A stretch of 30,132 nucleotides of DNA from Kiritimatiellia bacterium (GCA_028701555.1 JAQVQN010000001.1:1-30132), one strand, 5' to 3'; numbered from the stretch's first letter, positions 1 through 30,132 are shown. The notes: a model not told the origin generated them from the letters alone. Program-made: numbers and translations.

Positions 1-2
1 CC

Positions 3-467
3 GCGCATTTCGCGACGGTTAAGAACTGCAACTATCTGCCGAACGTGATGATGAAGCGCGAGTCCGTGGACTGGGGCGTTGATTTCGTGGTGGGTTTTGA
101 CGATAACGGCATGATGACCGAGGGCGCGACCGAGAATTTCGGCATAGTCACGGGTGACGGCGAATTGCTTTTTCCGCGCATGGATACCGTGCTGGAGGGA
201 ACGACCATGATGCGTGTCGTGCACTTTGCGCACAATCTGGTTGAAAGCGGCGACTTGGCCAGGGTCGTTTTCCGTGACATCACAGAGGAAGATTTACGCG
301 CTGCCAGCGAGATGCTGGTTGTCGGTACGACCATAAACGTGGCGTCGGCGGTTGAGTACGAGGGCAATCCGGTCGGCAGCGGCAAGCCTGGGCTTGTCGG
401 TAGAACCCTGGACAGTCTTTTAAAGGCGGACATTGTTGGCAACCAGGAGTTGCGTGCGCCTTATTGA
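3..467 (+). CDS. Aminotransferase class IV family protein (branched-chain aminotransferase / ADC lyase-like), 5'-truncated by window edge
   Basis: The frame is open from base 3 (AHFATVKNCNYLPNVMMKRE...), including the PLP-lysine region K-x-x-N-Y. Class IV motifs EGATENFGIV, LEGTTM and EMLVVGTT are present. Stop TGA at 465-467. Confidence 0.8.
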   Translation, partial: AHFATVKNCNYLPNVMMKRESVDWGVDFVVGFDDNGMMTEGATENFGIVTGDGELLFPRMDTVLEGTTMMRVVHFAHNLVESGDLARVVFRDITEEDLRAASEMLVVGTTINVASAVEYEGNPVGSGKPGLVGRTLDSLLKADIVGNQELRAPY

Positions 468-480
468 TGGTGGTAGTGGT

Positions 481-960
481 ATGTCGGTATTTGACGAGGT
501 CATTTCTAATAGTCTTGTGCGGCTGGGTTTGACAGACCCGGACGGCGAGCAGGTTGTCAAGGCATTGATCGACGCGGCGGTCGATGAGGGCTTGTTGCCG
601 AACGAGCACAAGGATGAAGCGGTGCAGGCTGTGCTGAAACGAGAGCACAGTGCCTCCACGGCGCTGCCGGAAGGCATCGCCCTGCCGCACGGACGCACGG
701 AATGTGTCGATGACATCGTCTGCATGATCGGGATACACCCGCAGGGTGTAGCTTTTGGCGCGCCCGACGGCCTGCCAACACGTATCTTCGTGCTGTTGCT
801 GGTGCCGGCCAAGATAGGGTGCCGGCACATACATTTTCTCGCTAACTTGAGTCGCCGTCTGATGGAGCGGACAGTGTGCGATAGCATACTTGAGGCGAAA
901 ACTCGTGAAGCTGTGCTGCAGGCGGTATTGTGCTGCCCTTTTGATGGAGTGTGTGGATGA
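481..960 (+). CDS. PTS sugar transporter subunit IIA (EIIA-Ntr/Fru-type), stand-alone
   Basis: Motif [19 protein letters not shown] carries the phospho-His; also IFVLLLVP and [12 protein letters not shown]. Start placed at ATG 481 because the longer track ORF overlaps the upstream gene. Confidence 0.85.
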
Positions 961-3900
961 GCTTGTTGATTTTGCAGGGTCCTGAAGCTTTTTCTGGATT
1001 TAGGTTGGATGCTCTGAAGGACCGGATCAGCCCTTTATTGCCTGTGGAAGGTAGTGTCGATGTCGAGGCCCTGTTCGTTTATTTTCTGGATTTGAGCCGG
1101 GGGCCCGACAGTAGCGACCTCGAAAAATTCTGTACGCTTCTGGGCGCTGACGGCCGCGCCAAACCGCAAGGCGGTTTCTTCGTGACGCCCCGCAAAGGCA
1201 CGATCTCGCCATGGTCGTCCAAAGCCACGGACATATTCCGCAATTGCGGCCTGAACGATGTCATGCGCGTCGAGCGCGGCATACATTATAAAATCCGGGT
1301 CGAAGGGGCTGAGTTGGAATTGGCGGTTCTGCGGCCGGCATTGGGGGTTTTGCATGACCGCATGACCGAAGGCGTATATCTTGAGGCCGGTGATATTTTC
1401 GCGCATATGCCGCCAGCGCCCGGACGGGTTTTTGATGTGCTAGGCAAAGGGCGCGAGGCACTGGCTGAGGCTAACCGCATGATGGGGCTGGCGCTAAGCG
1501 ACGATGAGATAACCTACCTCTACGAAAATTTCGTAAAAGACGGACGCAATCCGACCGATACCGAGCTGGTGATGTTCGGCCAGGTGAACTCCGAGCATTG
1601 TCGACACAAGATTTTCAATGCCGGATGGGTGGTTGACGGCGAGCGCAAAGAGCTTTCGCTATTCCAAATGATCAAGAACACGCACGCGCTCAACCCGCGT
1701 GGGACGCTGGTGGCCTACAAGGACAACTCGGGCGTGGTGGAGGGTTTTCGCGCGCAGAGGTTCTCGGTTGATCCTGTGACTCAGGTTTACGGTTTCGAAG
1801 AAGATCAGATCGACATGCTGATGAAGGTGGAAACCCATAACCACCCGACGGCCATTTCACCTTTTCCAGGCGCCGCCACAGGTGTGGGAGGCGAGATACG
1901 CGACGAGGCTGCCACTGGCACGGGCTCCAAGAGCAAGGCCGGTCTGTCCGGGTTCATGGTCTCCAACCTGAACTTGCCGGATTTCGCGATGGAGTGGGAG
2001 CGGCGTCTGGCTGGTTTCCCGGCACGCTTGGCGACTCCGCTGGAGATCATGTTGGAGGGGCCGATCGGCGGCGCTGCTTTCGGCAATGAATTCGGACGGC
2101 CCCAGCTGTGCGGTTTTTTCCGCACTTATGAGGACGAGGTGGCGGGCTGCCAACGCGGTTATCACAAGCCGATCATGCTGGCGGGCGGCATGGGCAACAT
2201 CCGGAGAGGCCATGTGCATAAGCGGGAGGTTGCGCCAGGCGCGCTGATAGTGCAGATCGGCGGCCCCGCAATGCGTATCGGCCTCGGCGGTGGTGCGGCT
2301 TCATCGATGGCTACAGGCAGTAACGACGAGGCCTTGGATTTTGATTCGGTGCAGCGCGGCAACGCCGAGATGGAGCGCCGCTGCCAAGAGGTGATCGACG
2401 CTTGCGTGGCAATGGGGGATGCGAATCCGATCCTGAGCATTCACGACATCGGCGCGGGCGGTCTCTCCAACGGCTGTCCAGAGCTGGTGGAAAAGACGGG
2501 GGCCGATTTTGATTTGCGCGCGGTCCACAACGAAGAGCGCTCGATGAGCCCGATGGAAATTTGGTGCTGCGAGGCGCAGGAGCGTTACGTGCTGGCGGTG
2601 AACCCGGAGAACCGCGCCCGATTCGAGGCGATTTGCACGCGCGAGCGTTGCCCCGTGGCCTTCATCGGCGTGGCGCGTGATGACCGGCGTTTGGTGCTGA
2701 AAGACAGCCACTTTCAGAACCGCCCTATCGACATGGACATTGATGTTCTGCTGGGAAAGCCGCCGCGCATGGTGCGTGACGTCAAGCGTGTTGCAGCGAT
2801 GCCGCCGCAGTTGGATTTGTCGGGTATCGAGCCTGCCGAGGCTCTGGAGCGTGTGCTGCGGCTGCCTGCCGTGGCGGACAAGACTTTTTTAGTGACAATC
2901 GCCGACCGCACCGTGACGGGCATGGTGCACCGCGACCAGATGGTCGGCAAGTATCAGTTGCCTGTGGCCGACAACGCAGTGACCATCACCGGCTATTGTT
3001 CTTACAGTGGCGAGGCTATGGCTGTGGGCGAGCGTACGCCAGTGGCATTGATCGACGCGCCTGCCGCCGGACGCATGGCTGTGGCAGAAGCCCTGACCAA
3101 TATCGCGGCGGTGAACATCGGTGCGATCGGCAACGTCAAGCTCTCGGCGAACTGGATGTGCGCGTGCGGAGAAGAGGGCGAGGATGCGGCACTGTTCGAT
3201 ACGGTTCGTTCCGTCGGCATGGATTTTTGTCCGCGGCTTGGGGTGTCGATACCTGTTGGCAAGGATTCGCTCTCAATGCGGACGGTATGGCACGATGTGG
3301 ACGGCAACCCGCGGCGGCAGGTCGCTCCTTTAAGCCTGATTGTCAGCGCTTTCGCGCCGGTACGTGACGTTCGCGGAGGGGTCACCCCGGATCTTAAACC
3401 GGGCAAGAGTTCTTTGCTGCTAGTTGATTTAGGTCAGGGACGTAATCGTCTCGGCGCCAGTGCCTTGGCGCAGGTCTACAATCAGGTCGGCGACACGCCG
3501 CCGGACGCGGACGAGCCGGAGCTGCTGCGCGCGTTTTTCGACGCCGTGCAAGAGCTGGTGGCGTCGGGGCTGCTGCTGGCGTATCATGACCGTTCCGACG
3601 GCGGCGCGGTGGTTACATTGGCTGAGATGGCTATATCCGGCGGGCGCGGCGTGTCAGTAGAACTGCCAGGTAAAGACACGCTGGCTGCTCTATTCAGTGA
3701 AGAAGCCGGGGTAATCATACAGGTCGCTGATGACAAGTTGGAAGCGGTGTTGGAGGTTGTGCGCCGTAATGGTTTGGGCGAGGTATGCGGCGTGATCGGC
3801 AAGCCGACGGACAACAAGGAATTTTCAGTTTTAGTGCAAGGAAAGTCGGTGATAAACACTACGCTGACAAATTTGCGTCGGACGTGGTCGGCTTTGACCT

Positions 3901-4817
3901 GCCGCATGCAGACTTTGCGTGACAACCCGGTGTGTGCACGTCAGGAGTACGACAACGCGCTTGACGAAGACGACCCCGGCATGTCGTTCAAGCTTTCCTA
4001 TGATCCAGAGATCGCGACTGTCCAAGATATGCGGCAGAGGCCGCGGGTGGCGGTTCTGCGCGAGCAGGGGGTCAATGGGCATGTCGAGATGGCTGCGGCA
4101 TTCACGCTTGCCGGTTTTGACGCTGCGGATGTACACATGACCGATCTGCTGGAAGGGCGTGTTGAACTAGACGAAGGTTTCAGCGGTCTGGTCGCCTGCG
4201 GCGGTTTCTCTTATGGCGATGTCTTGGGGGCCGGTTCAGGTTGGGCCCGCAGCATTCTTTACAATGCGCGCATGGCCGAGATGTTCAGGTGTTTCTTCGC
4301 GCGTCCAGAGACATTTACGCTGGGGGTGTGCAACGGTTGCCAGATGGTTTCGCAGTTGAAAGGTATCATACCGGGCGCTGAACACTGGCCGGCTTTCCAG
4401 CGGAACATATCGGAGCAGTTCGAAGCGCGTTACGCCACGCTTGAGGTTATGGATTCGCCATCGGTGCTGCTGCGCGGCATGGCCGGTTCGCGCATACCGG
4501 TAGCGGTGGCGCACGGCGAAGGGTTGGTAGCCTTCGATAAGCCTGAGGACGCAGGGCGTGTGACGAAGGCTTTACGCTTTGTCGACGGATGCGGCGGGGC
4601 TACGGAGCGTTATCCTTGGAACCCAAATGGCTCGGCTGGCGGCCTGACGGGTTTCACTTCGCGGGACGGGCGGGCGACGATTATGATGCCGCATCCGGAG
4701 CGTGGTTTCCGCGCGGTGCAGCTATCGTACCGGCCGGAGGGGCTTTTTACAGGCGAGGCCGGTCCGTGGATGCGGTTCTTTAGGAATGCATATGATTTCG
4801 CGTTGGGGAAGAAGTAG
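957..4817 (+). CDS. purL: Phosphoribosylformylglycinamidine synthase, large single-chain type
   Basis: Motifs [47 protein letters not shown] and SIHDIGAGG, plus the glutaminase domain LGVCNGCQM...MMPHPER. ATG 957 overlaps the EIIA stop (ATGA). Confidence 0.97.
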
Positions 4818-4844
4818 GGAAGAGTTAAGAGGGAAGTGGTGGAG

Positions 4845-6791
4845 ATGGCAAAGAATATTGTTGAGAAGATTTTGGGAGCGCATCTGGTTGAGGGAGAGCT
4901 GAAGCCCGGGGCTGACATAGCTATCCGCATTGACCAGACATTGACGCAGGACGCCACGGGCACGATGGCATACCTTCAATTCGAGAGTATGGGACTTGAG
5001 CGGGTCAAGGCGGATTTGGCGGTGAGTTATGTTGACCACAACACCATTCAGGTTGGGTTCGAGAACGCCGACGACCACGTTTATCTGAAGAGCGTGGCGA
5101 AACGATACGGCATCATCTTCTCGCGTCCCGGCAACGGCATCTGTCACCAGTTACATCTGGAGCGGTTCGGCAAGCCCGGCACCACCCTGCTGGGCAGCGA
5201 CTCACACACGCCTACGGGCGGCGGCATTGGCATGGTGGCGATCGGCGCGGGCGGGATTGACGTGGCGGTGGCGATGGGGGGCGGGGCTTTCAATCTGGTT
5301 TGCCCTCGCGTCACGCTGGTGCGCTTGAGCGGCAGGCTGCCGTCCGGGGTTTCGGCCAAAGACGTGATTCTTAAAGTGCTTTCGATTTACGGCACCAAAG
5401 GCAATGTGGGTCGTGTGCTCGAGTATGGCGGTTCCGGCTTGTCCGGACTGGGAGTGCCGGCGCGTGCGACAATCACCAACATGGGAGCAGAGCTGGGCGT
5501 GACGACATCTGTGTTCCCTAGCGATGAGATTACCCGCGCTTTCCTGCGCGCGCAAGGGCGCGAGGCGGATTGGTGCGGGCTAGCTGCCGATGCGGGGGCA
5601 GAGTATGAGGACGTGTTGGATATCGACTTGGGTGCGCTGGAGCCTATGGCCGCCTGCCCGCATTCGCCGGGCAACATCAAGACCGTGGCTGAACTGGCGG
5701 GCACGAAAGTTCATCAGGTGCTGATCGGATCTTGCACAAATTCATCATACCGCGATCTGAAGACAGTGGCGCTGATGCTGCGCGGTAAGAAGATACACCC
5801 TGATGTCGAGGTGGGAGTGGCGCCAGGTTCGCGCCAGGTGGTCAACATGCTGGCGCAAGAGGGCTTGCTGGGCGAGCTGGTTGCGGCAGGAGTCAGGATA
5901 CTTGAGAACGCATGCGGGTTCTGCATCGGCAACCATATGTCGCCGGGCTCGAACGCGGTCAGCCTGCGCACCAGTAACCGTAATTTCGAAGGGCGGTCAG
6001 GCACCCTGTCGGCTGGAATATATCTGGTCAGTCCAGAAACCGCCGCTGCCGCGGCCTTGACCGGCAAATTCACTGATCCGCGCGGATACGCTTTGGCGGA
6101 AGAGGTAGCCGAGCCGGAGCGCTTTGATGTTGACGACAGCATGTTTCTGTTCGCGGAGACGGCGGGCCAAGGCGTGCCTGGCACAGAGATTGTGCGCGGG
6201 CCTAACATCGGCGAGGCGCCGGCGGGCAAGCCCATGCCGCAGGATCTTGACGGGGTGGCGGTGGTCAAGGTTGGCGACAAGATCACGACAGACCATATCA
6301 TGCCGGCCGGCGCCCGGCTTAAATACCGGTCAAATGTGCCGCAGTACTCTAAGTATGTCTTTGAAAACGTGGACGCTGGTTTTCACGCGGCGGCGGCGGC
6401 CAACCGTGACTCCGGACTGCATAACGTGATCGTGGCCGGCGAGAGTTACGGACAAGGGTCGAGTCGCGAGCATGCTGCAATGTGTCCTATGTATCTTGGG
6501 GTCAAGGCATTGATAGCCAAAAGCATTGAGCGCATACACTTGGCTAATCTGATTAATTTCGGCATAGTCCCGTTCATTTTTGATGCCCCGGCGGATTATG
6601 ACAAAATCGCCAAAGGCGACCGGCTGGTGATCCGTGATTTACGCGGCGCAGTGGGTGGCAGCGGCCATGCCGCAGTTGAGAATTTGACACAGGGAAATAC
6701 TTTCAAGGTCACGGCGTGTCTGACGCCGCGGCAAAAAAAGCTGCTTATAAACGGTGGGCTTTTGTCTGCCGTGGCAGCCGGTCAAGCGTGA
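4845..6791 (+). CDS. Aconitate hydratase (short ~650-aa aconitase family)
   Basis: Motifs DQTLTQDATGT, GSDSHTPT, IGSCTNSS, ACGFCIGN (4Fe-4S cysteines), RTSNRNFEGR, swivel domain ITTDHIMP and YGQGSSREHA. Substrate (citrate vs homolog) cannot be fixed from sequence. Confidence 0.88.
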   Translation: MAKNIVEKILGAHLVEGELKPGADIAIRIDQTLTQDATGTMAYLQFESMGLERVKADLAVSYVDHNTIQVGFENADDHVYLKSVAKRYGIIFSRPGNGICHQLHLERFGKPGTTLLGSDSHTPTGGGIGMVAIGAGGIDVAVAMGGGAFNLVCPRVTLVRLSGRLPSGVSAKDVILKVLSIYGTKGNVGRVLEYGGSGLSGLGVPARATITNMGAELGVTTSVFPSDEITRAFLRAQGREADWCGLAADAGAEYEDVLDIDLGALEPMAACPHSPGNIKTVAELAGTKVHQVLIGSCTNSSYRDLKTVALMLRGKKIHPDVEVGVAPGSRQVVNMLAQEGLLGELVAAGVRILENACGFCIGNHMSPGSNAVSLRTSNRNFEGRSGTLSAGIYLVSPETAAAAALTGKFTDPRGYALAEEVAEPERFDVDDSMFLFAETAGQGVPGTEIVRGPNIGEAPAGKPMPQDLDGVAVVKVGDKITTDHIMPAGARLKYRSNVPQYSKYVFENVDAGFHAAAAANRDSGLHNVIVAGESYGQGSSREHAAMCPMYLGVKALIAKSIERIHLANLINFGIVPFIFDAPADYDKIAKGDRLVIRDLRGAVGGSGHAAVENLTQGNTFKVTACLTPRQKKLLINGGLLSAVAAGQA

Positions 6792-6808
6792 AAATCGGAT
6801 AAATCACA

Positions 6809-6838
6809 TTGACCTTTGGGATAAGCAAAAGGTAACAT
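6809..6838 (+). promoter_or_regulatory. Putative sigma70 promoter of the 608-aa hypothetical gene
   Basis: TTGACC (6809-6814), 18-nt spacer, TAACAT (6833-6838); the ATG follows 9 nt later. Confidence 0.55.
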
Positions 6839-6847
6839 GATCTGACC

Positions 6848-8674
6848 ATGAGCGATAACGAAGAGGCGAAGCCTGCAGAGCAGGACAACGGCGGGATTGT
6901 GCTGGATCTGAATTTTGCCCCTAGTTGGGCGCGTAATTCACCTGAAGCGCACATCAAGCGTTTACAGAACGAACGGTATGACCATGAATACGCGGACAAC
7001 CGGCCGCGGCGTCGCGGGAATGCCGACGGACCTGAGCGCCGTTCGCAAAAGCGTGATTTTAATGACGCGCCTCGTCGCCCTTTTGAACGCAGCAAGCCGC
7101 GCCGGGAAAATGATCGGGTCAAGAGCAGTGAAATGCGGCGTCCTGAGACGCGCGGAGCGTTTGCCGACTTAAAGGTTGAGACTCAGTCTTACGACAACCA
7201 ACGCCGCGGGCAGGGTGATTATCGTCCTGCCAGGCAGGAGGCACCGCAACTGCCGTTGGAGATTCGCGTTTTGCCCGAGCAGAAAGCGCTCGGGTCGGTG
7301 ATCAGGCGCATACAGACTTCGCACAGGGCATTCCCGTTGCGTGACATAGCCTGGCTGTTCTTGGACAATCCGGCCTCGTGCCTAGTTCGCATAGAGCCGA
7401 TCAAAGACCAGCAGTTGGATTTGTTCCAATGCAAGGTATGCGGTATGCCGGCGCTGTCTGAGGAAGAGATCAGAGCGCATCTGCTGAGCCGCCACATGGA
7501 GGATTATTTCGATGTCGAGGAGGTTGATTGCGAGCCGCCGACCGGATCGTTCGTTTGTGTGGCCAAGTGTGGCTTGAGCGGGGCATTGCTGGGGCCGCCC
7601 AATCATCATGGATTCAACGCAAAGGTTAACGAGATGTTGCGGACTCGTTATGCGAACATGAGCGAGGAGGCGTATCGCTCGCGCATTGAGACCGTGCGTG
7701 ATGCCGAGGTGATCGAGCAATGGCGTCAGCAGTGCACCAAGAAGTTTGTCTACCGTCGCAAGGGGGTGTCAGAGGTCGGTGGCGAGCCGCCTGTTGCTTC
7801 AGAGACTGATGTAGAGGGTGCAGAGCCGCAGGAGGCTCCAGAAGAAGCGCCGCGTCCGCCGCCGATGGAACGAGAAATCGCTGAGCTGGTTTTCACGCGC
7901 GAGATTGTGCCGGCGCAGATCGCGAGCGTGCGGCACATGGTCTGCACTGCGGCGGTGGCGATGCAGACGACGAGTCGCCCGTTATATTTTGCGCTGAAAG
8001 ACGTGTTGCAGCGCGAGCGGCGTTTTCCGGCTTCGCTGTTTTTTGCCCTACGTGGCGCTTTCCGCCACCGCAAGCTTCATCTTTTCCGAGTGAATGACGC
8101 GCGCGGGCCTGATTTTGTGATGCTGAAACCGGCGGTGGCTTTGGATCCGGCGCATACGGTTCAGACCTTGCGCGAGATTCTGACCTACGTCAACGAGCAT
8201 CCCGCTTGCACAAAGGCTGAAATGGTGATAGCCCTTGCCAGCGGTGATGAGGCCAAGATCAAAGAGGCGCTGGTACAGTTGGCGTGGCTGGTCGAGAAGG
8301 GCCATGTGATAGAGTATTACAACGAAGTCCTGAGTGTCCCGCTGGAATTCCCGGCCTTTCGTGTGTTGCCTGGCGAGAAGCAGTCGGGTGGCAGGAAGGT
8401 TGAAGCTCCGGCTCATCATGCTAAAAAGCCGAAGGACCAGCCTGAGCAGCCACTGGCCGATTTGCCGGAAAAGTCGCCCGCGACACAAAGCGAGCAGGCT
8501 CAAGCAGAGCAAGCGGTGGCTGGTTCTGGCGAAGTGACGCTTGCGGCCGAGACGGAGCTTGTGGCATCGGACACCGTTGAGGAAGCGCCTGAAAAGAAGG
8601 TTGCGGCTAAAGACGCTGCGGAAGCGGTGTCCTCAGACATTCCGGCGGATCAGGACCCGGCGCCCGTCGACTGA
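6848..8674 (+). CDS. Hypothetical protein with C2H2-type zinc-finger motif, predicted C-terminal winged helix and disordered termini
   Basis: 608-aa ORF with own promoter. Arg-rich N-terminus, CKVC-x12-H-x4-H motif, a helix-helix-helix-beta pattern ending WLVEKGHVIEYY, and an acidic low-complexity tail. Confidence 0.8.
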   Translation: MSDNEEAKPAEQDNGGIVLDLNFAPSWARNSPEAHIKRLQNERYDHEYADNRPRRRGNADGPERRSQKRDFNDAPRRPFERSKPRRENDRVKSSEMRRPETRGAFADLKVETQSYDNQRRGQGDYRPARQEAPQLPLEIRVLPEQKALGSVIRRIQTSHRAFPLRDIAWLFLDNPASCLVRIEPIKDQQLDLFQCKVCGMPALSEEEIRAHLLSRHMEDYFDVEEVDCEPPTGSFVCVAKCGLSGALLGPPNHHGFNAKVNEMLRTRYANMSEEAYRSRIETVRDAEVIEQWRQQCTKKFVYRRKGVSEVGGEPPVASETDVEGAEPQEAPEEAPRPPPMEREIAELVFTREIVPAQIASVRHMVCTAAVAMQTTSRPLYFALKDVLQRERRFPASLFFALRGAFRHRKLHLFRVNDARGPDFVMLKPAVALDPAHTVQTLREILTYVNEHPACTKAEMVIALASGDEAKIKEALVQLAWLVEKGHVIEYYNEVLSVPLEFPAFRVLPGEKQSGGRKVEAPAHHAKKPKDQPEQPLADLPEKSPATQSEQAQAEQAVAGSGEVTLAAETELVASDTVEEAPEKKVAAKDAAEAVSSDIPADQDPAPVD

Positions 8675-9268
8675 GAGGCGCCCTTCTGACAGCAGCCGCA
8701 GGGCCTCGGGGTAAGCCTCGTGCTCTTGTGTCTGAATGCGGGCGTGAAGTGTCTCAGGCGTGTCATCCTCCATCACGGGTACGCTACGTTGTATTATCAC
8801 AGGGCCTGTGTCTGTGCCGGCATCCACGAAATGCACGGTGCAGCCTGCCACCTTGGCGCCGTAATCCAGAGCTTGCCGCCAGGCATGTAGTCCCGGGAAA
8901 GCCGGCAGCAGCGCGGGGTGGATGTTCAGTACCCGCATCGGGAAAGTGTTCAGCAGACAGGGTTTCACGATCCGCATGAAGCCAGCCAGGATGACTGTGT
9001 CGATTTCGAGTTCGCGCAGCATGGCAATGCAGCGCTGCTCGGCCGCGCCGTCAAGTTTGGTTTTGAAGGGCGAGCAGTCCAGCCATGCGTGGCGAATGTT
9101 GTTTTGCCGCGCACGGTCGAGTATGCCCGCGTCCGCCACATCCGAGAGCACGAGCCGAAGCTCGGCATTGAGGCTGCCGGCGTTGATGGCATCCAGCACC
9201 GACTGCATGTTAGAGCCCGAGCCCGAGCCCAAGGCGGCTATCTTTAATTTTTCCGAATATGTGTTCAT
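8633..9268 (-). CDS. purN: Phosphoribosylglycinamide formyltransferase
   Basis: Motifs LGSGSGSN, VILAGFMRI, LNIHPALLPAFPG, GCTVHFVDAGTDTGPVI and EHEAYP. Start placed at ATG 9268 because the track extension runs through a terminator. Confidence 0.96.
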   Translation of the reverse strand: MNTYSEKLKIAALGSGSGSNMQSVLDAINAGSLNAELRLVLSDVADAGILDRARQNNIRHAWLDCSPFKTKLDGAAEQRCIAMLRELEIDTVILAGFMRIVKPCLLNTFPMRVLNIHPALLPAFPGLHAWRQALDYGAKVAGCTVHFVDAGTDTGPVIIQRSVPVMEDDTPETLHARIQTQEHEAYPEALRLLSEGRLSVDGRRVLIRRNV

Positions 9269-9301
9269 GCCGACAAGCTTAGTAAAGCTCGGCTTTTGGG
9301 A

Positions 9302-9340
9302 CAAACAAAAAAAAGTCCGCCAAGCCAAAGCCTGACGGAC
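9302..9340 (-). terminator. Intrinsic terminator downstream of the small lipoprotein gene
   Basis: Minus strand GTCCGTCAGGC-TTTG-GCTTGGCGGAC (11-bp stem, two G-U pairs, 9340-9315) followed by 8 T. Confidence 0.85.
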
Positions 9341-9359
9341 TTCAATTTTCAGAAGACGC

Positions 9360-9563
9360 TTATTTATTAAGAGCGCCGTCGAGCTTCTTCTGGAGGTCGC
9401 CAGCCGCTTTGTCAGCGTCTTTAGCGGCCTTGTCGGCCTGCTTCTGCCCAGATTCCATCAGAGAGTCCAGCTTGCTGCCGGGGGTCTCTTCTTTTTTGCA
9501 TCCGGTGACCGTGAAGGTCGCAGCGGCCAGCATCAACACGATGAACAACGATTTCATGAGCAT
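9360..9563 (-). CDS. Small lipoprotein of unknown function
   Basis: MKSLFIVLMLAAATFTVTG|C lipobox, then a Lys/Asp/Ala-rich helical mature part. Has own promoter and terminator. The true start may be the second ATG (9557), which is better spaced from GGGAG. Confidence 0.85.
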   Translation of the reverse strand: MLMKSLFIVLMLAAATFTVTGCKKEETPGSKLDSLMESGQKQADKAAKDADKAAGDLQKKLDGALNK

Positions 9564-9626
9564 CTCCCGTTTATAAAAGCTTTTAATAAAGCTAAACGCA
9601 CATCAGATTAGACGTGCAACACTTAT

Positions 9627-9656
9627 ATTATAACAAAAGCGTTAAGTTTTTCGCAA
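9627..9656 (-). promoter_or_regulatory. Strong sigma70-like promoter for the lipoprotein gene
   Basis: Minus strand TTGCGA (9656-9651), 18-nt spacer, TATAAT (9632-9627) with an extended -10 TG. Confidence 0.7.
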
Positions 9657-9866
9657 TGCCCCCAGCGTTACAGTTTTGTAATCACAGGAATGCGGAGGCG
9701 ACAGGCATGGGCAGGGAGTAGAGGCAAGCCAGCCGCCCGGGGCTCTGGGCGAAAACAGAGGGGTAACGAGAGTTGAACGATTACGAGCAAGATTATCGAG
9801 AAATTTGGAGGAGTAGGTGTTATATTCGGGCGGGGTTGGCTAATATTTAACAGAGAGAGGTGTGTT

Positions 9867-10400
9867 TTGCTGAGCAGGAAACAAAAAATCCGCGTTGAAG
9901 TGTTTGTCACGCGCCTGACCGAGGCGCAGTTTGACCTGCATTCCTATATCACATATCTGCTTGGCAACATCACTGACGCCTATGATGTGCTGCAAGAAAC
10001 CAATCTGATCCTGTGGCAGAAGGCGAAAACCTATGACGCCGCTAAACCCTTCTTGGCTTGGGCGCGCAGCATTGCCTATTTTCAGGCATTGAAGTTCCGC
10101 AAGTCACGTTCTCGTGAACGTCTTGTGTTCGATAACGACTTGCTTGAGACTGTGGCTGCCCGAGCCGAGGATGAGACGGGGCACCAGCACCTGCTTGACA
10201 AGATGGAGCTGTGCTTTGAGCGGCTGTCGCCAGAGCAACGCGCAGTGATGTTCGCCAAGTATCAGGAGGGTGATTCTCTGGCGGTGATCGCCGAAAAGAT
10301 GGGGTGTTCCGTCGCTTCGGTTGGCATGCTGCTGATGCGCATACGCAGGAAATTGGCCAAGTGCATACGTGAGGCAGTTGCCCGGGAGGCCACCGCATGA
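9867..10400 (+). CDS. ECF RNA polymerase sigma-70 factor (Rhodopirellula/Verrucomicrobium type)
   Basis: Region 2 DAYDVLQETNLILWQK...FLAWARSIAYFQAL; region 4 LSPEQRAVMFAKY...LAVIAEKMGCSVASVGMLLMRIRRKL. TTG start 6 nt after GAGAGAGG. Confidence 0.92.
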   Translation: MLSRKQKIRVEVFVTRLTEAQFDLHSYITYLLGNITDAYDVLQETNLILWQKAKTYDAAKPFLAWARSIAYFQALKFRKSRSRERLVFDNDLLETVAARAEDETGHQHLLDKMELCFERLSPEQRAVMFAKYQEGDSLAVIAEKMGCSVASVGMLLMRIRRKLAKCIREAVAREATA

Positions 10401-12964
10401 TAACCTCCCGCGAAGAGTTTGATGCATTGCTAGCGGCGGTCATCGGGTTAGAAGCGGATGCTGCCGAAATCACCCGTTTCAACGCGCTGCTGCGTGAGCA
10501 GCCGGATCTGCTGGAGTTATATTTCGACCAGATGCGCGTTCACCTGTTGGCCGACAGGATGCTGCGGCACGCGGTACGGGCGTTGCCAGATACGGTTGGG
10601 TTTGTCGATGCTGTGGGTGGTGTCCAGCTCCGAGAAACTACGCCGGTGCAATCTGCGGTTAGAGATGCCTTGGTCAAAAGCGTTCACATGACTGGGTGGC
10701 GGCGGGGCGCACGTTTCATGAAGATTGCGGCTGCTGCTGCGGTGCTGGCGCTGGCGGGTGCCGGGCTGTGGCTGGCAGCGGATGACTGGCGACTGGCGAC
10801 CGGCGACGGGCGGTTCTCGCAAGAACTCCCGTCAGTCGCCAGTCGCCTGTTGCCAGTCGAGATCCTCCATCACTGGGGCTCATGCAACCTTGAGGTGCCG
10901 GAGCGTCTGCCGGGGACTTTGCGCATGACCAACGGGCGGATCAAGGCGCGGCTGTCGTCCGGCATCGAGCTGATCCTTTTCGGCCCGTTCGAGATGGAGA
11001 TCAAGACCTCCAAGGAGGCGCGGCTGGTGTCCGGTCGCATGCTGGCCGACATCCCCGCCAAGGACGGCGGCTTCACGCTGCGCACGCCCGACCTGGAGAT
11101 GTGGGACAACGGCGCGCTCTTCAGCGTGGCGGTCACGGAAGGGGGCTCGGACATCTTCGTGTTCAAGGGCGAGGTGCAGGTGGTCGAGTCCGACGGCGAG
11201 CCTGTGGACATCTGCCGCACAGGCGAGGGCGCACGGGTGCGGCGCGACAACAGAAGCGCGTTCAAGGTTGCGGCCGACTGGCCATACGCTTTAGAGATGC
11301 TGGCTCGGGTAGAGCAGAAGGGCGCGCTCAACGATCCCGAGGACGCGCTGTGGGTGGCCTCGCGCGTCTCCGACATCTGGACCGAGCGCTGGATGCCCAA
11401 GGTGGTCAAGCGCCCCAAGCCAGTGCCGGGCCTGCGCGGAGGTCGGGAGTCGGCAGTGGCAGTCGGCAGCGGCAGTCGCCAGTCGGCAGGCGGGGGCCGG
11501 CAATCTGCGTCCGGGGTCCTGAGTCCTGGGTCCGCAACAATCGCAAGTAAGGGCGCGGCCTTGCACCCGTCTGACAATCTCACTAGCGGCGGGGTGGCCC
11601 CTGCCGCAGTAAAAACCATAGCGGCCTTGACGCCGCAGAACGAGGAGGAAGCGATGAAGGCAACAGCGAAGACAGCGGCGGCCGTTACGGCTGCGGCCCT
11701 TATGGGCGCGGGCGCGGCGTGGGCGGTGCCCACGGTCTCGAACGTCAATATGACTCAAATGGCAAACAGCCGGATGGTGCAGGTCACGTATGATCTGGCA
11801 GGCGAGAACGCTATCGTTACGCTTTCGATCGAGACTAATGGCGTGGCGATACCCGACAGCGCGGTGACGACGCTGTCAGGCGACGTGTGCAAGGAGGTCG
11901 TTGCCGGAACCGGCAAGACCATCTACTGGAACGCGGGTGCGGACTGGCCTGAAAACTTGACCGAGAGCGCCAAGGCACGCGTGACAGTGTGGTCGTTAGA
12001 CGCGCCGCCGCAGTACAGCGCGATTGATGTCGCCGCAGGTTCTGCCGCCTCGTCATATCCGGTCTTCTACTATAACAGCGACGAGGCTGTGCCTGGCGGT
12101 GTCACTAACGAAATCTACAAAACCATCCGCATACTTCTGCGCAAGCTGCCGCCGACCGGCGGCGCGGGCTTTATGATGGGCTCGCCGACAACCGAAGCGT
12201 TCCGTTCTCCAAATGGAGAACGCGAGAACTGGCATAATGTGATCCTTAACAATGCGGTCTACATTGGTGTATATGAGATCACACAGAGCCAGTGGTATCA
12301 GGTCATGGGCACCTGGCCGTCCCACTTCAACAATAGCGATTACCGTCTGGCGCGTCCGGTTGAAAAGGTGACATACAACGACATCCGTGGTTTTTCGGCC
12401 GGCGCGGGCTGGCCGGGCAGTGACGCAGTCGACGGCACCTCCTTCATGGGGCGCATCCGTTCAAAGACCGTTGTCGCAGGCTTCGACCTCCCCACCGATG
12501 CTCAGTGGGAGTATGCCTGCCGGGCGGGAAAATCCAGCGCACTGAACGACGGCACACTTAACATCACCAACACAGACTCCGACGCGCAGTTGGATATGCT
12601 GGCCCGCTACAAGTTCAACGACGGCTGGTGGTGGAACGGCTCAACTTGGGTTACTGCCCCGCAGAACAGCAGCGCGGAGAACGGCACCGCCATCGTCGGC
12701 TCCTACGCGCCTAACGCCTGGGGGCTCTACGACATGCACGGCAATGTTTACGAGTGGTGTCTGGACTGGTACACACCACTGCTGGGATTCACTACCGTAA
12801 CTGACCCGGTCGGTCCTTCAAGCGGCGAAGACGGCAAGCGCGTTTTCAGAGGTGGGGCGTTTGATCAACCGGCTGCCGGGTGCCGCTCCGCTTATCGCAC
12901 AAGGGCCACCCCAGACTCATCTTGGGAAAGCGGCGGCTTCCGACTTGCGCGGACATTGCCGTAA
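10397..12964 (+). CDS. FecR-family anti-sigma factor fused in frame to a secreted Ig-like + FGE/SUMF1-fold protein
   Basis: ATGA overlap with the sigma gene. Cytoplasmic anti-sigma N-terminus, TM segment (KIAAAAAVLALAGAGLWLAA), FecR strands (GFTLRTPDLEMWDNGALFSVAV...VFKGEVQV), linker, then FGE motifs FMMGS, LPTDAQWEYACRAG, WGLYDMHGNVYEWCLDWY, GGFRLA. Confidence 0.85.
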   Translation: MITSREEFDALLAAVIGLEADAAEITRFNALLREQPDLLELYFDQMRVHLLADRMLRHAVRALPDTVGFVDAVGGVQLRETTPVQSAVRDALVKSVHMTGWRRGARFMKIAAAAAVLALAGAGLWLAADDWRLATGDGRFSQELPSVASRLLPVEILHHWGSCNLEVPERLPGTLRMTNGRIKARLSSGIELILFGPFEMEIKTSKEARLVSGRMLADIPAKDGGFTLRTPDLEMWDNGALFSVAVTEGGSDIFVFKGEVQVVESDGEPVDICRTGEGARVRRDNRSAFKVAADWPYALEMLARVEQKGALNDPEDALWVASRVSDIWTERWMPKVVKRPKPVPGLRGGRESAVAVGSGSRQSAGGGRQSASGVLSPGSATIASKGAALHPSDNLTSGGVAPAAVKTIAALTPQNEEEAMKATAKTAAAVTAAALMGAGAAWAVPTVSNVNMTQMANSRMVQVTYDLAGENAIVTLSIETNGVAIPDSAVTTLSGDVCKEVVAGTGKTIYWNAGADWPENLTESAKARVTVWSLDAPPQYSAIDVAAGSAASSYPVFYYNSDEAVPGGVTNEIYKTIRILLRKLPPTGGAGFMMGSPTTEAFRSPNGERENWHNVILNNAVYIGVYEITQSQWYQVMGTWPSHFNNSDYRLARPVEKVTYNDIRGFSAGAGWPGSDAVDGTSFMGRIRSKTVVAGFDLPTDAQWEYACRAGKSSALNDGTLNITNTDSDAQLDMLARYKFNDGWWWNGSTWVTAPQNSSAENGTAIVGSYAPNAWGLYDMHGNVYEWCLDWYTPLLGFTTVTDPVGPSSGEDGKRVFRGGAFDQPAAGCRSAYRTRATPDSSWESGGFRLARTLP
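10784..10858. repeat. 75-bp imperfect palindrome built from GACTGGC heptamers, in frame inside the FecR gene
   Basis: gactggc gactggc gaccggc gacggg cg gttct CGCA agaac t cccgtc agtc gccagtc gcctgtt gccagtc; begins with GACTGGC and ends with its reverse complement. Confidence 0.8.
11448..11533 (+). repeat. Short tandem 6/7-mer repeats in the FecR-FGE linker
   Basis: agtcggc agtggc agtcggc agcggc agtcgcc agtcggc from 11448, and gtccggg gtcctga gtcctgg gtcc (11509-11533). Confidence 0.75.
11654..12964 (+). CDS. Putative nested in-frame gene: secreted FGE/SUMF1-fold (C-type-lectin-fold) protein, 436 aa
   Basis: GAGGAGG (11642-11648), then ATG at 11654 in the FecR frame (codon 420), then signal peptide MKATAKTAAAVTAAALMGAGAAWA|VPT with an A-x-A cleavage site. 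Confidence 0.6.
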   Translation: MKATAKTAAAVTAAALMGAGAAWAVPTVSNVNMTQMANSRMVQVTYDLAGENAIVTLSIETNGVAIPDSAVTTLSGDVCKEVVAGTGKTIYWNAGADWPENLTESAKARVTVWSLDAPPQYSAIDVAAGSAASSYPVFYYNSDEAVPGGVTNEIYKTIRILLRKLPPTGGAGFMMGSPTTEAFRSPNGERENWHNVILNNAVYIGVYEITQSQWYQVMGTWPSHFNNSDYRLARPVEKVTYNDIRGFSAGAGWPGSDAVDGTSFMGRIRSKTVVAGFDLPTDAQWEYACRAGKSSALNDGTLNITNTDSDAQLDMLARYKFNDGWWWNGSTWVTAPQNSSAENGTAIVGSYAPNAWGLYDMHGNVYEWCLDWYTPLLGFTTVTDPVGPSSGEDGKRVFRGGAFDQPAAGCRSAYRTRATPDSSWESGGFRLARTLP

Positions 12965-12974
12965 GTGTGCGCAT

Positions 12975-13010
12975 CAGGGATCGTCCGCAGGGCCGATCCC
13001 TGTGTCTTTT
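12975..13010 (+). terminator. Hairpin after the FecR-FGE gene (weak terminator or mRNA-stabilising stem)
   Basis: CAGGGATCG-tccGCAGggc-CGATCCCTG (perfect 9-bp outer stem) followed by TGTCTTTT. Confidence 0.55.
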
Positions 13011-13047
13011 AACCTGTCTTTCCTTCAAAAGTCCACACGAGGACGCA

Positions 13048-15366
13048 ATGATGAAATTCCTATGCCACGGGTTGGTGCTTTCTGCCGCCTTGGCTTTGCC
13101 CGTGTCCGGATCGCCGGGAAAGTCTGCCGGGACTTTTAGCGACATCAACGCCCTGTTGTCTTGCAGTCCACGCGATGACCTGATCGGTCCGGAAATGTGG
13201 ACCGCCTGGCGCAATGAGCTGGTTTTCGACAACGGCAACAGCACCGCCTTTATCGGTGGCCAGCTTCCGCATTACGCCTGGTCGCCGCCAAAACCCGGAC
13301 TTAACGGGCATCTGCATATTTTGCACGGCACTGCCTACACTGATCCCATCCAGATCGAGATAACAGAGATCGACGGCGAAAATAGCGCCGTGCTGCAGCT
13401 TGTGCCCACGCGCAATACTTGGACTCCGGCGCTTTTGACCACGTATTACCGCAGTAGGCCTAATACCCTTGGAACGGATTACATCAAGAGCGGTGGCTGT
13501 GCGCTAAAAGAGACAAAATGCATAACAAGAGATAACGTCTTCATCTCTGAAATGGAAATCAGCAACTGCAGCCCGGTTCCGCGAGTGTACAATATATGTG
13601 TATCCAGTAAGATGCCCGCGCTGCCTGTAGTGAAAACTGACAAAGGCGCGGCCATGTCAGGCTCTTTTGCGTTCGACACTTTTTCGTTCGGCAGAAAAAC
13701 GCCGCGCAAAGGTTTTTCAGCCATGGCGATTCAAGCCGAGGCGTTCACTTGGCGGATCATGCTGTCGCCCTGGGAAAAAAAGACGGTTCGCTATGCTTTT
13801 GCCGTCGACGGCTTGTCAGCCGAAAACGCTTTAACCAAAGTGCAAGCCGCGCTAGCTGATGCGGCGGTATTCAACCGCAATGTGTCGGCATTCAACCGTT
13901 GGTTCGCCGACAACGTACCGGAACTGCTGCTGGATAATCCAGACTTGCTGAAAATGTATTATTACCGCTGGTTTGTTGTATACCGCAGCATTCATGAAGC
14001 CCGGCGGCTGCTTCCGGATCACGAATACCCGCGTCCGGTCATGTATGAAAGCCCCGCCGGCCCTTGGTATGGATGCGTGATCGGGCTGCCTGTGCCGATG
14101 CAAATACTTGAAGCCGCTTGGCTGCGTGACTCCACGATAGGCTGGAACCATATCTTGAATTGGGCCGAAAAAGTCCACGGTTACCGCGGCTATGTTCAAT
14201 TTACGCCGATGGCTGTTTGGAAGTTTTACAGGAATCACCCGAATAAAACATATTTAAACGCAGTTTTTGAAGCCATGAAGGCTTTTGCTCTTGAAAAGGC
14301 GAAACCACCGTTTGATCGCCTGCCCGTGCAGCGGAGCAGTTGGGAACCCGGTGCCGAATACTCGCCAAATTTCTATCAGTTCACTGCTCCCCCGTGGGAT
14401 TACCGCAACGACATGCAATTCTATAAAACCGCGACCAACCTGTATGTGGCCTCCCTGATACGTCTGGACACGGCCGGATACACGGCCGGATCCCTTTCGG
14501 CAACAAGCAAGATGGCAGGCCTGCTGGGAAAGGAAGAAGACCGGGCCGAGATGCGGCACGCCTACGAAAAAATGCTGTCATTAATCAAGCGTGACCACTG
14601 GGACCAGAAACTCGGAATGTTCCTGGCCGCCGACCCAGCCAGCGGCCAACTGGCGGATCAGGCGGCCTGCTATGACAGTTTTGTGCCCTTCATGTGGGGC
14701 ATGGCACAGGAGCCGCAGTACCAGATGGCTTTTGACAAGCTGTTCGATCCCGCGTGGTTCTGGGACGAGTTCCCGTTCACCACCGCAGCCAAAAACTGCC
14801 CCATGTATTTTGACGGCAACGCGGTCGTGGGCCCGACCGAAGCGTCCTTAACCAAACCAAGCTATTACGGATGCAGTTGGAACGGGCCGACATGGAATTA
14901 CGCCAACACACTGTACGCGGAGGCGTTGGGTCAGGGTGCGCTACAACGTGCCGAGCTGCGGGACAAATGGGTTGATTTCTTTATCCGCTGGAGTGATATG
15001 CATTTCTTGTATGGCGACAAATCCGTGCCGTGCGCGACGGAGCACCACCGCCCGAATGACGGGGCGCGGTTTGGCCGACCCGCCGAGTATTTTCACAGCT
15101 CCTGGCTAGATCCGTTTTATTCCTATTGGTGCGGCATCCGCCTCGGGGACGACTTACGGACACTGACCTTTGATCCCTTTACCCGAGAGCCGTTCACGCT
15201 TCACATGGTCAAAATCGCGGACGGAATGTATACGTTTGAGCAGACCTCGCCTGATGCCGACGGTCAGCGTATGTTGCGTGTCATGGATGAGCAGGGCCGC
15301 GTGCTTGGCTCGGCGCGCGGTCAGCTCACAATCAATATTACGGGCTCTTCACCCGCAAAATTATAA
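13048..15366 (+). CDS. Secreted six-hairpin glycosidase-like protein (MGH1/GH63/trehalase-like (alpha/alpha)6 barrel)
   Basis: GAGGA SD before ATG 13048; signal-like N-terminus MMKFLCHGLVLSAALALPVSG. beta-rich N-domain, then helical region with MYYYRWFVVYRS, HWDQKLGMF, WDEFPFTT and SWNGPTWNYAN. Family is recognised by pattern only. Confidence 0.6.
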   Translation: MMKFLCHGLVLSAALALPVSGSPGKSAGTFSDINALLSCSPRDDLIGPEMWTAWRNELVFDNGNSTAFIGGQLPHYAWSPPKPGLNGHLHILHGTAYTDPIQIEITEIDGENSAVLQLVPTRNTWTPALLTTYYRSRPNTLGTDYIKSGGCALKETKCITRDNVFISEMEISNCSPVPRVYNICVSSKMPALPVVKTDKGAAMSGSFAFDTFSFGRKTPRKGFSAMAIQAEAFTWRIMLSPWEKKTVRYAFAVDGLSAENALTKVQAALADAAVFNRNVSAFNRWFADNVPELLLDNPDLLKMYYYRWFVVYRSIHEARRLLPDHEYPRPVMYESPAGPWYGCVIGLPVPMQILEAAWLRDSTIGWNHILNWAEKVHGYRGYVQFTPMAVWKFYRNHPNKTYLNAVFEAMKAFALEKAKPPFDRLPVQRSSWEPGAEYSPNFYQFTAPPWDYRNDMQFYKTATNLYVASLIRLDTAGYTAGSLSATSKMAGLLGKEEDRAEMRHAYEKMLSLIKRDHWDQKLGMFLAADPASGQLADQAACYDSFVPFMWGMAQEPQYQMAFDKLFDPAWFWDEFPFTTAAKNCPMYFDGNAVVGPTEASLTKPSYYGCSWNGPTWNYANTLYAEALGQGALQRAELRDKWVDFFIRWSDMHFLYGDKSVPCATEHHRPNDGARFGRPAEYFHSSWLDPFYSYWCGIRLGDDLRTLTFDPFTREPFTLHMVKIADGMYTFEQTSPDADGQRMLRVMDEQGRVLGSARGQLTINITGSSPAKL

Positions 15367-15378
15367 TTCCTGATGATA

Positions 15379-15407
15379 CTGACAAGGACGATGTGATTTG
15401 GTATCGT
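15379..15407 (+). promoter_or_regulatory. Putative sigma70 promoter of the SGNH hydrolase
   Basis: CTGACA (15379-15384), 17-nt spacer, TATCGT (15402-15407) with an extended -10 TG. Confidence 0.5.
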
Positions 15408-15463
15408 AAAAACAATTTCAAAGACTGTGGTCTTTGCTGGTTCATTATTTAGGAGAAAGTATC

Positions 15464-16189
15464 ATGAGAAACCTTAAAACGGGAATATTGTTGGGGGCGC
15501 TGGCCTTGGCGGCCGGTTCGGTTTTGGCTCAAAGTTTGTCGACCACACCGACGCACCGGATGGAGCAGGAGTGGTGGAAAAAGCGCTTTGAGGCCAAGCT
15601 TGAGCTGGTTAAGCAGGGCGGTTGGGAACTGGTCTTCATGGGCGATTCCATCACGCACGGATGGGAGGGCAGCGGCAAAGCGGTCTGGGCGGAGAACTTC
15701 GGCGCGTACAAGGCTTTGAATCTCGGGTATGGCGGTGACCGCACAGAGCATGTGCTGTGGCGTCTGGATAACGGCGAGCTGGACGGTTATCAGCCCCGGC
15801 TGCTTGTGCTGATGATCGGCACCAATAACACCGGCCACAGGCCGCTTGAGCAAGAGAGTCCCGAGGACACGGCGGCGGGCATCAAGGCGATTCTGGAAAA
15901 AATAGGTCAAAAGTCACCGTCGACCAAGGTGCTGCTGCTGGCGATCTTCCCGCGTGACGAGAAGCCGGACGGCGAGAAGCGTGTGCGCAACGAGAAGGTC
16001 AACGCGATGATCAAAGGGTTTGCGGACGGCAAGCGCGTGATCTTCATGGACATCAACAAAGAGATGCTTGAAGCGGACGGCACGCTGACCAAAGAGATGA
16101 TGCCGGATTTCCTGCATCCCAAAGAGAAAGGCTACGGGATCTGGGCCAAGGCGGTACTGCCCGTGGTGAAGGAAGCGCTCGGGAAATAA
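15464..16189 (+). CDS. Secreted SGNH/GDSL hydrolase (PAF-acetylhydrolase Ib-like acetylesterase)
   Basis: AGGAG SD; signal peptide ending SVLA. Blocks FMGDSIT, LGYGGDRT, MIGTNN and DFLHP give the S-G-N-H residues. Confidence 0.92.
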   Translation: MRNLKTGILLGALALAAGSVLAQSLSTTPTHRMEQEWWKKRFEAKLELVKQGGWELVFMGDSITHGWEGSGKAVWAENFGAYKALNLGYGGDRTEHVLWRLDNGELDGYQPRLLVLMIGTNNTGHRPLEQESPEDTAAGIKAILEKIGQKSPSTKVLLLAIFPRDEKPDGEKRVRNEKVNAMIKGFADGKRVIFMDINKEMLEADGTLTKEMMPDFLHPKEKGYGIWAKAVLPVVKEALGK

Positions 16190-16220
16190 CGCGGGATTGC
16201 AGGGTTTGCGGAAAAAGCAT

Positions 16221-16249
16221 AAGAACCCCGGCAACGGGGTTCTTTTTTT
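16221..16249 (+). terminator. Intrinsic terminator, probably bidirectional, between SGNH hydrolase and tRNA-Ser
   Basis: AAGAACCCCG-GCAA-CGGGGTTCTT perfect 10-bp stem with GNRA loop, followed by a T-run; an A-run lies a few nt upstream. Confidence 0.92.
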
Positions 16250-16306
16250 GTGCGGACTCGAAGGCGGCATACGGTTGTGAATTTCATGGCTTGCCAGCCG
16301 TAGTCT

Positions 16307-16344
16307 TGACGCGCCGGTGAATATATGACGCGCCGGTGAATATA
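16307..16344 (+). repeat. Perfect 19-bp tandem duplication
   Basis: TGACGCGCCGGTGAATATA at 16307-16325 and again at 16326-16344. Confidence 0.9.
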
Positions 16345-16357
16345 TACAGGAAGCTCG

Positions 16358-16388
16358 GCCCGCCTTCGCGGATACGGCTACGGCGGGC
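16358..16388. repeat. REP-like palindrome in the tRNA 3' trailer
   Basis: GCCCGCC-TTCG-C..G-CTAC-GGCGGGC: 7-bp stem with an asymmetric TTCG/CTAC (GTAG on the other strand) internal loop. Related arms lie at 16288-16303 and 16415-16426. Confidence 0.6.
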
Positions 16389-16422
16389 AGCCTGCGCTTT
16401 CCACTGCGCGGCAAGCGTAGGC

Positions 16423-16512
16423 TGGCGGAGAGGGAGGGATTCGAACCCCCGGTACCTTGCGGCACGCATGATTTCGAGTCATGTGCATTCAACCAGGCTC
16501 TGCCACCTCTCC
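16423..16512 (-). tRNA. tRNA-Ser (anticodon CGA)
   Basis: GGAGAGGTGGCAGAGCCTGGTTGAATGCACATGA-CT-CGA-AA-TCATGCGTGCCGCAAGGTACCGGGGGTTCGAATCCCTCCCTCTCCGCCA: 90 nt, long variable arm, GTTCGAATC T-loop, encoded CCA. Confidence 0.97.
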
Positions 16513-16525
16513 GGAAAACGTGGTC

Positions 16526-16555
16526 AATATAACTGAAATTGAACGGGAGGGTCAA
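16526..16555 (-). promoter_or_regulatory. Putative sigma70 promoter of tRNA-Ser
   Basis: Minus strand TTGACC (16555-16550), 18-nt spacer, TATATT (16531-16526), 13 nt before the mature tRNA. Confidence 0.6.
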
Positions 16556-16583
16556 GCCCTGCTTGGCGCTTCGAGCTTTAGAA

Positions 16584-16612
16584 TTGCCAAAGCGCGTCTA
16601 TCAGGGTAAGGT
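16584..16612 (+). promoter_or_regulatory. Putative sigma70 promoter of the response regulator
   Basis: TTGCCA (16584-16589), 17-nt spacer, TAAGGT (16607-16612). Confidence 0.5.
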
Positions 16613-16645
16613 GTAGCAGGTTTAATGTTCGATGGGTTTTGCGCT

Positions 16646-17335
16646 ATGTCGATAAAGGTTATAATTGTCGAGGACGACAGTCGTTTGCGCTCGGGGCTGC
16701 GCGAGATTGTCGATCGTGACGCGGACTGCCGGTGTGTCGGCGCGTTCGGTTCGGGCGAAGAGGCGCTGGAGGGTGCGCTTGCGCTGTCTCCGCAGGTGGC
16801 GGTGATGGACATCAACCTGCCGGGTATGGACGGCATCGAGTGTGTGCGGCAATTATCTGCCAAGCTGCCTGACCTGCAGATCGTGATGCTGACGGTTTAT
16901 CAGGACACCGACAATCTTTTCCGTGCGCTGGCTGCAGGGGCGCACGGTTATCTGGTCAAGCCAGCCCGGGCGCGAGACTTGATGGAGGCAATCCATGACA
17001 TTCACCGCGGGGGGGCGCCGATGACCAGCGCCTTGGCGCGCAAGGTGGTGGACGCTTTCCGCAAGCAGAACAAGCCGCAGTCGACTGCGGCGGGCGTTGC
17101 GCCTGCCGGCGAAGGCGACACCGGGGATCTTGCGCCGCGCGAGAAAGAGATTCTGGATTTGTTGGCGCAGGGTTTCTCATATAAAGAAATCGCCGAACGA
17201 CTCAATGTGGCGTTCGCGACGGTGCACACCTATGTTCTGCGGATTTACAAAAAACTGCATGTGCGATCCAAGAATGCGGCGGTGGCAAGGTGGCTGGGTT
17301 ACCAGCCTGGAGAGTTAGGAGGGGGTCATGAGTGA
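16646..17335 (+). CDS. NarL/LuxR-family DNA-binding response regulator
   Basis: Receiver motifs IIVEDD, VMDINLPG (phospho-Asp), MLT and GYLVK. LuxR HTH LAPREKEILDLLAQGFSYKEIAERL...TVHTY..RIYKKL. Start could be ATG 16625 or 16646. Confidence 0.93.
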   Translation: MSIKVIIVEDDSRLRSGLREIVDRDADCRCVGAFGSGEEALEGALALSPQVAVMDINLPGMDGIECVRQLSAKLPDLQIVMLTVYQDTDNLFRALAAGAHGYLVKPARARDLMEAIHDIHRGGAPMTSALARKVVDAFRKQNKPQSTAAGVAPAGEGDTGDLAPREKEILDLLAQGFSYKEIAERLNVAFATVHTYVLRIYKKLHVRSKNAAVARWLGYQPGELGGGHE

Positions 17336-18584
17336 AGGCGGGCAGATCAGGCGGCGCGCTTTTCTAAGGCTGGCGCAGGCAGGCATGACGGCGCTGCCTT
17401 TCTTGCCGGAGTCTGGGAGTGCGCAGGCAACCGGCGGTGCGGGCACAGATGTTGGGATAGACAAATACAGCAGGCAGATCAGGCTGGGGCTGGTCGGCTG
17501 CGGCGGTCGCGGCGCATGGATCAGCAACCTTTTCCGCGCTAACGGCGGGTTTGTTTTCACGGCGGCGGCCGATTATTTTGAAGAGCGAGCAATGCGTGTC
17601 GGGCAGCAGCTAGACGTACCTGCGTCGGCTTGTTTCTCGGGGCTGGAGGGGTACAAGCGGCTGATGGCTTCAGGCGTAGAGGCAGTGGTTTTGCAAACCC
17701 CGCCCTGTTTTTTTCCGGAGCATGCAGCCGCAGCGCTGGAAGCCGGACTGCATATCTATATGGCTAAACCGGTGGCGATAGACATTCCCGGCACACGGAA
17801 GATCGAGGCGTTGTACCAAAAGGCCGCAGCGTCAAAGATCGTTTTCCAGGCCGATTACCAGTTGCCGTGCGATCCGGTGAACATGGAGGTGGCGCAGCGC
17901 ATACGCGCCGGCGCACTTGGCAAGCTTCAGACGGTGTTCTCGTCCGGGTGGGCTGGCGGCAACGGCTATCAGGATCCGCCTTTGGAGGCTACGGTCGAGA
18001 ACCGCCTGAAGGACCTGGTCTGGTGCAACGACGTGGCTTTAGGCGGCGACTATATTGTGCATTATGACGTGCATATCCTGGATGCGGTCGTGTGGGCGCT
18101 GGGCAAGGCACCGGTTGCGGCGATGGGGGCCTCGGCCGCTTTCAGACCCTCTGTACACGGCGATGCTCGTGACTCCGGGACTGTGGTGTATGTTTTTGAT
18201 GACGGGGCGCTCTGGTGCCACCAAGGTGTGCTGGGCACCTACCATGACTGGATCAGGGCTGGACGTCTGACGGCCTCGTTGCAGGGGACGCAGGGCACGG
18301 CCTGTCTGTCCTATGCGGGCAAGGCCTATGTGCGCGGCGGGCCGCGGCATTTCAGCGGGGGTGTTCCGAACCCTGAGGCGAGTGTGCGCACGAACATCGC
18401 GGTGTTCAGGCAGGCGATCGACGATGGCGATTATTCCGGGCTGCATGTGGAGCGGGCGGTTTCCAGCAATTACACCGCGATTCTGGGTCGGGAGGCGGCG
18501 TCACGGCGCAGGATGATCACGCTGGACGAGCTGATGGCGGAGAACCGGGCGTTGCAGCCGGACCTTAAAGGGCTGCGGTCATGA
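17328..18584 (+). CDS. Tat-exported Gfo/Idh/MocA family oxidoreductase
   Basis: Twin-arginine RRRAFLR signal; Rossmann LGLVGCGGRG; EAVVLQTPPCFFPEHA..AL.AG.HIYMAKPVA; VHILD motif. Confidence 0.9.
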   Translation: MSEGGQIRRRAFLRLAQAGMTALPFLPESGSAQATGGAGTDVGIDKYSRQIRLGLVGCGGRGAWISNLFRANGGFVFTAAADYFEERAMRVGQQLDVPASACFSGLEGYKRLMASGVEAVVLQTPPCFFPEHAAAALEAGLHIYMAKPVAIDIPGTRKIEALYQKAAASKIVFQADYQLPCDPVNMEVAQRIRAGALGKLQTVFSSGWAGGNGYQDPPLEATVENRLKDLVWCNDVALGGDYIVHYDVHILDAVVWALGKAPVAAMGASAAFRPSVHGDARDSGTVVYVFDDGALWCHQGVLGTYHDWIRAGRLTASLQGTQGTACLSYAGKAYVRGGPRHFSGGVPNPEASVRTNIAVFRQAIDDGDYSGLHVERAVSSNYTAILGREAASRRRMITLDELMAENRALQPDLKGLRS

Positions 18585-18590
18585 GCGGGA

Positions 18591-20687
18591 TCAGGGGCGG
18601 GTAACGTGTTCGAGCCAGGCGCGGGCGGTGTCGGTGTCGAGCGTGGCGCTGTAGCGGAGTGCTTGATAGCTTTCCAGCAGTTCAAGCAGAGCGTCGGAAC
18701 GGGTTGCGGTCAATTCAGGGCGCACGCGCTGGAACCAGGCTGGCCAAGTTTCAAAAACGCGGCGCCGCAGGTGTGACGGCACGGCACTACGCGCGATACG
18801 CGTCATGGCGCGGGTCATTTCCCGCCGCAGGCGGGCTTCGCTGTTCAGTTTAGGCTGGCGTCGATTTCGCCTGAGCCACCAGAGTGCGCCTAGCCCGGCA
18901 ATAGCCACCACGCCGGGTATGCTCGCGAGCATATGCCATAGCAGCAGGAAGAGGTCTTCGCCGAGATCGGCGAGCATCACCAGCAAATTGGTGTTGCGCA
19001 GGTATGACAGGGCACGTTTCAGGCTTGCCTTGATGACATCCAGCGACCATCTGAGCCGGCCCGGCCTTTTGAACATCGCGGGGTTGCCGGCCGGCGGTGT
19101 GGGGTCGGCCACCAGCCACCTGCCAGAGGCTCGGTCGAAGACCTCGACCCAGGCATGGCCCTCGCGTTCGCGCACGACCCAGCGCTTGAGCCAAGGGTTC
19201 CACTCGCTGCAGACATAGCCGCCGATCACGCGCGAGGGTATGCCTAGTCCCCGGAACATCAGGGCTGCGGCGCTGGCGAACAAAGTGCACGCGCCCTCTT
19301 TGCGGGACATGAAGTCGACCAGGGGATCGGGTGACGGTCTCATACGCAGTCCCAGGCGGTATTTAAAATTTCTGGAGAAATGGTCTTCGATAATCTTGAT
19401 GGCTACGGCCAGCGACTGTGCCTCGGCCAGGCCGTTGCAAGCGCTGTTCCAGTCTGAAACGTTTTCGATAAGGTGCTCGGGAATCTGCAGGTAGTCGGGC
19501 GTTGAGAAGCCGTCGGGGTAAGGGTAAGCGCTGTACAAAAGGCGCGAAGGAGTTACCCCGAGTGTGTAGGTTTCCGGGAAAGCGCCTGCGGCAGTGACCA
19601 TGCCGTTGGGCTCTGTAAGCGGTTGCGGGCCATCGCAGGTTAGGGTCAGTGCATTGCCCGGCAGGCAAAATCCTGCGAGCATGTTTGGCGACAGCACCTC
19701 GACATGCCAGCTAGCGCGTGAGGTCGGCGGGATAAAAGGCACTAGCAGGTGCATGCCTTTTTTGTCTCCGGTATCCGAGTCTGAGGCTTTGAGCAGAGGT
19801 TCTTGCGGCCGGATCGCAGTCCAGCGGCCGTTATAATAGCGCAAGAAAACTGCTTCGCGCAGGTATCCCGGCAGGTACAAGGTGTCGAGCAGCATGACCA
19901 TGCGCATACGGCCGCCGAAATTTTTCGGGGTTTTAGCGGTCAGCATCAGATCAGTATGCCGGTTGCGGTGACGGCGGTCGGTGTACATGACTAAGCCGAA
20001 AATGCGCTTTTGCACAGCTTTCGCCGCATGTTCCACCGGTTCCCGCAGCGTGAACGCGATTGTTGCTACGGACACAAGGCAAACGACGCGCCAGACTAAC
20101 TCCCTAAAGCCTGGAGCAGCCATTTCAGCAGTACGCGGCATTGTCAGGCGCTGCGCCAGGTCGGCGGCGGCCAGTAAAAAGACCATGCCCCAAACCAGCA
20201 TAACACCGTGGTTGCCGATTGCGCCCAGATCCATGTAAGAGCGTGACAGGACCAGCATCGACATCGGCAGTCCGCCGATCGCCGCCAGAGAGACGGTGTT
20301 AACGGACGGGCGGAACAAGAGCGAGGTCATGCCCATGGCGTATGCCACGGTGATGATGCGGTCGAGTGCCCGGCTTTCCTCAGGCGCGTTGTCAGGCGGC
20401 ATAAGGCGCGAGACGTTGGCAGCAAGGCAGAATATGGTCAGTGCGATCCCGCTCCATACGACCCAGCGTGGCGTTGACGGCAAGGGACGGGGGCGGAGGG
20501 CGGCGAGCGTGGCGATGATCGCAGAAAGGTAGAGAAGCCCCTGAGAGTCCTCGCGGCAGTACCACCAGGCGCACCACATCAGGAAAGCCGCGCTGACCAG
20601 CACAGGCCAGCGGCTGCGTGGAGGTGTTGCGGTTAAGGGCGTGGTCTGCCGGGGCTGACGCGCAAGATCGGCGTGGCTGTCGTTCAT
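18591..20687 (-). CDS. Membrane-bound transglutaminase-like protein (TgpA/DUF3488-type architecture)
   Basis: Multiple N-terminal TM helices. Catalytic triad in EGACTLFASA, EGHAWVEV and WLVADPTP; C-terminal TM helix. ATGA overlap with the DUF58 gene. Confidence 0.88.
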   Translation of the reverse strand: MNDSHADLARQPRQTTPLTATPPRSRWPVLVSAAFLMWCAWWYCREDSQGLLYLSAIIATLAALRPRPLPSTPRWVVWSGIALTIFCLAANVSRLMPPDNAPEESRALDRIITVAYAMGMTSLLFRPSVNTVSLAAIGGLPMSMLVLSRSYMDLGAIGNHGVMLVWGMVFLLAAADLAQRLTMPRTAEMAAPGFRELVWRVVCLVSVATIAFTLREPVEHAAKAVQKRIFGLVMYTDRRHRNRHTDLMLTAKTPKNFGGRMRMVMLLDTLYLPGYLREAVFLRYYNGRWTAIRPQEPLLKASDSDTGDKKGMHLLVPFIPPTSRASWHVEVLSPNMLAGFCLPGNALTLTCDGPQPLTEPNGMVTAAGAFPETYTLGVTPSRLLYSAYPYPDGFSTPDYLQIPEHLIENVSDWNSACNGLAEAQSLAVAIKIIEDHFSRNFKYRLGLRMRPSPDPLVDFMSRKEGACTLFASAAALMFRGLGIPSRVIGGYVCSEWNPWLKRWVVREREGHAWVEVFDRASGRWLVADPTPPAGNPAMFKRPGRLRWSLDVIKASLKRALSYLRNTNLLVMLADLGEDLFLLLWHMLASIPGVVAIAGLGALWWLRRNRRQPKLNSEARLRREMTRAMTRIARSAVPSHLRRRVFETWPAWFQRVRPELTATRSDALLELLESYQALRYSATLDTDTARAWLEHVTRP

Positions 20688-22012
20688 AAAGTTAGCACCT
20701 CCCCGCGCAGGATCGTTCTGGCGGTCAGGCGTATGACATCATGCGGCAGGCCGGCGACCGGATTGAGCTTGGGCGTGATCAGCACCACCTTAAGCCCCGT
20801 CTCCCAGGCGGAGATACTTTGCACCAGTTCGGCCCGGCGCTGATCCCAGCCGGTAAGTATCAGCAAGACACTTTGCAGAGCGCGAATTTCATCGAAAAGC
20901 AACGGTTCGAGCCGGTCGAGCGGATCATCGCGGCAGGACTCCACGGCTGCCAGCAGATCAAGCACCTCTTCGAGGTATCCGACACGTCCAGCGGTCACGA
21001 AGCGGTAAACCTGCGGTCCTGCCACCAGCAGTTCCAGCACGCGGTCGGTTGATGAAAGCGCGTCGGTGGCGGCGGCGGCCAGGGACAAGGCGGCCTCGAC
21101 CGGGTTTTCGCGCCGACGGAGTGTACCCATTCTGGCGAACGTGGCGCTCTCTCTGGTGTCGATAAGGATAGCGGTGCGCGAGCGCCCTTCAGACTGGAAC
21201 TCTTTGACCACTGGCACTCCCAGACGCGCGGAAGAGCGGGGGTGCACATGGCGCAGGGCGTCACCTTCGCGGAATTCCCGGCAACCGTGGAATTCCAGGG
21301 CTTCGCGCGCCATGTCGCGGGCGGTGGAGAGATCCTGTTTGTTGCGGTTGCCCAGCGGGATGTCGAAGGCTTCCAGGCGGGTATAGCGCGGGTAGACAGA
21401 GATTAGGCGTTCATGCGGCGCGGTGCGGCCCCAGCGCCAGAATCCGCATGGGAACGAGGAGTCATAGCGCAGCGCGGGCAGGGTGTACACGCCGCGCGCC
21501 AGGGCGTGTCCCGTGGCGGAGACTGTCTCGGCGGTGCCGGACGGCAGCACATTCAGATATGCCCGACCGCGCCGCATGCTGAGCCAGTCGGAATACACCA
21601 GCGAGTCGATGGCCAGGTCGCGGGCGCAGAAGCGGCCGGTGTTACGCACCTTGTAGCGGGTTTCGAAACGGCTGCCGCACTCGACCCGCACGGGCATGGC
21701 TGCGGTTACCTCGAGTTTAGGACGCCAGATCAAGCCGGCGGCGGCGCAAACCATGATCCAGCCGACAAGCGAAAAGCCGAGCATAAGGATGCGGCTTTCG
21801 AAGCCCACCAGCATCAAAAGCAGCGTGGGGCCGATGCCAATCAGCCCCAAGATCAAAAGTCGCGGGGTCGTGTAAGCTGTTACCGCATAGTAAATCCAGG
21901 AGATCAGCGGAAAATTCCGCGTGAAACGACCGCGACGGCCGTGCTGATAACCGATGGGCGGGTTGCGCAGACGGTGCCAGATGCGGCGTGCCAGGCTGGA
22001 GATGCCGGTCAT
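20684..22012 (-). CDS. DUF58 domain-containing protein
   Basis: N-terminal TMs, an Ig-like segment, EFHGCREFREGDALRHVHPRSSARLG.PVVKEF and ILIDTRES (vWA-like). Position between moxR and transglutaminase fits. Confidence 0.88.
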   Translation of the reverse strand: MTGISSLARRIWHRLRNPPIGYQHGRRGRFTRNFPLISWIYYAVTAYTTPRLLILGLIGIGPTLLLMLVGFESRILMLGFSLVGWIMVCAAAGLIWRPKLEVTAAMPVRVECGSRFETRYKVRNTGRFCARDLAIDSLVYSDWLSMRRGRAYLNVLPSGTAETVSATGHALARGVYTLPALRYDSSFPCGFWRWGRTAPHERLISVYPRYTRLEAFDIPLGNRNKQDLSTARDMAREALEFHGCREFREGDALRHVHPRSSARLGVPVVKEFQSEGRSRTAILIDTRESATFARMGTLRRRENPVEAALSLAAAATDALSSTDRVLELLVAGPQVYRFVTAGRVGYLEEVLDLLAAVESCRDDPLDRLEPLLFDEIRALQSVLLILTGWDQRRAELVQSISAWETGLKVVLITPKLNPVAGLPHDVIRLTARTILRGEVLTL

Positions 22013-22965
22013 GCGGGAACCGGCTCCGAGCGCAGGGCCTCGGCGATCACCGAGTCGCCGGTCAAGCCGCCGTGCCGCGCCTTGATATCAATGACCATGC
22101 GGTGCGCGAGCACCGGTGCCGCCTGTCGCTGCACGTCATCCGGGCGCACGCTGTCGCGTCCTGCCATGTAGGCGGAGGCTTGGGCGCAGCGCCGTAGGTC
22201 GAGCGACCCGCGCGGGCTGACTCCCAACCGCAGCCGTGGGTCGTGGCGTGTTTTTTCGACCAGCCGCACGATATAGTCCAGCACAGAGTCTTCAACGCCG
22301 ACCTCGCGCACCTCAGACTGCAGTCGTGCCAGCGTTTCGGTATCCATGACCGGTCGCAGTTTGTCCAAGGGTTGTGACAGGACTTGGTCGGCCAGCAGTT
22401 GCAGTTCGTAGCTGTGGAGCGGATAACCGATCGACAGCCGCAGGCAGAAGCGGTCAAGCTGCGCTTCCGGCAGCGGGTAAGTGCCGTTGTATTCGACCGG
22501 GTTTTGTGTGGCGAGAACCAGGAAGGGCCGCGGCAGGGCGCGCGAGTCGCCTTCGGTGGTGACCTGGCGCTCGGCCATGGCTTCCAGCAATGCCGATTGC
22601 GTTCGCGGCGAGGCGCGGTTGATCTCATCCGCCAGCACGATGTTGGCGAAGACAGGCCCCGGCCTGAAGGTGAAACTGCCGTTGGCGGCCGAGTAGATCA
22701 TGCCGCCTACGATATCGGTGGGCAGGAGGTCGGGGGTGAACTGGATGCGCGAAAAGCGTGCGGAGAGCGACACCGCCAAGGCCTTGGCCAGGGTGGTCTT
22801 GCCGGTGCCGGGCACGTCGTCTATGAGCACATGCCCGTCTGCTAGCATGGCTGTCAGAAGCTGGTCGATTGCCTCGCTTTTGCCGCGGATGACGGTTGAG
22901 AGATTATCCTTTAAATGCGCCAGAATCGTTTTTGGCGCCCTGCTAACTTCAAAGCCGTTATTCAT
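22009..22965 (-). CDS. MoxR-family AAA+ ATPase
   Basis: Motifs GHVLIDDVPGTGKT, RIQFTPDLLPTD, LADEINRASPRTQSALLEAMAERQVT and ATQNPVEYNGTYPLPEAQLDRF. Confidence 0.95.
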   Translation of the reverse strand: MNNGFEVSRAPKTILAHLKDNLSTVIRGKSEAIDQLLTAMLADGHVLIDDVPGTGKTTLAKALAVSLSARFSRIQFTPDLLPTDIVGGMIYSAANGSFTFRPGPVFANIVLADEINRASPRTQSALLEAMAERQVTTEGDSRALPRPFLVLATQNPVEYNGTYPLPEAQLDRFCLRLSIGYPLHSYELQLLADQVLSQPLDKLRPVMDTETLARLQSEVREVGVEDSVLDYIVRLVEKTRHDPRLRLGVSPRGSLDLRRCAQASAYMAGRDSVRPDDVQRQAAPVLAHRMVIDIKARHGGLTGDSVIAEALRSEPVPA

Positions 22966-22971
22966 GTTATG

Positions 22972-23000
22972 ATATTAACGCTAGGAGGCTGGTACTGCAA
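22972..23000 (-). promoter_or_regulatory. Putative sigma70 promoter of the moxR operon (leaderless geometry)
   Basis: Minus strand TTGCAG (23000-22995), 17-nt spacer, TAATAT (22977-22972), 6 nt, ATG. Confidence 0.6.
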
Positions 23001-23100
23001 GCGGCAGTTCAGGCGGATGGGATTTTCATAAGGAAGCTTGCGGTAATGCGGGGAGAGCTGCAATAATAAGAGCTCTTTTTCTATGTAAGGCGGGTGCAAA

Positions 23101-24222
23101 GTGATTGAAGTTGAAGAGATCAAAGACAGGTTGGGCGTTCTTTGCGAGGGTCTGGTAGAGATGCGCGGTTATCTGGACATAGATAAACGGCGCGAGATGC
23201 TGGAGCAATTGGAGGAGGATGCTGCCAGGCCGGATTTCTGGAACTCCCCGAATGCGGCGCAAGAGACCATTGCCAAGACCAACGCGCAGCGGGCTTTCGT
23301 CAAGCCGTTTGACGAGCTGTCGAGTTTGCTGGATGACGGTACGCTGATGGTCGAGCTGGCGGAAGCCGAAGCCGACGAGTCCTCGCGCCAGCAGGCGCTG
23401 GTTGATGTCGCACACATGTTCGACAAGGCGGACGGCATGATTTCGCGATTGCGGCTGCAGTCGCTGCTGGGCGGCAAGCTGGACGCTTGCAACGCCTATC
23501 TGACACTGCACTCAGGAGCGGGCGGCACCGAATCCTGCGACTGGGCCGACATGCTGTTCCGCATGTACCGCATGTATTGCGAGGACAACGGCTTTGAGGT
23601 CGAGGTGCTGGACTCGCAGCCTGGCGAGGAGGCGGGAATCAAGTCGGTGACATTTCTGGTGAGCGGGGCTTACGCCTACGGGTACCTTAAGGCTGAGCGC
23701 GGTGTGCACCGTCTGGTGCGGATCAGCCCTTTTGACGCCAACAAGCGTCGGCACACCTCTTTCAGTTCGCTGGACGTGGTGGCCGAACTGACCGACGAGA
23801 TCGAGGTCGAGATCAAGGACGAGGATCTGCGGGTTGACACCTACCGGTCCGGCGGGTCGGGCGGGCAGCATGTGAACAAGACCGATTCGGCAATCCGCCT
23901 GACGCACATGCCGACCGGTATCGTGGTGGCGGTGCAGTCCGAGCGCTCGCAGCACAAGAACCGCTCCAAGGCCATGAGCATCCTGAAGGCCAAGATCTAC
24001 GAGTACTACGAAGACAAAAAGCGCAAAGAGATGGAGCGTTTTTATGGAGAGAAGGGCGAGATCGCGTGGGGCAGCCAGATCCGCTCGTACGTTTTTCAGC
24101 CTTACACCATGGTCAAGGATCACCGCACGGATGAGCAGACCTCAAACGTGCAGGCGGTGATGGACGGTCACCTCCAGCCGTTTATCGAGGCATCTTTGAA
24201 GCACAATGCGACGAAGGCGTAG
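23101..24222 (+). CDS. prfB: Peptide chain release factor 2, uninterrupted ORF
   Basis: SPF motif (RISPFD), GGQ motif (GGSGGQHVNKTDSA), ERSQHKN and WGSQIRSYVFQPY. GTG start, no internal stop. Confidence 0.96.
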   Translation: MIEVEEIKDRLGVLCEGLVEMRGYLDIDKRREMLEQLEEDAARPDFWNSPNAAQETIAKTNAQRAFVKPFDELSSLLDDGTLMVELAEAEADESSRQQALVDVAHMFDKADGMISRLRLQSLLGGKLDACNAYLTLHSGAGGTESCDWADMLFRMYRMYCEDNGFEVEVLDSQPGEEAGIKSVTFLVSGAYAYGYLKAERGVHRLVRISPFDANKRRHTSFSSLDVVAELTDEIEVEIKDEDLRVDTYRSGGSGGQHVNKTDSAIRLTHMPTGIVVAVQSERSQHKNRSKAMSILKAKIYEYYEDKKRKEMERFYGEKGEIAWGSQIRSYVFQPYTMVKDHRTDEQTSNVQAVMDGHLQPFIEASLKHNATKA

Positions 24223-24254
24223 GCGCGGGCAGGAATTAGGAGTTAGAAATTATT

Positions 24255-25598
24255 ATGGGATTGAATTTTGAGCAGGCGAGGCAGGTTTTAGAACGGAACA
24301 GGCAGGCGCATGTGCTGCGTTTTTGGAGTCGGCTGGACAAGGCGGAGCGCGGCGCTTTGCTGCGGCAGATCTCCGAGATTGATTTCAAGGATGTCGCGCG
24401 CATGCGAAAGATGCTGGCATGCAAGTCCGCAACAGCCTGTGTCACGCCGCGACCCGCGCCGGTCATGAAGTGGACGCGGCAGACTTATGCCGAAGCGTTT
24501 AAGGCGGGTGAGGCTCTGCTGCGCCAGGGACGTGTGGCGGTGCTGCTGGTGGCAGGCGGCCAGGGGTCGCGTCTGGGTTATGACGGCCCCAAAGGTGCCT
24601 TTAGGATCGGGCCGCTTTCAGAGATGCCGCTGTTTTATTTTCATGCCCGCAAGATTTTGCGGCTGACGCGCGCTTACGGGCGGCCCGTGCCGTTCTACGT
24701 CATGACCAGCGCGGTGAACGATGCCGCGACACGCGCCTGTTTCGCTGAGCACGGCTATTTCGGCCTCAATCCCGCCGATGTGATCTTCTTCCAGCAGGGC
24801 GTGTGGCCCGCGCTGGATGACGCAGGCCGTCTGATTCTCGAAGAGGCGGGGCGGATTTTCGTGAGTCCGGACGGCCATGGCGGAACCTTGACCGCGCTGG
24901 CGAAGAACGGGTGTCTGGATGACATGACCGCGCGCGGCATCAAGAGCGTCTTCTATTTTCAGGTGGACAACCCGCTGGTGGAGATCGCCGAGCCTGCGTT
25001 TGTCGGACTTCACGGACTCAGTCGCGCGGAGATCGCGCTCAAGCTCTGCCGCAAGAATTCGCCGACTGAAAAAATGGGTGCGGTGGCGCAGATGGCTGAC
25101 GGGCGTTATGGGCTGATCGAGTATTCGGAAATGACGCCGGAACAGGCCGCCAAGTTCAAGTACGGGAGCCCTGCGATACATGTTTTTTCGCTGGCCTTTC
25201 TCAAACGCGAGTCGCGCAAGGCCATGCCGTTGCATCTGGCGCACAAGAAGATCGCGCATGTGACGGCGGACGGCAGGCGGGTCACGCCGGACGAACCGAA
25301 CGGTTACAAGTTTGAGAAGTTCATTTTTGATGTGCTGCCTGACGCGAGGAATGCAGTCAATCTGGCGTTTGACCGTGCGGACGAGTTTTCGCCCGTAAAG
25401 AACGCTGATGGCGAGGATTCTCCTGAGACCTGCAGGCGCGACCTGCAGGCCAAGTGGCGGCGCTGGCTGCGGGAGGCGGGCGTGGCAGTGCCGGACTCTG
25501 TGCCGGTCGAGATCGACCCGGCCTATGCCGGGTGCGCGGCAGAACTCAAGAGGGGACTTATGATGCGTGATTTCGTAGATGAAGAAACGCGAATTTGA
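24255..25598 (+). CDS. UDP-sugar pyrophosphorylase, UAP1/AGX1-type (UDP-GlcNAc/UDP-Glc)
   Basis: Motifs LLVAGGQGSRLG..GPKG, FFQQG, PDGHGG, YFQVDNPL, EYSE, KFEKFIFD and EFSPVKNA. Confidence 0.9.
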   Translation: MGLNFEQARQVLERNRQAHVLRFWSRLDKAERGALLRQISEIDFKDVARMRKMLACKSATACVTPRPAPVMKWTRQTYAEAFKAGEALLRQGRVAVLLVAGGQGSRLGYDGPKGAFRIGPLSEMPLFYFHARKILRLTRAYGRPVPFYVMTSAVNDAATRACFAEHGYFGLNPADVIFFQQGVWPALDDAGRLILEEAGRIFVSPDGHGGTLTALAKNGCLDDMTARGIKSVFYFQVDNPLVEIAEPAFVGLHGLSRAEIALKLCRKNSPTEKMGAVAQMADGRYGLIEYSEMTPEQAAKFKYGSPAIHVFSLAFLKRESRKAMPLHLAHKKIAHVTADGRRVTPDEPNGYKFEKFIFDVLPDARNAVNLAFDRADEFSPVKNADGEDSPETCRRDLQAKWRRWLREAGVAVPDSVPVEIDPAYAGCAAELKRGLMMRDFVDEETRI

Positions 25599-25707
25599 AA
25601 TTAAGGATGAACAAGTATGCGGGTATTTTGGCGCATGAGTTAGCACTCACATGTAAACACGAAGCAGCAGGAATTTAGAAGAACAGCATAAAAAGGGAGA
25701 AGAGAAT

Positions 25708-27276
25708 ATGAGACCAGTGGTGTTGATTATACGTGACGGATGGGGGATTAATCCGCGGGAAGAGGGTAATGCGGTTTTCGCGGCTAAGACGCCGGTGATC
25801 GACCGGCTTAAGGCGCGGTACCCCTGGACGCGGCTGGCTTGCAGCGGCGAGGCGGTGGGGCTGCCGGAGGGGTATCAGGGGTCGAGCGAGGTCGGGCATC
25901 TGAACATGGGTGCCGGGCGCGTGGTGATTCAGGAGCTGAAGCGCATTGACGACGGTCTGAGCACGGGAGAGCTTTTCAAGTCGGACAAATGGTCGGCGTT
26001 GGTTGAGAACTGGAAAGCGCATAATAGCGCGCTGCATTTCATGGGGCTGCTGCAGGACGAGGGTGTGCATGCGCACCAGGAGCATCTGTTCAAGCTGATG
26101 CGGCGCGCACGGGAGGAGTGTCCCGCAGGCCGCATCGTGGTGCATCCGTTTCTGGACGGGCGCGACACGCCGCCGCGCAGCACGCTCGAGTACATCGCGC
26201 GTCTTGAGAAAGAGATGGCGGCGGTGGGCAACTGTGTGATCGGAACTGTGCAGGGGCGCTATTACGCCATGGACCGTTCGAAAAACTACGCTTTGACCGA
26301 CACGGCCTACGCTTGTATCGTCGCGGGTCAGGGACGCAAGGCATCTTCGGCGGAGGCGGCGGTCAAGGAGTCCTACGACAAAGACCAGACGCCGGACCAG
26401 ACGCCGATGGTTGACGAGTACATTCCGCCGTATGTGATCGGCGGGTATGCGGGCATGGCTGAAGGCGACTCTGTGATGCACTTTAATTACCGCCAGGACC
26501 GGGCGATCCAGTTGTCGCAGGCTTTCGTCTGCGAAGACTACGCTGGCAAGCGCGTGGCGCGGCCGCAGATCCAGTATCTGGGCTTCACCCGTTACTGGAA
26601 CGAGTTCAGCGAGTATCTGCTGGGCGCGATGGGGGGTGACGGCGGCATGGATAATCTGCTGGGCGAGGTCATCTCCGCCGCCGGACTGCGTCAGCTCCGC
26701 ATTGCCGAGACGCAGAAATTCCGGCATGTGACCAGCTTCTTCAACGGCAAGTCCACTGACCCGTATGCAGGGGAGGAGCAGGTGGACGTGCCGAGCCGCT
26801 TTGATCCGGCCATGTTCGCCAGTCATCCCGAGATGGAGGCGTACAACGTGACGGAAGAACTGCTCAAGCGGTTGCAGGACAATCCATACGCTTTTGTGGC
26901 GGTGAACTTCGCCAATTGCGACATGGTGGGCCATACCGGAGATATCGAAGCAGCGCGCAAGGCGGTCGAGATTGTCGACGAGTGTGTCGGGCGGCTCCTG
27001 CCGCGGCTTTTTGAAATGGACGCGCATGTGCTGATCACCGCTGACCACGGTAACGCAGAACAGATGCGGGATTACGAAACCGGGACTGACAAGACCAGCC
27101 ACACCCTGAATGAAGTCGAGTGTTTCTACGTGGCCAGGGACTCGGTGGGGGTCAAGCTGGCGGAGGCAGGCAAGCTGAGCGACATTGCGCCGACAGTGCT
27201 GGCGTTGCTGGGTTTGCCCGTGCCGAAGGAGATGACAGCCGATAATCTGATCCAGGGGCGACCGGATTGGGAGTGA
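25708..27276 (+). CDS. gpmI: 2,3-bisphosphoglycerate-independent phosphoglycerate mutase
   Basis: Motifs LIIRDGWG, GSSEVGHLNMGAGR, RYYAMDR, NYRQDRA, AETQK..HVT.FFNG, NCDMVGHTG and ITADHGNAE. Confidence 0.96.
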   Translation: MRPVVLIIRDGWGINPREEGNAVFAAKTPVIDRLKARYPWTRLACSGEAVGLPEGYQGSSEVGHLNMGAGRVVIQELKRIDDGLSTGELFKSDKWSALVENWKAHNSALHFMGLLQDEGVHAHQEHLFKLMRRAREECPAGRIVVHPFLDGRDTPPRSTLEYIARLEKEMAAVGNCVIGTVQGRYYAMDRSKNYALTDTAYACIVAGQGRKASSAEAAVKESYDKDQTPDQTPMVDEYIPPYVIGGYAGMAEGDSVMHFNYRQDRAIQLSQAFVCEDYAGKRVARPQIQYLGFTRYWNEFSEYLLGAMGGDGGMDNLLGEVISAAGLRQLRIAETQKFRHVTSFFNGKSTDPYAGEEQVDVPSRFDPAMFASHPEMEAYNVTEELLKRLQDNPYAFVAVNFANCDMVGHTGDIEAARKAVEIVDECVGRLLPRLFEMDAHVLITADHGNAEQMRDYETGTDKTSHTLNEVECFYVARDSVGVKLAEAGKLSDIAPTVLALLGLPVPKEMTADNLIQGRPDWE

Positions 27277-27335
27277 CGCACAAAGGCAGAGACGAGCGTC
27301 CAACGCGGGCACAGTCCGTAGCCCAATTTCAGAAT

Positions 27336-27363
27336 CACGGATTGACGCGGATAAACACAGATT
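27336..27363 (+). repeat. Degenerate short tandem repeat (cacggat-family)
   Basis: cacggattg acgcggata aacacagat: three degenerate 9-nt-period units in the intergenic region. Confidence 0.45.
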
Positions 27364-27446
27364 CTTGTTGTGTTTTTTGTTCGAGATTGAATGGGGCTGC
27401 GGGCTTGGCCCTCTTGGAGTGAATCGAAGGAATCGATGGGGGAGCC

Positions 27447-28637
27447 ATGCGGATTGCATTTCTCATAGCCATGTTGTTTATCCAGAGTGCTCTGGCTGTA
27501 ATCAGGTTTGACAACGGTTTCTACAGTCCGCGCAACCGGGATCGGGCGGTGCGCAAAGCCACCTCGCTGATCGTTCTGCACACTACGGAAGCGCCTTCCA
27601 GCAGTGCTTTGCGAAAATTGCGGGACATGGGGGAGTGTCACTACTGCATAGACGAGCGGGGGATTGTATACCGGATCATTGATCACCGCCGCGAGGCCTA
27701 TCACGCGGGACGGAGCATGTGGAACGGGCGCGCCAATGTGGACTCCTTTGCGGTCGGCATAGAGGTCTGCGGGTATCACAACAAGCCGTTGAATGCGGCT
27801 CAATATTCGGCATTGTTGGCGCTGGTCGGCGAACTGAAGCATATTTACAAGATCGCGGATCACAATGTTTTGGCGCACTCGCATGTGGCGTACGGTGCGC
27901 CCAACAAGTGGCACAAGCGCAGCCACCGCGGCCGCAAACGGTGCGGCATGATGTTCGCTTTGCCGTCGGTTCGGGCGCGTCTGAACCTCAAGTCGAGGCC
28001 GTTGGCTGATCCTGATGTGCGGGCCGGGCGGCTGGTGGTGGGAGATGCCTATCTGGCGAAGGTTTTGTACGGTTCCGTGCCGCAGCAGCAGGCGGTCGCC
28101 AAGCTAAGTGCGCCGGGGGGAAATGTGATAGCCCAGGGCCGTAGCGCTTGGGATATCGCGCGTGAGGCTTATAATAAGAGCGATACCATCTACATTTTTC
28201 CGGACGGCACACAGAAGCGCGGGCATCAGATACCCGATTTCCGGAAAGTGCTGGCCGGCACCAGAGTGGTTGTGAACTCCAAAGAAGACAATCTGCCGGA
28301 GACATATCAGACCATCGGCGTCAACGGCAAGGCGCAGGACATCGCCGGTGAAGAGGTTATGGCGGCTTCCACGGTGTATGTCTTCCCCGACGGGAAGTAT
28401 ATGCGTGGCAGCCAATTAAGCGCGGCGGCGGTGCTGAAACTGCCTTACGGCACGAAAGTTTTGACCGGCTATGCGGTAGGGGGGCCGATCACAGCCAAAA
28501 GACCCGCGACGGAGATTTGCGGCAACCGGTGGCGGTCGGCCGACACATTCTTCTTGATTGCGGGAGTCCTGGTGCCCGGCGATAAGGTCGACGACAGCAA
28601 GATTCCGGCCGGCACGATGGTGTTCTTCAAGAGCTGA
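27447..28637 (+). CDS. Secreted N-acetylmuramoyl-L-alanine amidase (Amidase_2/AmpD-like) with three C-terminal repeats
   Basis: Signal peptide ending SALA. Motifs IVLHTT, HYCID, AYHAG.S.W, VGIEV and LAHSHV; three ~50-aa repeats in aa ~226-394. Confidence 0.88.
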   Translation: MRIAFLIAMLFIQSALAVIRFDNGFYSPRNRDRAVRKATSLIVLHTTEAPSSSALRKLRDMGECHYCIDERGIVYRIIDHRREAYHAGRSMWNGRANVDSFAVGIEVCGYHNKPLNAAQYSALLALVGELKHIYKIADHNVLAHSHVAYGAPNKWHKRSHRGRKRCGMMFALPSVRARLNLKSRPLADPDVRAGRLVVGDAYLAKVLYGSVPQQQAVAKLSAPGGNVIAQGRSAWDIAREAYNKSDTIYIFPDGTQKRGHQIPDFRKVLAGTRVVVNSKEDNLPETYQTIGVNGKAQDIAGEEVMAASTVYVFPDGKYMRGSQLSAAAVLKLPYGTKVLTGYAVGGPITAKRPATEICGNRWRSADTFFLIAGVLVPGDKVDDSKIPAGTMVFFKS

Positions 28638-29160
28638 GCATTGAGGAAATCGCCTTACAAATGGCCGATGGCTCGGCCATGCGGCCTTTGCCGGAGGTGC
28701 CGCAGGCTAGGTCGCCGGTGTCGGCATCGACGAATTTAGCCTGACGGCTTTGCAGCAGGGCCACATTCGCCTGTGTCGCGGGATGTTCCCACATGGCGGT
28801 GTTCATGGCGGGCACCACGAGCAAGGGCGCTTTCGAAGCCAGTGCGGTTGCGGTCAACAGGTCATCAGCCAGTCCGTGAGCCAGTTTAGCGATAACATTG
28901 GCGGTGCAGGGCGCGATAACCAGCAGGTCGGCGGAGGCCAGCGCGATGTGCCCTGGCATCCACTCCGAGGGCTCCTCGAACATTTCCGTATAGACCTTGT
29001 TGCGCGACAGGGTGAGGAAGGTCAGCGGAGCGACGAAGCGGGCTGCCGACTCTGTCATCACCACGCGGACTTGATGTCCGGCCTGGACTAAGAGACGGGT
29101 TAGTTCGCAAGCCTTGTAGGCGGCGATCGAGCCGGTGACGCCTAGAGTGATGGTAGCCAT
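28627..29160 (-). CDS. coaC: Phosphopantothenoylcysteine decarboxylase (stand-alone flavoprotein)
   Basis: Motifs LGVTGSIAAYK, VMTESA..FV, HIAL, APCTANVIAKLAHGLADD, PAMNTAMW and GDLACG..GKGRM. AGGAGG SD. Ends before any CoaB domain. Confidence 0.9.
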   Translation of the reverse strand: MATITLGVTGSIAAYKACELTRLLVQAGHQVRVVMTESAARFVAPLTFLTLSRNKVYTEMFEEPSEWMPGHIALASADLLVIAPCTANVIAKLAHGLADDLLTATALASKAPLLVVPAMNTAMWEHPATQANVALLQSRQAKFVDADTGDLACGTSGKGRMAEPSAICKAISSMLSS

Positions 29161-29197
29161 TTGTTTAACCTCCTGGTTCGGGCGCAGCCCGCATTAT

Positions 29198-29791
29198 TCA
29201 TATCAAGCCGGCATTCACATTGATGATGTCGCAGAGTCGGCGGAAAGCTGCGTCCAAGTCGTCGTTAGTGACTTGGAACATGTATTCGCCGGCGTGAGAA
29301 AGTTCCTCTTTCGCGTTCTTGATGCGTTTCTCGATGGTTTGCGGAGAGTCAGTAGAGCGGCGCTCTAGCCGGGCAGTCAGTTCCTGCAGCGAGGGAGGGT
29401 TGATGAAGATGTCGATAAATCCCTCTTTAAGGGGGTTGCCCGGCGGCAGGGATCTCACATGTTTGCGCACCTGCCGCGCACCTGCCACATCGATGTCCAG
29501 CAGCACACATTGGTTTTCAGCCAGGGCTTGGTATATGGGGGCTTTAAGAGTGCCGTAATAGTTGTCGTGCACCAGCGCGTGCTCCAGAAAGAGGTCTTCC
29601 TTGAGCATCTGCTTGAACCTGGACTGGTCCATGAAGTGATAATCTATGCCGTCCTCCTCGTTAATGCGCGGCTCGCGAGTGGTGCATGAGACGGAGTAGC
29701 AGATTTCCGGGTAATTCTGCAGCAGCAGGTCGCACAGAGTGGTTTTACCGGCGCCGGAAGGGGCTGACATGACAATAAAAAGGGGTTTCAT
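29198..29791 (-). CDS. gmk: Guanylate kinase
   Basis: Motifs SAPSGAGKTT, SVSCTTREPR..E.DG.DY.F, YYGT, LDIDVAGA and FINPPS..EL..RL..R. Confidence 0.96.
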   Translation of the reverse strand: MKPLFIVMSAPSGAGKTTLCDLLLQNYPEICYSVSCTTREPRINEEDGIDYHFMDQSRFKQMLKEDLFLEHALVHDNYYGTLKAPIYQALAENQCVLLDIDVAGARQVRKHVRSLPPGNPLKEGFIDIFINPPSLQELTARLERRSTDSPQTIEKRIKNAKEELSHAGEYMFQVTNDDLDAAFRRLCDIINVNAGLI

Positions 29792-29828
29792 CCGCAGGTT
29801 TCCTAGATTATCGATTTGATGGCGAATT

Positions 29829-29856
29829 AGTTTAGCGAGTCGGCGCGTATCGTCAA
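29829..29856 (-). promoter_or_regulatory. Putative sigma70 promoter of gmk-coaC
   Basis: Minus strand TTGACG (29856-29851), 16-nt spacer, TAAACT (29834-29829). Confidence 0.55.
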
Positions 29857-29941
29857 AGCTAAAAGCTCAGTACCACGTAATGCGGGTGCGACTCAAACAG
29901 TGAAATAGCACCCGTGCTTTTCTATCAAGATAGGCTGGGCG

Positions 29942-30130
29942 TCAGATGGTGCGTGAGGCGGCGCGGAAGGCACTCATGGCGCAGTTGAAGCGCTCTTTGA
30001 ACAGTCGCGCCAGATAGCTCTCGCGCTCGAAGCAGCACTGGCGCGTGATCTCGCCGATCGGCAGGTTGGTCTCTGCCAGCAGTGTGCAGACCCGCTCCAG
30101 ACGCACGCGGCGTATCTCGTCAAGAATCGT
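29942..30130 (-). CDS. AraC/XylR-type transcriptional regulator, C-terminal HTH only (5'-truncated by window edge; absent from ORF track)
   Basis: Manual translation: TILDEIRRVRLERVCTLLAETNLPIGEITRQCCFERESYLARLFKERFNCAMSAFRAASRTI*, matching the AraC second-HTH pattern. Confidence 0.85.
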   Translation of the reverse strand, partial: TILDEIRRVRLERVCTLLAETNLPIGEITRQCCFERESYLARLFKERFNCAMSAFRAASRTI

Positions 30131-30132
30131 GC

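Follow-up and report, generated by a model that had tools for sequence, protein, structure and literature searches.

The FecR and PupR regulators of the FecIRA and PupIRB systems are encoded behind an ECF sigma gene and are built from a cytoplasmic head, one membrane helix and a periplasmic FecR fold. To our knowledge, no internal start with a signal peptide has been described for FecR. In Clostridium thermocellum, the RsgI anti-sigma factors form multiple paralogous sigma/anti-sigma pairs and carry C-terminal CBM or GH modules of the same kind as the proteins that they control (PMC10328401, PMC4711584). RsgI of B. subtilis also has a disordered extracytoplasmic linker (PMC9732909). Finally, in-frame internal starts have been mapped in bacteria with retapamulin (bioRxiv 10.1101/520783), and the resulting N-terminal proteoforms have been reviewed (PMC11005335, PMC13515050).

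The locus described here lies within a window (the whole stretch of DNA analysed) of 30,132 nucleotides from a landfill Kiritimatiellia-like bacterium (GCA_028701555.1, JAQVQN010000001.1), the bin of which comprises 452 contigs and 2.7 Mb at 85% completeness. Its anti-sigma gene resembles fecR and pupR in its position behind an ECF sigma gene and in the order of head, membrane helix and FecR fold. However, the sigma factor is of the PVC type TIGR02989 and not of the FecI type, no TonB-dependent transducer is found among ten scanned neighbours, and a long tether with interchangeable cargo takes the place of the C-terminal signalling domain. As with RsgI, there are paralogous pairs, and the extracytoplasmic C-terminal module of the anti-sigma factor is of the same kind as a secreted protein. 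RsgI, in contrast, works with the SigI sigma family, has another anti-sigma fold, and has its free counterparts encoded by separate genes, whereas here the free copy would share the reading frame of the regulator. The locus also resembles the in-frame proteoform cases, with a Shine-Dalgarno (SD) sequence and a start codon in frame inside an ORF, which would let one mRNA also yield an N-terminally truncated protein. In the classical cases (IF2, ClpB, CheA and PBP1b) we know of no internal start that creates a new Sec signal peptide; unlike in these, the short form would be exported free while the long form would be a membrane regulator, and the arrangement is family-wide and cassette-like. Free-standing secreted proteins of Kiritimatiellia/Lentisphaerae (paralogs C353, C151 and C317 of this genome) have an N-terminal signal peptide at the same position, followed by the same Ig-like domain and then an FGE fold, but their genes, like that of TvpA of Treponema denticola, are independent.

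Results

The sequence-only reading had proposed that a stop-free ORF of 855 codons is coupled to an ECF sigma gene by ATGA (Table 1). Both points held, as the frame contains no internal stop and the sigma TGA (10398-10400) overlaps the anti-sigma ATG (10397-10399). The same pairing of adjacent and co-oriented sigma and anti-sigma genes was found at 28 related loci. The hairpin directly downstream suggests an operon limited to the sigma gene and the anti-sigma/cargo gene. Gene callers give one 800-aa "formylglycine-generating enzyme family protein", overlooking the predicted anti-sigma function and the putative nested gene.

Table 1 Features of the sigma/anti-sigma locus, in window coordinates
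Feature	Coordinates	Strand	Basis
Promoter-like motif 5' of the ECF sigma gene	9816..9849	+	family consensus TTGTnAGATTT-N13-CCATAT; 22.7 bits, the highest score in the window
ECF sigma factor gene of the Rhodopirellula/Verrucomicrobium type, product of 177 aa	9867..10400	+	TIGR02989 1.6e-40; Sigma70_r2 and r4_2
ORF of 855 codons, anti-sigma sensor and cargo in one frame (long product)	10397..12964	+	no internal stop; full-length homologs at 100% coverage
Cytoplasmic helical head, residues 1-61, presumed anti-sigma domain	10397..10579	+	AF2 helices 4-16, 22-34 and 37-61
Transmembrane helix, residues 105-130	10709..10786	+	AF2 helix
Periplasmic FecR-fold module, residues 150-341, C-terminal W..ER..P motif conserved	10844..11419	+	fold match; weak Pfam FecR
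Disordered repeat-rich linker, residues 342-419, hypervariable, always open in frame	11420..11653	+	pLDDT <30
Internal Shine-Dalgarno GAGGAGG	11642..11648	+	codons 416-418, read E-E-E; 5 nt (AAGCG) before the ATG
Internal ATG (codon 420) with a Sec-type signal peptide of 24 residues, cleavage predicted between AWA and VP	11654..11725	+	ATG at 11654-11656
Ig-like beta-sandwich domain, residues 446-533	11732..11995	+	AF2 strands, pLDDT 86-93
FGE-fold domain of the SUMF1/EgtB/PvdO family, FGE cysteine pair incomplete	12014..12961	+	PF03781
Terminator-like hairpin directly 3' of the ORF	12986..13004	+	consensus match; frequency not above shuffled sequence

Of the anti-sigma N-terminus, membrane segment and FecR domain anticipated by the same reading, structure prediction recovered the membrane segment and the FecR fold, together with a confident helical head (residues 4-61) that is only presumed to be a sigma-binding class I anti-sigma domain. 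The helices of the head are modelled by AF2 with a pLDDT of 80-88; profile matches to RslA (3HUG), RseA (8Z6G) and MucA (6IN7) were only weak (E 0.04-0.08), and zf-HC2 was found in paralog P0125 and, weakly, in 4 of 22 members. The most hydrophobic 19-mer of the membrane helix, IAAAAAVLALAGAGLWLAA, has an insertion energy of approximately -0.2 kcal/mol. The Pfam FecR match to the periplasmic part is under the cut-off (E 8e-4), and the beta module of the AF2 model (residues 155-332) matches the periplasmic domain of PupR (6OVK) and the anti-sigma factor BDI_1681 (4M0N) with a Foldseek probability of 1.00.

The Ig-like and FGE-fold domains expected downstream were likewise found, the first as AF2 strands and the second as an FGE-sulfatase match (PF03781) over residues 592-852 (1e-33). 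In Foldseek, the FGE-like part matches TvpA (2Y3C) best, and human FGE (1Y1E, E 1e-9) is also matched. The domain has the fold of an FGE but not its catalytic cysteine pair: in the alignment to the human FGE chain 2AFT (a C336S mutant), one query cysteine was matched and none at residue 336. We take the matched position to be Cys341 and the catalytic pair to be Cys336 and Cys341. An FGE identity was dropped, and the domain is referred to here as a SUMF1/EgtB/PvdO-fold domain with an incomplete pair. TvpA is the variable protein of a diversity-generating retroelement (DGR), and its fold match prompted a comparison with such proteins. This candidate was also rejected, as a search for a template repeat and for a reverse transcriptase of the DGR type found neither. 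The region 12860-12964 is not duplicated in the 85%-complete genome or near the homologs, and C429, the sole clear reverse transcriptase, carries a YRDD motif and is flanked by repeats without adenine differences.

Inside the ORF, the sequence-only reading had pointed to GAGGAGG, a 5-nt spacer, an ATG and a signal peptide ending in AWA before V. All of these elements are present, but codon 420, given as the position of the SD, is in fact the ATG. From this start, the frame reads MKATAKTAAAVTAAALMGAGAAWA up to the predicted cleavage site and VP after it. The peptide can be divided into MKATAKT, AAAVTAAALMGAGAA and AWA (positions -3 to -1, before V), with two lysines in the n-region and an uncharged h-region of about 15 residues. 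It satisfies the usual rules for a Sec signal peptide, namely a positive n-region, an uncharged h-region of 8-18 residues and small residues at -3 and -1. Signal peptides were judged by these rules of thumb and not by SignalP; the rule-based test was positive at about 30 junctions. Folding of the RNA from 11570 to 11690 placed the SD and the ATG in an open loop (z = -2.1), which is only suggestive.

The junction (the region of the internal start) looks like a translation start at the nucleotide level. Of 18 junction starts, 15 have an SD of at least 5 nt ahead of them, compared with 23 of 244 (9.4%) control in-frame ATGs of these ORFs (Fisher 1e-11); genome-wide, an SD of at least 5 nt at a spacing of 3-12 nt is found before 4.3% of deep in-frame ATGs. 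Two points weaken this evidence: the P values treat as independent a set of paralogs and homologs that are related to one another, and SD sequences are used only moderately in this genome, at 18-34% of candidate starts. The A content is 45% at the junctions versus 21%. Among the homologs, the residues encoded by the SD differ (EE, KE, QE or EG), with the GGAG core retained 5-9 nt upstream of the start. The junction Met is almost invariant in the alignment of full-length homologs, and in P0156 (on a 6.1-Mb contig) the Val that replaces it is encoded by GTG, with GGAGA 5 nt upstream. Column conservation is 0.75 for the Met and signal peptide, 0.67-0.78 for the folded domains and 0.40 for the linker. 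The start codon and h-region occur together in 29 subfamily representatives and are both missing from 10, while none has the core without a start codon. In L020, the SD, the A-richness and the h-region have all been lost and the fusion is intact. Free-standing paralogs of the cargo have their N-terminal signal peptides at the same position, and C130, in the same genome, is a detached cassette that forms a gene of its own: a stop codon is followed by the remains of a linker, an SD, an ATG and a signal peptide. The conservation of the SD and start codon within the ORF exceeds what the protein sequence requires.

The sequence-only reading had proposed asking whether an internal SD, ATG and signal peptide in frame with varied cargo recur in related genes, and they do. 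The same junction with differing cargo was found in at least 8 paralogs of the same genome and at 11-12 external loci, and it is present in about 30 of the 47 cluster representatives of the FecR subfamily (clusters at E<=1e-30 to a profile of the FecR-fold module). The cargo behind it is FGE-fold, LamG, PATR, BspA-type LRR or an unnamed 233-aa domain; these labels were assigned by regular expression and are imperfect, some rows being wrongly scored as "other". About 25 full-length homologs (41-67% identity) have the cargo fused in frame. The idea that cargo classes correspond to clades of the FecR tree was rejected, since the classes are interspersed. In a set of 76 FecR proteins from further afield, a junction signal peptide was convincing in P0265 alone, so the feature is not general to FecR proteins but specific to this subfamily and a few others.

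The long form is under selection as well: over 909 codons from 17 loci, the linker is free of stops in the ORF frame, versus 25 and 21 stops in the two other frames. Some linker peptide motifs are also conserved within cargo classes (PVPGLRG; PFxKxAWVRP), and every cargo class includes fusions that lack a signal peptide, which likewise suggests that the long form matters. About a quarter of the subfamily has no internal start and signal peptide, which indicates that the sensor can do without the free copy.

The SD, ATG and signal peptide could instead be a non-functional relic: anti-sigma genes of this lineage would repeatedly have captured secreted-protein genes, either from downstream or imported, through recombination or the loss of a stop, with decay of the start signals still incomplete. 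Several observations are in line with this. The loci are mosaic, FecR modules of about 90% identity bearing different cassettes with the break directly after the module, so some start sites could be young imports from free-standing genes and not long-maintained features. Free-standing cargo paralogs exist in the same genome, and the signal-peptide-less fusions that occur in every cargo class resemble products of decay. However, the Met and signal peptide are kept in 24 of 26 FGE-class sequences of 41-67% identity, in which the neighbouring linker has diverged beyond alignment. No split version or stop before the SD was seen among the 47 representatives or about 27 complete-linker loci, and the linkers of the fused genes were not found upstream of the free-standing paralogs. 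We regard the relic as quite unlikely.

A stop in the linker of most homologs would have marked the fusion as an accident, but none with a complete linker has one. Short entries of the subfamily are cut by contig ends, and the only broken cases, a frameshift in L021 and a TAG within the signal peptide of L015, are on low-quality MAG contigs. An assembly or sequencing artefact, in which a stop or frameshift between two genes was lost, might be suspected given the fragmented bin and the repeat-rich linker, and public contigs do end at the junction, because the paralogs share it. Dozens of independent assemblies from other samples nevertheless have the same in-frame fusion, which makes an artefact hardly credible. 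The proposed read-mapping check could be done only with Logan contigs, which are short and break at the shared SD, and is weakly supportive: one contig from an independent activated-sludge run is identical over 11487-11648, and no linker insertion or deletion was reported, but no contig spans 11648 with 31 nt in each direction.

The sequence-only reading had also offered shedding by a peptidase at AWA as an alternative, which is less likely but is not excluded. Only the full-length protein would then be made, the signal-peptide-like segment being a membrane-associating hinge or a signal peptidase/site-1 protease shedding site that triggers regulated anti-sigma proteolysis. FecR- and RsgI-type anti-sigma factors are reported to be processed in their periplasmic part before RseP cleavage (PMC8144685, PMC10328401). 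An AxA site does exist here, and a conservation of 0.75 is unusual for a signal peptide. A role at the protein level leaves unexplained the GGAG core with varying residues, the A-rich context and the replacement of Met only by a GTG-encoded Val. In the long form the segment follows a periplasmic domain, and by the established topology rule it is inferred that it would face signal peptidase in the wrong orientation. On an approximate scale, its hydrophobicity is insufficient for a stop-transfer helix (mean +4.2 versus +1.8 kcal/mol for the transmembrane helix), and fusions that have lost it stay intact. We consider this explanation unlikely. A second transmembrane helix at the junction was rejected on the same comparison of hydrophobicity.

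The promoter motif was derived by Gibbs sampling from 24 sigma-gene upstream regions of the family. An internal promoter in the linker was rejected: the best score of the sigma-gene matrix inside the ORF or linker is 3.1 bits versus 22.7, and no sigma-70-like promoter was found in the linker. A genome scan with this matrix could not predict a regulon, as it is AT-biased and circular, with sigma genes at the top and uninterpretable hits below. The proposal that the tethered cargo senses directly, without a TonB-dependent receptor, fits the context, as no such receptor is encoded by the ten largest genes around the locus, from 951 to 22012, the scan covering neither the ORFs beyond 22 kb nor the rest of the genome. 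The scanned neighbours include purine and TCA genes, a glycoside hydrolase, a GDSL esterase and a response regulator, among others.

Discussion

We interpret the locus as a two-gene operon that yields a membrane-tethered sensor and a free secreted copy of its outer domains, with a probability of roughly two in three. This was the proposal of the sequence-only reading; comparative evidence at the nucleotide level supports it, but both products are inferred and no transcript, ribosome or protein data are available. The promoter type, which is conserved ahead of all sigma genes of the family, would drive the ECF sigma gene and an anti-sigma gene that runs without a stop into a complete secreted-protein gene. 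Translation from 10397 would give an 855-aa inner-membrane protein in which a cytoplasmic sigma-binding head is followed by a membrane helix, by the FecR-fold module in the periplasm and by a disordered tether; its end, formed by the Ig-like and FGE-fold domains, is only inferred to bind the ligand. Initiation on the same mRNA at the internal SD/ATG (11642/11654) would give a 436-aa precursor; its export by Sec and cleavage after AWA, also inferred, would release a free 412-aa copy of the outer domains. The regulatory logic can be deduced only from this arrangement: the tethered copy would be the sensor and the free copy the only visible output of the operon, so that input specificity and product would reside in the same domain. 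The linker, SD, ATG, signal peptide and cargo behave as an exchangeable cassette behind the conserved FecR module.

A broader and more tentative possibility, which we find rather doubtful, is a modular system in which sensor equals product. Whole cassettes of tether, RBS, start, signal peptide and cargo would be swapped behind a conserved, recombining FecR module, and one recombination would create a new secreted protein together with a sensor of matching specificity that switches on its own operon. The free copy, whose role is likewise inferred, would feed back on the tethered copy by ligand competition or binding.

We found no published description of a secreted-protein gene nested in the frame of an anti-sigma factor with varied outer domains. 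If both products are made, the locus is a compact circuit in which one domain, encoded a single time, serves an autoregulated ECF operon as tethered sensor and as secreted output. This would explain how ECF systems, at least 10 of which are present in the 2.7-Mb bin, multiply and diversify by cassette swap in polymer-degrading PVC bacteria. Few bacterial genes are known in which an internal start changes the destination of the protein, and this would then be a further clear case, one that extends over a whole family.

Organization and predicted structure of the locus

The start codon of the long ORF overlaps the TGA of the upstream ECF sigma gene as ATGA, and its product is an anti-sigma sensor continued in frame by a cargo, by which we mean the domains 3' of an internal junction. 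The 24 residues from codon 420 (MKATAKTAAAVTAAALMGAGAAWA) show the tripartite layout of a Sec signal peptide, and the predicted cleavage site lies just ahead of VP. The mature short form would thus begin VPTVSN at V444 and measure 412 aa (about 44 kDa), versus about 91 kDa for the 855-aa long product; the long form would read …NEEEAMK… across the junction. The SD stretch, GAGGAGGAA, could be recoded synonymously to GAAGAAGAA, a weaker SD. The elements listed in the sequence-only reading, which described an anti-sigma gene with a complete secreted-protein gene nested at its 3' end, were all found by ORF analysis, Pfam and NCBIfam searches, structure modelling and Foldseek.

Features of the locus (nucleotide positions in the window) and of the long ORF product (residues)
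Feature	Position	Strand	Details
608-aa ORF	6848-8674	+	Amid purine and TCA genes
Promoter-like motif, window copy	9816-9849		TTGTnAGATTT-N13-CCATAT
ECF sigma gene	9867-10400	+	NCBIfam TIGR02989 (Rhodopirellula/Verrucomicrobium family) match, 1.6e-40
Long ORF	10397-12964	+	855 codons, stop-free
Internal SD	11642-11648	+	GAGGAGG, then AAGCG, then ATG
Internal ATG	11654	+	Codon 420 of the long ORF
Secreted 773-aa protein	13045-15366	+	MGH1-like glycoside hydrolase domain; directly downstream of the operon, past the terminator-like hairpin
Helical head	residues 4-61		AlphaFold2, pLDDT 80-88
Long helix	residues 105-130		AlphaFold2
Beta-rich module	residues 155-332		AlphaFold2, pLDDT 80-90
FecR match	residues 206-261		Pfam, weak (8e-4)
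Disordered stretch	residues 334-443		AlphaFold2; includes the signal-peptide helix
Ig-like sandwich	residues 446-533		AlphaFold2, pLDDT about 90
FGE-like domain	C-terminal to the Ig-like sandwich		AlphaFold2
FGE-sulfatase match	residues 592-852		Pfam, 1e-33

Foldseek, applied to the AlphaFold2 model of the long product (for which 26 homologs served as input), paired the beta-rich module with the PupR periplasmic domain (6OVK) and the anti-sigma factor BDI_1681 (4M0N); the FGE-like part matched TvpA (2Y3C) and human FGE (1Y1E). Because one cysteine of the catalytic pair is missing, the FGE-like domain is more likely to serve in binding, or as a different enzyme, than as an FGE. A second membrane helix at the junction was also considered and rejected, as the hydrophobicity of the segment is too weak (mean +4.2 versus +1.8 kcal/mol for the transmembrane helix; these values are approximate).

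The TvpA match prompted a search for a diversity-generating retroelement, and none was found. On contig C429 of the window's own genome bin (about 8059-11808), two 152-nt direct repeats that are 94% identical enclose the 535-aa open frame of a reverse transcriptase with a YRDD motif; one repeat falls within a 1037-aa ORF, at its 3' end. This pattern is not like that of a diversity-generating retroelement; a defence island is conceivable.

Recurrence in homologs and paralogs

A search of 5.8 billion proteins yielded about 25 homologs, 780-830 aa long and spanning the whole query at 41-67% identity, many of them having PF04773 and PF03781 together. An alignment of these full-length homologs shows hypervariable length and sequence after the FecR module, then a Met at position 420 that hardly ever changes, with an Ala-rich segment behind it that closes with AxA. 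The window's bin, a fragmented landfill-metagenome assembly (2.69 Mb, 452 contigs, 85% complete), contains at least 10 FecR-type paralogs. The order FecR module, linker, SD-like motif, ATG and signal peptide is present in eight of the nine that are readable through the junction, ahead of cargo that is Ig-like plus FGE-fold (C261 and C121), PATR or beta-helix-like (C277, C136 and C232), LamG-like (C305) or an unnamed domain of about 233 aa (C325); on C276 the cargo runs past the contig end. The pattern is repeated in a second genome of the same family and in loci of species-representative genomes (MAGs titled Kiritimatiellia, 'Lentisphaeraceae' and Verrucomicrobia).

When 1.84 billion cluster representatives were searched with a FecR-module profile, 47 clusters stood out as a subfamily with a sharp boundary (E<=1e-30; the next matches are at 1e-24). 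About 30 of the 47 representatives carry an in-frame Met and signal peptide, and about 10 are fused without them. The few short members are cut by contig ends, and one of them, P0152, stops exactly at …CAACAGGAGG. Recurrence of an internal SD, ATG and signal peptide with varied cargo, proposed earlier as a check, is thus borne out by the paralogs, the loci of other genomes and the FecR subfamily. Nor is the fusion a lost-stop accident, since the homologs are fused in frame and none of those found carries a stop codon in the stretch from the FecR module to the SD. The sole broken cases are a frameshift on a 1.1-kb contig (L021) and a TAG within the signal peptide (L015).

The LamG-type locus on C305 (minus strand, oriented open frame 329-4936) has ECF sigma and anti-sigma/LamG genes that share one reading frame without an intervening stop, and its FecR module is interrupted by a single TGA; the alternatives are a pseudogene or sequencing error on the one hand and a sigma-anti-sigma fusion on the other. 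Outside the subfamily, the distant FecR protein P0265 (1884 aa) reads …QEEQN-MRAMAKGVVTLGMTAALSAVALNTHA after its FecR domain, so the putative nested-start design is present at least sporadically beyond the subfamily.

The junction as a putative translation start

With an SD defined as at least 5 nt at a spacing of 3-12 nt, one was found at 15 of 18 junction starts, whereas in-frame ATGs elsewhere in these ORFs had one in 23 of 244 cases (Fisher 1e-11); genome-wide, the figure for 2515 deep in-frame ATGs was 4.3%. The residues encoded by the SD vary (EE, KE, QE, EG, RE) and the GGAG core is constant, which indicates a constraint at the nucleotide level. A 43-nt stretch around the junction start contains 45% A and has a GC content of 46%, versus 21% A and 58% GC in controls; such a composition is usual for initiation regions.

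Start codon and hydrophobic core occur together in 29 representatives and are both absent from 10, and no representative has the core without a start codon. The only one with a non-Met residue before an intact core, P0156 (from a 6.1-Mb contig, record OW818680.1), has a GTG codon (Val) there, and GGAGA stands 5 nt before it. Locus L020 retains the fusion and a linker motif, while its SD, A-richness and core have all decayed. On contig C130 of the window's bin (minus strand, oriented 1380-2270), a cassette stands apart from any FecR gene: after a stop codon come a class-specific linker remnant (KKMRIGNGIPFQKTAWVRAS), GGAGG, ATG, a signal peptide and the 233-aa domain. Ordinary free-standing paralogs, each with an N-terminal signal peptide, exist for both cargo types. 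Five results point to the junction being a translation start rather than a mere peptide motif, an inference drawn from comparison of sequences.

Conservation of the long form

Linkers were collected by in-frame walking at 17 loci, with broken cases tallied separately. Their 909 codons contain no stop in the ORF frame, whereas the two alternative frames have 25 and 21. Conserved peptide motifs in the linkers are specific to the cargo class: PPPPVPGLRG precedes FGE-type cargo, and AWRIRER…PFxKxAWVRP precedes the 233-aa cargo. The long form is thus under selection. Fusions lacking a signal peptide were seen in every cargo class, which suggests that tethered cargo is workable alone. In the FGE class, linkers consist of heptapeptide-like units in tandem (…SAVGSRQ / SAIGNRQ…), for which GGCAGTC-type repeats code (window 11440-11520; alignment columns 420-470 in the homologs), and public contigs contain linker length variants whose joints skip 69 and 97 nt.

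Mosaic evolution of the cassette

Cargo classes are interspersed in the FecR-module tree, even within well-supported short-branched clades. The FecR modules of P0135 and P0048 are about 90% identical, and the two proteins diverge fully directly after …RYEPEE, where linker, signal peptide and cargo all differ; identity between the cytoplasmic heads is no more than about 30%, and the picture extends to P0124, P0022, P0123 and P0133. This implies gene conversion or cassette exchange, as inferred from the alignments, with sharp breakpoints flanking the FecR module. Since divergence begins just after that module, the exchangeable unit comprises linker, SD, ATG, signal peptide and cargo.

Such mosaicism weakens arguments from the FecR tree on the age of individual fusions and leaves room for the possibility that the start signals are a non-functional relic; however, in the FGE class the Met and signal-peptide columns are as conserved (0.75) as those of the folded domains (0.67-0.78), versus 0.40 for the linker. 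P0014 and P0023 are nearly identical to P0034 and P0037 in the N-terminal half, signal peptide and Ig-like domain, and the two pairs differ in FGE-like subtype (…PPLYCAVDV… versus …PPQVMVIDL…), which suggests a second exchange point after the Ig-like domain.

Transcription and neighbouring genes

A T-run precedes the promoter-like motif, which is found ahead of the ECF sigma genes in the window and in 23 related loci and is probably an autoregulated ECF promoter. Neither this motif nor a sigma-70-like promoter was found in the linker, and a terminator-like hairpin lies 3' of the long ORF; the short product would therefore come from the operon mRNA. The operon neighbours are the housekeeping genes purL, aconitase and purN and the gene of the secreted MGH1-like glycoside hydrolase, and no TonB-dependent receptor was found among the ten neighbouring genes scanned. 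A GDSL esterase gene comes after the glycoside hydrolase gene, and the 608-aa ORF has no Pfam match at E<=0.001.

One ORF, two proposed products

In a full-text literature search covering anti-sigma/FecR proteins with internal initiation or a signal peptide, Kiritimatiellia ECF systems and PVC FecR-LamG proteins, the design was not found described. The nearest concepts are in-frame internal initiation proteoforms and RsgI anti-sigma factors, which have cargo-like sensor modules. The two-product interpretation of the sequence-only reading gains support from the comparative evidence; production of both forms is inferred, without expression evidence, and we put its probability at about two thirds. 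In this most likely mechanism, a single ORF would give rise to both a membrane-tethered sensor of 855 aa and, from the internal start, a free secreted copy of its cargo.
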